64,000 nt of DNA, taken from positions 32,001 to 96,000 of IMG/VR virus record IMGVR_UViG_3300021255_000109. The stretch is one strand, 5' to 3'. The notes beneath the pieces were generated by a model. The model made no database searches. It was given only the letters and a program-made list of their open reading frames with translations, and was not told the origin of the DNA. This DNA is from a virus (Duplodnaviria > Caudoviricetes). The position numbers and the translations under genes were made by a program. This document shows, in pieces, positions 1 through 64,000 of the stretch (the first letter of the stretch is position 1; each line of letters starts with the position of its first letter).

Positions 1-741
1 ACACATACCGTTTTGTATATTAGTAATCTTGTAAATACCACCTTGTTTTTTACCAACAACACGACCAATTAAATCATTTACAGGGTTCTCATAATAAATC
101 TTATATATGACTTTATTTAATGTATCTTTATCCCTTAAATAAGGTATAATTTCTTTTAATTTTGCGATTTCTTTTAAATCAGAATCTGAGATCTATATAC
201 GATAGAAATCTATCTTATCAGCTTCTTCAGCAGCACGTTTATTGGCTTCAATTGCCGCACGTTGTTTACTTTTTAAATCATCAATAGAATCAAGTAAAGA
301 TTGTGCGGTTGCCCCATATTTTTGGGCTTCACTAACCATATCAGCCATTACTTGCTTATAATTTTCTGCATATTCCTCTTGCGCTATGCGATATTTCTCT
401 GCTTCTTTTTCTAAGGCAGTTTCTAATGAAGCAGTTGTCGCTGCCATTGTTTTATCAAAATAGTCTTTTGAATAAGATTCAGCATACTCTTGCATATTGC
501 GATTATATTTTTCAAGCGCATCAGCTTCACTTTGTGCTTTTATTTTTCGATCTAGCTCAATCTGACAAGATTTTTCATATTCACTATACTATTTACGAAT
601 TTTATTTAATTTCTATTCTTCTTCTGTAATTAGAATTTGTAATGTTTCAGATTGCGTTTTAAAACCTTTGGCTTTATAACCAAAATAAATAGCAAAACAA
701 ATAACTATAATGATAAAAACTGTTAAAATAAACGGACTCAT
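1..741 (-). CDS. Membrane-anchored coiled-coil protein with C-terminal GIY-YIG-like domain (runs off window; TAG read-through)
   Basis: ATG at 741, N-terminal hydrophobic helix; frame open through in-frame TAGs at 613, 589, 193 to ...GGIYKITNIQNG. Confidence 0.7.
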
Positions 742-813
742 ATTTAAGAATAGGGGTAATCATATCATGATTACCCCATCTCCATTAGTTTTATATCAAC
801 TTATCGGCTTTAA

Positions 814-1083
814 TTAAGCCTCTTCCTCAGCATCTGGGTCATAAGCCATTCCAGCTGGAGTCAGAGAAAGGAACTTAACTGCCTTATGTGTTCCATCTTC
901 AAGCTCGATCTCTGCAGGTGTACGTACGCCAAGACTCTTGCGTTGAATAGCGGATGTAAAGATACCATCAACCTGTCTCTTCTCAAGGCCAAGTGCCTCT
1001 GCAACGTCAGCAGCAGTAACCTGCTCACCGTTAATACCCTTTAAATAATTAAGAACCTTCTTAGAATTTTCCTTCATAGCCAT
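814..1083 (-). CDS. Small winged-HTH DNA-binding protein
   Basis: VTAADVAEALGLEKRQVDG HTH; AAGGAG RBS. Confidence 0.7.
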   Translation of the reverse strand: MAMKENSKKVLNYLKGINGEQVTAADVAEALGLEKRQVDGIFTSAIQRKSLGVRTPAEIELEDGTHKAVKFLSLTPAGMAYDPDAEEEA

Positions 1084-1159
1084 AACTATAAATCTCCTTT
1101 AATAAAAATATTTTTGTTTTTCTTTTGTATAAGTATTATATCAAAATTTTTTGAAAAAA

Positions 1160-1351
1160 TCAAGAGCTTTGTAAAATTTTTTGCACCTCTTCATCTATAA
1201 ACATCATTTCATACATATTGGTGCATAGCTCGCAGAGTTCATTAATCTTACCTTGAGCTTTATATTTTTCATCTTTATCATCTGAATTTTGTAAAATCAA
1301 TTCATATTGTGCTATTTTTTTAGCAACTTTCCTACACTCTCGTTTTGTCAT
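1160..1351 (-). CDS. Hypothetical protein
   Basis: ORF with RBS behind a TTGACA/TATAAT promoter. Confidence 0.55.
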   Translation of the reverse strand: MTKRECRKVAKKIAQYELILQNSDDKDEKYKAQGKINELCELCTNMYEMMFIDEEVQKILQSS

Positions 1352-1396
1352 AAATTTTTGTTCCTTATATTTTACATATATATTATATAAAATTTT

Positions 1397-3424
1397 TTAA
1401 AGTTTGTCAACACATAGTTGCTCAAAGTCATCTTCACTGATTATCACAACACCAAGCTTTTTGGCTGACACACACTTTGAAGATGTTGAATTTGAATCAT
1501 TACAAATTAAATAATTAGTGTTCTTAGACACAGCTGATGTTACTTTACCACCTAATGATTCAATACGTGCTTGCAAAGCCGCACGATTTTTAAAATGATT
1601 AACAGTACCAGTGATTACAAAAGTTAAATTCTGTAATGGGTTTGTAGTTTCTTCTTGTGCGGTTTTCTCAATAATATGAAGGTATTTTGTAGCTAAAATG
1701 TCAGCTTCTGTATAATCAAATCTTAAAATTGCTGCTCTTTTTTCTATACCAAAATCTGGTAATTTAGAAAAATCAAATTTATTATTTACAGCATCTCTAA
1801 ACTCTTGATAAGATTTAAACTGCTTTACTAAATTTTTAGAAACTGTTTTTCCAATTAAAGGAATCCCAAGAGCGCATATAAAATTCTCTAAAGTAACATT
1901 TTTGCTTGTTTCTATTGCGCTTAGTATTTTTTCTACAGACTTATCACCAAAACCATCTTTTTTCTTCCATTCTGTAGCGAAATCTTTTAAATTATAAACA
2001 TCTTCAATATTATTTATCCAGCCCCATTCAATTAATTTTTCAAATGTGGCCTTTGAAACACCTTTAGCATTTAAGCCTTTAATCCCAAAGAAATGGTCCA
2101 ATCTATTAATAAGTTTCCCTTCACAAGCAGGATTTTCGCATATACAAATTTTAACTCCATCATTTTCTTTAATAGAAATGTCCCCACCGCACACTGGACA
2201 CCGCTCAATAACATCATTGGCAGATACTCCGCCATTAGCAATTACATATCCATAGTCGTAATGCGGTCCAGCTTCCGCAATTTGCGGAATAATTTGATTT
2301 GCTTTGTAAACTTTCAAAGGTTCTCCAACATATGCGCAATCACCTAAAAGCTCTCTCATAACACTTACATTATGTAAAGATGCTCGTTCAATTGTGGAAC
2401 CATCTACGTCTATTGGATCAAATACTGCCACAGGAGTTAAAACTCCAGTTCTTCCCATAGTCCACGTGATATATCTCAATCTCGTATCATACAGTTCATC
2501 AAAGAACTTAAATGCAATAGCATTATTAAAATGATGTGCAGTATAACCAAGAGATTCGCGCAAATCAAGATCATTAAACTTAAATACTACTCCATCTATT
2601 GGATAACCAAGTTCTTTAGAATCATTTTTTATATGCTCAATAGCATCTTCAATAGAGACAGGTGATTTGGGATAACTCCAAATCATTGCAGGAGTATTAA
2701 ATCCCCAGTCTTCTACTTTCCCCAATTGACGCATTAAAGTATGAGGATGTTCAATGAAATGCGGCAATTCAATAAATTCTATAACATCCCATGCTACAAA
2801 AGTTAAAAATCTATTGCGGCTTTCATATGAATCAAGAAGCCTAATACTACCTGCGGCAAAATTACGAGGATTTTTAAATTCATCTTTCCAATGTTCAAAC
2901 TCATCATAAGTGCAGATAATTTCTCCATCAATTACAACTCGTTTATCATAAGGAATATGATTTGGTATGGTAATATTAGCTAGTGCATTATGAAGTATAT
3001 CTTCTCCTTCTTCGCCATTACCTCTGGTTTCCGCACGAACTAACTCGCCATTTTCATAAGTAAGAGAGCAAGTTAAACCGTCCATTTTGCCCATTGCTAC
3101 CCACTCTTGATCGCCAAGAAAAGATTTAACGACTTCTATATCTTTAGTTTTATCCAAAGATAGCATAAGATGCTCATGCTTAATTTTATCAAGTTTATCT
3201 TTAACTTCAAATTGTATAGATTGAGTGGGAGAATTAGGAAGAATAGTTCCAGTTTCTCTTTCTAACTGTAAAAGTCGATAATATTTACTATCCCATTTAC
3301 GATCAGAAATTACTGGTTTACCTAAATCATACCAATAGGTAGCTTCATTTAAATAAAGAATGAGATCTTTCATTTCTTCTATTGGATCTAAATATCCTTC
3401 TTTTATAATATTATCAATGTGCAT
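1397..3424 (-). CDS. ligA: NAD-dependent DNA ligase
   Basis: MLSLDK, KMDG, TRGNG..GED, NPRN.AAG, Zn finger, C-terminal BRCT. Confidence 0.97.
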   Translation of the reverse strand: MHIDNIIKEGYLDPIEEMKDLILYLNEATYWYDLGKPVISDRKWDSKYYRLLQLERETGTILPNSPTQSIQFEVKDKLDKIKHEHLMLSLDKTKDIEVVKSFLGDQEWVAMGKMDGLTCSLTYENGELVRAETRGNGEEGEDILHNALANITIPNHIPYDKRVVIDGEIICTYDEFEHWKDEFKNPRNFAAGSIRLLDSYESRNRFLTFVAWDVIEFIELPHFIEHPHTLMRQLGKVEDWGFNTPAMIWSYPKSPVSIEDAIEHIKNDSKELGYPIDGVVFKFNDLDLRESLGYTAHHFNNAIAFKFFDELYDTRLRYITWTMGRTGVLTPVAVFDPIDVDGSTIERASLHNVSVMRELLGDCAYVGEPLKVYKANQIIPQIAEAGPHYDYGYVIANGGVSANDVIERCPVCGGDISIKENDGVKICICENPACEGKLINRLDHFFGIKGLNAKGVSKATFEKLIEWGWINNIEDVYNLKDFATEWKKKDGFGDKSVEKILSAIETSKNVTLENFICALGIPLIGKTVSKNLVKQFKSYQEFRDAVNNKFDFSKLPDFGIEKRAAILRFDYTEADILATKYLHIIEKTAQEETTNPLQNLTFVITGTVNHFKNRAALQARIESLGGKVTSAVSKNTNYLICNDSNSTSSKCVSAKKLGVVIISEDDFEQLCVDKL

Positions 3425-3495
3425 TTTTTCACTCCTTTATCTCTTACCTATAATTATTATAACATAATTTTTATATAAAATAAAGTAAGAGAGCT

Positions 3496-3711
3496 TTAAA
3501 GCTCTCTTCCAATATTATGTAACTCAATATATTTATTTATTAACAACTATAATGTAAATCCATTATAATTCTCCGCATCTAATATCGCAGCCATACGAAC
3601 AATTTTCCATGCACTAGTTGGGTTAAAATTAGGTACATATGCATCAAGGATTTTTATAATTTCATTCAAACTATTACAATATGCAATAGGTACTGTTAAT
3701 TCTGTATTCAT
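3496..3711 (-). CDS. Hypothetical protein (one in-frame TAG)
   Basis: ATG overlaps the gyrA stop; open to TAA at 3496 if TAG is read through. Confidence 0.4.
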
Positions 3712-6080
3712 GCCTTTGTTGCAGAAATAATTCTGTTTCCTTTCATCATTATATTACCTTGAGTTGCCCTTCCTAAAAGAGGAATGTCAGCAGCAGAAAT
3801 ACAAATTGAATTTGTATCACCGCAAAGTAAAACTGAATCAGTATCTTCTACCATTATTGCACAAGTTATATAACTACTTCCTTTATAACATTGTACACCG
3901 CGTCCGCCTCTGCCTTGTACAATTGTGTCTTTTGGACCTATTTTCTTACCATATCCATCAGCAGTAAACAATGCTAAAGAATCATTCATCTCTCTGATTG
4001 GTAATGCTGCCACAACATAATCGCCTTCTGTAAGATTAATACCTTTTACTCCAATAGTCATACGAGAAGAAGCAGAAATATCAGATGATTTAATTCGTAA
4101 TACATAACCTTTATGTGTTACAATCATAAGTTGTGCATCTGCATCAATCAACGTTACTGCGGCCAATGAATCACCTTCGCGCAAACTAATTGCGCCAATA
4201 CCAGTTTTCTTTTTTGTATTAATATATTCATTAAGATTTGTTTTCTTAACTATACCATTTTTAGTTACAAATAATACAAAATTGTCAGCTGTATCTCTGT
4301 ATATAGAATAAATAATTGCAGGCTCTTCACCAATTTCCATAGCTATTAAAGCCCTAATAGAGGTTCCTTTTCCGGCATTAGTGCTTTCAGGAATATCATT
4401 TACCAAGAGTCTATACATACGGCCTTGATTAGTAAATACCATTAATTGATCTATTGTATTTGTTCTAATTACCGCAGAAGTAATATCCTCTTGAGATTTG
4501 ATACCTTTTCCATTTCTCTTCTGCGTGCGGAAAGAGGTTGTTGGAATTCTCTTGATAGTACCTCCTTCTGTCATTACAACTACACACTTCTCAGGCTCGA
4601 CAAATTCAATTTCTTTTTCTTCTTTTGTAATTGCAACTTGAGTAATTTTTGTGCGACGTTCATCACCATATTTATTTTTTAATTCATTAAATAAACGAAT
4701 CATCTCAGGGTCAGGATTCGCAATAATTGATTTTAAATGCTCAGATTCTTTAATTTTGTCAGCTTGTTCATTTTCGATTTCAACTCTTTCAAGGTTAGCT
4801 AATTTACTTAACTTCATATCAAGAATTGCTTTTGCCTGGACTTCTGCAAAATTATATTTTTGCATTAATGCAATTTTTGCGCTTGCTGCACTATCTGAAG
4901 ACTTAATTAATTTAATAATGTTGTCAATATTTTCTAATGCTTTTAAAAGCCCATCAAGAATAAATATTCTTGCTTCAACCTTTTTTAAATCATATTCAGT
5001 GCCACGAATTAATACATCTCTTTGATGTGCAAGATATATATCAATTAACTGCTTTAAATTTAATAATTTTGGAGTTTTCCCATGCAATGCAACTTGATTA
5101 AAACTATAAGTCGTTTCAAGAGATGTTAATTTAAACAGTTTCGCAATAATTGGCTCAACTGCAACGCCTCTTTCAAGCTCGATGACAAATCTAACCCCCA
5201 ATGAATTGGATTCGTCCCTAATAGCTGAGATGCCGCTGAGTTCGCCACTTTCACACTTCTGGTCAATATCAACGATAAGATTTTCTTTTGATACCTTGTA
5301 TGGAATTGATGTAAATACAATCGAATCTCTACCAGCTTTAGTTTCAATTTCATATTCTCCTCTAATTCGTGCGCGACCCTTACCCGTGAGATACGCAGTC
5401 GCTAATTCATCTTTATTAATTACTAATCCGCCCGTCGGAAAATCTGGGCCTTTTACAAACTGTAATAATTCTTTACATTCACATTTTGGATTCTGTACTG
5501 TATAAATAATTGCATCCATCATTTCATTTAAATTATGAGGTGCAAAACTACATGCCATTGCTACTGCAATTCCAGAAGTGCCATTAATCAACAAATTAGG
5601 AACAAGGCCAGGAAGATATACTGGCTCTTGCTCTTCATCTGTGTAAGCATTTATCCAATCAACTGTATCTTTTTTAATGTTTGCAAGAGTTTCCTCTGCT
5701 AATTTTGATAATTTACATTCACTATAACGATAAGCGGCAGGTTCATCACCATCGCGGCTACCATTATTTCCATGAAAATCTATCAATGGATATCTCATAT
5801 TCCAAGGTTGAGATAACCACACTAAAGCGCCATAGATTGAGCTATCACCGTGCGGATGGAATCTACCCATTGTATCTCCCACTGGCTGCGCGCACTTAAC
5901 AAACTTCTTATTATTGAAGTAACCTTTATCATACATATCGTATAATATTCTTCGTGCTACCGGCTTTAATCCGTCTTCTGCGCTTGGAATTGCTCTATCT
6001 GTAATTACGCTAACGCTATAATCAAGAAAACTCTGTTCAACTTCATTTACTATTGGTGTTAATATAATATTTTCACTCAT
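3708..6080 (-). CDS. gyrA: Type II topoisomerase subunit A (GyrA/ParC)
   Basis: DGLKPVARR, FHPHGDSSIY, AAYRYSE, GPDFPTGG, beta-pinwheel CTD with QKRNGKG box. Confidence 0.95.
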   Translation of the reverse strand: MSENIILTPIVNEVEQSFLDYSVSVITDRAIPSAEDGLKPVARRILYDMYDKGYFNNKKFVKCAQPVGDTMGRFHPHGDSSIYGALVWLSQPWNMRYPLIDFHGNNGSRDGDEPAAYRYSECKLSKLAEETLANIKKDTVDWINAYTDEEQEPVYLPGLVPNLLINGTSGIAVAMACSFAPHNLNEMMDAIIYTVQNPKCECKELLQFVKGPDFPTGGLVINKDELATAYLTGKGRARIRGEYEIETKAGRDSIVFTSIPYKVSKENLIVDIDQKCESGELSGISAIRDESNSLGVRFVIELERGVAVEPIIAKLFKLTSLETTYSFNQVALHGKTPKLLNLKQLIDIYLAHQRDVLIRGTEYDLKKVEARIFILDGLLKALENIDNIIKLIKSSDSAASAKIALMQKYNFAEVQAKAILDMKLSKLANLERVEIENEQADKIKESEHLKSIIANPDPEMIRLFNELKNKYGDERRTKITQVAITKEEKEIEFVEPEKCVVVMTEGGTIKRIPTTSFRTQKRNGKGIKSQEDITSAVIRTNTIDQLMVFTNQGRMYRLLVNDIPESTNAGKGTSIRALIAMEIGEEPAIIYSIYRDTADNFVLFVTKNGIVKKTNLNEYINTKKKTGIGAISLREGDSLAAVTLIDADAQLMIVTHKGYVLRIKSSDISASSRMTIGVKGINLTEGDYVVAALPIREMNDSLALFTADGYGKKIGPKDTIVQGRGGRGVQCYKGSSYITCAIMVEDTDSVLLCGDTNSICISAADIPLLGRATQGNIMMKGNRIISATKA

Positions 6081-6531
6081 AAATTCTCCAAAAAGGTATT
6101 TTATTTCCTGCTAATTTGTCTGCTAAAATATTACCTATATTGTCACTATGCCCTGTAACTTTTCTTAATTCAATACGATGACCTTGATTCCATAAATCAT
6201 AATATTCTTTGATAATATCAAGGTTTTCGGCCTTAGCTCCATTAGATTTAATCCAATCGTTTTCTGCCCATCTCCACATCCAATCCCTATAGGTATTAAT
6301 AGCATAAGCGCTATCACTATATACTATTGGAACTCCTTCTTCTGCTGATGGTATTCCATACTTTTTTAATGTATATAGGATAGCTTTTAATTCTTCGCGA
6401 TTGTTTGTTGTATTTTCACTTGACTCTCTATATAAATTATATACAAAATTTTCACTATTGTCAAGTACAACCACCCCAAAGCCTCCAGGACCGGGATTGG
6501 GGCTAGAGCTACCATCACAATAAATTTTCAT
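6073..6531 (-). CDS. rnhA: Ribonuclease HI
   Basis: YCDGS.SPNPGPGG, TTNNREEL, SDSAY, GHS..GN.LAD. Confidence 0.93.
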   Translation of the reverse strand: MKIYCDGSSSPNPGPGGFGVVVLDNSENFVYNLYRESSENTTNNREELKAILYTLKKYGIPSAEEGVPIVYSDSAYAINTYRDWMWRWAENDWIKSNGAKAENLDIIKEYYDLWNQGHRIELRKVTGHSDNIGNILADKLAGNKIPFWRIYE

Positions 6532-6902
6532 TTTAAATCGTCTCCATCAATACGATCTAATTCATTTTTAAGAACTTTAATATACTCTTCTCTGCCGATA
6601 CATCGTTCTATAGCATTAAACATTTCTGTCGTAAATTGTTTAGAATTATAAGCAATTAAAGACGCAGCGTCCGGAACAGTTACCACACTTACTTCATCTG
6701 GCATTACTTCAGTTAAACATCTATGCATGTCTGCGGCTTGCTCAATATTAATTTCGTTAAAATTAAGATAAGCTACTACAATATCTCCAGGCTGTGGATG
6801 GAGAATACTTATATTTGAGTAATCTTCTTTTATTTTTGTAGCTTCTATATTTTTAGTTCTCTCAAAAGCCTCTTTTAATTCATTATAACTAAGATTAGAC
6901 AT
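6528..6902 (-). CDS. Hypothetical protein
   Basis: ORF overlapping both neighbours in the operon. Confidence 0.6.
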   Translation of the reverse strand: MSNLSYNELKEAFERTKNIEATKIKEDYSNISILHPQPGDIVVAYLNFNEINIEQAADMHRCLTEVMPDEVSVVTVPDAASLIAYNSKQFTTEMFNAIERCIGREEYIKVLKNELDRIDGDDLK

Positions 6903-8826
6903 CTATATTGGCCCTCCAAGCATTTTCTTCAATAAACTTCTTACGTGGAGTTACACTTTCTCCCATAAGTTCAGTAAAAATTCGTGCCACGTCTGCAACA
7001 TCATCCATAGTAATACGCTTTAAAATTCTAGTTCCTGGGTTCATTACGGTTTCAGCCATTTCATCAGGATCCATTTCGCCTAATCCTTTCATTCGTCCTA
7101 ATTCGAAACTTCTTGACATAGTTTTTCGAAAAGCGGCTAATTCAGCGTCGTCTTTGAGATACTTAAATTTAGTTCCATAGGTTGCTTTATAAAGCGGCGG
7201 TACTGCTGCATAGATGTATCCTTTTTCAATAAGTTCTGGAGCGAATCTCCAAATGAATGTAAGGAAGAGGATACGGATGTGACTTCCATCGACGTCTGCA
7301 TCAGCTGTAATAATAATTTTTCCATAGCGCAATTTGCTTTCATCCACGATGATCTTTCCATCTTTAACCTCCAAACCAAAAGCATCAATCATTGCACTGA
7401 TTTCTGCATTTTGCATTGCTTTATGTAAATCTGTTTTTAATACGTTAAGAATTTTTCCTCTAACTGGCAAGACCGCTTGAGTGCCACGATCGCGAGCTTC
7501 TTTAGTTGAGCCTGCAGCAGATTTACCCTCAACAATAAATACTTCACATTTACTACGGTCTTTTGAACTAGCATCAGCGAGCGTACCAGGTAAAACCGCA
7601 CGTTTCTTAGTATCCTGTTTGCGAACTGTCTCCTTAGCTTTTTTCGCTTTTTCTCTTGCCGCACGCGCTAATAGGGCCTTATCAATGATTGTTTTCGCAT
7701 CCTTAGGATGAGTATCAAACCATTCTTTTAATGAATTAGAAGTTAATCGTTGAACCGCTGTTCTCGCTTCACTACTGGAAAGTATATCTTTAGTTTGTCC
7801 AGAAAATACAGGATCTGGCATAATAAAACTTAAAACTAAAGTTAATCCTTCTTTCAATTCATCACCAGTGATATTCGCATCTTTTTCTTTTAAAAGTTTA
7901 TTTTCACGAGCATATGCATTAATCTGTTGAGTTAATGCTGTTCTAAAACCAGTTAAATGTGTACCACTAGAATTAGGAATAGAATTAGTATATAACTTAT
8001 AAGTATCTGTATAAGAATCATTATAAGTCATAGCTAATTTAACACCAATTTTATTTTCAAGATTCTCAGCATAAAATACAGAAGTTAAAACATTCTTATT
8101 CTTATTTAAATCTTCGATATAATCAAGAATACCATTCTGAGAAGCGATATCTTCAGATGGTTTATCTTTATATTTTAAATGAAAAACTAAACCAGGAGAT
8201 AAATAAGCTAGTTCCTGCAAAATTTTCTTTAAACTAGCATAATCAACTTCAATACCCTCTTTGAAAATCTCTTCGTCAGGCATAAATTGAATCCTTGTTC
8301 CATGTTGATAATCATTTGTTGCTGGCCAGTCTCTAGTAATAACTTCACCAGAAAGCTGACCTTTTTGAAAACAAGCGATACAATTTTTACCATTTCTTAC
8401 AGAAGAAACATTAAAATAATATGAAAGAGCATTAGTAGCTTTTGCGCCAACGCCATTCATACCACCTGAAGTATTATATCCAGTTTTTCCATCGCTATCA
8501 AATTTTGCACCAGTATGTAATTTAGTAAAAATATTAACTAAAGTCTCACTTCCATCTTCTGCTGGTCCAAATGGAATTCCACGACCATTATCAATAATGT
8601 CGAAATCATTATCTTCACCAACAATAATTGAACAACTTGTGCAATAACCATTTAAATATTCATCAACAGCGTTAGAGATAATCTCTAAAACAATTTGTCG
8701 AACACCTTCTGGTCCAGTTGATCCGATGTACATACCTGGGCGCAATCTAATAGCTTCAATACCTTCAAGAGTCTTAATGTCTTTTACGCCATAATTCTCT
8801 ATAATCTCATTTATTTTTGTTGCCAT
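6895..8826 (-). CDS. gyrB: Type II topoisomerase subunit B (GyrB/ParE)
   Basis: IRLRPGMYIG, DNGRGIP, LHTGAKF, VEGKSA, ADADVDGSHI, KGLGEM. Confidence 0.95.
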   Translation of the reverse strand: MATKINEIIENYGVKDIKTLEGIEAIRLRPGMYIGSTGPEGVRQIVLEIISNAVDEYLNGYCTSCSIIVGEDNDFDIIDNGRGIPFGPAEDGSETLVNIFTKLHTGAKFDSDGKTGYNTSGGMNGVGAKATNALSYYFNVSSVRNGKNCIACFQKGQLSGEVITRDWPATNDYQHGTRIQFMPDEEIFKEGIEVDYASLKKILQELAYLSPGLVFHLKYKDKPSEDIASQNGILDYIEDLNKNKNVLTSVFYAENLENKIGVKLAMTYNDSYTDTYKLYTNSIPNSSGTHLTGFRTALTQQINAYARENKLLKEKDANITGDELKEGLTLVLSFIMPDPVFSGQTKDILSSSEARTAVQRLTSNSLKEWFDTHPKDAKTIIDKALLARAAREKAKKAKETVRKQDTKKRAVLPGTLADASSKDRSKCEVFIVEGKSAAGSTKEARDRGTQAVLPVRGKILNVLKTDLHKAMQNAEISAMIDAFGLEVKDGKIIVDESKLRYGKIIITADADVDGSHIRILFLTFIWRFAPELIEKGYIYAAVPPLYKATYGTKFKYLKDDAELAAFRKTMSRSFELGRMKGLGEMDPDEMAETVMNPGTRILKRITMDDVADVARIFTELMGESVTPRKKFIEENAWRANIDV

Positions 8827-8993
8827 TCAATATACCCCATCTTTTTTAAAATTTTACACACTATTTCAAATTCAATTTGATCTTGGCGTGTTTTATAATA
8901 AATCCAACCATCTTCTGTGCCTATATGCCAATAACATAACCAATATAAAAGATGATTTTCGTTTGAAGGAGGTTTCTTTTTCCAAATCCACAT
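8811..8993 (-). CDS. Hypothetical protein
   Basis: Short ORF behind promoter, overlaps the gyrB start. Confidence 0.45.
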   Translation of the reverse strand: MWIWKKKPPSNENHLLYWLCYWHIGTEDGWIYYKTRQDQIEFEIVCKILKKMGYIEWQQK

Positions 8994-9111
8994 TCTTTGT
9001 TTTTACCTCAAATTTTTTTCTTACATGTATATTGTAACATATTTTTTTATTTTTGTCAACTTTCTAGCTAACAAGAAAAAGCCCAGAGATTAAAAATCTC
9101 TGGGCTTATTA

Positions 9112-9492
9112 TTAACCGCTAGGTTGTTGTTCGTCGCAAGTAGTATTATTTAGCTATTGTTCTTTCATTTTTAAAGCTAAATCAAATTTCTGCTGTTCTT
9201 GGTTTAGCGTTTGTTCAAGCTCTGTTATCACAGATTCATATTTGATACCATCTTTAGTATTCTCTTTCATTGCTTTTCTATAATAAAAAGCTTGACTGAC
9301 TGCATACGCAGTCCAAGGCAAGCCTACCATAGCTGTAAGCCATGGTAATTCACCAATATAAGAATTTTTAACGCATATAAAAGCTAATACAATAAATGAA
9401 ATAGTAATAATCCATATTAATGCTGACTCTTGACGTAATAAAGCTTTAGAAAATTCTTGTTTATTAGTTTTTGAAGAGTTTTCTTTCTTCAT
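9112..9492 (-). CDS. Putative holin (2 TM helices; TAG at 9154 read through to TAA)
   Basis: Two hydrophobic helices; last gene of the lysis cassette, followed by a hairpin terminator at ~9081-9105. Confidence 0.65.
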
Positions 9493-9495
9493 GAA

Positions 9496-10587
9496 TTACA
9501 CCTTCTTTACATATTTTAATGAGATATAACCAATACCAGATTTTAATTCGCCCCAATTATTATTCTTTTCGCCAATAATTGTATACTGTTCACCTTTATG
9601 AATAATTGCAACAACAGGGCTATTAGTCGTTGGCTCTTTTCTTACATTAAGCGCATATGCGGTAACTTCAACTGCATATGGGAATTTATTTTGAGGTTGA
9701 GTGCCTTCTTTTGCAATTCGTCCTTCTTTTTTACCATAAACAACCCAATGTTGTAAAAGCGCCATAACATTATCTCCAAAAGCAGCTTTTAAATCAGCAT
9801 ACTTATTTGCATAAAAGACTGGATCAAATTCATTTGTATAATCTTTGCCGCCATAAATATATGAAGGCGCTTTAGCTGTACGTTTTTCGTTTTTACCATA
9901 TTTTACCCAATGATATAATAGCATTGCAGCATCATTACCAAAAGCAGCTTTTAAATCCGGATATTTATTAGCATAATACTCTGGATCAAATTCATCATCA
10001 TATGGTACGCCTTCAAATACATATCTATAATTGTTTAAATTACTTGCCTCTGGGCCGTCATCTAAAACTACAACTGTATGACCAGAAGAACGAGTAACTA
10101 AAATATCACCTTTCAGCACTTTATTAGGGCTATCAGTCATATCATGCTTTGCAATCAATTCAAATTTACCACTTGCAGGTAAAATTACTGGCATATTAGA
10201 AGTATAAAAATCTCCAAGCATAATACCTGCATATGCGCAGCATAGTCTTACAAGAGCAGAACAATCTACATTTACATCTGCTGTAATAGTAGCTGGATCG
10301 TAATTTTCATTATTGTGCCATTTACACCAATCTTGTGCGGTCCAGCGATTGCTCTAACTATATCCAATATGCTTATTATTACATGCAGCCTCCATTGCAT
10401 ATGCAATTTTTTGGCGTGCTTTAGGGTCTTTAGCACGTAAAATATACCATCCTTTTGGATGCATATACCAAGGCTCCATAGATACTTCACCGCTCATATC
10501 AGGAACTGAAGTTTGTCTTTGATCGCCCTCTAATCCATTTACAAGTTTTCTATTTTCATCACTTCTTGCAGAACCGACTCTTACCAT
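9496..10587 (-). CDS. Endolysin: NlpC/P60-like cysteine amidase/peptidase, two ~50-aa repeats, C-terminal SH3b (in-frame TAG at 10354)
   Basis: Fused frame HIGYS*SNR...DCSALV...GHT; repeats FDPEYYANKYPDLKAAFG; ALNVRKEP...WGELKSG. Confidence 0.85.
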
Positions 10588-12337
10588 ATCATTCCTCCTC
10601 CTTTATTTTTTGTGTCCATTTTAATAAAATCCATCCTTCGCCGCCGCTTAATTTACCCCATCCATTTTGTTCATCAACAATAGTATAAACATCATCCTAA
10701 GCAACTACCATTGTTATTGTAGATTCAAGATTAGGCTATTCGCGCACATTAAGTAAAGATGTATTAATACGAACTTTATAATTAATTACTTCAGCTATTG
10801 GTAGAATAAACTCTTTCGCAACTTCACCAATAATGTCTCCATTGCGTGTAGTTGAAAATACAATAGTCTTTTCTTTAATATCACGTACATATAGAGTAGA
10901 TTTAAAGATCCAACCTGGAATTATTCTATCATCTGTATATTTAGCTCCATTAATAAGTTTAAATGTATCACCAATTTTCATATTATCATATATAGAAACA
11001 GTTCTCTGAGATACTGTTGCAATATATTGATCTGTTGGTTTTAATACTAATAATAATTTTTCGGTAGCTTCTCTTATATCATTCATATTCGTATCATGTT
11101 TATTAAACCAATGATAAACATCTGCGCAATTAGAAGCCAATCCATATTTATAAGCATCTTGATGACATAAAATAGTTGGTACGACATACTTATCATAATT
11201 AGTCATATTAATAGGGTTAAAATGGAATTTAGCGCATAAATATGCTAAAACATGAATAAGTTCCTAATAAATCATAGTGAAATACATTTTATTATTTAAT
11301 AGACCTTCACAAATTTGTATTTGTATATAACGATCATTTGCTGTACCATGTGAGCCAGCGCCACACTCAATACCCTAAATATCCCAAGGTAATGTTTGAA
11401 TTGCTTCAATTTTATCATTTGCAACTTTACCAATCCAAATATGCGCTCCGCCCATAACTTCGCTGTGATTCCAGTCATTACCATAGCTATTGTACCCTAA
11501 TAAAGAAATTAATTCTTCATAGTTTTCATCATTAGCACTTGGCTATACAAAGCGTTTTAAATATGGGCTATTAATACCAGTGCTATGAATTATTATACCT
11601 ATTGGATTATTTAATGGTTTATTCATCTTATAGCATGTGCTATTAGTCATAATACATTGAGTTGGACCATTATCTAATGTATATTTAGGTTCTTCATATA
11701 CATCCATAAGCGTTTTAGGATTAACTTGATGTAATGTAGAGCTAAAAGTAGTTGGTTCTATGATTGTAATATTAGAAATCTATTCTAATCCTAAATCTTG
11801 GATAGGATCTATTTCTAACTCATCCGTGATTTGTTCTTCAAAGAGTTCATAATATTGTGCGCACATAAATGCACGTATTTCAAGAGTATCTTCTGATTCT
11901 TCGGTTAGATTCTTATAATTTTCTACTATTGCATCAGAAGCCTCACGTATATTATCAGTATGTTTAAGCACGCGCCATACTCCGGCATAATATTCTCTTT
12001 GTAATTGTCTACAAAGAAATTCTAATTGTGTTTCAAAATCTCCAATAGATTGACCTTTATTATGCGCATATGCTAATAATTTTTCTTTATCTTCTGGTTT
12101 TTGCCATTGCATTAATCCAAAAGCTACGTTATCATTAACAAAGTCTGTATATGTTCCATCGTCAATGGCTTGTATATATTCTTCTTCTGATAAAGTTGGA
12201 TGTTGTGACGTAGTGGGAATTAAATCACTATCTATGAATATGTTGCCCACGAGTCCAGCAGTACCATAAGAATTTTTAGTTTTTCTTATGATAAAATTCC
12301 AAGCTTTTTCAGCATTTGTCTTTCCTACTAAACTCAA
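10559..12337 (-). CDS. Multidomain cell-wall hydrolase: phage tail lysozyme-like + Amidase_2 + SH3b (6 in-frame TAGs)
   Basis: One frame open via TAGs at 11780, 11543, 11375, 11264, 10736, 10697; AFGLMQW, IIHSTG..PYLKRFV*P, QTLPW, ILCHQD, LLNVRE*P. Confidence 0.85.
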
Positions 12338-12390
12338 TTTTTTTCTCCTTTATAAAAAAAAGAGACTTGCGCGAAGTCCCTTTTAGTTAA

Positions 12391-13647
12391 TTATCTTTTT
12401 AATAATCGTGCTAAATCAGCAATCTTACTACGATGCACATAACATAATTCAACTTCACCGTACAAATCGCAGCCACGGTACACTTTAGACACTCTTTTTA
12501 TTCCATTATAATCACCTGCGTATGCAGATAAATCAACTTGTGTTTTATCATCGCCATCTATAATGCAAATAGATTTTTCTCCAATTCTACTTAAAGCCAA
12601 TTGCATTAAATCTATATCAAGATTCTGTGCCTCAGAGATATATACACCGCAGTTATCAGGAGTTTCATAACCACGAATATCTGATAAAGGCAATAGTACA
12701 AGTACATCGTCATCAATTAGACGTTCAACTTCTATACGACTACCTATTTTACTAATTAATAGGTTACCGATTTGTGAGTCTAATAGCTTTTCATCTCTTG
12801 ATCCAGGATAGTAGCCTAGCTTTGCAGAATTACGAGTAGCTACTGGATTACAGAAAATTACAATTTTATTGATTAGACCTTTATCTAGTTTATGAAATAA
12901 ATACCCAAGGGATAAATAAGTTTTTCCTGAACCGGCAGGTCCTTTTAATAAGGTTAATTGGTTATTAATAAGCGAGTCTGCCGCAAATGCTTGATAAGGA
13001 TCATTCTTTACTGGTTTAACATCACCGAACCATTTAGATTGAAAAGTAGAGTATTGTAATCGTCTGTACCCTTCTCCTGTCCAGCACAATTTATCTATAA
13101 TTTCATTATTATCATTGCGAATAAGAATATATTCATTAGTTTGTAAATTATATATATTCTTGTCATATTGTGAATAAAATTCACTCATTTCTTCATCTGT
13201 TAAACTTACATCACAATAGCCTTTATATTTGTCTGTTGGTTCATAACCAACCATTTCAATACTGTCACTACCAAAAAATAAATTAGCCATACGTTCTAAG
13301 CTAATATCATTTGTAACAAATACAGTTTCATCAGGATGAACATCTGTGTCATATGCAATAGCACAAGCTAAAATTTTCATATCATTAGAGATACTTAAAT
13401 TCTTTTTTGTGATTGGTTCTAGCATATCATTTTTAAAAATTACAACATCATAGTTATCCTTAAATTCATGAAGTAGATTTAATAGATGACGAGCGGCATA
13501 TTTAATTTCAGAATCTTTATTATCAGAAGTTTTTATATTTTCAAGTTCTTGTAATGTAACTGATGAAATAGCAAATTTATTAGCTTCTTCAAATAACCCA
13601 TCCCTTAGTATTAACATACTACTGGTATCATAAAATTTATATGTCAT
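12391..13647 (-). CDS. phoH: PhoH-family ATPase with N-terminal PIN domain
   Basis: YDTS..., DMKILAC, VTND, GPAGSGKT, IRG, EAQN, SRIG, GD..QVD. Confidence 0.9.
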   Translation of the reverse strand: MTYKFYDTSSMLILRDGLFEEANKFAISSVTLQELENIKTSDNKDSEIKYAARHLLNLLHEFKDNYDVVIFKNDMLEPITKKNLSISNDMKILACAIAYDTDVHPDETVFVTNDISLERMANLFFGSDSIEMVGYEPTDKYKGYCDVSLTDEEMSEFYSQYDKNIYNLQTNEYILIRNDNNEIIDKLCWTGEGYRRLQYSTFQSKWFGDVKPVKNDPYQAFAADSLINNQLTLLKGPAGSGKTYLSLGYLFHKLDKGLINKIVIFCNPVATRNSAKLGYYPGSRDEKLLDSQIGNLLISKIGSRIEVERLIDDDVLVLLPLSDIRGYETPDNCGVYISEAQNLDIDLMQLALSRIGEKSICIIDGDDKTQVDLSAYAGDYNGIKRVSKVYRGCDLYGEVELCYVHRSKIADLARLLKR

Positions 13648-13913
13648 TCTTCATACTCCTCTTCATCTTCTTCTGCATCTGAAAGGTCAGGAGCCTGGAA
13701 TCCAATTACATTAGTTTCTTCATATGGTTTTTCTGACTCTTCAGAAAGTTTTTGTACTTCTTGGTTATGTTTTGCTACTTCTACTGCCATTTTCCCCTTG
13801 CGTTTTTCTAAAGCTAATTGTATACACTCTGTGCAGCTAACAATTAATGGCATTAAAGCATCTTCAAAAATTATACCAAAAATAAAATAAAATAATTTCA
13901 AGAAAGCTACCAT
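13644..13913 (-). CDS. Hypothetical membrane protein
   Basis: N-terminal hydrophobic segment, acidic tail. Confidence 0.6.
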   Translation of the reverse strand: MVAFLKLFYFIFGIIFEDALMPLIVSCTECIQLALEKRKGKMAVEVAKHNQEVQKLSEESEKPYEETNVIGFQAPDLSDAEEDEEEYEE

Positions 13914-13962
13914 CCTTTCTTATAATCTTTTTCATATGAATATAAAAAGCGTGTAAGATATT

Positions 13963-14403
13963 TTATTGATTTTTGGCCTTTCTATAACTTATCACATGTT
14001 TGTGAAACTCTTCTTTATCGCTAATATAAGTTTTGAGATCATCTTTAAGCGAATGAATTTCATCTTGAATTTCATGTAACAATTTTTGATTACGCTCAAT
14101 AGTACGAATAAGCATTTGATTACTATAATCTTGCGGATTATAATACTTTTTACTTTGATCAATTACATGCAAAAACTTAGTTAGTGCATTTAACTCAGGC
14201 TTAATCACATGGTCACGCATATAAATAAGGTAACTAATTGTTGCTCGACGTTCTGCAATTTCCATACCTATCTTTTCACTTTTAAATGACATATCATCAG
14301 GGCTGCATTGAGCTGTTCCAATATGTTGACTACCATCTGATGCTGTGATTATAAAAGTCGCTAATCCTGTTAATTCGTCCCATGTCATTATAGGCTTTTT
14401 CAT
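13963..14403 (-). CDS. Hypothetical protein
   Basis: ORF with RBS and promoter; GTAQCSPDD motif resembles 29428-29760. Confidence 0.65.
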   Translation of the reverse strand: MKKPIMTWDELTGLATFIITASDGSQHIGTAQCSPDDMSFKSEKIGMEIAERRATISYLIYMRDHVIKPELNALTKFLHVIDQSKKYYNPQDYSNQMLIRTIERNQKLLHEIQDEIHSLKDDLKTYISDKEEFHKHVISYRKAKNQ

Positions 14404-14567
14404 AAAAGTAAACTCCTTTAATTTAATCTTTCTTATATTATACTAAAAAAAACGAAAAAAATCAATTTGTGCCATTTTCCCAAAAAATTACCATAGGCGA
14501 TCTCAAGGGCTGCAACGGCCGCTAACGCTGGTCATGGTAAAGAAAAAATCTCAGCTTGCGCTGAGAT

Positions 14568-15119
14568 TTAAACCTGAAATCGTGGGTGTGTTTTGATATC
14601 ATTCAAAATAGTATCAAGACTAACAGGTGTATTATTATGTGCATCAAGTTCTGCATGATAAACAATGCCCAGGTCAATATCTTTCCATTTGTCAGTAGTA
14701 TGAGAATGACCGCACACATTGATAATTCTGGCTTTAAGCGGCTTATCAACGTCATAATTAGAACACAGTGTAGGAAAATGAGAAAAATAAAAATGATAAC
14801 CTTTATATTTTAATCTATAAGCCAGCTCGACAGAATCAACATTCCATGATGACAAATATAAGATTTTTCTTGCCTCAGAATCATGATTACCAAGAACGAT
14901 ATGGATTTTTCCTTTAAGCTGATGCAAACACTTCATACCCTCTACATTATCATTTAGCATAACATCGCCAAGAAGATATACTTCATCATCTGGTTGAACA
15001 ACACTATTCCAATTTTTGATAATAGCTTTATTCATATCCTGTACAGTCTCGAACCCGCGCGGTTTATATAGAAATTCTTGCGTATGACAAAAATGCGTAT
15101 CAGACGTTACATAAATCAC
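14568..15119 (-). CDS. Calcineurin-like metallophosphoesterase
   Basis: SDTHF, LGD, GNHD, HFP, GHSH. Confidence 0.9.
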   Translation of the reverse strand: MIYVTSDTHFCHTQEFLYKPRGFETVQDMNKAIIKNWNSVVQPDDEVYLLGDVMLNDNVEGMKCLHQLKGKIHIVLGNHDSEARKILYLSSWNVDSVELAYRLKYKGYHFYFSHFPTLCSNYDVDKPLKARIINVCGHSHTTDKWKDIDLGIVYHAELDAHNNTPVSLDTILNDIKTHPRFQV

Positions 15120-15592
15120 TCAGGCACCTCCACATATTTTACATCAAAGATTTTGTTTTCATCTTCCTCAGGACGCTCAAACTGAAACCACATACGACGT
15201 ATAGCTGATGCAGGAACTCTAGCAAGTCCCGAACGCTTGTTATTACGTCTTAAGGTCTCAGCCAATGACGGCCGCACAACAACCACAGTAATATTGTCAA
15301 CATTAGACAAATCTAATGCATTTAATACCTTATCACGAGAAGCTTTGGTGATATGAGTCGCATCTGCATAGATGTCAATCGGGGTTTCATCGCTATCAAT
15401 GGACTCCTGGATGTAACGTATAAAAGTCTTAAAGACTTCTTTCTCTTTTCCGAAATAGTCATCTTCATCTGTAATCATACTAAAACGAATTGCATCACGA
15501 GAAATAACATACGGTTCTTTTACATGCTTGCGAATCCACGTACTTTTGCCCGATCCGGGTGCTCCACACATAATATATAAATTATGCTTCAT
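15116..15592 (-). CDS. P-loop polynucleotide kinase (AAA_33/PNK-like)
   Basis: GAPGSGKST, SRDAIR, DAT, RN..R lid. Confidence 0.85.
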   Translation of the reverse strand: MKHNLYIMCGAPGSGKSTWIRKHVKEPYVISRDAIRFSMITDEDDYFGKEKEVFKTFIRYIQESIDSDETPIDIYADATHITKASRDKVLNALDLSNVDNITVVVVRPSLAETLRRNNKRSGLARVPASAIRRMWFQFERPEEDENKIFDVKYVEVPE

Positions 15593-16308
15593 TACTCTAC
15601 CTCCTGTGAGTTGCTGAATAGGTTAATTACTTCTAATGTATCCAGATTCAATAATACAGTGCAATTCGTATAAAAAACACCATTATCAATATTGATTTTA
15701 TGCCCATTACAATATGAAAAAGCCATAGGTAATGTTACTTCAATATCTTGCTTTTTCGCATATAAAGTATCTAAAAGATATTCCATTGGAGTATGTCCAT
15801 GAACACAGATATCTTTAGGGTATGTATCCTCGTCCCATTTATCAAAAAAATGTGAACGATTCCAAAGCAATTTATCACTCTGTATCTCATCTTTGCGACC
15901 GCACGTAAATCCTGCATGAGACAAGTGAAATGTAGTGCCTTGACTATTAGTATATTGAGCGGTTAATGGAAGAGTATTTATACGAGATATCCAAATCGGG
16001 TCTGCGCCATCTTGTTTCCAGCTTCGATATGTTTCAAATCCACCATTATACATCCATAGTTCAAAACAATCTTGCAACTTTCTCTTCGCTACCTTCTGGC
16101 TTAAACCCCATACCATCAAATCTTCATGATTGCCCTTTAAATAAATCCATTGGGGATTCTCATATATAGCCTTAATAGTACGCCAACCATGCGGGCCTCT
16201 ATCACCGGCATCGCCCAGAAAATATACTTTATCTTCTGGCTTTAATATTTTGCATACCTGTTCATATATATCATACATGCCGTGAATATCGGCTATCGCG
16301 TAGTTCAT
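15592..16308 (-). CDS. Ser/Thr-phosphatase-like metallophosphoesterase
   Basis: DIHG, GDAGDRG, GNHE, HAG, GHTP, IDNG. Confidence 0.9.
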   Translation of the reverse strand: MNYAIADIHGMYDIYEQVCKILKPEDKVYFLGDAGDRGPHGWRTIKAIYENPQWIYLKGNHEDLMVWGLSQKVAKRKLQDCFELWMYNGGFETYRSWKQDGADPIWISRINTLPLTAQYTNSQGTTFHLSHAGFTCGRKDEIQSDKLLWNRSHFFDKWDEDTYPKDICVHGHTPMEYLLDTLYAKKQDIEVTLPMAFSYCNGHKINIDNGVFYTNCTVLLNLDTLEVINLFSNSQEVE

Positions 16309-16319
16309 TTTAGTCCTCC

Positions 16320-16694
16320 TTAAAATACAATCACTCGTGATGTTGGCTTCCATGCCATATGTATATAATCAGTTTTATCCTGTTTAACTGCATCAATATC
16401 ATCCCAGACATGGCTATCATAAATAATAAAATCATTTACGTATTCCCACAATTTATATCTGATTTCATAATTATCAGTATAAAATCTACTATACTGGCCA
16501 GTTTTCTTATCTCTGATATCAAGCATCATTTTTAAATAACCACCAGAATTATCGTCAAATCGTTCGAACTCAGCAGCCCACTGATGCACATAAAAGCGAC
16601 CTTTCCAAAGCTCATCCTGGGCCAAATTACGATTTAAGGCATGAATAATTTTACTGCATTTCTTTTGCATACGTTTACGCAGTTTATCTCTCAT
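16320..16694 (-). CDS. Hypothetical protein
   Basis: ORF with RBS behind promoter. Confidence 0.6.
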   Translation of the reverse strand: MRDKLRKRMQKKCSKIIHALNRNLAQDELWKGRFYVHQWAAEFERFDDNSGGYLKMMLDIRDKKTGQYSRFYTDNYEIRYKLWEYVNDFIIYDSHVWDDIDAVKQDKTDYIHMAWKPTSRVIVF

Positions 16695-16780
16695 ATATTT
16701 TTCCTCTTTTCTATTTTCTATAAATATTATACCAAAAATTTTACAAAAAATCAAAGGCGGTCTTTACACCGCCTTTACTT

Positions 16781-17317
16781 TTACAAAGATTGAAATTCAA
16801 ACTCTGCGTCATATTCATTAATCCATTTTTGTAATTTTTCAGTAAATCTGGAATTACTTTCTGACTTATATATTTCTTTATAAGCTGCTTCTCTGGCCTT
16901 ACTCATGCAAGCCCCGCAATAAACAGAGCCAGCCACACCAATAGAAGTTGGTACAAAATCATAATGAAATGCGCCTCCAATAGCGCCCGTTTTGAGTAAT
17001 CTCTGTTCTGCAGTTGTTGCATTATGTTGTTTCGCCAAATGCTGCTCTTCCCAATCTGCTATTGCTTTTGCTTCTGAAGCGCTAATTGGGAAACCCCTAT
17101 ATGCATCTTCACGAACTGCTTTTAATTCAGCTTTTATCTTTTGTAATGTTTCGTCTTTCCACTTTTCAGCATTAAGTTTTTCCATTTCTGCCCGAGCAAA
17201 TTCTGCTTGGCGCTCAGCCGATTCAATACGCTCACGAATACTATCACAGATTTCATCAACAGTGGCTATATCCATAAACTTACCATTTACATAAGTAGAA
17301 TATCTCCCTTTAGACAC
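16781..17317 (-). CDS. Hypothetical protein
   Basis: Coiled coil plus GAIGG..Y.F.PTSIG motif. Confidence 0.65.
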   Translation of the reverse strand: MSKGRYSTYVNGKFMDIATVDEICDSIRERIESAERQAEFARAEMEKLNAEKWKDETLQKIKAELKAVREDAYRGFPISASEAKAIADWEEQHLAKQHNATTAEQRLLKTGAIGGAFHYDFVPTSIGVAGSVYCGACMSKAREAAYKEIYKSESNSRFTEKLQKWINEYDAEFEFQSL

Positions 17318-17504
17318 TTTTTAGCACCTCCATAATAGCGCATGTATGTTTATCTTCATCCCAAATCATACATTCGGTTTCAATGCAGGGTAAAAAATCC
17401 TCTTTATATTTTGTGTCTACTACTGCTCCATTTCCCGCAAAATGATAATTAACCATTTCAGTGCTTTTGCGCAAAGGACACAATTTATCAATTGTAGCTA
17501 TCAT
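17310..17504 (-). CDS. Small Cys-containing hypothetical protein
   Basis: CP...C...C..W...C pattern, RBS. Confidence 0.55.
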   Translation of the reverse strand: MIATIDKLCPLRKSTEMVNYHFAGNGAVVDTKYKEDFLPCIETECMIWDEDKHTCAIMEVLKSV

Positions 17505-17517
17505 TTTATTCGCCTCC

Positions 17518-17991
17518 TCAGTTTAGAACTTCTTTTTGCTGGAGTCTACCTCGCTCAACAAATAGATTCATAAATGAGTGATATCCAACATTAAGAAAAT
17601 CTTTTCTGCTGATATAATTAGCGCAGCATCCTCGCATCATAACGCTATAATCTGTATCGCTTTCTTCCATTTCAATGATAAGAACTTTTTTGCCTTTTCC
17701 AAAAGCATAGCCGCACTCCCATGCGGTGCCAGCTGTGCCATTACGACCATAATCGCATACCACAATCCAATCAGAATTGTCAATAGCAACCACATCAAGA
17801 GCAAAAATGCAACGCGCCCATTCCTGAATCGACATTCCCCATGCATTAGGTACTCCATGTGATTTAGGGTCATAGAATGATAATGTATCATGGCTTTCAA
17901 GACATTTAAAAATATTTCTAATTTCATCAACTTCTTTTTCGACTTTCTCAGAGATTCCTACAATGGGGGCTGCAAAATAAATTTTTATCAT
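17518..17991 (-). CDS. Nucleoside 2-deoxyribosyltransferase-like protein
   Basis: IYFAAP, D..AID.SD, GTAWECGYA..KGK. Confidence 0.85.
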   Translation of the reverse strand: MIKIYFAAPIVGISEKVEKEVDEIRNIFKCLESHDTLSFYDPKSHGVPNAWGMSIQEWARCIFALDVVAIDNSDWIVVCDYGRNGTAGTAWECGYAFGKGKKVLIIEMEESDTDYSVMMRGCCANYISRKDFLNVGYHSFMNLFVERGRLQQKEVLN

Positions 17992-18144
17992 TTATATTTA
18001 TTTAACTCCTTGTTGATATATTTCAACATATTCAATATATAATCATATGCGGCAAGTATGTCCTCAGTTTCCATTACCAAGTTACACTTGCCGCAATCTC
18101 TGTCGCAATCTCGACTGACGCACTTGCGTTCAATCGAGAGAATA

Positions 18145-19518
18145 TCAATTGCTTTCGGTAGTGTCATTGTTTACCTCTTCTGCTTCTTCGATATCAGGAG
18201 CTTCAGCGTCAGCCTTAGCGATACCTTCAAGGCATTTAAAACTAAAGTTCTTATGCTTGTAAGCAGTAAACTTTGGTTTATTTACGATACGAATGACTAC
18301 GCCTTCGCGCACATGACTTAATCCGATAGGGTCGGGCCCATCATAATAGCGCTCAGCAATCATACGAACATATTCTCCATAAGACATATCTGTGGTTTCG
18401 CCGGTTTCAAGGTTAATACTTACGGGTTTATTCTTTTCAGTGATATAACCCTGCCAGAAAACTGGTACATACTGACATCCAATCTGCTCGCAACGATAGC
18501 GCATATAATCAGGAGTATATTCTACGATATCTCCATCTTCATTAGTCATAGTCATACGGTAAACATAAAACTTAGACTGGCCAGGCTCGCACCCATAAGA
18601 GAAAGTTGTAGTTTTGCCATATTTCTTTATAAACTCTTTATCTTTTGTCTTTGAGTTATCTACAGACCCCATAATTGGAGTACCAGTATCGGTAAATCCA
18701 ACTACTTCATAGTAAACCTCTTCACCTTTATGAAGCTTTCCTTTGAAGAAGTCTGCGTGCGGCTGGCGGAAATGATTAGACCCATAGAAACCAGATTTGA
18801 AGTCGTTCAGTACAGTTCTACGAGTACCAGTCACATAGCCCCAATCATAGATAGGAGTTCCTTCTTTTCTGGTAATTCTATCCCAAAGAGTTCTTTTATA
18901 TCCCTGGAATACTGGCAGGTATCCAGTACGCTGAGAAGTTCCGTGCATTTTCAAAGTGATTTCAATTAAATCACCCGCTTTGAAAGCATCCAGATTGTAA
19001 GCAAGCTGCTCAGTATCAGCGTGCTCAACAAACAGAGGCGCCAGTGGCACCTTGCGCTTTCTTACGCGATTTCCCTCTTTACTATTGCCAGCAACTTTAA
19101 CTGGTTTCATTGGAATGTACTTACGACAAATTTCGTGGCCATTGATAACAGTAATAGCTTCACCCGGAGTAAAAGACCCAGCACTATCTCCAAGGTAGTT
19201 AAAGCAAGAGATAGGAAGATATAATCCATCAGATTTCTCGCCACGGAGTTTAATTGTAGTTACATTTCTCTTATCAGGGTCCATATAACCACCAATATTA
19301 GCGCCATTCTCATCTTTCTTTCTTACCAGATTATTAGCCTCACAGAATTCTGTAGAAAGCTGCAGGTCAGTTGGAAAATAGATACCGATGTCTCCTACCG
19401 CAACATCCAAAGAAACACAAGTATCATTACCAAAAAAAGTAGCAATCTGAAGCTTATCTGCATTAGAATGCGGGCGAAGATGTTCAACTTTTACAATATA
19501 TCCACAATGCTCACTCAT
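18145..19518 (-). CDS. RNA ligase (Rnl2/DRB0094-like)
   Basis: N-terminal PHSNADKL OB-like domain, LRGEKSDG, KMHGTS, YYEVVG, REGVV, KHK. Confidence 0.85.
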   Translation of the reverse strand: MSEHCGYIVKVEHLRPHSNADKLQIATFFGNDTCVSLDVAVGDIGIYFPTDLQLSTEFCEANNLVRKKDENGANIGGYMDPDKRNVTTIKLRGEKSDGLYLPISCFNYLGDSAGSFTPGEAITVINGHEICRKYIPMKPVKVAGNSKEGNRVRKRKVPLAPLFVEHADTEQLAYNLDAFKAGDLIEITLKMHGTSQRTGYLPVFQGYKRTLWDRITRKEGTPIYDWGYVTGTRRTVLNDFKSGFYGSNHFRQPHADFFKGKLHKGEEVYYEVVGFTDTGTPIMGSVDNSKTKDKEFIKKYGKTTTFSYGCEPGQSKFYVYRMTMTNEDGDIVEYTPDYMRYRCEQIGCQYVPVFWQGYITEKNKPVSINLETGETTDMSYGEYVRMIAERYYDGPDPIGLSHVREGVVIRIVNKPKFTAYKHKNFSFKCLEGIAKADAEAPDIEEAEEVNNDTTESN

Positions 19519-20365
19519 TCTTATCCTCCTTCGGCATAATTATTTTCCATGTTTTATCCATATACAAGGTATTTCCGTTGATAGCTTTTAAAATTCTATT
19601 TTTGATTTTAGTTTTATCAGCTCGCTCTCTATCTGCAACATTTATATGATTGACCGCATATGAAACAGCTTTATGCAATCCCTGAAAACTCTTAATAAGA
19701 GTTGTACCAGATTTGTTATACATTTCAACAACGCACTCTGACCAGTCTGGTTTATCAGTTTGAGTGGTTATTGTTGGCTGAGCAGAAGCGACTGTTTCAT
19801 ATTCTGGGAAAGGGTGTCCTGTTACAATCTCTTCATTTGATACATGCTCAAAAACTTCTTTTAAAAAACGTGCATCTTCAAGAGCATCATGAGTCTGTAT
19901 TACAGACTCTTCATTTCTATAATAAGCAACAAGCTTAATTAAAGAAATATGTTTAGCCAAGCCAAAATGAGCTTTTACAATATTGCTATAATCATACAGA
20001 TTCATAGCAATTAGTGATAAAGCGGCCTGAGCAGCAAAAGAATTTGTTTTAGATAAATTCTTTCTAATAAATTTACTATCAGATGTGCCATAACAATAAA
20101 ATGTTACAATGTCATCTTCTGTATGTGCACATAACCACTGAAAAAATTTACTAAACACCTCATCTGAGGTTGGTGCGGTCTGACGCACCTCATCTGTAAT
20201 ACCTGTTAAAGAAGTGATAAAGCTGGTGATTTTCTTCTCAGACCGCACATAACTATGGAACTCATCACCCTTTTCGCTTATACATCCAATAGAAATAATC
20301 TCATTGGAAAATTGCGTTGCTTCGAAGTCAATAAAAAAATTCATAATTTTCTCCTTTTTAGTCAA
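19511..20365 (-). CDS. DEDDh 3'-5' exonuclease
   Basis: IDFEAT, EIISIG, LTGIT, HDALEDA. Confidence 0.85.
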   Translation of the reverse strand: MTKKEKIMNFFIDFEATQFSNEIISIGCISEKGDEFHSYVRSEKKITSFITSLTGITDEVRQTAPTSDEVFSKFFQWLCAHTEDDIVTFYCYGTSDSKFIRKNLSKTNSFAAQAALSLIAMNLYDYSNIVKAHFGLAKHISLIKLVAYYRNEESVIQTHDALEDARFLKEVFEHVSNEEIVTGHPFPEYETVASAQPTITTQTDKPDWSECVVEMYNKSGTTLIKSFQGLHKAVSYAVNHINVADRERADKTKIKNRILKAINGNTLYMDKTWKIIMPKEDKNE

Positions 20366-21218
20366 GATACTCAGCCAGTTTCTTACTGCGGATAGGACTT
20401 CTCAGCTTACGCATTGCCTTCTCTTCTATCTGTCTAATACGCTCACGAGTCACATTGTATACCTTACCAATTTCCTCAAGGGTCATCGGTCTTACGGCAT
20501 CAATGCCAAAGCGCATTTTGATAACTTCAGCTTCACGCGGCTCAAGTGTCGCCAGAGCGGCCATAATCTGATTATGACGCTCTTCCTTGACAATGTTATT
20601 GTAAGGAGATTCAAACTTATCGTCAGCTACAAGGTCTCCCATTGTAGCATCTTCATCATCGCCCACCGGAACATCAAGGGACAGAGTCTCACGAGAAAAA
20701 TCCCAGATTTCATATACCTTGGATGCGTCAATTTTCATAAACTTTGCAATCTGCTCGGCAGTAGGAGCCTGCCCCAGCTTCTGCGTCAGTTCAGAAGTTG
20801 CCTTCTTAACTTTACTCGCGAGGTCAATCATATGTACTGGAATACGGATTGCTTTATTCTGTTCAGCTAGTGCACGACCGATTGCCTGACGAATCCAATA
20901 AGTTGCGTATGTTGAAAATCTAAAGCCTCTGGAGGGGTCAAACTTCTCTACTGCTTTCATCAGCCCAATAGAGCCTTCCTGCACAAGGTCAGCAAAACTC
21001 AAAGACGTACCATTGTACTTTCTGGCGATAGAAAGCACCAAACGCAAATTGCGAGTAATTAATTCTTCACGAGCGGTATTATCTCCATGCTGGACTCTTG
21101 CAACAAGAGCCTTTTCCTCTTCCTCAGAAAGAAGTTCATAATCTCCAAACTGACGAACCATTAATTTAACAGAATCAATGCTTACATACTTATCTTCGTT
21201 AATCACAACTTCTTTCAT
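20358..21218 (-). CDS. RpoD/SigA-like RNA polymerase sigma factor
   Basis: NLRLV.SIA, DLVQEG.IGL, FSTYATYWIRQAI, TLEEIG...VTRERIRQIE. Confidence 0.95.
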   Translation of the reverse strand: MKEVVINEDKYVSIDSVKLMVRQFGDYELLSEEEEKALVARVQHGDNTAREELITRNLRLVLSIARKYNGTSLSFADLVQEGSIGLMKAVEKFDPSRGFRFSTYATYWIRQAIGRALAEQNKAIRIPVHMIDLASKVKKATSELTQKLGQAPTAEQIAKFMKIDASKVYEIWDFSRETLSLDVPVGDDEDATMGDLVADDKFESPYNNIVKEERHNQIMAALATLEPREAEVIKMRFGIDAVRPMTLEEIGKVYNVTRERIRQIEEKAMRKLRSPIRSKKLAEYLD

Positions 21219-21276
21219 AAGAACCCCCTCTTAAAATTCTTTTCTCAACTTTTCTATAAATATTATACCAAAAATT

Positions 21277-22164
21277 TTACAAAAAATCAAAAGCGGACTC
21301 TATAGTGCGCTTTGCGTTCTCTTCATTCCAATCAGGATAAGTAGTAAAATTTAGTTTTAATCCAAAAGGTAATCTAATACCATTATCCCACTTCTCCCAA
21401 CGGTCAGCTATCTCATCTAATGTAGCAAAGTTATTCATAAACATCTCTACATGTGGACGGATAACATTATCTTCATGGAAATGTCCGAATAACCACGCAT
21501 ATTTCCAGTTAATTTCATTTTTTAAATTGTCCAACCATTTTTCCATAGTGTTATCTACGGTATGCTGGTCAACATTTGTTAAAAATAAATTAAAAGGTTG
21601 CCAGGTATATGGGCAAGTATGAGACAGTACAAAATCAAAAGACATATTTTGTACATTAGCTTCAATGTTAAACATCTCCTGTGGTGTTAATTGCTCATCT
21701 TTAAACCATCCAGTCCACTGTGTTTCAGGGCCAATACCTCGTGCAGCTGCTATGGCTAATCTATAATTTTTATCCACAGAATATGCACCACCAATTACAA
21801 GTGTAGAATATCCATTGAAATTATAGATGCCGCCATCTTTTAAATAACGGATATTTGGATACTCTTTTTCATACATTACATATCCGTTAATAAGCTCATC
21901 ATAATCTTCTAAGATAGAAGGCAGGTTTTCCGGACGCTCTTCATGGTTCCCGCGCACACAATAAACCAGGCAATTTAGACTTTGCACATATTCTTTATTT
22001 TTTCTATCAGTTTTATTGAGATAGAAATTAAAGCCAACATCGCCAAGGATAATCAATGCATGAGAAGTAATGTCATATAGTTCGCAAAAACGCTAAATAT
22101 CTTCTGTATGACCGTGAATATCGCCGGTTATAACAAAATGTTTAATTTTTCCATTCCATTTCAT
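21277..22164 (-). CDS. Metallophosphoesterase (in-frame TAG at 22093)
   Basis: First motif GDIHG lies upstream of the TAG; LGD, GNHE, GGAYSVD, HTCP, GHFH lie downstream. Confidence 0.88.
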
Positions 22165-22166
22165 AT

Positions 22167-22388
22167 TTATTCTCCAAATGTAAGTTTAACTTGTTCTCCA
22201 TTATATTCAAAACGTTTTGGGTCAATATATTCTATACTAAATAATTTATACTATCCCGGACGAAAAGTAATTTTATTAGTAGTTTTATCTCTCGGTATTT
22301 CTAAAGTAATTTTTACCCATAAAAAAGTATTGGCTAATGGAGATACAAAAGTATAATCATCTAACCAATATCCTATCCATTCTAACAT
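22167..22388 (-). CDS. Hypothetical protein (in-frame TAG at 22251)
   Basis: Fills the gap between neighbours exactly when TAG is read through. Confidence 0.5.
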
Positions 22389-22389
22389 G

Positions 22390-22764
22390 TTAACAATCTA
22401 CTCCATTTCTACGGAGAACTGCAAGCGTATTTTGGATTCCTACTGGATTCATACTAATTAGATACCATCTTAATTTTGTAAAATCTTGAGGGTAATGCAC
22501 TTCCATCCAATCAAGAAATTTAATAAAATCTCCTCCATCTTTTACGTAATCTCCAGCATCATGGTCGATATATATATCTACCAATCTAACATCTTTATCA
22601 TTTAAATCATTGCCCCAAAGAGTATATGCTTTAATAGCTTCATGTACACTCTTGCACCAAATAACACGTTCATTAGCATAATGATTTGGAAGATTTTCTG
22701 CAGGGTCTCTTACATCATCTATCCAAAGCACTATATGTAAAAAGTCATCACGATTCATTTTCAT
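22390..22764 (-). CDS. Cyclic-phosphate-processing receiver-like domain protein
   Basis: LWIDDVRDP, IDHDAGD, SMNPVG motifs. Confidence 0.75.
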   Translation of the reverse strand: MKMNRDDFLHIVLWIDDVRDPAENLPNHYANERVIWCKSVHEAIKAYTLWGNDLNDKDVRLVDIYIDHDAGDYVKDGGDFIKFLDWMEVHYPQDFTKLRWYLISMNPVGIQNTLAVLRRNGVDC

Positions 22765-23132
22765 AATTCTATTCCTCCGCCATTTACTAATTGAAGTTCT
22801 GGTTTTTCATCTTGTGGAGTAGCATCAAGCTTTAATTGTGATGGCAATGGTACTTTATAAGTAACACTTGCCATATGTCGATTTAAAATTTCTGAGATTT
22901 TTTTTCTTGCTGTTGCATCAATATTATATCCATGAATATTATAGGTGTAACGTGTAATCATATTCTCTGATTCTAACCATTCAAATAGTTTCACTACTTG
23001 AATATCATCATCAGTATCAATACGATCAATAGGCCACCCTGCAACAATGGCAGTAATGGCATCTATTGCATTATTTGCCCATATAAAATCATGAGATATA
23101 GGCTCAAATTTATTGTCTATCCAAAGTGTCAT
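22761..23132 (-). CDS. Divergent receiver-like protein (paralog of 22390-22764)
   Basis: LWIDN..P...W start, similar layout. Confidence 0.5.
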   Translation of the reverse strand: MTLWIDNKFEPISHDFIWANNAIDAITAIVAGWPIDRIDTDDDIQVVKLFEWLESENMITRYTYNIHGYNIDATARKKISEILNRHMASVTYKVPLPSQLKLDATPQDEKPELQLVNGGGIEL

Positions 23133-23494
23133 ATATAAATTTTAAATGTTATTATCTCGTCATTTCTATACTCATCAGATACATATAGAACGTGTTTGTC
23201 CCATACTTTATGCGCGTTTCCCATCCAATAGACAGGATCAGAACCTGTGAACATAGCCGCCGCGACGATATTGTTTTGATTTTTAATAATTACTATGCTT
23301 TTGATTTTACAATGCTTATAAGTATTTTTCTTAATATCGTATATAACACTACCAACTAATGGAGAATTTGCTTTTACTCCCTTTTTTCCGCGAACAAAAA
23401 ACAAGATAATATCTCCTTTCTTATTTTCTAAAATAATTATAACAAATTTTTTCCAAAAAATCAATTTAGAGGATTTGAGTGCGGCAAAGGTCAA
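23129..23494 (-). CDS. Hypothetical protein (true start probably ~23410)
   Basis: ORF; the upstream part overlaps a promoter motif. Confidence 0.4.
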   Translation of the reverse strand: MTFAALKSSKLIFWKKFVIIILENKKGDIILFFVRGKKGVKANSPLVGSVIYDIKKNTYKHCKIKSIVIIKNQNNIVAAAMFTGSDPVYWMGNAHKVWDKHVLYVSDEYRNDEIITFKIYI

Positions 23495-23563
23495 ATTAGT
23501 TTAGATTATTTTATATATTTTTTAAAAATAGATAGACGAAGTTATTAGAAAGGATGGATTATT

Positions 23564-23830
23564 ATGTCGCGAGCGATAGAAAATTATATTTGTGCGAGCG
23601 AAGATCGCCCGCATTATAATAATGAAACTTGGGGGCTATATGGTTTTTATTATCCTATGCGTTCTCCGCAAGTTACTATAATTCAGAATTTATATACAAA
23701 TGGTATTACTGAAGAAAAAGTTAATGAATTAATTGATGCCCGTGTTTCTGATATATCAGATGCAATAGAGTTTTATCCAATCCCAGATGAAACAGTAGAA
23801 GATATTATTGAGAAGGAGGGACAAGATTAA
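23564..23830 (+). CDS. Hypothetical (virion-associated?) protein
   Basis: RBS; first gene of a plus-strand 3-gene unit. Confidence 0.6.
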   Translation: MSRAIENYICASEDRPHYNNETWGLYGFYYPMRSPQVTIIQNLYTNGITEEKVNELIDARVSDISDAIEFYPIPDETVEDIIEKEGQD

Positions 23831-24093
23831 TGGCAAAATATTATTTGGATTCTCAAGGCGTAAAAATTATAGTTAAAGCCTTTACAGATGGATTGGCTAC
23901 AAAAGCTGATAAAACTGAATTAGCAGATTATGCTACTAAGACTTATGTAACCGAAGCAATTGAAGATGTATCACCGCAAGATTTAAGTGGTTATTTGAAA
24001 GCGGAAGATGTTCAAAGTATTACAGAAGCAGAACTTAATGAAATTTTGCATAGCGATAACTCACAAAATAATAATGATAACAGTGGTACATGA
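23830..24093 (+). CDS. Small fibre/decoration-like protein
   Basis: YLD..G N-terminus, KADKTEL.DYATK.YV, IT.AEL..I motifs. Confidence 0.6.
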   Translation: MAKYYLDSQGVKIIVKAFTDGLATKADKTELADYATKTYVTEAIEDVSPQDLSGYLKAEDVQSITEAELNEILHSDNSQNNNDNSGT

Positions 24094-24133
24094 TTTAACC
24101 GCTTAAAAATACTAACAAAGGAGAGATACAATT

Positions 24134-24970
24134 ATGGCTGATACAAAAAAGTTTTTAGACCAATCTGGTACCACTTATTTGTGGCAAAAAATTAAATAGC
24201 AATTAGATACTAAAGCAGATGCTTCACGTGTTTCAACTCTTGAAACAAGAGTTGCATCATTGGAATCTGGTACATATGATGATACCGCAATTCGTGGGTT
24301 AATTACAACTAATGCAAATGATATCGCAGGACTAGATACTCGTTTAGATACGGCAGAAACAGATATTGATACTGTTGAAGGAAAAGTAGCTACTTTAGTT
24401 GGTAGTGATGATAACAAGAGTGTAAGAACAATCGCTAATGAAGAATTAGCTGCATAGTTAATTCCTCAAAATGCTGATGAGGCTCTTGATACTTTACAAG
24501 AGATTGCAGCTTGGATCCAAGAGCATCCAGGTGATGCTGCAACAATGAACGCAGCTATTACTGCATTACAGAATAAGTTAACTCTTGGATTAGATTCTAA
24601 TAGTCAACAATATGCAACAGTAAAAGCGTATGTAGAAGCATACGTTGCTGCTGCTATTTCTGGAGCAGATTTAAGTCAATATGCTTTAGCTTCTGATTTA
24701 GATGCTTTAGAAACCCTTGTAGGTACTACTGCTGTAAGCACTCAAATTTCAAATGCAATTACTACATTAGATTTAGCTAATACATATGATGCTAAGGGTG
24801 CGGCAGCCGCAGCTCAAACGGCCGCAGAGACCTACGCCGCAGGATTGGCATCAAATTATGCTACTGCTGCTCAAGGTACTAAAGCTGATACAGCTCTGCA
24901 ACCTGCAGACGTCGTTGCATTAACAAATGCTGAAATTGATACTGCTATTGCAAATGCATCTAATACTTAA
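24134..24970 (+). CDS. Head/tail fibre-like protein (in-frame TAGs at 24197, 24455)
   Basis: MADTKKFLDQSG..., LDTLQEIAAWIQEHP, YDAKGAA, YATAAQG.KADTALQ. Confidence 0.8.
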
Positions 24971-24980
24971 TAAAAAAATA

Positions 24981-25015
24981 AGGGGTAAGTGATTTCTCAC
25001 TTACCCCGTTTTTTT
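24981..25015. terminator. Bidirectional intrinsic terminator
   Basis: GGGGTAAGTGA/TCACTTACCCC hairpin with A- and T-tracts between convergent genes. Confidence 0.75.
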
Positions 25016-25020
25016 ATTTA

Positions 25021-26577
25021 TCACTTAATGCAAGCGTAACGCTCAGTATTAAGCTTATCCATCATGAGTTCATATCCGGTCTTACCAGACATGATGGTCT
25101 CAAAGATAGAAGGAGAGAAGCCAGATACGAAGCTTACACGGCCCTGTCCGAGCATCGGAATGTTATTCTGGCGAGCATCAACATTCCAGAAAATCAGATG
25201 AGGCAGTTCAAGTCCGTAACGTGCCCACTTCTTAGCGATACCCTCCATCACAGTCTCGCAGTTGCGAGAATTGATGCTAGAAGTATAACGCCAACCAGAA
25301 GTTGCAGAGTCGAACTCCATATCAGAGATGATAAGGACATTCTTCGGGATATCTTCCTTCTTTACACCAGGACGAGTTGCAGTATCAAGTAGAAGGTCGA
25401 AGGTTGCTTCGATATTAGTGTTCTCACACAGATTAGTGCGATAAATTCTTTCGACCTTATCACAGAAATCTACTCCCTCAGTACGGATGAGCTGAGGACG
25501 AGAAGAGAAACTAATATAGTTATTGGCGAACGGGCCATTGTTATGCTCTGCGCAATACAGACCCAGAGAAATTGCTACGTTGATAGGAGCAGAAGCGCTA
25601 TCACCAGTCATAGAACCAGAGGTATCTACAACAGCAATACCATTGAAAGTTGCATTATTGAAATAATCGGTCAGATTATCCCAATACTTGTTAACCATCA
25701 GACGATTGGTATCGTACAGGTCAACATTGCTCTTATTATAATCATTAAAGCTATACCAACTTCTGTACTGCGGTTTCATGACCTTTACAGCCTCAGCTAC
25801 GCACTCATAAGGATACAGCGCCTTAGCGTTTACCTTAGTAGTGGCGTCCTGTGCGAACTCAGCGTAAGTCTTTACATTTTCGTTCTTCTGGCGCTCAATG
25901 TCATGACGAGCAAAAGCGTTCTTGTAAATCATTCCAGCACGAGAAGGAATCTTATCGAACTCAATCTCGTCCCAGCGATTCTCAGACATTAGTCTCTCCA
26001 GAACGTTGATGCGGGCGCGCAGATTAGAAAGAATCTTTCTATACTGGCGAGAAGTCATGCCCATATGCTGGCGAGTCAGTGCTCCCAGTCTGCGGCTTTC
26101 AGCACTTGAAGTGTTCTCGGACTTCAACCACTTAGCAAGTAAAGACGGAGTCTTGCAGCTGACATCAAGTGCAAGCTGATGAGTCATCAGCGCGAATGCG
26201 TCACCTTCCAGCGGAGTCCCTACGAACTCATACAAGTCATCCCAACGACCAAACTCAGGTACATGGATGAGATTGCGCTTTGCAGCATCTGCGTCCGCAT
26301 TAGCAAGCCAATGCATACACACACGGAAGAATCTACGCTCTCCCTGGCCTCCACGCACATCACGGATATAGAACAGGCACTTTAGTGCATACTCCGGGTT
26401 TTCCGCATATGCGTTCTTAAAGAGGTTAATTACATCTGCGTCACTGCGATTACGATAAGCTGCGCCCATCGCAAACATATCCAGTAAATCAGAACGAGTA
26501 GTCTTATGGGTCACACCACCATTCTCAGTGAGAGTGAAGTTAGTAGCATCATTCAGACCGGACATAAAAGTATTCAT
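25021..26577 (-). CDS. DUF2828-family helical + vWA protein (Ro60/TROVE-like architecture)
   Basis: TENG, RDVRGGQGERRFF, GRWDDL, AKWLKSE, vWA DTSGSM, SDMEFD, FWNV, SGFS. Confidence 0.85.
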   Translation of the reverse strand: MNTFMSGLNDATNFTLTENGGVTHKTTRSDLLDMFAMGAAYRNRSDADVINLFKNAYAENPEYALKCLFYIRDVRGGQGERRFFRVCMHWLANADADAAKRNLIHVPEFGRWDDLYEFVGTPLEGDAFALMTHQLALDVSCKTPSLLAKWLKSENTSSAESRRLGALTRQHMGMTSRQYRKILSNLRARINVLERLMSENRWDEIEFDKIPSRAGMIYKNAFARHDIERQKNENVKTYAEFAQDATTKVNAKALYPYECVAEAVKVMKPQYRSWYSFNDYNKSNVDLYDTNRLMVNKYWDNLTDYFNNATFNGIAVVDTSGSMTGDSASAPINVAISLGLYCAEHNNGPFANNYISFSSRPQLIRTEGVDFCDKVERIYRTNLCENTNIEATFDLLLDTATRPGVKKEDIPKNVLIISDMEFDSATSGWRYTSSINSRNCETVMEGIAKKWARYGLELPHLIFWNVDARQNNIPMLGQGRVSFVSGFSPSIFETIMSGKTGYELMMDKLNTERYACIK

Positions 26578-26626
26578 ATTTTTTTCTCCTTTTTCTCATT
26601 GGTTCCTCTTGGACAAGAGGAAATTA

Positions 26627-26884
26627 TTAAAATCTTAATTCAATGTTACCAAATGAATCAATACGTACTCCTTGAACATTTAATTTACCAGAAGTTCTAT
26701 AACCAGTTTTAACACTACTTGGATAAATATCTCCTCCAAGTGCTTGCAGGTCTTCAGTAAATTGATTCCAAAGATTTTTTATTGCTTTAATTTTTGCTTC
26801 TTGTTTTCTTTTTTTTAAAATTGAATTTAATTCATCATCAGTTACTTCAATTGTAAATTCCATTGATTTTTTCCTTTCTTTCAT
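26627..26884 (-). CDS. Hypothetical protein
   Basis: ORF behind promoter. Confidence 0.5.
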   Translation of the reverse strand: MKERKKSMEFTIEVTDDELNSILKKRKQEAKIKAIKNLWNQFTEDLQALGGDIYPSSVKTGYRTSGKLNVQGVRIDSFGNIELRF

Positions 26885-26970
26885 TTTCTATAAATATTAT
26901 ATCAAATTTTTTAGGAAAAATCAATTTGTTATATTTTTATCTGGTATATACTCTTTTATAAAATTAATAG

Positions 26971-27053
26971 AGGCGCAGGTCAGATTCGAACTGACGATAA
27001 CTTACGTAATTGGTTTTGCAGACCAACGTCTTTAACCACTCGACCACTGCGCC
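26971..27053 (-). tRNA. tRNA-Cys(GCA), long variable region
   Basis: Cloverleaf; TTGGT-CTGCAAA-ACCAA; U73. Confidence 0.85.
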
Positions 27054-27062
27054 TATAATAAG

Positions 27063-27533
27063 TTACCCTTTTTTAAATTCTTGCAAAGGGTAACCGTGGT
27101 CTTTAAACCACTCTTGAATTACTCTTCGTTCTGAGCAGGGATTATTAGTTGCTTCATGGACAATAAATACAATAATAGGATCTTCAGTAAAACCTTCTTT
27201 TTCTTGAACAGCTTTCCCAAGAGAATAGATACGTTTAATAATATCTTGGAAATCTAATTGGTCAAGTTGTGCACGGTAAGCACGCAAAAATGCGCACATA
27301 TGAGGATCGCCATCATTACAATATTCAGGACCTCTGCACAAATGTTCACAAGTTGAACCTGGTACAAATGGTTCTGCACGTAATCCGTTCCAAACACCAT
27401 TTTTATCTTTCCATTGATAGCCTTGATACCTATTATTAAAAAACCATCGAGGATCAAACTGCGCTGTACTTAATGGTATATAATTTGGTTTCATAAATCG
27501 AATTTGATAAAAATAAGAAGTCATTATATACAT
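27063..27533 (-). CDS. DUF488-like hypothetical protein
   Basis: IMTSYF, STA..P.WF, E....CSERR. Confidence 0.6.
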   Translation of the reverse strand: MYIMTSYFYQIRFMKPNYIPLSTAQFDPRWFFNNRYQGYQWKDKNGVWNGLRAEPFVPGSTCEHLCRGPEYCNDGDPHMCAFLRAYRAQLDQLDFQDIIKRIYSLGKAVQEKEGFTEDPIIVFIVHEATNNPCSERRVIQEWFKDHGYPLQEFKKG

Positions 27534-27535
27534 AA

Positions 27536-27751
27536 TTATGAATCTTTTGCTGACTTAAAAAGACCTCTGATTACCATATAAACAATAGTAAAAATAACTA
27601 CTAATGGCCAACTAAAAGCGACTTCCCAACCAAAAATTACAGTAATTCCAATCGCTTTTAATCCCCAGCAAATTACCCATACAACACCTGCATTTATTAA
27701 AAATCCAAATGCGAATCCTAAAAGTATTGTTAAAATTATTTGTGCAAGCAT
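27536..27751 (-). CDS. Small membrane protein
   Basis: Two hydrophobic helices, RBS. Confidence 0.6.
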   Translation of the reverse strand: MLAQIILTILLGFAFGFLINAGVVWVICWGLKAIGITVIFGWEVAFSWPLVVIFTIVYMVIRGLFKSAKDS

Positions 27752-27821
27752 TTCTGCTAAACCTCCCGTAAAAAATGTATAAATAAAAATAAAGGAGCCA
27801 TTTCTGGCTCCTTATTTTAAG

Positions 27822-28160
27822 TTAAAGCCAGAAATTTAACAAGTGTTGGAAACCATCAAAAGGATTTAAGTCTCCGGTTTTCAAGGTCATATGAAAACTA
27901 CCATAATCTTGTATAAATCGATCAAGTAATTCTCGATATTTCTGATTTGCATCACAAAGTGCCTTATAGGCATCTTCCACCTGAGCCGCACGAGCTTTAC
28001 GTTCTTCATTAAGTTTTGCAACTCTCGCTTTTTCATTGGCAATAGCTAATTCTTTTGCTGCTTTTTCTTTTGCGATCGCTTCATCAAATTCTTTTTCAGC
28101 AGCTACACATTCCTCTACGGATGTGTATTCTTTTCCAGTTTTTTCACTTATAATACGCAT
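27822..28160 (-). CDS. Hypothetical coiled-coil protein
   Basis: ORF with GGAGG RBS. Confidence 0.65.
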   Translation of the reverse strand: MRIISEKTGKEYTSVEECVAAEKEFDEAIAKEKAAKELAIANEKARVAKLNEERKARAAQVEDAYKALCDANQKYRELLDRFIQDYGSFHMTLKTGDLNPFDGFQHLLNFWL

Positions 28161-28364
28161 TGTAAAATTCCTCCCTTTTACAAACATATAAAAATTTTAT
28201 GGCACCTTTACTTATGCCATAAATGGCTTTATCAGCTTGATCTGTATAATCGCTAAACGACATAAAGCCAAAATATTAAGGCAAAACAATAGTAAGAAAG
28301 AGAGGGATAAAATAAACTACTATTTTGCCTTAATATATAAAAACCACAGAAAGGAACAACTTCT

Positions 28365-28462
28365 CAAGGCTCGTCACGTAACCCAACAAATACACAGAAG
28401 GAGAAAAAATGTTTCATATTATAGACCTATTGAATATCTTTTACATCTGCTGTATGAGCCTT
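28365..28462 (-). ncRNA. Stem/ACAGCA element E1
   Basis: AAGGCTC-ATACAGCAG ... GAGCCTTG. Confidence 0.6.
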
Positions 28463-28470
28463 TCAAAGAG

Positions 28471-28543
28471 AGCGTCTGACGAGAATCGAACTCGCATCTA
28501 ATGCTTGGAAGGCACTTGTGTTAATCCATTACACCACAAACGC
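28471..28543 (-). tRNA. tRNA-Gly(TCC)
   Basis: Cloverleaf; loop CTTCCAA. Confidence 0.9.
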
Positions 28544-28631
28544 AAATCCGAATTTCTTTTTAATGTTAAAATTCGGAAACAATCATAGGGGGTTATTTTA
28601 GGGGAAAACAGATAAAGGAAATAAGTTATCG

Positions 28632-28714
28632 TGCGGGTAGAGGGACTTGAACCCTCACGGGTCGAACCCTCGGGATTTTAAGTCCCGTGCGTCTGCCGAT
28701 TCCGCCACACCCGC
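28632..28714 (-). tRNA. tRNA-Leu(TAA)
   Basis: Cloverleaf with variable arm; loop CTTAAAA. Confidence 0.92.
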
Positions 28715-28854
28715 ATGTTTTGAAACAATGTTCTGAACAAGCTCGTCTACAGTCTTACCGAAAATAGCTTTACAACAAACATCAACTAATGAATTTTTTA
28801 TTCTATTTACTTTTCTTTAAATAAATACCCATTCATTTCCATTATTTTTCTCCT

Positions 28855-28961
28855 CAAGACGGCTTTTTAGTGCTGGAATCGAACCAGCTTAGATTGTTTT
28901 ACAGACAATGTGCGAACCATACGCTTAATATTCTAAAAAGAATGATTGCTGTATCCGCCTT
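28855..28961 (-). ncRNA. Element E2 enclosing a degenerate tRNA-Tyr(GTA)-like module
   Basis: AAGGCGG-ATACAGCAA ... ATTGT-CTGTAAA-ACAAT ... GCTGG-TTCGATT-CCAGC ... CCGTCTTG. Confidence 0.7.
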
Positions 28962-29228
28962 TCTTTATCTTACATATATATTATATCAAAATTTTTATAA
29001 AAAATCAATTAAAAATCGTCATAATTACTATTTTGTAACTTTTGTTTTTCTTTACGCTTTTGTCTATCTTTCTGTTCAATATTAGATTCTTTGCATAAAT
29101 GGCAATTGCCGCAATTTCTTCTATTATGACAAAACCAACAATAATCATTATCCCAAAAGAACCATTTGGGAGGACTAGGCAATGGTTTTCTTTCACTTTT
29201 ACCCATCTTCAAAGCTCCTTTTATACAG

Positions 29229-29316
29229 CGGGGGTATTGGGATTCGAACCCAAACCGAGGCCCTCAGAAGGCTGGAGTTTTAGAGACTCCTGTGCTGACC
29301 GTTACACTATACCCCT
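29229..29316 (-). tRNA. Amber suppressor tRNA (anticodon CTA), probably Gln
   Basis: GGAGT-CTCTAAA-ACTCC; A1/C72 mismatch, G2-C71, G3-C70, G73; ~20-nt variable region. Confidence 0.9.
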
Positions 29317-29322
29317 ATAAAA

Positions 29323-29412
29323 CGGGGCACCTGGGACTCGAACCCAGACGCCGCTCACACGGTTACTAGCGATTTTCAGGACCGCTGTCTTACCAGTTAG
29401 ACTTAATGCCCC
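29323..29412 (-). tRNA. tRNA-Ser(TGA)
   Basis: Cloverleaf, long variable arm, G73. Confidence 0.88.
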
Positions 29413-29427
29413 AAAAAGGGACTGCTG

Positions 29428-29760
29428 TTACACAGTCGCAGACATTGACTCAAGGTTACGCTTAGCTTCGGTTACTTCCGAACGTGCGTCATTCACATAA
29501 TTTTCCATTTTGTTCAGACGCACAAGAGCCTTAGCAACTTCCTGTTCAGCTTTCTCAAACTCACGCTGGGCACGAGCATATCTCTTATTAGCAATCTTCA
29601 TAGCACAACGTGCGATTGCTAGATTCTGTCCGACTTCTACATCAAACGTATCTCTTGGGTCACACTTGGCCACACCGCGCACAGTCTTTCCAGCATAGGT
29701 AGAAACGGCAACCATCTTGTTCGAACCATCAGTGTAAAACTTGTACTTCTCTTTTAACAT
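29428..29760 (-). CDS. Hypothetical protein
   Basis: GVAKCDPRDTFD..G..LA motif; RBS. Confidence 0.7.
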   Translation of the reverse strand: MLKEKYKFYTDGSNKMVAVSTYAGKTVRGVAKCDPRDTFDVEVGQNLAIARCAMKIANKRYARAQREFEKAEQEVAKALVRLNKMENYVNDARSEVTEAKRNLESMSATV

Positions 29761-29908
29761 TTTTTCTTTCTCCTTTAATTCTTTATATAGTGTGCATCCT
29801 TCTAATCAAAAAGGATCATAAGGATTACATCTTTGTGAGCCACATAATTTGCAATTTTCTGCTACAAACTTTTCAAAATCCATTAGTTTCATTATTTCTA
29901 CCTTTCAG

Positions 29909-29982
29909 AGGGGCAAACGGGGCTCGAACCCGCAATCCCTACCTTGGCAAGGTAGTGCGTTAGCCAATTACGCTATTGCCCC
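29909..29982 (-). tRNA. tRNA-Gly(GCC)
   Basis: Cloverleaf; loop TTGCCAA. Confidence 0.9.
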
Positions 29983-29988
29983 AAAATA

Positions 29989-30312
29989 TTAAACGCGACG
30001 ATTCCATTTTATTATAGCTTCTACTCTTTCATCACATTCAGCCGACATAGCATCACATTCAGTACATTCAATTGCGTAGCTTAAGGTGCCATCATTATAT
30101 TGAAACTCTTCAATTTGCGCTTTTGCTCCACAAAAAGGACAAGACTTTAAATAAGTGTTAATTTTCTTGTCATCCCAGACCAACTGATGATGCCAATTTT
30201 CTGATTCAGATAAAAATTGCTTTACATCTATATTGTACTTCTGTGATAAGTGCTCAATCTTTTGTTCGCTTTCTTTACGCATTTCTTCTATTAAACGGTC
30301 AATATCTATCAT
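29989..30312 (-). CDS. Lar-family (restriction alleviation) Zn-ribbon protein
   Basis: LKSCPFCG...C..C...AI..WNRR. Confidence 0.75.
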   Translation of the reverse strand: MIDIDRLIEEMRKESEQKIEHLSQKYNIDVKQFLSESENWHHQLVWDDKKINTYLKSCPFCGAKAQIEEFQYNDGTLSYAIECTECDAMSAECDERVEAIIKWNRRV

Positions 30313-30344
30313 TATTTTATTCCTCCTTTCTATCTGAAAGAGAG

Positions 30345-30417
30345 AGCCGCCAGAGGGACTTGAACCCCCAACCCAGTGCTTACAAGGCACTTGCGCTAGC
30401 CATTACGCCATGGCGGC
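30345..30417 (-). tRNA. tRNA-Thr(TGT)
   Basis: Cloverleaf; loop CTTGTAA. Confidence 0.92.
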
Positions 30418-30424
30418 ATAATAG

Positions 30425-30497
30425 TGATCCATCGGGGGCTTGAACCCCGAACCCCAAGATTAAGAATCATGTGCTCTACCAATTGAGCTAATGGATC
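30425..30497 (-). tRNA. tRNA-Lys(CTT)
   Basis: Cloverleaf; loop TTCTTAA. Confidence 0.88.
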
Positions 30498-30506
30498 ATA
30501 GACATT

Positions 30507-30707
30507 TTAATTATAACATTCTTTTGTGAAAAAACAATACATAACGTCTACATTATATTTATTTTTTGCTAAAATTGCATTAACTAATTTATATCCTTGC
30601 TCACCCATTTGAGTTAAAGTATTAGGTAAAACATCTGTTGCATAGTTACTGATTACTACAACTGTATTATCATATATTACTTCTTTTTTATTCATGAATT
30701 TCCTCAT
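30507..30707 (-). CDS. Small hypothetical protein
   Basis: L..MG.QGY.LV....Y.FF.K pattern. Confidence 0.55.
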   Translation of the reverse strand: MRKFMNKKEVIYDNTVVVISNYATDVLPNTLTQMGEQGYKLVNAILAKNKYNVDVMYCFFTKECYN

Positions 30708-30709
30708 AG

Positions 30710-31008
30710 TGGACCTGAGGGGAGTCGAACCCCTGTCCGAAATTTATACTTACTATAATTGTTTACGCTGTTTTTTTAAATTTGCTCCACCATCTTATTT
30801 TTAGTGCTAAGAATAAGAAAACTTAAAGTGACAGTTGTTTTCGATCCTCAACAGTTACTACTGACATCTTACTGTGTTTTGGAGGCTGAGCCAAATCAGG
30901 CTGCCATTTGATATTGATATCTTGCGTTTATATTTAGATTTTAGTGATTACGTCACTACACGAGCGCAATTATAATTTTCTAAACCCCGTCGAAACCATT
31001 ACAAGCCC
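30710..31008 (-). ncRNA. ssrA: tmRNA
   Basis: 5' GGGCTTGTAATGGTTTCGACGGGG, 3' GACAGGGGTTCGACTCCCCTCAGGTCCA; resume ATAAAC-GCA; tag (A)ARYQYQMAA-TGA. Confidence 0.9.
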
Positions 31009-31591
31009 GAATATACGAGGTGATCACCTGGCCGCAATTCCTCAGGAGGACTCAATTTATATACCGACTACGCGTAGTAAGGTAACGCCAGCGCCCTTCG
31101 TCGGTTTCTCTTTACCTTACATATATATTATACTAAATTTTTTAGTAAAAATCAATTTTAACATTTTTTGGTTGTAAAAATTCGTGATGGATTTTCTAAT
31201 TCATCTTGGCGATCTTGACATGCGTTGGCGGCCGGAGCCACCGTTCGGTTTTCAAAAAAACCTTGATATAATTAATCAACTTGCTTACTCCATGCACGCT
31301 GAACACTTTTTGCTCGCTACATGCTACCCTAAGAACTTCCTCTTCAGCGATCTTGTTGACGCTGACCGCTTGCCATCAGCTCGTCTTTTTAATTATATCA
31401 AGATTTCTCCATCGTAAAACACAGATAAAGTAAAAGGATAGAACTACGGTTGTAAAGAGCCAACCTCTTTATCCACATTTCCGATTAACACAGTAATTTC
31501 TATCAGCATATTAATATTAGTAAATTCCGCTCTTTCGGTCTAAGTTTTCTCTAAAGTGTATATCGTTTCAACTTTAAATACTTACTTAAAG

Positions 31592-31674
31592 TGGGCCGCG
31601 CTGGAGTCGAACCAGCTGAGTCTCTGACACCTGATTTACAGTCAGGCCTGCTTCCACATACAGTATACCGACCC
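31592..31674 (-). tRNA. tRNA-Tyr(GTA)
   Basis: Cloverleaf with variable arm; loop CTGTAAA. Confidence 0.88.
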
Positions 31675-31691
31675 ATGTAACATAAAAAAAT

Positions 31692-32312
31692 GAATTTGAA
31701 AAAATGTGTGAACCTTCGCTCTACATCCTATATTTCTCGTTTATTAGACTACTGAGGAGATAAGTCTGAGCCTAAGACCCGTCGGTCTTAAACTTCTTAC
31801 CCCACCCGTTTTCCACGGGCACAGGTTCTGCACCTTTAATCTCAGAAGGGATTGCTTACCCTCAACTTTCACCCACCATTCAGATATTTTTATAATAATG
31901 ACCTCAACATTATTCATTCATTATAAATAGAAATTAAAAAGTCTTTGCCTTGGGCTACTTGTGCGTTGACCTTGTCTTATAGTCTTATTACTAAGACATC
32001 ATGGCAAACTTCCTTATTAGCATTTCCTTGGTTTGTGCCAGGCGGCCAGCCTAACACCTAACAAGGATTATTCTCCCACTGGGAGCGTCTATTGCGGAAG
32101 CGACAAGACACCGTCCTAACTTGAGAAATATATTTTGCGCTAACTACCCCCGACACCTTACGTTCGTAAGGTATCATTCTCTTGTCACCAAGAGAATGAT
32201 TCATCTTCATCCTGGCTATCGTCAGGGTAGATATAGTCGACACCTAAGTGTGGTAGTTACCTCAGCACAATGGTATTTGCTCTGCACTGAGTTACACATT
32301 TTTTCAAAGTTC
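31692..32312 (-). ncRNA. Large structured ncRNA, ROOL-like (~620 nt)
   Basis: Terminal pairing TTTGAAAAAATGTGT/ACACATTTTTTCAAA, many hairpins, segments CAAGTAGCCCAA, ATCTGAATGGTGGGTGAAAG, GCTCAGACTTATCTCC recalled as ROOL-like; tRNA-cluster context. Confidence 0.65.
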
Positions 32313-32530
32313 AATAGGAATCAGTCAAAATCAGCATCGCCACGAGAAGGCTTCCTATATGATGCCATGCGGTTTTGAGGTTAACCGTAAACCTTGATAG
32401 TGTGGCTCTCGCCCAAAGGAATACCCGGCCGCCGCACTCCACTCTTTGAATGATGAACTCTTCTAATCCTACATCCTATCATATGTCTATTGGACTTACA
32501 TACAATTTCTAACTGTAAAGCCGAGACAAA

Positions 32531-32603
32531 CAGCCCCGGACAGAATCGAACTGTCACATTGCGGGTCAAAGCCGCATGCGCTCAACCATTACGCTACGGA
32601 GCT
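32531..32603 (-). tRNA. tRNA-Gln(TTG)
   Basis: Cloverleaf; loop CTTTGAC; G73. Confidence 0.88.
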
Positions 32604-32611
32604 ATCTATTT

Positions 32612-32734
32612 CAAGGCTGCTTACTTTTTGGAGTTATTAATCTTCCAATTGATTTACAATTGCTAAGCAAAAGACAGGACTCGAACCTGCAACGCATAAC
32701 TTGGAATAAAGCTACTATTTGCTGTCACAGCCTT
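32612..32734 (-). ncRNA. Element E3: YrlA-topology permuted tRNA mimic
   Basis: AAGGCTG-TGACAGCAA ... GTTAT, T-arm GCAGG-TTCGAGT-CCTGT, looped acceptor, D-arm AATC-AATTGGAA-GATT, ATAAC ... CAGCCTTG. Confidence 0.72.
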
Positions 32735-32765
32735 AAATATATTATAATGTTTAATTAGTTTTCAA

Positions 32766-32887
32766 CAAGACACTTTAGAAAAATGATTATCAGTCATTCG
32801 CGTCAACCATTGCGCCAATTTGCCTAAGGTGGCAAATATCGGATTTGAACCGATACTCTCTAAAAAGAGATTTGCTGTATGTGTCTT
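32766..32887 (-). ncRNA. Element E4: circularly permuted tRNA-Ile(GAT)-like module
   Basis: AAGACAC-ATACAGCAA ... T-arm, ATTTGCC-ACCTTA-GGCAAAT, D-arm, AATGA-CTGATAA-TCATT ... GTGTCTTG. Confidence 0.78.
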
Positions 32888-32893
32888 TTTTAT

Positions 32894-33268
32894 TTATTCT
32901 TGAATACAATACTTTCTTACAAAATGACCATAAGACATACGATTACACATCTTATTTAACTCCTCAGTAGAATACTGACCTGCTACTAATTCATCAACAA
33001 GCGCCCAATAACAATCGACGTCGTCTCTATAGACGTCATCGTACATCTCTTCAATCTCATCTTCAGTCATATCGTCGTCGATATATTCTTTTGCCTCTTC
33101 ATCTAAAGCATTATAAATCTCAGCATAAGACTGAATAACATCAAAGGCTAAGCTAATAGCATTCTCTCTGGCTTCCTCTTCGTTGTCTGCATCAATTACT
33201 TCCATCTCATACATACCGTGTAAACCACCATACATCTGGTCACAGCCATAAACTACATATCTAGCCAT
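32894..33268 (-). CDS. Acidic hypothetical protein
   Basis: ORF behind promoter; YGGLHG motif. Confidence 0.65.
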   Translation of the reverse strand: MARYVVYGCDQMYGGLHGMYEMEVIDADNEEEARENAISLAFDVIQSYAEIYNALDEEAKEYIDDDMTEDEIEEMYDDVYRDDVDCYWALVDELVAGQYSTEELNKMCNRMSYGHFVRKYCIQE

Positions 33269-33359
33269 TGATTATAATTTCCTTTCTTTTTTTATTTTAC
33301 ATAAATATTATACCAAATTTTTTCTAAAAAATCAATTTAAACTTTTTTATTTGTGATAG

Positions 33360-33434
33360 TCGGGGTGACAGGATTCGAACCTGCGGTCTCGTGATCCCAA
33401 ATCACGCGCCTTAACCAAACTGGGCCACACCCCG
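33360..33434 (-). tRNA. tRNA-Pro(TGG)
   Basis: Cloverleaf; loop TTTGGGA. Confidence 0.93.
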
Positions 33435-33438
33435 TAAG

Positions 33439-33995
33439 TAGGAGAGATGGGAATCGAACCCATGACCTCAGGTTTGATTCCAAGATGTTATTCATTAATT
33501 ATTTTATTCACCACCTTTTCTAATTCATATTCAGTAGCAAATGTAATTCCTCTAATTTGTCCATTCTTAGGCGGAATAAATCTTAATCTTTTTATCCCAG
33601 AACTACAACATTCATCTACTGGAATTAAATAAGTTTTACCTTCATAAGAAGTCATAAAATAATCAATTTGTTCTTTTGTATAGGCATGTTTTACAAACTT
33701 TCCATTTCTCGTAGTTTTATTTGCGGTATTAAATTCTATATATCCGTTGTCTATATGTGAAGTATTAGCTGTTTTAACTTGAATTTTATAAAATTTATTA
33801 TTTATTTCAACTACGAAATCATAACGTTCACAATCTCCATATGGAGTTAAAACATTATAACCTAATTTTAAAAATGATAACATACATTCTACTTCTGTAA
33901 TATTACCTTTTTGTTTTGACATTAACATATTGTTAATAATCAATGAATAATTCTTTGAATCAGACCTGCACTCTAACCTTCTGAGCTACTCTCCT
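33439..33995 (-). tRNA. tRNA-Ile(GAT) split by a 483-nt insertion (exons 33959-33995 and 33439-33475)
   Basis: 5' half ends CAGGT-CT-GAT, 3' half begins AA-ACCTG; perfect acceptor AGGAGAG/CTCTCCT, A73. Confidence 0.85.
33488..33928 (-). CDS. PD-(D/E)XK homing-type endonuclease (I-Ssp6803I-like family) inside tRNA-Ile
   Basis: KG..TE, P.GD..RYD, KIQVKT, Y...IDYF, YLIP. Confidence 0.85.
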   Translation of the reverse strand: MLMSKQKGNITEVECMLSFLKLGYNVLTPYGDCERYDFVVEINNKFYKIQVKTANTSHIDNGYIEFNTANKTTRNGKFVKHAYTKEQIDYFMTSYEGKTYLIPVDECCSSGIKRLRFIPPKNGQIRGITFATEYELEKVVNKIINE

Positions 33996-34006
33996 ATATT
34001 TATATC

Positions 34007-34087
34007 CAAGGCACTTAAAGTGAGCACATTTGTATAAGTAAAAGTTATATAATTTGCATCCTTGTAAATATTTGCTGTATGTGCCTT
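34007..34087 (-). ncRNA. Element E5
   Basis: AAGGCAC-ATACAGCAA ... GTGCCTTG directly after a promoter. Confidence 0.65.
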
Positions 34088-34272
34088 AAATTTCTTATTT
34101 CTTTATCTTACTAATTATATCAAAATTTTTCTAAAAAATCAACTTGCGGGTACTTTCCGCGACAGCCGCTTAACCAATTCGACTTTCTTAGCTTTCACTA
34201 ATGAGAACCTCACGCATTGTCGGTCTTGTCCTCCCTATCGTTAGGCTTCCACTTGCCGCAAGTTGATTTTAG

Positions 34273-34391
34273 TGGGGGACAGAGGACTCGAACCTCCAAA
34301 CACCGGCTCCCTAAGCTTTGTAAAAATTGCTGACACGGTTTTTATTCAAGACCAGACATAACGGCGGCTTTTCCTATTTGCCTAATCCCCC
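34273..34391 (-). ncRNA. Element E6: tRNA-like RNA with the permuted stem/CAGCAA motif in place of the anticodon loop
   Basis: Acceptor GGGGGA/TCCCCC, D- and T-arms intact; anticodon arm holds GGTCTTG-AATA-AAAACC-GTGTCAGCAA. Confidence 0.7.
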
Positions 34392-34394
34392 AAA

Positions 34395-34466
34395 TACCGG
34401 ATCTCGGATTCGAACCGAGAAAACAACCTTCGTAGGGTCGCAGTTTATCCATTAGCTTAATCCGGC
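34395..34466 (-). tRNA. tRNA-Arg(ACG)
   Basis: Cloverleaf; loop CTACGAA. Confidence 0.87.
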
Positions 34467-34658
34467 TTATGCGCGCTCGATTGGCGTCAAGCGCACGACT
34501 TCATATGCGCCAACATATGAAGGTTTTGGTTTAATATCGGGAAAACCACGACACGCCTCAAGAGCAATGCCAAAACCCGCAAGCACTTACCTCTTAATCC
34601 GTCTATTGCCTCGCTTCTCATCTTCGAGCATAAGCTACTACAATCGCTTTTAAGAGAA

Positions 34659-34730
34659 TATCCCAGAAAGGACTCGAACCTTCATCCAATCGCTTAGAAG
34701 GCGATTGCTCCTCCATTGAGCTACTGGGAC
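34659..34730 (-). tRNA. tRNA-Arg(TCT)
   Basis: Cloverleaf; loop CTTCTAA. Confidence 0.9.
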
Positions 34731-34912
34731 TCAATTTTTCTTTCCTTTTTTATCTTACATAAATATTATACCAAATTTTTTCCAAAAAAGCAAATCATTC
34801 TTTTTAACTGGGGGTCTTGATCGCGATGGGCTACCCCCAAGCCATGGTTTTCGGCTGGTTATCGTTGTTCACAGCTCCCGGCGAGGCTCTACGACGCTCC
34901 ACTGCCGCGGAG

Positions 34913-34985
<73 letters not shown>

Positions 34986-35085
34986 AAATGAGAGTATATC
35001 CACCGCCTCAACTCTCTATACCTGCCGGCTTTGCATCTGTGCGCACAGACCTCAGACATTAACCGATGGATTTCCAGTAGTTTAA

Positions 35086-36261
35086 TTAAATTAAGTATTT
35101 ATAAGCAAAGCTTGAACTGTAATAATTTTTAGCCTTATTAAACTCAATCTCTGCGATTTCAAAACTGTTTAAAAAAGCTTTAAGAGCATCTTTTAACTTC
35201 TTTTGTTCTTCGTTATCATCACTCAAATATTCATAATCATCATCCCAGCCAAGTTCAACCTTAGAAGGGTCAATATGATAACCATTTTCGTCAATGATAA
35301 TGTCACGAGTGTAAAATCTGACCTGAACATTATTGCAATAACGAGCAAACTCAGCAGGAAAAGCTTTCTTATCAAAATTCAGCCATTCATAATTATTTCG
35401 GTTATCAAACATATCAAGGTCTATATTCTGAGAACTTGTTGCAACTAAGCCATTTGTAAAAATAACTTTCATTGATAATACAAGATAACGCTCTCTCTCA
35501 ATATTCAAATCTAACATGGTCTCAGACAAATCATATCCCTGATTTAGTTCAAATGCAATAGCCCTAAGTACATCATATGTAAATGAAGACATACCACTAA
35601 GAGCTACAATTTTATCAATATACTGACGAGCATCTCCAACTAGATTATCATTCATATACTCTCTTACTTCGTCTCCTGTTGGAGTGCTAAGCATAAAATG
35701 ATAATGAAATCTTCCTGGTCTATTCAATAGGAAAGGACTTAATCCTCTGGTATCATTACAAGTAATAATATATAATTTCTTACCATCATCAATACCATCG
35801 AATAATGATAAAAGATTATCTTGCGGTGAATAATCACTGTCTTTATCAGTTTTAAAAGTTTTTTCGAACTCATCAAAAAGCACAATACATTCTTGATGAA
35901 TAGAAGAAATAAAATCTTCAATACCAGGCGCAGGAGTATCAACAATTAAAAGCGGTAAATTTGATTTCTTACCAGCTTCTGCTAATAAACGTGCAAACAT
36001 TGACTTACCAACACCTTTTGGTCCTGATAAGATAACACCCATATTACGATTGAAATGGCTAAAAGTATTCATAACCTTATTAACCTTTTCAGCATACGGT
36101 CCATAAACTTTTTCTCTTGTAACGAGGTCATTATGCTTAGATAGGTAATAACCTGATAACTTACTAAATTCTACTCGATATGTATCTGCGGGGAGCGACT
36201 TATATGTTTGCACATCCTCGCCATACACCATAAACTTATCGCCTGCATTAACTATATTCAT
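35086..36261 (-). CDS. AAA+ ATPase
   Basis: GPKGVGKS, LFDEFEK, TCN, NRPGRF. Confidence 0.88.
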   Translation of the reverse strand: MNIVNAGDKFMVYGEDVQTYKSLPADTYRVEFSKLSGYYLSKHNDLVTREKVYGPYAEKVNKVMNTFSHFNRNMGVILSGPKGVGKSMFARLLAEAGKKSNLPLLIVDTPAPGIEDFISSIHQECIVLFDEFEKTFKTDKDSDYSPQDNLLSLFDGIDDGKKLYIITCNDTRGLSPFLLNRPGRFHYHFMLSTPTGDEVREYMNDNLVGDARQYIDKIVALSGMSSFTYDVLRAIAFELNQGYDLSETMLDLNIERERYLVLSMKVIFTNGLVATSSQNIDLDMFDNRNNYEWLNFDKKAFPAEFARYCNNVQVRFYTRDIIIDENGYHIDPSKVELGWDDDYEYLSDDNEEQKKLKDALKAFLNSFEIAEIEFNKAKNYYSSSFAYKYLI

Positions 36262-36280
36262 TTATCTTTTCCCTTCTTCC

Positions 36281-36484
36281 TTAATCTTCAAACATTTCAT
36301 CATCCCAATCTTCATAGTTATCGTTATTGTATAACGCATCGCCATCATTCAAAACAGCACGCATTAAAGCTGAAAGTTCTAACAACTGACGAGCTTGCTT
36401 ATGTTTTTGCTTTTTATCTTTAGCTTTTGCAGATTCGTAAGCATCACTGTTATCACCGATTTGGTCCAAAACATATGGATGCAT
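36281..36484 (-). CDS. Hypothetical protein
   Basis: ORF with RBS. Confidence 0.5.
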   Translation of the reverse strand: MHPYVLDQIGDNSDAYESAKAKDKKQKHKQARQLLELSALMRAVLNDGDALYNNDNYEDWDDEMFED

Positions 36485-36513
36485 AATTACTCTCCTTTTT
36501 TTCTTTGGTTAAG

Positions 36514-36588
36514 GGCGAATAGAGAGATTCGAACTCTCGATCTTCAGAGCCACAATCTGATGTGCTAGCCAACTGCACCATATCCGCC
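36514..36588 (-). tRNA. tRNA-His(GTG)
   Basis: Cloverleaf, G-1/C73; loop TTGTGGC. Confidence 0.9.
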
Positions 36589-36613
36589 ATACATATCCCT
36601 CTCATTGGACACA

Positions 36614-36853
36614 TTACTAAGAGGTGTGAGAGGGTTTATTAAAATGAATTGAAGACTCTTTTACTATTGATTCACGGCTTTTCCAAACAATAGCTCGTAA
36701 ATCTTCTAATGCTTCTTGTTCTGTTTGATAAATTCTTTTATCAATTCTATTCCAAGGTAATGATACTAATTGATATGTACCTTGATCATTATGACAAATT
36801 ATGAAATAACTTTCTAATTTTCCGTCTTTAGAATAAACAGCATAAGTCTTCAT
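36614..36853 (-). CDS. Hypothetical protein (ends TAG-TAA)
   Basis: ORF with RBS. Confidence 0.55.
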
Positions 36854-36866
36854 TCTAACTCCTTAA

Positions 36867-37406
36867 TTACGGCCACTCACCAAGAGGCTTACCAAGCTGA
36901 CCACGTTCAACATCTGTATTGAAAAATACTCCAACTGAACCAGGTCCAGTAAGAATCTCTTCTGCAATATCCTGATACAAAGTGCTTACAACACCATGAC
37001 AATCATTTAAATTATCATTGAAGAACTGTACAACACAATTCTTAAACACTACATATACCATAGAGAACCAGTTATATCCTTCATCCGCAGGAGATACTGC
37101 ATATGCAAAAGCGGGATTCTTTGCAAAAGCAACTTCAAATAATTCTTTCTTATTTGCGAAAGCACGATTCGATGGGACGCCATCAACAGCAATCTTCAAA
37201 GTAATATTACCAAACACTACCGCGCTTGGAAGTAGCTGAATTAATGCTGCAACCTTATCTCCATTATTGCAAGAAAGGGTAATAGATGGATTCGGAGCGT
37301 TCCATTCTACATTACAAGCAATCTACGGATCTCCATCAAAGAGAGCCTCAACCTTATGGATATAAGTAATCCAAGGCGGTGATACCTTTAATCTAACATC
37401 TGCCAT
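36867..37406 (-). CDS. Conserved phage hypothetical protein (in-frame TAG at 37323)
   Basis: RBS+ATG at 37406; SPPW...LFDGDP*I...VVQFFNDNL.D. Confidence 0.75.
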
Positions 37407-37431
37407 AAATTATTTCTCCTTAAATTTATTT

Positions 37432-38019
37432 TTACCAGTTAAACGCATATCCAAGCGCCAGATCTGTTTTATCAGCAAGCAAATCTGCATAAGCCATAAT
37501 GCGTCTAGTAAGATCGTTAACCACAATTAAAGCTAATTCCAATTTACTACCTGGAATTTGTCCATCTACTGTTGCAACAAAAATATAATTCATTCCTGTG
37601 GTAACTCTGGTTCCCAGTAAAGCAACAGGAATCATTCTAGAGCCAAGACATCTATGACAACCATCAGTCCAAATTTCCATAACCTCTTCTGGAATTTCAT
37701 CGGCCATCTTAACATCAACTGTAGTTCCTCCAAGAGGAAGTCCACCTTCAAGAATGCGCTCAATACTTACAAGAGTTGCACCATTATCATTTGGTTTCTC
37801 ATTAAAAATCAGAATAACAATATTTTTTGAATCTTTATCTGTAAGTACAATCTGTTCTGCGAGAACCGCATGATTAATACCATTAACCACTTGTGAACCA
37901 AGATAAGCGATCATTTTATATTTTATGCCAACCAAATGTGTCTCAAGTGCGGAAAACGCACTAGCTACTTTCTACGGCATAGCTGAGGTATTTATTGTTA
38001 TCTCCCAACTACCTGTCAT
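37432..38019 (-). CDS. Hypothetical protein with duplicated LG.QVV.G.N domain (in-frame TAG at 37972)
   Basis: RBS+ATG at 38019; MP*KVA. Confidence 0.72.
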
Positions 38020-38057
38020 TTTTAATCTCCTTTATAAAAGACTTTATTAGTAACGAG

Positions 38058-38148
38058 CGAGGAGCTTGGGACTTGAACCCAAACGCCGGTCTACCCGGTT
38101 ACTCAGACATTAGCAATGTCTTGCCTTACCAATTAGGCTTAGCTCCCC
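38058..38148 (-). tRNA. tRNA-Ser(GCT)
   Basis: Cloverleaf, long variable arm, G73. Confidence 0.9.
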
Positions 38149-38504
38149 TAAAAAATATTGTAGGTTACAACAACCTGTCAAAGTACCTTAAAGGCTTCAT
38201 AACAAAATAGTACAATTTCTACAGTGAGTAACCTACAATATTAACCCCTCTGCGTTTACACTGGCTTGGGAACAGTCCATTGGGCCGCATTAGTTTTTAA
38301 TTTTAAGTAAGGAGTAAAAAGAAGATTTATTGTCCCCGTATTATTTGACAATAAATAGAGATAAAAAACTCTCCTTAACATACAGTTTTGTTGTTTCTAA
38401 ATCTGGCACTATATAGAAAGGATGGCACCTTACAGCCTAACCGCCAATTATTTTTGATTAGGTTTTCCAGTAGTAAGGCTTAATGTATAGTGTCAATTTA
38501 AAAA

Positions 38505-38627
38505 CAAGTCGCTTCGTTTTTTGGTGTACAAAATGGGACTCGAACCCACAATTTTTAAATCCTAAATTTAACGCCATTCCTATTTGGCTATTCGTACGAT
38601 TAACGTAACATTTGCTGTATGCGACTT
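38505..38627 (-). ncRNA. Element E7 enclosing a complete tRNA-Leu(TAG)-like gene with CCA (38522-38597)
   Basis: AAGTCGC-ATACAGCAA ... cloverleaf with TTAAA-TTTAGGA-TTTAA ... ACCA ... GCGACTTG. Confidence 0.75.
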
Positions 38628-38631
38628 TAAG

Positions 38632-38706
38632 TTGCGGGAGAAGGATTCGAACCTCCGACCTTTGCCTTATGAGGGCAACGAGCTTCCAGACTGCTACCAC
38701 CCCGCC
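38632..38706 (-). tRNA. tRNA-Met(CAT), initiator-like
   Basis: GCGGGG/CCCGCAA with 1:72 mismatch; loop CTCATAA. Confidence 0.8.
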
Positions 38707-38925
38707 ATAATAAAACGGTTTTTAATTTATATGTCCCAGATTCCGTAAAACTGGTATTCCTAACTCATTGGTTTAAATTAGCCCAACGGACCGTACCTCC
38801 ATTTCGTTAGAATAAATGCCATACCAAGGGTTTGCACCTCGATTGCCAGAATTCTAGCTGGGGACTTACTTTTTAGTCGAGCATGACATTTTTATTAATT
38901 TTTCTTACTTATTTTTATTATCCCT

Positions 38926-38991
38926 CAAGACGAATTATAACAAGTTTTGTTTACCGACACAAATTGTTTTAAAAATTGCAGAAATCGTCTT
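38926..38991 (-). ncRNA. Element E8
   Basis: AAGACGA-TTTCTGCAA ... TCGTCTTG directly after a promoter. Confidence 0.55.
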
Positions 38992-39038
38992 TTTTATTTT
39001 CTATAAATATTATATCAAATATTTTATAAAAAATCAAA

Positions 39039-39114
39039 CCAACCATATGGGAATCGAACCCATCATCCTTCTGCCTTGCGTGACAGTGCTTGCCTCCTTG
39101 CATGCCCATGATTA
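39039..39114 (-). pseudogene. Degenerate tRNA-like sequence (Asp-like)
   Basis: Good T-arm ATGGG-TTCGATT-CCCAT, weak acceptor, CTGTCAC loop, broken stems. Confidence 0.4.
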
Positions 39115-39381
39115 GAGGGATCTGCGCATATCCCTGTTTTGGTTTGCTTCAGTAGGGTTTCCTCCCCTCCCACTCCATTTTTATACCGAGCTGAGAAAAC
39201 ACGGTCGAGAACTTCTCGTAATAAGGTACCATCATTTGTTACAACTGTCAATCTTTCATATGGTGCTATCTACTTAACTGGCAGCCCGCATTGTACTTTT
39301 GCGTAACAATTTATAACTCCCAAATTGTTTCTAACGTCTGCTTATGTCCAACGGATAGCCAGCCGTGCTTGAAGCAGCAAA

Positions 39382-39456
39382 TACCTGAAAATGGATTTGA
39401 ACCATTGACCTTTTCCGTATGAAGGAATTGCTCTAACCGAACTGAGCTACTCAGGT
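39382..39456 (-). tRNA. tRNA(CAT), Met or Ile2
   Basis: Cloverleaf; loop TTCATAC. Confidence 0.85.
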
Positions 39457-39543
39457 AGAAAGGTTAGGTAGTTTTTTGACTTGCCCAGGTCGACACAAAC
39501 AAAGAAAGGAAGATACATTATTATGAATTTATAAAAATTCAAA

Positions 39544-39616
39544 TGACTCTTGCCCGATTCGAACGGACGACTCCTGCCTGAGAAACAGGTGACTTAGGCC
39601 TCTTGTCGAAAGAGCC
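39544..39616 (-). tRNA. tRNA-Glu(CTC)
   Basis: Cloverleaf; loop TTCTCAG. Confidence 0.82.
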
Positions 39617-39753
39617 AAATTTTTATTTAATATTCCGGAAACTCCTTTACTTCATCATCAATGATTTCAATCTCTTCGATGTAAACCTCTTCACACTGAA
39701 CTTCGCAATCAAATGAATCCCAGTAAAAAATTTCCTTCATTTTTAACTCCTTT

Positions 39754-39819
39754 CAAGACATTTTAGTTTTTCCCAAATTGGATGGCTGAGATAACAAACT
39801 TGTTTGCTGCAAATGTCTT
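39754..39819 (-). ncRNA. Element E9
   Basis: AAGACAT-TTGCAGCAA ... ATGTCTTG directly after a promoter. Confidence 0.6.
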
Positions 39820-39885
39820 TTTTCATTTTCTATAAATATTATATCAAATATTTTATAAAAAATCAATTAAGCATTTTTTTATTCG

Positions 39886-39959
39886 TACTCAAGATGAGAT
39901 TCGAACTCATAAAACCTTGGGTTTGAGCCAAGTACGTTTACCAATTACGTCACTTGAGC
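39886..39959 (-). tRNA. tRNA-Leu(CAA), short variable loop
   Basis: Cloverleaf; loop CTCAAAC. Confidence 0.85.
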
Positions 39960-39963
39960 AGAG

Positions 39964-40035
39964 TGGACACGGTGGGATTCGAACCCAATCTTCCTGATTG
40001 CAAGTCAAGCGCTCTCCCAATTGAGCTACCGGCCC
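39964..40035 (-). tRNA. tRNA-Ala(TGC)
   Basis: Cloverleaf with G3-U70; loop CTTGCAA. Confidence 0.85.
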
Positions 40036-40131
40036 ATAGTGGCAACTTCACTATTGGTCTGGATGGTTGCCGCACCCTAATGTCTTTCCATTAAGTCAAT
40101 TATCCTAAATTATTTGGCGATAATTACCTAA

Positions 40132-40206
40132 GCAGGTTGGCAGGATTTAAACCTGCGACCTCCGGGTCCCAAACCAAGCGCTCTGGCCAAACTGAGCTAC
40201 ATCCTG
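40132..40206 (-). tRNA. tRNA-Pro(TGG), second and degenerate copy
   Basis: Cloverleaf with T-loop TTTAAAT and mismatches. Confidence 0.65.
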
Positions 40207-40237
40207 CTATAAATATATTTGGCAATAATTGCCGAAG

Positions 40238-40310
40238 CGGGGACAGGAGGACTCGAACCTACAACAACCCGGTTAACAGCCGGGTGCTCTACCAATTGAG
40301 CTATGCCCCC
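40238..40310 (-). tRNA. tRNA-Asn(GTT)
   Basis: Cloverleaf; loop CTGTTAA. Confidence 0.9.
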
Positions 40311-40365
40311 AAATTGACCTACCCTGGTACGCATTGTTAAGAGGCGTGATAGGTACTGATATAAT

Positions 40366-40512
40366 CTAGACACGTAGTTCCTTTTTTTAACGCTATTGCG
40401 CACATCTTTTCAAATTAGAACTATTAAACGTCGATGCTATTTTACAGGGACACGTCCCTATATTCTTCTATCCTAATCTTGAGTTAAAATAGAATTGCTG
40501 TGCCCGTGTCTA
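40366..40512 (-). ncRNA. Element E10
   Basis: TAGACACG-GGCACAGCAA ... CGTGTCTAG. Confidence 0.55.
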
Positions 40513-40560
40513 TGTGATAGTTTAATTTACCGCCGCCGAACTCTATCAAACTAGGCATAA

Positions 40561-40633
40561 TGCGCCAAATGGGATTCGAACCCACGGTCCTACGATTAAA
40601 AGTCGTATGCTTTACCATCTAAGCTATTGGCGC
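40561..40633 (-). tRNA. tRNA-Lys(TTT)
   Basis: Cloverleaf; loop CTTTTAA. Confidence 0.92.
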
Positions 40634-40974
40634 TAATTTTTATGAACCTCTTTATCAAACTAACGTTTTCGCTTCATAACTTTATCTCCTTTTTTCATTT
40701 TCTATATATATTATACTAAATTTTTTCTAAAAAATCAATAGATCAGAAAAATGACTAGATCAACTTCAAACTAGTCATGCCCGACCGTTTGGCTGCAAAC
40801 AACAGGTCTCGGGCTTATCAACGCAACAGACTTGCAGAATCTGACGTGGGAAGCTTTTACCCCATATGCACCTCAGCTCTGTTCTTCCCCACTGTACTAG
40901 GGGTGTCCACCTATTACATATGTTTTTCTTAGGGCTTGCCGCGCTTATCGCGAGTGGAGGCGGATCTCCACTAA

Positions 40975-41047
40975 TACTCAATATAGGACTTGAACCTATG
41001 ACCCTCCGTTTGTAGGACGGACGCTCTCCCAACTGAGCTAATTGAGT
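40975..41047 (-). tRNA. tRNA-Val(TAC)
   Basis: Cloverleaf; loop CCTACAA. Confidence 0.9.
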
Positions 41048-41101
41048 AAAATGCCCTAATTTCTTATTACGATGAACACGCGGGCCGCCAAATCTCGAAA
41101 T

Positions 41102-41172
41102 ATGCTATGCGGGATTCGAACCCTATGCTCCTTCGATTGAGAATCGAACGCTTTACCTGTTAAGCATAGCAT
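41102..41172 (-). tRNA. Atypical tRNA-like gene, anticodon CTC
   Basis: D-, anticodon and T-arms present; acceptor/D junction irregular. Confidence 0.55.
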
Positions 41173-41490
41173 AGAATTAAAATGCGCTAAAAATGAAACT
41201 GCCAAACTCTTTTCAACGCTTTGAAAAAACCATATCGCCAAGATTTTTCCAGGATAGTTTTTCAAGGAGTTCTCCCGTCGCGATTTTGGTGGGAGCTTAT
41301 TACCTGGATTCCAACCAGAACCTCTCTTGCAGTAAAATGTGCCTCCAGGAGGGCTGTTAAGAAACGAGCCTGGATATTTGGACATAAATAGCAGTTTAGG
41401 TTTCCACGACGAACTCTGCCAAACTTGGAGAACGAAACCCATTTCATTGCAAGCAAATCCATGGTAAAAACACTTAAGTTTTTGTTCCAA

Positions 41491-41563
41491 TGACTCCTAC
41501 TGGATTCGAACCAATGACTCTAGCGTGAGAGGCTAGCGGCTTAGACCACTTGCCGAAGGAGCC
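41491..41563 (-). tRNA. tRNA-Glu(CTC)
   Basis: Cloverleaf; loop CTCTCAC. Confidence 0.9.
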
Positions 41564-41567
41564 TTAA

Positions 41568-41640
41568 TAGCCCGTAGGAGAATCGAACTCCTGACTCAAC
41601 CGTGAAAGGGTTGCGGCTTAAACCACTTGCCGAACGGGCC
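41568..41640 (-). tRNA. tRNA-Glu(TTC)
   Basis: Cloverleaf; loop CTTTCAC. Confidence 0.92.
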
Positions 41641-41991
41641 TTTACATCGCTTTTGATAACAGAAGGGAGCGATAACCCCACCTGGTCTTACAACAGTTCA
41701 GTTTAAAGTCCTAACTGGGATGGCAGCAAACTGTAAAGGACTATTAAAGTTATATAAAGTTTTATCTTACTTTGTAAGATTCAACAGTAATCTCACCAAA
41801 CCGGTCTCTAATGAATTCAACTTCTGCATAAGATTTCACAAAAGTCATGTGCTTCTTGTGATGGTCATCGACATAATATACTACATACATCATGTGCGCT
41901 TTCTCCTTCTTAAATTGTGAAATTGATTTTTAGTGACTTTTCATTTTCTATAAATATTATACCAAATTTTTTACAAAAAATCAAACGTGCA

Positions 41992-42282
41992 TCATTTTCG
42001 TTTGCAACATTTTAACCAGTAGCGATAGAACTCCTTCAGCGTAGGATACCGCTTTCTGAGATACTCATTATCTCCTCGCTCCCACTCTGCTTTAGCTTCA
42101 TCCCATGTCCAACGAACGATATAATCATGAATATCATAGGATTCATACACCTTTTTATAGGCGCCACCATTTGGCATGTCTTCTGTATTTCTGACTTTCT
42201 TGTTGGCAAACTTTTTTGATTCTTTTGTGGTACCAGGATTGCCATCAGTATAAACTGGACATCTCTTGTAAGATCGACTCAT
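41992..42282 (-). CDS. Basic hypothetical protein
   Basis: MSRSYK...K..ANKKVR...YKKVY.S.DI.DY pattern; RBS. Confidence 0.7.
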   Translation of the reverse strand: MSRSYKRCPVYTDGNPGTTKESKKFANKKVRNTEDMPNGGAYKKVYESYDIHDYIVRWTWDEAKAEWERGDNEYLRKRYPTLKEFYRYWLKCCKRK

Positions 42283-42312
42283 ACTTTATCCCTCCTGTTT
42301 ATTTTATAGAAG

Positions 42313-42387
42313 CAACCATGACGGGACTCGAACCCGCGACCTCCGAAGTGACAGTCCGGCACTCTGAACCAGCTGAGCTACATGGCT
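42313..42387 (-). tRNA. tRNA-Asp(GTC)
   Basis: Cloverleaf; loop CTGTCAC; G73. Confidence 0.9.
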
Positions 42388-42711
42388 ATATAAAGGCTAT
42401 TTAAAATACTTTCGTACGCTCTGCCCAAAGCTCATATGTCTCCAAACAAAGAGTCTACTCATATTTAAGGCGCCACCCTTTACCCGTTTTCCATTGAGCA
42501 TATTTCCCTCGTAAGGACGCATACACTCACACGCACCCATGGATTGTCAGTTTTTATCCCTATTGTAACAAGCAGGTAAAACTTCCCAGAAACGCTCTCG
42601 ACGACGCGACATCTTTATTCTTATTGAATTAGTGAGGAGCATCGCATACAATCTCTAAGTCACCAGGACCAGAAGTTTAAAGTCTTATGTTCCCTGGATG
42701 TAAAGACTCAA

Positions 42712-42786
42712 TACTCTAGAAGGGATTCGAACCCATACTGTCCTGATCCTAAGTCAGGTGCCTCCTGCCAATTGGGCTACTAGAGC
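42712..42786 (-). tRNA. tRNA-Leu(TAG), short variable loop
   Basis: Cloverleaf; loop CTTAGGA. Confidence 0.88.
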
Positions 42787-43145
42787 ATATTTCAGATAGA
42801 TGGCCGCCACGCCTTTAGCCATGCTCGGATATCTATCATACCCTATTCTCATTCTATCTGAGATGCGATAAAAGTTTAACCTATATCACTTTCAAAGATA
42901 CTTGGCCTAGACCGGGCGCCAAGAACCTGACCACTCTTGCTTAACTCCCCCGATAGTGCTCGCGGCTGTATTCTCGACAGCTGAGATTTACATTGGCTGA
43001 GGTAAATCAACTCACATGTTTGGTTATTGTTCCAATATCAACTACTTACAGGGCCTTCTTACCCAAGCCAGAGAATAGGATTTACGTGTCGTTGCTAGGT
43101 TCTCCACGTGGTTAGTGGGATATGGCTGCTCTACCTATTCTTTTT

Positions 43146-43282
43146 CAAGACGGTTACGACATTTTATGATATATTCCTCGTAAGGCGATTATGAAAAAGC
43201 CTGCATCAACACATAATCCTTTTAAATTGACAGCACCACGCCATATCTGAATTTTTGAATTTATTTGCAGTTCAATCGTCTT
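43146..43282 (-). ncRNA. Element E11
   Basis: AAGACG-ATTGAACTGCAA ... CGTCTTG directly after a promoter. Confidence 0.5.
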
Positions 43283-43796
43283 TTTTATCTTACATAAATA
43301 TTATAACAAATTTTTTCCAAAAAATCAATTTGGCGATTTTTTAATTGATAGCTATAAATACAGCATCATTAGTACCACCATCAGTTATCTCTATAATATC
43401 AAAATCGTTTGGATAATCTGAATCAAAGTTGCCCTGGATATATATTTCTGCGTCAAGGTTAGGAGCTTCTGTCAATAACTTTTGAATTACTTCTCGAACT
43501 GTCATTTTTTCTCCTTTCTTTATCTTACATAAATATTATACCAAATTTTTTACAAAAAATCAAAAGTGCAATTTTTTACTTGAAGTAGCATTGAGAGCAT
43601 CTACTAGTGTTCTTCAAGATTAGTGTTTGGTTTCTCTTCAGAAAAGGAGTGCTTGTTGATATTCGGTCTTTCAGCTCTTCATCTCCGTTACCTTCATCAA
43701 GATATATTTTAAAAGGCTACTTGAGTTTCCTTTCTTTATCTTATATAAATATTATAACAAAAATTTTCCAAAAAATCAATAATGATCTTTTTCTTT

Positions 43797-44057
43797 TTAT
43801 TCAGGAGTATCCTCAGGATCAGGTGTCGCAGTAGTATGAATATAACATTGATTCATAATTAGCCTACCGTCACAAGTTAATAATGTTGCACTGTGTGATG
43901 GTAATGTACTAATTGCCGCAGAGGCTAAAACCTAATGATATTTACTTTCAGCTTGTAATCTCGCTATTGTAGGATTTTCGTCATATGCAGAATGTACAAT
44001 ATTACCATATGTACCATCTTCATATTTTTGAATTTCAATAATATAATATTGGTTCAT
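43797..44057 (-). CDS. Small tail-fibre-associated protein (in-frame TAG)
   Basis: YYIEIQ...AESKYH*VLASAAIS.LP.HSA. Confidence 0.7.
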
Positions 44058-44075
44058 ATTTAATCTCCTTTATAT

Positions 44076-45413
44076 TTAATTATCATATCCAGCAATAAAC
44101 TCCGCATTACCAATAGATGGATTAAAAGTTTTATTTACTAAATCATAAAATCCTGCTTTTTTATCAGTATTGCGTACCACTGGAATATAATATCTAATTA
44201 ATTCATTCTGTTTTTTAATTTTAAAATAATAAAATTTATGGCTTGGTGCGCTAGTATCACCAACACCAGAACCAACACGATTTTTTCCAATTGTAATATT
44301 TAATGCACTCATTTCAGATTCATCTGTTGCAGTAGTAGCAGTGTGTGATTCACCATTATAAGTTGCAGTTGCGCTACCATATTCCATATGTATATCTACT
44401 GGTGCATTAATAAGATGACCTAAACCACCAGCATTTAAGCCTGCACTAGCACCAGCTCGTCTATTATTTAATGTTATCGTATAACGACCATTATCAGAAC
44501 TTCCATGAATAAGTCTCCAACAAGCTTTTGATTCGCCATCATAATTAGCAAAAACATAAGCATATTTTTTATATTCTACTGGTTGTACACGTAAATCAAT
44601 TTGAATTGTAACATCATTACCAGCTACGCCAGTATCAATAAACGATGCTGTACCAACTGTTTGAATATAATCACAGAGTGAATAACCAATTAAATCAGTA
44701 TAAGTCCAATATGTTAAAGATAAATCAATTGCACTAGCACTACTAATAGTATTATTACCACGAACAGTTTTTAATTGTTCTGGTGTTAAAGTATAATAAA
44801 CTGGTGTTGCTGTCGTATCAATAAACTCAATAGGATTAGCATTAAGATAAACTCCTATAGATTCTTTAGTATCACCAACTAAATCAGTTGAAAGTCTTTG
44901 TACAGTTGATTTAGGATAATTCTCGTTTACACGTATACCATTTAAAGTAGCATCAAGAAAAGGCTCTGGATGCAAATAATTACAACATTTAATAGCATTA
45001 TGAGCTAATGAAGTATCTCTATCATCGCCATCCCACCAAAGCCAAAACTAAGTATAACCATTATTAGTTGCAATTGATGTAATACGTGATGTAACATCTT
45101 CTGGCTACGTTCTTAATATATATGGACAAATTAACTATCCAGTTGCTAAGTCAAGACTTCCGCCATAAATTAATGTAGGAAACTAAGTAACTATATTAGT
45201 ATTATTAAAAATTGTAGTAATTTGATTCCAGCCTGAAAAAGTTCTTACATTATCTGGACTTGCTTCTCCAGAACCATGCCATATAGGATCAAAATTAATT
45301 ATACAATGTTTAACTTTTGCGACCAAATCAGCATCAAAACTCATTGATGTATTATAATTAATAGTTCTTAAATGGGGAGTATTTAACAATATCTATCTGC
45401 GTATTAATTCCAT
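44076..45413 (-). CDS. Tail fibre/receptor-binding-like protein (5 in-frame TAGs)
   Basis: TAGs at 45393, 45183, 45135, 45105, 45048; C-terminal YI...G..FIDTG...PV.R....G.YDLV domain. Confidence 0.75.
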
Positions 45414-45415
45414 AT

Positions 45416-47029
45416 TTAAACTACCCATGACATCACCGCCCCATATACTCCATTTAAAATAGAAATTTCATAAGTCCTATTAGTTTCAATTTCAAACCAT
45501 TCTGGCATTTTTACTGTATTTGGCAAAGTTAATACAGTAGGAGTAGAACCAGAAGTAAACAATATGTTACAAATACCAGTAGCAGATGGAGTAAAAGATA
45601 ATGTTAATACTGTGCCACAAATATAACGGTAGTTTCCTTGTGCGGTAATTACTGGATCTGTGCCTGTAACTGTCTATTCAGTTATTCCGCTACCACTTGA
45701 TGATGATCCACTATTAACCATCTAATCTACATATCCTTTAGTAGCAACATCCATATTATTAGTAGGTCCAATACCAACAGTTAATTTACCTGCTAATACT
45801 TCATTACCATTCCAATCTAAAGTTCTTGCATTAGAACGATTTATAATAGTATTATCTTGCGGATCTTGTATTCCATTACCAACAATTTCAATATAAGTTC
45901 CTTTATTATTCGCCTCTGCTGTTGTAGCATTTGTTTCTATTACATTATATTCTCCAAAAACAAACTAAGAGCGTTTTGCCGCTTCAGTTCCATAGCCTTG
46001 ACTATGAGAAAATCTTCCGCTAGCAACAGTTTGAATACCTTCAGCATGTGCGCCAAGACCTGTAGCTTGACTTTGGCCTCCTTCTGCATGCGTATAATAA
46101 CCACTAGCAATAGTATATACCCCTTCTGCGTGTGCAGATTGACCACTCGCTGTTGTATGTTCTCCTTCTGCATGAGATGCTAAACCGCTAGCTTCAGAAT
46201 AATCACCTTCTGCATGAGATGCTGCGCCACTTGCTGTTGTCTAATAACCACTTGTAAATGAATTTTCTCCTTCTGCAATAGTTAATTCTCCAATCGCAAT
46301 AGCTCCATATTCTCTTGCGACATTATTAAGTCCAATAGCTATTGCATTATCTTCAGAAACTGTATTACCTTCACCAATAGCAACAGTAGCTACTCTTGAT
46401 TCTAATTTATTCGCCACACCAATAGAATAGCCAAAATATTTGCTTGTTTCACCATCTCTAGCTATTTGTAAAGGAGTATCTGTATATCCATATATTAAAG
46501 ATTTTGGCAATTCAACTTTTGTATTATTTATCTATTCTACTAAAAACTTATATGTGCCAGCTTCACTTGTTAAAATATCAAGCGTTCCATCATCATCTGT
46601 CTCAACAATTATAAATGGACAATTATCAGTTTTATATGGTATACTAGCGTCAATGTCAATATATAGATTTAAGTTCCCTAAATAAGAATATAATCGCGTT
46701 GAACACCATGTCTTACCATCTAAAATATACTGTTGTGATTCATTCGTTGTAGCATTAGTAAATGTGACTCGAAATTGATAATAGGTTGGCCTTTGAGTTT
46801 TAGTAACAGTTGCTTTTGGACTTTTATATCCTTCTGTTACCGCAGTTGTTACTGTAAATTCTCCTCCATAAACTGTAGTATATGTACTATTAATAATACC
46901 TGCATTACCTATTGCGCTTTTATCAACTTTTATATTATCAATAATATTTACAGCAGTTTCTAAAGTATCCAACTAATCTTTTTTTAATCGAGTTATACCA
47001 TTTGCATCTAAAAATTTTTTAGTTGGCAT
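45416..47029 (-). CDS. Fibre/adhesin-like protein with SHAEG beta-roll repeats (at least 6 in-frame TAGs)
   Basis: MPTKKFLDANG; (S/A)HAEG..T.ASG repeats; S*FVFGEYN; IVGNG...RSNARTLDW. Confidence 0.82.
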
Positions 47030-47238
47030 AAAACACATTTCCTCCTTTTTGTCATATAAAAAAGAGAGGATAATTTCCTCTCTTCAAAATCAAATTGAGT
47101 GCTTTTGGCGGGAGCAGTCTCGTTTGCGCTACGACACCCAGTATTCATACTTTCCGCTTCGCTTCTCACGGAGTTATGAATCCATATGGCAGAACTTCTA
47201 CTGCACTCCCCAAAAACACTCAATTTTTCACTAACTAA

Positions 47239-47309
47239 CAAGAGCGCAAGGACTCGAACCCTGACCTGGAGTTTTGGAGACTCATATGCTACCATTACAC
47301 TACGCCCTT
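47239..47309 (-). tRNA. tRNA-Trp(CCA)
   Basis: Cloverleaf; loop CTCCAAA; G73. Confidence 0.85.
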
Positions 47310-47314
47310 ATATA

Positions 47315-47402
47315 CAAGACGCCGACCTGATTTGTTTCTTTTATTCAGGATTTAATTAATTAATTAATTTTGGCGAAACTAGTAATTGCCGTACAGCGTC
47401 TC
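47315..47402 (-). ncRNA. Element E12
   Basis: GAGACGC-TGTACGGCAA ... GCGTCTTG directly after a promoter. Confidence 0.5.
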
Positions 47403-47452
47403 TCTTTTTATCTTATATAAATATTATATTAAATTTTTTTTAAAAAATCAAG

Positions 47453-48295
47453 TTATTCATGGCCCCAAGCTGTACGCCCATCACCCCAATAGACTAAATA
47501 AGTTGGAAGATAAGCTAAACCCCAACCAGGAATTTCTAAATTATAGCTTACAAATATATCTATGCATCCAGATGGTACTCCGCGATCGCGCACTTCAAAT
47601 TCACCTAATCCTTCAACATATAAATGTGTACCAAAAGGAATATCATATCCTGCAGCGCATGTAACCCAAGGAATAGACCCAAAGCCATTTGCAGATCCTG
47701 AATTGTGCATTTGTTCCGCGCTATAAAAAGTTACTCTAAAATTACCTAAGTATTGTCGTGCGGGAGCAACTGGTGCGGGTGGAGGAGCTGCCTCAACTGT
47801 TACTGGAACAGGGGGTGGAGCGATCTCAGAAGCGGGCACCGCACTCTCTGTAACAACAATAATTTCTTCTTCCAATTCTATTACTTCTATTGGATTTTCT
47901 GGCTCGGCAGATGTTAAATAGCTATCCCATACAAAAAATTTTTCTAAACCAATGGCTATAATATCCCATCCACAAGATTTACCTACTACTCTTACTTTTG
48001 TATCTCTCAATAAATAATTCCATCTATTACTGTCAGTAGATGGAATAGTTCTTACATTTAACACGTCACAATTGACATACATTATTTCATTAACTTTTAT
48101 ACAACTAAATATAATTTGATTCTCTGGATTATGGACTCTATAACTTGCATCTTCTTCTGTGATAGTTACATATTCCACTGTATATTTAGTACGAATTTCT
48201 TGTAGTCGGTCATCCTAATTAGGCTAAGCAACTACAACAATAGAAAATGACATAATTAAACAAATGAGGATACTAATTATTCGTTTAAATTTCAT
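47453..48295 (-). CDS. Secreted SH3b + 3D-domain cell-wall protein (TAGs at 48224, 48215)
   Basis: Signal peptide upstream of the TAGs; LNVR..P; F.VT.Y, IPFGT.LY.EG, DRG, IDIF. Confidence 0.8.
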
Positions 48296-48321
48296 AATTA
48301 TACTCCTTTATTTTAATTCAA

Positions 48322-48412
48322 TACGCGCTCTGGGACTCGAACCCAGCTTAACAACCTTGCTAGGGCCTACTGCTTATAAGGCAGGGGCTCTCACCGAATG
48401 AGCTAAGCGCGC
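48322..48412 (-). tRNA. tRNA-Ile(TAT) with long variable region
   Basis: Cloverleaf; loop CTTATAA; A73. Confidence 0.8.
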
Positions 48413-48425
48413 ATATAAATGGGGC

Positions 48426-48731
48426 TTAAAGCCCCAACTGTTTCATCAACTCTTCTACTGTTTTTCGCTCATTATCAGTGAATTCCGCAGGTTCAAAACT
48501 AGTTGGTCTAACAGCATTATTCATATTATTTTCAAAATTCAACTCATTTGATTGATTTACTATGCCCACAGGTACTTTAGGACAGGTCATTGCAATAGCC
48601 ACTTGCATTTTTTCGCCACCTTCTGTAGACCAGACATAAATTTTTTTATCAAATTCTCCGATGTAATCTGTACCAAAAGCTGCTGCAATTTTTTCGATTA
48701 CGTGCAGCTTAGCCTCCGCGCCTTTTGCCAT
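48426..48731 (-). CDS. Hypothetical protein
   Basis: ORF coupled to the upstream gene. Confidence 0.65.
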   Translation of the reverse strand: MAKGAEAKLHVIEKIAAAFGTDYIGEFDKKIYVWSTEGGEKMQVAIAMTCPKVPVGIVNQSNELNFENNMNNAVRPTSFEPAEFTDNERKTVEELMKQLGL

Positions 48732-50128
48732 TATTTTTCCTCCATACATTCATCTGCACAAGATAAACAATAACATTTTTCTTGCTTTTCATCATATACT
48801 GTTTCGCTTGCCATAAACCAAGCTTCGCAGTTGTCACAATATACCACTTCTCCATTATCAACGCAATTCATACATACAATTTCGCCGCGTTCAGTGACTA
48901 CAAAATCTTCATTTTCGTAAATACGTTCGCCGCATACATCACATATCTGATAATTCGTAGATAACATTAATTCATTATCACAATCTTCGCACACCATAAT
49001 TGCGGCGCCTCCTCCTCTAATAGGACGTTTACCACAACATAAGCATGGTACTTCAGCACCAATACGAATTTTTACGTGTCTATAATTACTAAAACCTGCC
49101 ATTACATTATTATTGTAATAAGGATTTTTATAATAACTTGATAATAGTAAATCATTATAATGCAAATCACTACCATCTTCAATAATATCATTCATAGGTA
49201 ATAATTCGTAGCCTTTATAAGTATACAAAGGCACATATCTATCACTTAAACCAATATTATAGTTACAAGAAGCTCTGCCAATCATTGGGTCATAAACTGC
49301 ATTAATATATTTATTAGAAAAACCCACCCAATCGTTAGATAAAAAATCTTTCTGAATTATTGGTAAAATGCCTTCAACAGTAAATGGATACTGCCGGCCC
49401 AAAAAACAATGCATCCTTGCATTATCCATAAATAATAACATGCGCCATTTTTTAGAATTCCATAATACATTATCTGGAAACTGAGGAATTTGTACCTCAT
49501 TTTCACCTTTTAAATAGCATACAATAGTAGAATTATCACACATATAACTTAAATTACCCGCACGATAATCTCCATCTAAAGCATGACAAGAGCGCCAATT
49601 ATATGTATTTTCGCTGGAAGAAAGATAATCCAAAGGATGAACTGAAAAACATAAAATGCCTTTTACTTTATCTCGCTGAATATAGCTACTCGCCAATTGT
49701 TGGATTTGTACTAATAATTCAGGAGTTTTAATAAAAAATTTTAAACAACGTATTAATTTCATGCCTGATTTAATATCTGCTGGCATATTATCTGTAACAT
49801 TTGTTACTATATTAGAAAAGAAGCCTTCAGCATTTATATTTAAAAATTCAATTACTGATAGACGTACTTTATCATCTAAAATCATATCACCAAGTTGGTT
49901 TAAAAAATCTTCAAACATTGTTGATTTTTTTTCTACGTCTAAATGCAACTCAACAGGGCCATATTCATATATTAATTGATTATGTAAAAACTCTCGTATA
50001 AGATATGATTTTTGTCTTGCCCACATATCAAAAATCTGAGTTATAACGTCTTGGTTAGGAGTAAATTCCTGAGAATATTTAATAACATCTGTAAACTGCT
50101 GCTTTATTAAATCAAGATTTTCAAACAT
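48731..50128 (-). CDS. Hypothetical protein, HPLDY/WxSC family with C-terminal Zn ribbons
   Basis: SVHPLDYLSSSEN..NWRSCH.L.G.YRAG; WNSKKWR; CxxC repeats. Confidence 0.75.
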   Translation of the reverse strand: MFENLDLIKQQFTDVIKYSQEFTPNQDVITQIFDMWARQKSYLIREFLHNQLIYEYGPVELHLDVEKKSTMFEDFLNQLGDMILDDKVRLSVIEFLNINAEGFFSNIVTNVTDNMPADIKSGMKLIRCLKFFIKTPELLVQIQQLASSYIQRDKVKGILCFSVHPLDYLSSSENTYNWRSCHALDGDYRAGNLSYMCDNSTIVCYLKGENEVQIPQFPDNVLWNSKKWRMLLFMDNARMHCFLGRQYPFTVEGILPIIQKDFLSNDWVGFSNKYINAVYDPMIGRASCNYNIGLSDRYVPLYTYKGYELLPMNDIIEDGSDLHYNDLLLSSYYKNPYYNNNVMAGFSNYRHVKIRIGAEVPCLCCGKRPIRGGGAAIMVCEDCDNELMLSTNYQICDVCGERIYENEDFVVTERGEIVCMNCVDNGEVVYCDNCEAWFMASETVYDEKQEKCYCLSCADECMEEK

Positions 50129-50133
50129 AAATT

Positions 50134-51087
50134 TTATTTTGCTCCATTAAAATATTTTATTTTCTTACCTTTTTTACAATTCGGACAAACACCTTTATCT
50201 AATATACCAGGCAAATATCCTTCATAACATTCATCACACCATTCTACCGGTATTTTACCAATACAATTCCCACAATACATGAATTGTTTTTTCCCATCAG
50301 ATATTGGAATTTGTTCATATGCATGTAATATCTTCCCGCAACTCGCGCATTTAGCATCAAATTTACACATTCGTATCCATTTAAACGAATGTTGAGGAAT
50401 ATTTTCTGGATTTAACATGCGAATTACACGCTTAATAGTTCTAAACATGTGATCAACATGTAACAACTCAATGTATGAATGTTCGTTTACATATCCAATA
50501 GATAAATTCACGCCGCATACATTCCACTGAGGACATAGTTCTACTATATCTGAAAAAGAACCTAATTCTGTAACAAAACCAAAACTTTCAATAAAATCTA
50601 TAAAATCCTGATTACCGCACTCATAAAACACGCAATCATTTTTTCCTCGTCTATCCAACTCAATAATATATCGAATACTATTTTTTGCTGGAGTATAACT
50701 TAAAGACAAATTTGTAGCACCAACACACCCTATCTCTTCATCTGTCGTAAAAGCAATATGAGGTCTATAATTTGTGCAAGAGAGAATATGCAAAATTGCA
50801 AATACACCAGCTCTATCATCTGCACCAAGCCCTTCAGGACTCCATATTACATTATTTTCTTTATCATAATATATATTCTGAGGAGGACTATGAAAAACCG
50901 TATCCAAATGCGCAACTAGCATAATTGGTGTTGTACCTTTCGCAATAATTCCATTAGAAGAGGCAATAACATTTTTCTTTCCATAAGTTTGCTGTAATAT
51001 AGTAACTAATGTTTTATGCAATTGCGGTTGAGTCATTTTTACTATCGTTTTAAAATTCTCATATTCTCGTGTACTTAATTCATGCAT
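50134..51087 (-). CDS. M28/M20-like Zn metallopeptidase with C-terminal Zn ribbon
   Basis: AHLDTV, GADDRAG, DEEIG, ELDRRG, SDI, GY.NEH. Confidence 0.85.
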   Translation of the reverse strand: MHELSTREYENFKTIVKMTQPQLHKTLVTILQQTYGKKNVIASSNGIIAKGTTPIMLVAHLDTVFHSPPQNIYYDKENNVIWSPEGLGADDRAGVFAILHILSCTNYRPHIAFTTDEEIGCVGATNLSLSYTPAKNSIRYIIELDRRGKNDCVFYECGNQDFIDFIESFGFVTELGSFSDIVELCPQWNVCGVNLSIGYVNEHSYIELLHVDHMFRTIKRVIRMLNPENIPQHSFKWIRMCKFDAKCASCGKILHAYEQIPISDGKKQFMYCGNCIGKIPVEWCDECYEGYLPGILDKGVCPNCKKGKKIKYFNGAK

Positions 51088-51150
51088 TATATTCCCTCTT
51101 TCTTTCCATTTTCTATATAAATTATACTAAATTTTTATAAAAAAATCAAC

Positions 51151-51957
51151 TTAACTATTTTCTTCTGTCTTTAAATAGTCTAAATATGACTAGACTTTTT
51201 GCCTATTTGCAAGAAATAGAGCATGATCGCATAAATGGCAGCCCGCACTCAGCGGAAATTCTTCACAATGCTGGCGGCAATTTAAGCGGCTTTTACCAAG
51301 ATCGGGGATAATTAAATCATTAGCTATCTATTGTCCTTTAACTTCAAGGAATAGAAAACCTAAATCTCCGTCCCATTTTCCATCTTTTGCATATACACGC
51401 CAAAATGCTTCTTCAGCTCGTGCATTTACTGTGTTTTGAAATTCAACAATAGCATTAGGGATTATATCATATTCTTTTATATCTTCTGGGCGAATCCATG
51501 TACCATGCGCAAAGGTCGTTAGATAGCCAGGTGACGCATCAATCACATTCGGCAACAAGCGCACAGGAATATTAAATCGTTTGATCTTATCCATAGAAAA
51601 AAATAGAGGAGCATCTAAATATACACATGGTACTCCTGCGCTATATAATCTATTTAACTCCATAAAATTGTTTATTGGCTTTAATAAATATGCTTTTACA
51701 CTAAAGTTTTCAGCTTCATGAATCTATTGGAATTTCATCACTCCTACTGTAAATCCATGTTGAAATTGTTTAGATAAAGCTGCAAGCCATTTCCAATCTA
51801 TAAATTCTTCTTGATTGTAACATTGAATTGTAACTGCCGCATTTGGATATTTACTTGGATAATCTAAAATGCGTTCACGCTATTCATATGATACAATAAT
51901 TTCATCTGCTTTTTCTAAATATTCAGATGAACAATTTGAATGTAAAGCGTATCTCAT
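51151..51957 (-). CDS. U32-peptidase-like/TIM-barrel hypothetical protein (in-frame TAGs)
   Basis: Frame open from ATG 51957 through TAGs; WIRPED..Y, RLNCRQ.C...CHLC. Confidence 0.6.
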
Positions 51958-52059
51958 ATTCATTACCTCCTATATAAAGGATACTATATTTTTTAATATT
52001 TGTCAACCCAAAAATGCCAGAAGCCGTAGCTCCTGGCATTTTTAATAACTCATGGTGCA

Positions 52060-52524
52060 TTACTCAAAGGCTTCGTCAGACTCCAACTCAACTTCAACGA
52101 CATTATCACCATCGGTGTTCCACCTGTAGGTCATAGCCTTGCGAGCCTTCTTGCCCTCTTCCTTGATGGTAGCCTCTTCCTTCACTACCAGACCGTTCTT
52201 AACCAGGGTGTTCAGTCTGTACTGTACCTTTGCGGTGGTAGTATCAACGCCGAGCTCAACCAGCTCATTAGTAACTTCGGCGATAGTCAGCCAACCATTA
52301 GCGTTTACCATAACATCCTCGACCTGCTTGGTCAGCTCATCCATTACCGCCTTCTTCTTAGCGGCAGTTTCCTTAGCCTTTGCAGCCTTCTTCTCCAGAA
52401 GCGCCACTTCCTTCTCTGCGAAGGCACGCAGCTCATCATTAGAGATGGTCAGAACGCCTGTGTTAGCAAAATTTACAAGGGCCTCAAAGTAGTTCTTCTT
52501 AGTCATCTTAGCATCCTTAGTCAT
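52060..52524 (-). CDS. Winged-HTH DNA-binding protein
   Basis: LTIAEV...TAKVQYRLNTLVKNG.V.K. Confidence 0.7.
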   Translation of the reverse strand: MTKDAKMTKKNYFEALVNFANTGVLTISNDELRAFAEKEVALLEKKAAKAKETAAKKKAVMDELTKQVEDVMVNANGWLTIAEVTNELVELGVDTTTAKVQYRLNTLVKNGLVVKEEATIKEEGKKARKAMTYRWNTDGDNVVEVELESDEAFE

Positions 52525-52655
52525 AGCTTTTTCTCCTTTTTGTGTGTGAGTGCTCCTTCGCACTTTTTGTTTTTTTAACTTTCTTTCTTTATCTTACATA
52601 AATATTATATCAAAATTTTTTAGAAAAATCAATTGGCGTTCTTTTCGCCAGTGGT

Positions 52656-54293
52656 TTAGTCGATTATGTCATACTGATAACATTCTATATCATTTAACAG
52701 ATTAGATGGTATTTCATTCTCACAAATATAGAAATCACCCATACTCATTAGGTATTTAATTGGTTTTAAAGTTGCTGTCTCACCAAAACAATTGGCAAAT
52801 ATATTAGTGGGTGTATACTCCGGGTTGTGAACATAAACACAATTAATTTTATTTAAACGCTTAGCCCATTTTTTCAGGCAATCGGCAGTAAAATCATTTG
52901 CATTTAATCTACCAGTTTGTAAACGCTTATATTCTTCCCAGTATTCTTTTGGAATGATAAGAACTTTACTTACATCGCATTTTCTGTAGTATTCACCAGT
53001 ACAGTAGTCACGTCTATAATATTCGTGTAGACAATCAGGGCATACAGAAATACCATACATAGGAAGATAAACTAACTCGTCATTATTCACTCGTGCGCCG
53101 CAATCTTCGCATCGACCAGAATTGTCATTATTAAGACAATGGCTACATAATAACGTCTCTTCTTCTTCAACATTACATGAAATAAGGCCACCGCACCACA
53201 TACATGTTGCAAGACCAGAATAATATACATAGATATCTTTATGATTGTTGTTTACATTGATACAACCATCATGGTCAGTTGTACCAAAATCATTATACAT
53301 ATGTCCAGTTCTGAATATTAAACGAGTGTCTTGCAAAGATAAACGACTATTGCCGTGATATTTATATGTTTCAATATCAGTGTAGGTTTCAGTGTTATAT
53401 AATTCACGCAATTTTTCAATTACAATGGCATTTAATGCGTTACTATTATATGGATAACCTTTAACACTGGTAATAACATCAGGAGTAACAATAAACAAAC
53501 AACGCCATTTCTTGTTATTCCATACGCCTTTCGGCAGCAACATAGGAGTAGAAGATTCCAGATAGGCTACTACAACACTTGGGCTATTCATCATCTCCAC
53601 GGTGCCAAGACGGTAAGAGCCTTCATTCTTCCAACTCATACAAGAGTCCCAATCGCAATCATTATCGCTCATGGTCATATAATCGAGCGGATGAATAGAA
53701 ATACACAGCTGTCCATGCAGTTTTGTAGAGTTAAGGATTCTTGAATGAGCCAGTCTAAAATTTTCGAATGATTCATCCAGATGGAACATTAACTGGTTAA
53801 TTTTCCCCAGCATTTTTACAGGTTTACATCCTGTCGGCACGGTAAGCTTATGCGCCGGGTCATTCGGGTACTGAAGTACACGCGTAGAACCTGTGTACTT
53901 ATTTTGCGCTAAATCTGCAGACTGGAGCAAAGACCACACGCAATCATAAATGTCCTTATCAGCATCTGATAAAGTTTTCCAGTGGTCATGATACCAAGCT
54001 TCAAGGTCATAAATAAAGTTACGCACAGCCTCATCATTGTCAATAGCATACACAATTTCATCAATCTCTGCTATATATTCAATAGGCTCTTTGAACATTA
54101 AAGTATTGTGTTCAATAAAGGGAGTACCAAGAAAACCAGACTTAGCATCTGCCCATGGAGTCAAAACAACCTCGATAGGTGCCCTTCTTTCGTCATCCCT
54201 GTCATCATCAGGATGGGCGTAATTTGTGATATAGCTATCAATCATGTCTTTATCTTCAGTCGTCAGTAACTTCATTACCTCTTCCATGGGCAT
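52656..54293 (-). CDS. Hypothetical protein, HPLDY/WxSC family paralog
   Basis: SIHPLDYMTMSDN..DWDSCM...G.YRLG; WNNKKWR; CxxC repeats. Confidence 0.75.
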   Translation of the reverse strand: MPMEEVMKLLTTEDKDMIDSYITNYAHPDDDRDDERRAPIEVVLTPWADAKSGFLGTPFIEHNTLMFKEPIEYIAEIDEIVYAIDNDEAVRNFIYDLEAWYHDHWKTLSDADKDIYDCVWSLLQSADLAQNKYTGSTRVLQYPNDPAHKLTVPTGCKPVKMLGKINQLMFHLDESFENFRLAHSRILNSTKLHGQLCISIHPLDYMTMSDNDCDWDSCMSWKNEGSYRLGTVEMMNSPSVVVAYLESSTPMLLPKGVWNNKKWRCLFIVTPDVITSVKGYPYNSNALNAIVIEKLRELYNTETYTDIETYKYHGNSRLSLQDTRLIFRTGHMYNDFGTTDHDGCINVNNNHKDIYVYYSGLATCMWCGGLISCNVEEEETLLCSHCLNNDNSGRCEDCGARVNNDELVYLPMYGISVCPDCLHEYYRRDYCTGEYYRKCDVSKVLIIPKEYWEEYKRLQTGRLNANDFTADCLKKWAKRLNKINCVYVHNPEYTPTNIFANCFGETATLKPIKYLMSMGDFYICENEIPSNLLNDIECYQYDIID

Positions 54294-54409
54294 TTTCCTC
54301 TTTTCTTATTTTCTATAAATATTATATCAAAAAATTTGGAAAAAATCAATTCCGATCTTTTTCTCCAAAGGGCCAGCCATCAAGCGACTAGCCCTCGAGC
54401 TTCGCGCAC

Positions 54410-54634
54410 TTACCACATTAGTTCTTTTGCTTTTGCAATCATGCTATTTTTCTCATCTTCTGACAAGTCGGACAGGCCGAAACTGTCGAAAACAGCTTCG
54501 CACTCATCCTCATCATCAATGTCATCAAGGCAAGCGAGCTTTTTAATGCAGCTACCAAGAGTGCTTTCATGAATGGCATACATATTAAACGCTAACTGCT
54601 CTACCTTATCTTCATACCAAGGTGCTGTAATCAT
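54410..54634 (-). CDS. Hypothetical protein
   Basis: Translationally coupled ORF. Confidence 0.55.
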   Translation of the reverse strand: MITAPWYEDKVEQLAFNMYAIHESTLGSCIKKLACLDDIDDEDECEAVFDSFGLSDLSEDEKNSMIAKAKELMW

Positions 54635-55380
54635 TATTCTTCCTCCTCTCCGCTTTCGATTTCCTCAATCACTCTGCATCTAGTCAGCACAGTCTGCTGT
54701 ACATTCTTGTACAGTTTGTGGTCCTTCACAGTTCCTGCGAGCCACATAACCTTACCCTCTGCAAGAGACTTAGAAGCGGTAATCCATACATACTGGTTAC
54801 CATCTTCGTCAACAAAAGTATGCACAGTGCTGTCACCGTAGAATCCGCTAATCTGGACGTTCTTCTCTACACGCACCAGAATAGTTATTCTTTCTCCAAT
54901 TTCACCCTGATAGGTAGACGGACTCGGGTCGCATACAAGAGTATCAACATATGCGGTTACAGCCTCATCGCTGGCAAGGCTGTTCGGGTCCGTTGCACTC
55001 TTAACCTTATCCCAGTCAAGGCGAATCGGAGTCAATCCCGCAATCTCCGGAACTTCTTTGTCGCCCGCAATACCCCATCCCCACAGACGGGTATAAGTAG
55101 CCCCTGCTTCCTTCAGAGTCTCTTTCGCCGCATAAGTATCACCCTTAAAGATGGTAATGAAACCGGCACCAAAACCAAGAACTTCCTTCTGAGTCTTGAA
55201 TTCTTTCATGGTGGTACTCTTGGAAGCCGCAGCACCATAATACTTTGCATACTCTTTCTCAGAGTACCAGCGTACCTGGCGCACCACTCCAGAAGTCGTG
55301 CGGACTTTTACATAAGTTTTTGCATTAACAGTATAAACATCAGACACGATTTCAAGATTCTGATAAGATTTTGCTACCAT
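54634..55380 (-). CDS. Hypothetical protein with C-terminal OB-like domain
   Basis: G.IGERI...YG...F.D.DGN..VW...GTVKDH..Y....QT.LTRC. Confidence 0.7.
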   Translation of the reverse strand: MVAKSYQNLEIVSDVYTVNAKTYVKVRTTSGVVRQVRWYSEKEYAKYYGAAASKSTTMKEFKTQKEVLGFGAGFITIFKGDTYAAKETLKEAGATYTRLWGWGIAGDKEVPEIAGLTPIRLDWDKVKSATDPNSLASDEAVTAYVDTLVCDPSPSTYQGEIGERITILVRVEKNVQISGFYGDSTVHTFVDEDGNQYVWITASKSLAEGKVMWLAGTVKDHKLYKNVQQTVLTRCRVIEEIESGEEEE

Positions 55381-55535
55381 ACCGTACCACCTTTCTTTAA
55401 TTTGAATTTCTTTTTCATTTTCTATAAATATTATAGCAAAATTTTTTCCAAAAATCAATTGCGGCCTTTTGGCGCCCACAGGTTGACTTTTATACAAGAA
55501 AATGATATAATATTTATTAGAAAGGAGTGTTGATT

Positions 55536-56105
55536 ATGTTAATTGAATCAATTCTTGCGGGTTTTGTTGTATCTTTTGGTGCAATAGCATATTTGTTTAT
55601 TGATGATATGCTGATTAGTTCTATTTGTATTGGATTAGTATTGATGAGTATAGTTTATTACGATCTGGATCTTTTTACTGGGCATGGTGGTCTTTTAACA
55701 TCACAACGAGAAACGGTTATAGAGGGTATAATTATTTTTGTTGGGAATAATATTGGTGTTATGTGGATTGCTTTATTATTAAAATTAGCGCCAGAATATA
55801 ATGGCTAGTTAGTTAGCCGTGCCGTCGAGATAACTATGCAACGTGGTTAGTATAGCTGGACCACTAATTTCATAATGGGACTTTTCGGCGGAATGATATT
55901 ATATGCTGGCGCTATTGGTTATCGAAAAACTGGTATATATATGATGTCATTACTTGCCGCAGTATTGTGCGTTATGAGCGATTATTAGTTTTTTTTAACT
56001 GATACATTTTTTTATTGGATTGCCGATTGGCAATATGGTTACATGATTATTCCAACATTAATTGGAAATATTATTGGAAGTAATGTATTTCCTTGGCTAC
56101 GATAG
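55536..56105 (+). CDS. Formate/nitrite-transporter-like membrane protein (in-frame TAGs; 3' end uncertain)
   Basis: SILAG, LFTG, GNNIG, GNIIG and several TM helices across the TAGs; own TTGACT/TATAAT promoter. Confidence 0.65.
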
Positions 56106-56130
56106 CGTTCGCCTCGATATCATCAAGAAA

Positions 56131-56499
56131 TTAAAGTCCCTTTAGATGAAAATGAGCGCATCCTGTAGCAATTTGCCTCTGACATTCAAAATCTGTACCA
56201 AAAGAACACTGACACTTCTGACACGTCTCACGAACACGGTCGGGATTCTTCACCTGAGCGATAAATTGCATATTTCCGTTACGGATAGTTTTTGTTACAG
56301 TTTTTGGAGTAGGTGACGGGTCGGTTTCAAAATAGCAATAGACATCAACACCGTAAAGACAAGTCGCGCAAGTTCCTGCGGCGTTTGCACATGCGGGGCA
56401 CATGAGTTGGATTTTGTCTTCCTCTTGTGTTATCACAATCCCTCGCGGAACCGGCTGACCGCATATGTCGCAGTAATTTACTATATTAGTAATAGACAT
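56131..56499 (-). CDS. Cys-rich Zn-binding hypothetical protein
   Basis: Multiple CxxC. Confidence 0.6.
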   Translation of the reverse strand: MSITNIVNYCDICGQPVPRGIVITQEEDKIQLMCPACANAAGTCATCLYGVDVYCYFETDPSPTPKTVTKTIRNGNMQFIAQVKNPDRVRETCQKCQCSFGTDFECQRQIATGCAHFHLKGL

Positions 56500-56754
56500 T
56501 TAATCCTCCTCGCTATAAGGGTCATTATGAAGAAGTGCATTAGCTAGCTTTTCGGAGATTGTAAGACAGGTCTCGCCGCACCCATCAGAAATTTCTTCAA
56601 TCTGGAGATTGATAATGTTGTCTCTGCCATATGCGTTGATTACGTTTGTAATGGCTGTTTCAAAGGATTCTGCTGCTGTTAGTTCATGTGCAGTTTTTTC
56701 ATTAAAATCACTGTCAGAAATATAGGTTACGCGCACAACATACAATTTTATCAT
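56500..56754 (-). CDS. Hypothetical protein
   Basis: ORF with RBS behind promoter. Confidence 0.6.
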   Translation of the reverse strand: MIKLYVVRVTYISDSDFNEKTAHELTAAESFETAITNVINAYGRDNIINLQIEEISDGCGETCLTISEKLANALLHNDPYSEED

Positions 56755-56890
56755 GGATTATATCTCCTTTCCTATTTTCTATAATAATTATAGCAAAATT
56801 TTTGGAAAAAATCAAAGATGTTAAAAGAAAGGTCAATAATTGTTAATAGTATTATTGGGATTTTTAGAGTAATGTGGGAGGTACAAAGAC

Positions 56891-57493
56891 ATGGAAATCG
56901 AAAAGAATTCTCGACAAATCCCAAGTAAATAGGAGATTTGTAGTGATAAAATGTATAGTGATATAGTATATGGTTGGTTTCAAGATATGTCGGAAAAAGA
57001 TTCTGAAGGGATACGTTATGTGAATGAGAAAGATGTTAATTATTCTAAAATTGGAGATAGAATTGGTTTAAGCAGGCAGACAGTGTCTAAAAGGATTAAG
57101 AATTTAGAAGACATGGGACTGATTTATAAAAATGATTTGAAAAAGCGATATGAAATTCATATTTTGTCTAATGTAGATGCTTCATTGATCCCAAAGCGCA
57201 CTTTAAGTTTTTTGATTGATAGTTAGAGTGAAAATGGTATTTCTATTTATGTTTATTTATTGAATAGATATTGGGCTAATTAGGAATAGCCTTTTTCATT
57301 TACTATTGGTTAGGTAAAGAGTTTTTTAGGTATTAGTGTAAAAACTACGAGTAATAATCATTGTATTACTAATCCTTTAATTTCTTTGGCAAATAATGGA
57401 TTAATTGATTATGAAATTAAAGAAGAAGGCGGAGGCATTAAAACAGCTTATTATATTAAGAGTATGAGTTTTAATGTTAAAAATTTGAATTAA
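56891..57493 (+). CDS. Winged-HTH protein, possible replication initiator (in-frame TAGs)
   Basis: GGAGG RBS; SKIGDRIGLSRQTVSKRIKNLEDMGLI; second HTH-like half after read-through. Confidence 0.7.
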
Positions 57494-57509
57494 AAAATGT
57501 TAAATAAAT

Positions 57510-57659
57510 GTGTTAAAATTTTAGATACGGTGAGTCCCTAATAAAAAGTGTTAATAAAAAGTGTTAAAATTTTAGATACGGACAGTTGGTGCGGGGGCAC
57601 GGACTGTTTAATATGTGTGTTAAAATTTTAGAAGCGGCGCTGTTAAAAACGTAGATACC
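57510..57659. repeat. Four ~21-bp direct repeats (iteron-like)
   Basis: GTGTTAAAATTTTAGATACGG at 57510 and 57561; variants at 57617 and 57641. Confidence 0.75.
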
Positions 57660-58329
57660 ATATAAATAGTAATAGCGGAAAGCTTCGCTTTCCATATCGC
57701 GTCTTCGACGCTCTGTGATATAGTTGACTCAACACTCCTTCGGAGTGTTGAGTTGGGGGCTTCGCCCCCAGCCCAAGCACTGAGGAGGGTAAGGGCGTTG
57801 TGGGGCGCATATTGGTTTGAAAATGCTGGGGGTGGGGGCAGTGTAGTATTGTGCGTTTTGGGGGCATAAATGGAGCTTTTTGAAAATGAAATGAAAACCG
57901 CAAAAGGGGTTTTAAAAAATGAAATGAAAATTGGGAGGTGAGTGCATTGGGAAAGGTTATTAAGGTGAAGAAGAGCTTTAATAGCGATGATGTGCAAAAG
58001 TTTGTAAAAGCTTTTAATGAACAATTTGGTGTTGCGAGTAATATATAGAGTGTGACTAGCACTGAAGCATATTATTTGGATATTATTGCTAAGTAGTAGG
58101 TAATTATTGATAGATTAAAGGCCGAGCGCAAATCTTTGTTGGAGGCTATTGAGGAGTATAAATATGGGAAAGAAAGCAAAGAAGATGAAGAAGAAATTGA
58201 GTGAGTTGAAGATGGCTATAGAAAGACTGGAGAAAGAACAGGATTCTATGCGGTTAGAGATTTAGAGATTAGAAGATATAGCTGAATGTAGATATATTAA
58301 ATTGAGCTATGATGATTATTTGAAAGGAA

Positions 58330-58527
58330 GTGATAAGATTGAATGGTAAAGATACAATGGTGAATTGTAGTGTATGTACTTTTGCATATACGCCGGATAA
58401 TCAGCATTTATGTGTCATGGCTGCGGCTAGTGATGGTATAAATCATACATGTGCGTTTTATACACTTATTGAAGATAATAAAAATGATATTGATGAGCCT
58501 GATTTGCGTTTTGTTGTGGACAGATAA
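58330..58527 (+). CDS. Small Cys-containing hypothetical protein
   Basis: ORF with RBS, CxxC. Confidence 0.45.
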   Translation: MIRLNGKDTMVNCSVCTFAYTPDNQHLCVMAAASDGINHTCAFYTLIEDNKNDIDEPDLRFVVDR

Positions 58528-59110
58528 ACGTGCGATTAGGTTTTGATTGAGTTGCAGCTAGCTGGGAAAAAGCGCAGGTAAATGGTCGGAGAAGAGCGAG
58601 AGAAGGTTATGGAAGTGTTGTACGAGAGGTTATATTTTAATTATTATTTAGGATAATGGAATATATTATTGTGATGATATAATGATTATATTTAATATAT
58701 ATTGAGGTGGAGTATTATAATATATAATAGGCAATGAGGTGGATAATATAATTATTATATTTATAATATTATAATTATAGAGTTAGCTATTGGGAAGGGG
58801 AAGTTAAAAATATTTAAAAAGGCAAGAATTGATAAATTGTTTATAATATTATTAATATTATTTAGATAATTAAAGTGATTAAAGTAATTATAAAGAGAAT
58901 AGGAAAGAATTAGAAAAATTGGAGAAATTATCTAGTGGGCCTGGCCCCCGTTCGGTGCCCGTTCTTCAGTCAGAAACGGTGACTCTCTCCGTCTTCGAAA
59001 GACTTAGCTATCGTTTGTCAATGTTCACTCTTGCTTAATCAAACCAAGAAATCCCACGAGGTCTTCACCTGTGGGAAAAATCTTGGCTTATTTTGCCTTT
59101 TGATATGTTT

Positions 59111-59542
59111 TTATAGTGTCTTTAAGAACTCCAGGATTGCTTCCTTGTCGCTCTCAGTGGTTTTGACCTTGCGCACCGGCTTTGTGGACAGATTAACCTT
59201 AGCTTTTTCTGCTTCAAAGAGCGGGCCAAGTTCGCTCCAGAGAGTATTAGTGCCTTCGGCAAGCTCCGGCAGTGACCGTGCGATTTCCGCACGCTGTTCT
59301 TCCGTAGCCTTCGGCATGCCCCCGTATTTCTCAAGGAAGTCGCACATTGCGTCGGCTACGTGTCGTGCGTCGGCATCACGCTGCTTCACAAACTCCTGCT
59401 TTTTCTTCGCCACGGCTTCAGCCGTCTTGAGCGCCTCGTACTCGTTCAATGCGTCGTTAATGACCTTGGCGATTTCGTCGCCAATGCTCTGTACCTCTTC
59501 TCCAGCCTGCAGGCGCTTAAGGATATCCTCTTTTGTGTACAT
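59111..59542 (-). CDS. Hypothetical protein
   Basis: ORF with RBS and promoter. Confidence 0.7.
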   Translation of the reverse strand: MYTKEDILKRLQAGEEVQSIGDEIAKVINDALNEYEALKTAEAVAKKKQEFVKQRDADARHVADAMCDFLEKYGGMPKATEEQRAEIARSLPELAEGTNTLWSELGPLFEAEKAKVNLSTKPVRKVKTTESDKEAILEFLKTL

Positions 59543-59646
59543 AATGTTTTTTCTCCTTTTCTTTTCTTACATATATATTATATCAAAAAATTTTGCAAAA
59601 ATCAAATGGCGGATTTAAAAGTGTGCGGTCGGAGTCTGCGCGGGTC

Positions 59647-59870
59647 CCGTACGGTGACCGTACGGCGGGGTGCTAGAGTGCGGTAAGTGCTGCATATAGG
59701 CCGTTCGGTAACCGAACGGCCGCTAGAGTTAGCGATCGGGGTCGCATATGAGACCGGTTTCCGCTCGGGCGCCGAGCGGAGGTAGCAATTTCGGGCATAT
59801 GGGCGCGTTCGCGCGGGCCGCTAGAATTAGAAAAAAATTCGCATATGGATGTACCGAACGGGAGTTCGGG
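59647..59870. repeat. GC-rich array of four ~50-bp degenerate units (palindrome-GCTAGA-GCATAT)
   Basis: GCATAT at 59692, 59744, 59795, 59841; each unit starts with a GC palindrome. Confidence 0.6.
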
Positions 59871-60029
59871 GCCGCACGCTCGCGCGCGGCCCGGGCTAAT
59901 TAGCTAAATAAAAGGCTAAAAAAACTAATAAAAAAGCTAAAAAAATAAAAAAAAATGGAAAAAATTAACCAAAACCGCACAAAAATAAATAAAAAAATAA
60001 TCAGGTGGTTTAAAACCACCTGATTATTA

Positions 60030-60263
60030 TTATTTTTTCTTTTTCTTGTTCTTTATATCGAATTTTTTTGCTTCATAATAGCAGAAATCAACGTCTCCAA
60101 AATCAAACTCTTCATAGCGCAAGTCGAATTCTTCAGGATAATTGAGTTTCTTCTTATCATGATAATCCTGATAAAATTGTTCAGCCTCATTCATATCTCT
60201 GGCGATAGCGACTACTTCTGTATCATTCCCAAATCCATCAGTCCAATCCATAATAGCAATCAT
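60030..60263 (-). CDS. Hypothetical early protein
   Basis: ORF behind a TTGACA/TATAAC promoter. Confidence 0.6.
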   Translation of the reverse strand: MIAIMDWTDGFGNDTEVVAIARDMNEAEQFYQDYHDKKKLNYPEEFDLRYEEFDFGDVDFCYYEAKKFDIKNKKKKK

Positions 60264-60908
60264 TTTTTTTCTTCCTTTCTTTTTTGTATCTCTCTTATTG
60301 ACACTGTTATAATATCACATTTAAGAAATTTTGTCAAGCATTTTTTAAAAAATTTTTTAGTTAGTTTAAACTAACTTTTGCCCGGGCAAGTTAGGCGTAA
60401 CTAACTTGCGCACAAAAAGAAGAGGAGCTTTACTCCTCTTCCCACTCAAACTCGCACACAGGACAGCCGTTCTTCAGCTCGTCCGTTGACCAGTCACTCT
60501 CATAGATGGGCTCACCGCACTCCGGACACTCGAAAAACCGTTCGTCCCAATCGACAAATACACCGTACACTTGAACGCAAAAGTTAGCTACCTTTTCCCA
60601 CATACTCATAGTTGAAATCTCCTTTTCTTTGATGATTTAATTATAACACAAGCCGGGTAATTTGTCAAGTATTTTTTTTATAAATATACCCACCCTTCTT
60701 CCTCGTTAATAATGATTTCTGATTCATACAGATTACGAGAGCAGCCCTCTTCATCTGCAAAGCAGGTATAATTCTGAACACCTTTTTTACATGCCCAATT
60801 GTATAAGTCTTCGATAGTCCAAATAATGTCTTTCGTTTTCATTTTTGTTCTTCCTTTCTCTTGATAATTTTATTATAGCACAGACTGAATAATTTGTCAA
60901 GCGTTTTT

Positions 60909-61127
60909 TTAATCAAGTTCATCAAATTTTAAACGCATGTCATTATCCCACCACTCAGCCAGTTCCTGGCCCTCCGGCGAATCGTAACCGAGAAGTTCGT
61001 TAGTTACAAACATTACAACGCCATAACACCGAGTCTTTGCTTGCTGGAGATTATATCCTCTTTTAGTCATTACGTTTTCCAGTTCGTAGTTAATCCACTT
61101 TTTTGTTCTTTCTGTTATATCTATCAT
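60909..61127 (-). CDS. Hypothetical early protein
   Basis: ORF with RBS and promoter. Confidence 0.6.
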   Translation of the reverse strand: MIDITERTKKWINYELENVMTKRGYNLQQAKTRCYGVVMFVTNELLGYDSPEGQELAEWWDNDMRLKFDELD

Positions 61128-61278
61128 GTTCTTACCTCTCTTTCTGATGGTTTAATTATAGCACAGAGGCTAAACAAAGTCAAGCATTTTTTAAAATTTT
61201 TTTGAGTTAGTCACGACGAACTTGCCCGGGCGCCACCCGAACATTCGTTCGGGCGATTCCCTTGATAGTGGTGAGGGC

Positions 61279-61614
61279 TTAGCCCTCAACCACCTTGAAG
61301 TAGGTGACACGCTTCTCAGCGTACTTCTCAGCCTGTCCGGCTTCTACCAGCTGCTTCAGGAGAGCGGACACCTTCTGAGTGGCAAGCCCAAGAGTGGCGG
61401 CAATATCCTTGCACTGCTTGCCCTCAGTGGTCAGCAGACCGAGGATGTTAGCCTTGACTTCCTCGTTTTCCTTCTGAGTCTTAGTGGGCTTGCGCTCACC
61501 GCTGTTGCGCTTCTCAAGCTGAACCTTGAGAGCTTCCAGCTTTTCACGGACTTCATCAGTGATGGTGCCGTTCAGTGCGAGGTCGATAGCGTTTGCATAA
61601 GTAAGCTTAGTCAT
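61279..61614 (-). CDS. Winged-HTH early protein (KPTKTQ.EN family)
   Basis: RKPTKTQKEN...DIA...QKVSALLKQLV...KRVTYF. Confidence 0.75.
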   Translation of the reverse strand: MTKLTYANAIDLALNGTITDEVREKLEALKVQLEKRNSGERKPTKTQKENEEVKANILGLLTTEGKQCKDIAATLGLATQKVSALLKQLVEAGQAEKYAEKRVTYFKVVEG

Positions 61615-62076
61615 AGTGTATTTTCCTTTCTTTGTTTGTGGCGGGCGGTCGTATTTCTTTAAGCGATTCTTTTTTCTCTCGCACCCTCATCTCTTGTGTC
61701 TTTATTATAACACGCTTTGGGGAGTTTGTCAAGAGGTTTTTTAAGATTTTTTCTTTCTACTTTCGGTCTGCATTATTGCAGGGTTTTCGAAACCGAGGAG
61801 CGCTCACTCGCTTATCCCCTCTTGACAAGATCATTATAGCACATCTTGAGGAATTTGTCAAGGGGTTTTTATTAGATTTTTTAAATCTGTCTGACCCTTG
61901 TCTCTCGGAAAGTGGCGCCTTCATCCTACCTCGTCATTTCCCCTTGACAGTTATTATAATACCACAGACCGACGGAAAAGTCAACCCCTTTTTGAAAATT
62001 TTTTTAAAAAATTTTTTGAGTTAGTCATGACTAACTCGCCCGGGCACATTTTCTGACAATTCAGAAGGTTGGGGCG

Positions 62077-62781
62077 TTAAAACGCCCCATTTTCAGACAA
62101 TTCCTTGAAAGTCTTCTGAACTGTGCGCCAGCAGCAGGCGTAGGGGTTAGACTTCATTTCATCAGTGCCAGTTTTCAGACAATTCAGGAAAATTGCAGTT
62201 TCAATCAGCACATCTTCCAGACCAGTGTGACTTTCTTCAAATTCGGGGTCATTTGTCAGAAAACGGTACGCACATTCAGCAGAAGTCTGGATGTTTCCGG
62301 CCGGAGACACAAAGCCATTGTCAAGCGCAAACTGGATATAGTCGGAAGTATTCAGAAAACTTGTGCAAGCCATGTGCCAAATGCAGAACAGTTCGACCTT
62401 AAAGGGGAAGAACCACCTCAGATAGGAAGAAGTCAGATAACGGGTGTCATTGTTTGAAGCACGCTTGTCAAAGCCCATGTTGTATGCGCCGACGTGCTTA
62501 ATGTTAAAAGTTTTCAGACAATTCCACAATTCTCTGCGGATGTTGAGAAACTTCTTCAGCTGGCGCTTGCCGGACTTGATATCATCCCAATAGTGCGGAA
62601 CCTTTTCCGCAAAATAAGCAGAGGTCATAAGTTCCTTGTCAAGGAAAATTTCAGCGCACACATAACTATGCTGGTCAACGATTTCGCCGGTTTCAGTGTC
62701 AACGACCGCCCATCCAAAATCATAAGGAAGCGGCTGGTCAATAGTGTTAGCGGTTTCGGTGTCGATAATCATAACGTACAT
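62077..62781 (-). CDS. DEDDh 3'-5' exonuclease
   Basis: IDTET, AYNMGFD, HTGLED. Confidence 0.85.
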   Translation of the reverse strand: MYVMIIDTETANTIDQPLPYDFGWAVVDTETGEIVDQHSYVCAEIFLDKELMTSAYFAEKVPHYWDDIKSGKRQLKKFLNIRRELWNCLKTFNIKHVGAYNMGFDKRASNNDTRYLTSSYLRWFFPFKVELFCIWHMACTSFLNTSDYIQFALDNGFVSPAGNIQTSAECAYRFLTNDPEFEESHTGLEDVLIETAIFLNCLKTGTDEMKSNPYACCWRTVQKTFKELSENGAF

Positions 62782-63043
62782 AGTTTTTTTCTCCTTCTCT
62801 CTTTTGATGATTCTATTGTATCACACTTTGAAGCGTTTGTCAAGAGGTTTTTTAACTTTTTTTCAAAAGTTTTTTGAGCGGTTCATGTCTCGCTCTCTCT
62901 GACAGTTATTATAATACCACAGAACTTGTACAAAGTCAAGCACTTTTTTTAAAATTTTTGAATTTTTTTCAAGTTAGACAAGGCTAATCCGCCCGGGCAA
63001 CCCGAACAAACGTTCGGACTGGCCGTAATTGGCGCACTTTTGG

Positions 63044-63409
63044 TCACTTTTTTGGTGGTCTGTGCTTCGTAAGCGTAATAGAATAGTCATTTTCACCAAC
63101 TAAAAGTGAAATTTCACGCTCATTTTTGATAATTTCCACATCAAAACCATCAATTTCTGACAAAAAACCGGCAATTTTTGCGATAATTTCCTGTTTTTCA
63201 TCATCGGGCTTACGTTCACGCTTCACCGGACCGTTTTTCTTGTGCGTGTCCATGGCGGTCATCTTTTTCGCCGTTTTTTTCTGCTCAGCGGTTAATTCAA
63301 AAAGCTTAGCGCCGTGGTCTATTGCTTCATCATCAGCGATAACCTGAATTGCTTCTTCTCTTGTGCAATTCAACGACTGCATGAGCTGTTTAATTCTTTT
63401 TTCGTCCAT
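63044..63409 (-). CDS. Hypothetical early protein
   Basis: ORF with GGAGG RBS; KRERKPD..K..II. Confidence 0.7.
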   Translation of the reverse strand: MDEKRIKQLMQSLNCTREEAIQVIADDEAIDHGAKLFELTAEQKKTAKKMTAMDTHKKNGPVKRERKPDDEKQEIIAKIAGFLSEIDGFDVEIIKNEREISLLVGENDYSITLTKHRPPKK

Positions 63410-63577
63410 GCTTGATACCTCCTTACAGTATTTATTATAGCACATTATCAGAAAATGTCAAGTCTAACTTTTCATTAATTTGCATTAAATTGTCTGACAA
63501 TTCGCCCGGGCGCGCCCGAACGCCTGTTCGGCGCTCGTTTGCGCTTGAGAGAGGAGACGAAAATTTTAGAAGTCGAG

Positions 63578-63653
63578 TGGACAAGACGGGAGTTGAACCC
63601 GTAACGCTCCATGTTGGTTATTTTGGCGCTCAGCGACCGTTTCGGCCTTGTCC
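63578..63653 (-). pseudogene. tRNA-like remnant
   Basis: Acceptor GGACAAG/CTTGTCC-A and T-arm ACGGG-TTCAACT-CCCGT; no canonical anticodon arm. Confidence 0.5.
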
Positions 63654-63694
63654 ATGTGCGGTTTTAAGGGATGACCGCAAACCCTAAGAGAGTG

Positions 63695-64000
63695 TCACGC
63701 AAGCTTGAAGTAAGCCTTACGCTTCACCATTTCACGCACCACCTGCTCAGACTTCATGAGCGGAGTCAGGAGAGCGGAAACACGCTGAGAAGTTGCGTCA
63801 TGGAGTGCCGGAACGGCTTCCATGATTTCGGAGATAGTGCGAGCCTGACCATCAGACAGGACGGCAAGGATTTCCTGACGCACAGCGTCATTCTCAACCT
63901 GAGTCTTGGTCGGCTTTCTATCAGCAGAGTTCTTCTTGACGATAGAAGCCATGAGAGCTTCCAGACGCTCCTTTACCTCTGCATTGTCAACTGAAGCGAT
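63695..64000 (-). CDS. Winged-HTH early protein, paralog of 61279-61614 (5' end outside window)
   Basis: RKPTKTQVEN...SQRVSALL..L...KRKAYF. Confidence 0.75.
   Translation of the reverse strand: MASVDNAEVKERLEALMASIVKKNSADRKPTKTQVENDAVRQEILAVLSDGQARTISEIMEAVPALHDATSQRVSALLTPLMKSEQVVREMVKRKAYFKLA

What the first reader, a model, noticed from the sequence alone, without database searches (positions are those of the whole stretch)
34273..34391. E6: normal-order tRNA body with the handle motif grafted into the anticodon arm
Acceptor, D- and T-arms are intact, but ~50 nt replace the anticodon loop and contain the motif halves in reverse order (GGTCTTG-AATA-AAAACC-GTGTCAGCAA). This is the circular permutation of E3. 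It shows that the handle works independently of transcript ends, which argues for a folded protein-binding module and against a promoter-leader artefact.
Basis: seen in the sequence. Interest (0 to 1): 0.75.

Follow-up and report, generated by a model that had tools for sequence, protein, structure and literature searches.

The report
tRNA mimic carrying a Ro60-type handle
A 119-nt phage RNA gene has the acceptor, D and T arms of a tRNA, but its anticodon arm is replaced by the conserved "CAGCAA handle" that travels with a Ro60-shaped phage protein. It is most likely a tRNA-shaped partner RNA of that protein (a new form of Y RNA), not a decoding tRNA.

Summary
Window 34273-34391 (minus strand) has a 7-bp acceptor stem, D arm and T arm. 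Only 3 bp of anticodon stem remain, and they open into 56 nt that hold the handle halves in reverse order.

It is not chance. A covariance model finds 14 distinct close homologues and about 25 elements of this topology in related phages and in a T4-like Aeromonas phage. 96% of cells are paired, 19 of 29 pairs show compensatory changes, and the tRNA 15:48 tertiary pair covaries.

It is not an intron-bearing tRNA. No 5-bp anticodon stem can form, and forced intron calls give a different anticodon in almost every homologue.

The same handle occurs in ordinary order at least 7 times on this strand. It sits in tandem beside the DUF2828 gene in 7 of 8 distant phages checked. All 16 near-complete phage genomes picked by the RNA pattern alone encode DUF2828.

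The DUF2828 model matches only Ro60 structures over its full length.

Best reading: a Y-RNA-like tRNA mimic whose closed handle docks the Ro60-like protein. Binding itself is untested.

This scan has already noted the DUF2828 plus CAGCAA pairing on at least 110 other genomes. The new point here is the normal-order, closed-handle topology.

The parts
34273..34391 (-). E6: whole tRNA-shaped RNA (119 nt)
   Evidence: CM R1 hit of 102.1 bits covering model positions 1-117. Sequence read.
34385..34391 (-). Acceptor stem, 5' strand (GGGGGAU). It pairs with 34274-34280. The discriminator A is at 34273.
   Evidence: 7 pairs, 100% paired across 14 homologues, 6 of them with compensatory changes.
34366..34382 (-). 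D arm (3-bp stem, loop containing GG)
   Evidence: Helix 2. Position 15 covaries with position 48 (AU 8, GC 5, other 1).
34362..34364 (-). Remnant of the anticodon stem, 5' strand (CCG). It pairs with 34303-34305 (CGG).
   Evidence: 3 pairs, 100% paired, all three with compensatory changes.
34337..34353 (-). Handle helix P1 closed as a hairpin (GGUCUU-GAAUA-AAAACC). It corresponds to the terminal stem of the ordinary modules.
   Evidence: Exact match. 6 pairs, 93% paired, 4 with compensatory changes. The first loop base is G in the E6-type elements read.
34327..34336 (-). Linker plus conserved CAGCAA (GUGU-CAGCAA)
   Evidence: Exact match. C[AU]GCAA is conserved in nearly all homologues.
34314..34331 (-). 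Hairpin P2 (AGC..GCU here, AGCAA..UUGCU in relatives)
   Evidence: 5 pairs, 88% paired, one with compensatory changes (AU 6, UA 3). The window copy has two A/A mismatches at the top of the helix.
34281..34297 (-). T arm (GGAGG-UUCGAGU-CCUCU)
   Evidence: 5 pairs, 100% paired, 3 with compensatory changes.
34395..34466 (-). tRNA-Arg(ACG), 3 nt upstream of E6. E6 therefore lies inside the tRNA array.
   Evidence: ARAGORN and Rfam.
25021..26577 (-). DUF2828 + DUF7788 (vWA) protein with a Ro60-like fold: the proposed partner, 7.7 kb downstream on the same strand
   Evidence: Pfam. AlphaFold model. The 12 best Foldseek PDB matches are all Ro60/TROVE.
32612..32734 (-). E3: handle in ordinary order around a permuted tRNA-like core (YrlA topology)
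   Evidence: Module scan. RF02553 at 26.4 bits.
32766..32887 (-). E2: handle around a permuted tRNA-like RNA that has an anticodon arm
28855..28961 (-). Handle module, ordinary order
34007..34087 (-). Handle module, ordinary order, 57-nt cargo, about 190 nt downstream of E6
38505..38627 (-). Handle module enclosing a whole tRNA-like gene with an encoded CCA
38926..38991 (-). Handle module, short cargo, just after a promoter-like site
39754..39819 (-). Handle module, short cargo, lying in front of a small ORF

Best explanation
E6 is a non-decoding, tRNA-shaped small RNA of a 181-kb phage. It belongs to the family of 'CAGCAA-handle' RNAs that accompany the phage's Ro60-like protein (DUF2828 + vWA).

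Proposed mechanism:
1. E6 is transcribed within the tRNA array, 3 nt after tRNA-Arg.
2. Its 7-bp acceptor stem, T arm and D arm, with the 15:48 tertiary pair, fold into the tRNA L-shape. RNase P and the 3'-end/CCA enzymes can then release and finish it like a tRNA (inferred).
3. The anticodon stem is cut to 3 bp and opens into a junction. The junction carries the handle: a 6-7 bp helix, a 3-4 nt linker and CAGCAA.
4. In E6 the helix is closed by a loop that starts with G. In the ordinary modules the same helix is formed by the RNA's two ends.
5. The handle is the docking site of the Ro60-like ring. It binds on the helix and bulge, as Ro60 binds Y RNA, and needs no free ends (inferred from linkage and fold).
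6. The exposed tRNA-like half then serves as a tether or decoy for tRNA-handling or RNA-decay enzymes, as proposed for YrlA (inferred by analogy).

Shown: the RNA family and its structure; the shared handle; the linkage of handle and DUF2828 gene; the Ro60 fold of the protein.
Not shown: expression, processing, binding and biological role.
For: Structure and conservation of E6:
- R1 finds 14 distinct homologues at 57-126 bits and about 25 elements of the same topology.
- 96% of cells are paired, 19 of 29 pairs show compensatory changes, and 0 of 500 shuffles reach this.
- The Levitt pair 15:48 covaries (AU 8, GC 5).

The handle is a shared module:
- The strict pattern AAG-stem-N-C[ATG]GCAA-cargo-stem'-CTTG occurs 7 times on the minus strand and 0 times on the plus strand. 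Shuffles give a mean of 0.59 and a maximum of 4.
- In 81 related loci there are 216 copies on the DUF2828 strand and 14 on the other strand.

Linkage to DUF2828:
- Tandem modules lie on the same strand directly beside the DUF2828 gene in Bacillus phage PBC2, Listeria LP-083-2, Enterococcus phiSHEF13, Mycobacterium Faith1, Escherichia EC6, Campylobacter CPX and Staphylococcus S-CoN_Ph7. Judging by the annotated product names of the flanking genes, DUF2828 is the only neighbour these loci share.
- Of 32 IMG/VR contigs chosen by the RNA pattern alone, 29 encode DUF2828. Of those at least 90% complete, 16 of 16 do. DUF2828 is found in 705 of 50,697 phage records.

The protein is Ro60-like:
- The 12 best full-length Foldseek matches, all at E<=7e-4, are Ro60/TROVE structures, including a phage Ro60.
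- The protein language model's nearest named clusters are TROVE + vWA_Ro60.
- GenBank labels the mycobacteriophage homologues 'Ro-like RNA binding protein'.

Precedent:
- M. smegmatis YrlA, which has a 7-bp acceptor stem, is cut by RNase P and receives CCA in vivo while bound to Rsr (PMC4201824).
- Phage phiLo Ro60 binds two Y-like RNAs encoded beside its gene and also binds host PNPase (PMC12135203).
Against: - There is no expression, end-mapping or binding data.
- E6-type elements are present in only 13 of 44 related phage records, so they are dispensable.
- In this phage the modules are spread over about 20 kb of tRNA array and are not clustered at the DUF2828 gene. Some sit in mRNA leaders.
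- Co-occurrence could partly reflect shared ancestry of the phages.
- The handle lacks the GNCGAA/GGUCCGA motif that true Ro60 proteins contact (PMC4201824). Pfam TROVE does not match the protein, and neither do PDB sequence searches.
- The window's own copy is slightly degraded, with a C/A mismatch in P1 and two A/A mismatches in P2.
- The three joining strands of the junction showed no consistent pairing, so the fine structure of the handle is unresolved.
Confidence: 0.62

Rival explanations
1. The handle is recognised by some factor other than DUF2828. Candidates are a phage or host RNA-processing or stabilising factor, or an RRM-type protein such as the one that binds the similar Class I RNAs of social amoebae. 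E6 would still be a conserved tRNA-shaped RNA, but the Ro60-like protein would be only a neighbour in the tRNA/RNA-repair island.
For: - In this window the modules are spread through the tRNA array, and some lie right after promoters or in front of ORFs.
- The island also encodes an RNA ligase-like protein. Relatives carry RtcB and other RNA ligases.
- Class I RNAs are reported to bind the RRM protein Rnp1A (PMC7919456).
Against: - DUF2828 is the only gene found beside the modules in all seven distant phage lineages.
- 16 of 16 near-complete genomes picked by the RNA pattern have DUF2828.
- The protein has the fold of a known RNA-binding ring whose partner RNAs are encoded beside it.
Confidence: 0.25
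2. E6 is an intron-bearing tRNA gene. The 56-nt insert would be spliced out to give a normal decoding tRNA.
For: - The acceptor, D and T arms are intact and it lies in a tRNA array.
- GenBank annotates the analogous Aeromonas phage PX29 element as a two-piece tRNA-Leu.
- ARAGORN with introns allowed can force a call.
Against: - Only 3 bp of anticodon stem exist. The next positions are conserved mismatches in all homologues, so no 5-bp stem with a 7-nt loop can form.
- Forced intron calls give a different anticodon and a different intron position in almost every homologue: Lys, Ser, Glu, Pro, Ala, Cys, Thr, His, Asn, Leu.
- The insert is far shorter than a group I intron and matches no Rfam intron family.
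- The insert itself is conserved and covaries.
Confidence: 0.03
3. E6 is a decaying tRNA pseudogene that picked up a fragment of a neighbouring module by recombination. It would have no function of its own.
For: - The window copy has mismatches in P1 and P2.
- E6-type elements are missing from most relatives.
- The tRNA body resembles the phage's tRNA-Asn.
Against: - Compensatory changes in every helix across 14 homologues, and maintenance of the tertiary 15:48 pair.
- The same architecture occurs on different tRNA bodies, in tandem arrays, and in a distant T4-like phage.
Confidence: 0.03

Closest known systems
Bacterial and phage YrlA Y RNAs with Ro60/Rsr (Rfam RF02553; Chen et al. 2014, PMC4201824)
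   Same: - Two-module RNA: a protein-docking stem with a bulge, plus a tRNA-like domain with T arm, D arm and acceptor stem.
- The docking stem extends from the anticodon-stem position.
- Encoded near a Ro60-fold protein and RNA-repair genes.
- M. smegmatis YrlA is even opened by RNase P at the acceptor and receives CCA. That gives the same open-acceptor form that E6 has from the start.
   Different: - E6 has normal tRNA order with genomically open acceptor ends and a closed handle. YrlA is permuted, with a closed acceptor and the termini in the handle.
- The handle motif is helix + CAGCAA, not GNCGAAN0-1G.
- The protein belongs to Pfam DUF2828/DUF7788, not TROVE.
- E6 gives no RF02553 match.
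Thermus phage phiLo Ro60 with Yrl1/Yrl2 (PMC12135203; PDB 9KOP, 9L5Y)
   Same: A phage-encoded Ro60-fold ring with partner RNAs encoded next to the gene. It is among the top structural matches of the window's protein.
   Different: - The phiLo RNAs are stem-bulge-stem RNAs with a CGAA motif and no full tRNA body.
- That protein is a recognisable TROVE member.
Bas63 (Felixounavirus) gp130, a Ro60-like protein that counters the Ppl defence system (bioRxiv 10.1101/2024.10.10.617714)
   Same: - The gene lies directly upstream of the tRNA stretch in a Felixounavirus, as the DUF2828 gene does in EC6.
- The authors guessed that some of the annotated 'tRNAs' are Y RNAs.
   Different: - No partner RNA was identified there.
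- I did not check that gp130 is the DUF2828 homologue.
- A role in counter-defence is a lead for this phage and is not shown.
tmRNA, including two-piece permuted forms
   Same: A tRNA-like acceptor/T-arm domain joined to a non-tRNA functional domain in place of the anticodon arm. Natural circular permutations exist.
   Different: - tmRNA has a tag reading frame and pseudoknots, and it binds SmpB.
- E6 has none of these.
- The phage has its own tmRNA at 30707-31008.
Class I RNAs of dictyostelid social amoebae (PMC7919456)
   Same: A short terminal stem joining the 5' and 3' ends, followed on the 5' side by a conserved, unstructured 11-nt motif, then a variable cargo. Earlier notes of this scan say the motif matches the CAGCAA handle.
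   Different: - The motif's letters are not in the text I could read, so the match is not tested here.
- Class I RNAs are eukaryotic and have no tRNA body.
- Their known binder is an RRM protein.

Membership tests
tRNA (Rfam RF00005) | Cloverleaf with a 5-bp anticodon stem and a 7-nt loop; recognised by tRNA finders | tested here: not met
   - No ARAGORN or RF00005 call at 34273-34391.
- Only 3 bp of anticodon stem remain.
- Forced intron calls give inconsistent anticodons.
tRNA (Rfam RF00005) | 7-bp acceptor stem, D arm with GG, T arm with a UUCGA-type loop, 15:48 tertiary pair | tested here: met
   All helices are 95-100% paired with compensatory changes. The 15:48 pair covaries (AU 8, GC 5).
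YrlA Y RNA (Rfam RF02553) | Reaches the family's gathering score (69 bits) | tested here: not met
   E6 gives no match at E<=10. E3 scores 26.4 bits.
YrlA Y RNA (Rfam RF02553) | GNCGAAN0-1G motif near the 5' end (Rsr contact site; PMC4201824) | tested here: not met
   E6 contains no CGAA. The conserved element is helix + C[AU]GCAA.
YrlA Y RNA (Rfam RF02553) | Permuted order T arm - closed acceptor - D arm, with the RNA termini in the protein-binding stem | tested here: not met
   E6 has the normal order acceptor-D-handle-T-acceptor. E3 in the same window does have the YrlA order.
YrlA Y RNA (Rfam RF02553) | Encoded near a Ro60 orthologue and bound by it | tested here: inconclusive
   A Ro60-fold protein is encoded 7.7 kb away on the same strand. 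There is no TROVE Pfam match in the genome. Binding cannot be tested with these tools.
CAGCAA-handle RNAs linked to DUF2828 (not in Rfam 15; noted repeatedly by this scan) | 6-8 bp helix, 2-4 nt linker, C[AUG]GCAA on the 5' strand, G directly after the 3' strand | tested here: met
   All elements are present in E6 in circularly permuted order, with the G as the first loop base. Ordinary copies are listed.
CAGCAA-handle RNAs linked to DUF2828 (not in Rfam 15; noted repeatedly by this scan) | Same strand and same genome as a DUF2828 gene | tested here: met
Ro60 / TROVE proteins (the proposed partner) | Helical-repeat ring plus C-terminal vWA domain | tested here: met
   Model with pLDDT 75 and pTM 0.72. 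Foldseek: the 12 best PDB matches are all Ro60/TROVE, E from 1e-6 to 7e-4, TM 0.41-0.55 over about 540-600 alignment columns.
Ro60 / TROVE proteins (the proposed partner) | Matches Pfam TROVE (PF05731) | tested here: not met
   Only DUF2828 and DUF7788 match, with weak VWA_2 hits. PF05731 is absent from the genome.
Bacterial intron-bearing tRNA (group I intron in the anticodon loop) | Self-splicing group I intron and exons that form a normal anticodon arm | tested here: not met
   The insert is 56 nt, there is no Rfam intron match, and the flanks cannot form a 5-bp stem.

The most novel reading that the evidence does not exclude
E6-type RNAs would be finished like tRNAs: cut by RNase P, given CCA and perhaps even aminoacylated. 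They would act as one-piece adaptors that couple the phage's Ro60-like ring to the host's tRNA-handling, translation or RNA-decay machinery. Alternatively they would act as tRNA-shaped decoys against host defence nucleases, giving the counter-defence activity reported for the Ro60-like protein of phage Bas63. The many topologies in which the handle is joined to tRNAs (around whole tRNAs, around permuted tRNAs, inside tRNAs) would then form a modular system for presenting tRNA shapes on a Ro60-like platform.
Probability: 0.2. Interest if true: 0.85.

Novelty: new variant of a known kind. Interest (0 to 1): 0.62.

Why it matters
- Ro60 and its Y RNAs are a conserved RNA-surveillance particle, and the role of the tRNA-like half of bacterial Y RNAs is still open.
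- E6 belongs to a large branch with a different handle (CAGCAA) and a different protein family (DUF2828, Ro60 fold). I found it neither in Rfam 15 nor in the papers I could search. It is present in well-studied phages: Felix O1-like, Listeria P100/A511-like, Campylobacter, staphylococcal and mycobacterial phages.
- E6 is a natural experiment. The handle still works, as judged by conservation, when it is closed by a loop and buried in a normal tRNA. The protein therefore must read the helix and bulge, not the RNA ends.
- E6 also yields a one-piece, open-acceptor tRNA mimic that could be CCA-tailed. This gives direct handles for binding, structural and counter-defence experiments in tractable phages.

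Tried and rejected
- A loose DNA pattern for the handle returned more than 116 mostly chance matches and was dropped.
- blastn of the E6 region against named phages found nothing.
- The single-sequence fold of E6 was not better than shuffles (z = -0.55).
- Sequence searches of the protein against PDB chains did not reach Ro60.
- The large protein search returned only close DUF2828 relatives and no bridge to TROVE.
- PF05731 is absent from the genome.
- Structure prediction failed or was unavailable three times before it ran.
- The supplement of Chen et al. 2014 is not held, so I could not see which 22 phages they listed.
- I looked by eye for pairing among the three joining strands of the E6 junction and found nothing consistent across homologues.
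- E6-type elements were not found in the regions around DUF2828 that I fetched from PBC2, LP-083-2, Faith1 and phiSHEF13.
- The control (53 modules in loci L003-L118) is not a clean control, because those loci were selected with a pattern that contains part of the motif. I rely on strand asymmetry and shuffles instead.

Full report
**Context.** The window is bases 32001-96000 of a complete 180,778-bp IMG/VR phage genome with terminal repeats. Almost all genes lie on the minus strand. Between about 26.9 and 48.4 kb there is an array of 33 tRNA genes, including a CUA suppressor. The same stretch holds a tmRNA, a ROOL RNA (341 bits), an abiF RNA and a sub-threshold twister-P1 match. At the downstream end of the array lies a 518-aa protein with Pfam DUF2828 + DUF7788 (25021-26577).

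**Observation.** On the minus strand, 34391->34273 reads as follows:
- acceptor stem GGGGGAU/GUCCCCC with discriminator A
- D arm (3-bp stem, loop containing GG)
- a 3-bp CCG/CGG stem at the anticodon-stem position
- a 56-nt insert
- a 5-nt variable loop
- T arm GGAGG-UUCGAGU-CCUCU

tRNA-Arg(ACG) ends 3 nt upstream. ARAGORN and Rfam do not call the element, and no Rfam family reaches E<=10 on it. The single-sequence fold is no better than shuffles, so everything rests on comparison.

**Homologues and structure.** Using the DUF2828 protein I fetched 80 related phage loci. blastn found E6 relatives upstream of the gene in several of them. I then built a covariance model from six sequences (R1).
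- R1 separates true relatives (57-126 bits; the window copy scores 102) from ordinary tRNAs (<=48 bits).
- On the 14 distinct sequences of alignment A7, 96% of cells are paired and 19 of 29 pairs have compensatory changes. No shuffle out of 500 reaches this, and slid controls pair only 38-48%.
- Every helix is supported. The counts are acceptor 6 of 7 pairs with compensatory changes, D arm 2 of 3, 3-bp anticodon-stem remnant 3 of 3, hairpin P1 (GGUCUU..AAGACC) 4 of 6, and T arm 3 of 5. Hairpin P2 (AGCAA..UUGCU) has 1 of 5, because its other pairs never vary.
- The tertiary 15:48 pair of tRNA covaries as A:U (8), G:C (5), other (1). This argues for a real L-shaped fold.

**Not an intron tRNA.**
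- Beyond the 3-bp stem, the next positions are conserved mismatches, so no 5-bp anticodon stem can form once the insert is removed.
- With introns allowed, ARAGORN forces a call but gives a different anticodon and intron position in almost every homologue.
- The insert is too short for a group I intron and matches none.

**The handle is a shared module, and E6 is its circular permutation.**
- A strict scan for AAG-stem-N-C[ATG]GCAA-cargo-stem'-CTTG finds 7 copies on the minus strand and none on the plus strand. Dinucleotide shuffles give a mean of 0.59 and a maximum of 4.
- Three looser copies were noted by the first readers, and I read them.
- The cargo varies. E3 (32612-32734) holds a permuted tRNA-like core with the YrlA order (weak RF02553 match). 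E2 holds a permuted tRNA-like RNA with an anticodon arm and is conserved in relatives. 38505-38627 holds a whole tRNA-like gene with CCA. Other copies hold short hairpins behind promoters.
- The topological map is simple. The 3' strand of the terminal stem plus its trailing G, and the 5' strand plus linker plus CAGCAA, are joined in E6 by a short loop whose first base is that G. The tRNA's acceptor ends are open instead.

**E6-type elements recur.**
- The close family is found in 13 of 44 related phage records.
- An exact E6-type pattern hits only 11 IMG/VR contigs, at least 10 of which I could match to DUF2828 contigs already fetched.
- A structural scan and R1 find further elements of the same topology on different tRNA bodies, sometimes in tandem (L231, L266). 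Two lie in the T4-like Aeromonas phage PX29, one of which GenBank annotates as a two-piece tRNA-Leu.
- In all, I aligned 25 elements of this topology.

**Link to the DUF2828 protein.**
- In 81 related loci there are 216 strict modules on the gene's strand against 14 on the other. Nearly all lie in the 10 kb upstream of the gene.
- In seven of eight distant phages that I fetched through the protein (29-40% identity), two to seven modules lie in tandem on the same strand directly beside the gene. These are Bacillus PBC2, Listeria LP-083-2, Enterococcus phiSHEF13, Mycobacterium Faith1, Escherichia EC6, Campylobacter CPX and Staphylococcus S-CoN_Ph7.
- The stem sequence is lineage-specific (AAG..CUUG, AGG..CCUG, UGG..CCAG, AGACC..GGUCUG), but the linker + CAGCAA and the trailing G are constant.
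- Judging by the annotated product names of the other flanking genes, DUF2828 is the only neighbour these loci share.
- In the reverse test, a pattern made only of RNA letters found 88 IMG/VR stretches. Of 32 larger contigs among them, 29 encode a DUF2828 homologue. All 16 that are at least 90% complete do. DUF2828 occurs in 705 of 50,697 phage records.
- These contigs are not phylogenetically independent, so this is strong linkage and not proof.

**The protein has the Ro60 fold.**
- Sequence methods do not reach Ro60.
- An AlphaFold model from 25 relatives (pLDDT 75, pTM 0.72) matches the PDB best, and over its full length, with Ro60/TROVE structures only. These are Xenopus Ro, Deinococcus Rsr, human Ro60 and Thermus phage phiLo Ro60, with E from 1e-6 to 7e-4 and TM 0.41-0.55. 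Isolated vWA domains follow.
- The ESM Atlas features agree.
- PHROG 850 is named 'RNA-binding protein', and mycobacteriophage homologues are labelled 'Ro-like RNA binding protein'.

**What is known.**
- Chen et al. 2014 (PMC4201824) described YrlA: an Rsr-binding stem with GNCGAAN0-1G plus a permuted tRNA-like domain. They showed that M. smegmatis YrlA, which has a 7-bp acceptor stem, is cut by RNase P and receives CCA in vivo.
- Phage phiLo Ro60 binds two Y-like RNAs encoded beside its gene and recruits host PNPase (PMC12135203).
- A preprint on phage Bas63 found a Ro60-like gp130 directly upstream of the tRNA stretch. It counters the Ppl defence system, and the authors only guessed that some of the 'tRNAs' are Y RNAs.
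- I found no paper or Rfam family that describes the CAGCAA handle. Earlier notes of this scan report the same DUF2828 + CAGCAA pairing on at least 110 other genomes and point to the Class I RNAs of social amoebae. The text I could read confirms their architecture but not the motif letters.

**Reading.**
- E6 is best explained as a Y-RNA-like tRNA mimic of the DUF2828 (Ro60-fold) system, in a topology not described for Y RNAs: one piece, normal tRNA order, open acceptor, closed handle.
- It supports the view that the handle is an autonomous folded docking module read on its helix and bulge.
- Expression, processing, binding and biological role remain inferred.
- I rate it a new variant of a known kind. 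Its interest is moderate to high, mainly for what it says about the whole handle system.

Noticed in passing
window 34132-34272 (-): Directly after E6 lies a 141-nt element. A 15-bp closing stem (AUCAACUUGCGG.. / ..CCGCAAGUUGAU) encloses a branched interior and is followed by a U run. Fold z-score is -3.1, and 0 of 200 shuffles fold as well. blastn found no relatives in the related loci. It may be a structured RNA or an oversized terminator.
   Followed up: partly
window 34467-34658 (-): A 192-nt spacer between tRNA-Arg(UCU) and tRNA-Arg(ACG) contains several strong hairpins. Its fold z-score is only -1.5, and blastn found no homologues.
   Followed up: partly
window 32766-32887 (-): E2 has handle ends enclosing T arm, then a closed acceptor (AUUUGCC-ACCUUA-GGCAAAU), then D arm, then an anticodon-like arm (loop CUGAUAA). 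It is conserved, with covariation, in four related phages. If RNase P cuts the closed acceptor, it could become a two-piece tRNA-Ile-like molecule.
   Followed up: partly
window 33439-33995 (-): tRNA-like halves flank an ORF for a PD-(D/E)XK endonuclease (33488-33943; Pfam PF11645, E = 6e-29).
   Followed up: no
window 29229-29316 (-): A tRNA with anticodon CUA (amber suppressor; ARAGORN calls it 'Pyl') and a long variable arm. Long ORFs are nevertheless open under table 11.
   Followed up: no
window 38242-38296 (-): Sub-threshold but significant match to the type-P1 twister ribozyme (47.7 bits, gathering score 67.2, E = 6e-8), located inside the tRNA array.
   Followed up: no
window 39060-39375 (-): About 315 nt of GC-richer sequence with no long ORF, lying after tRNA-Met and ending in a T-arm-like hairpin (GAUGGGUUCGAUUCCCAU). 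It may be another large tRNA-linked RNA. There is no Rfam match.
   Followed up: no
window 31691-32315 (-), 30707-31008 (-), 40317-40353 (-): ROOL RNA (341 bits), a phage tmRNA (tag ARYQYQMAA) and an abiF RNA motif all sit within the same tRNA array as the handle RNAs.
   Followed up: no
L321:6651-6768 (Aeromonas phage PX29): A 118-nt element annotated 'tRNA-OTHER' has a 7-bp acceptor stem and two successive T-arm-like hairpins (..GGUUCGAAUCC.. twice). It lies next to the two E6-type elements of that phage.
   Followed up: no
L231:10451-10932 and L266:5819-6214: Tandem arrays of three to four elements of 105-130 nt. Four score 42-66 bits and two further L231 matches score 26-30 bits. They look like normal-order tRNA bodies with the inside-out handle, in two other DUF2828 phages.
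   Followed up: partly
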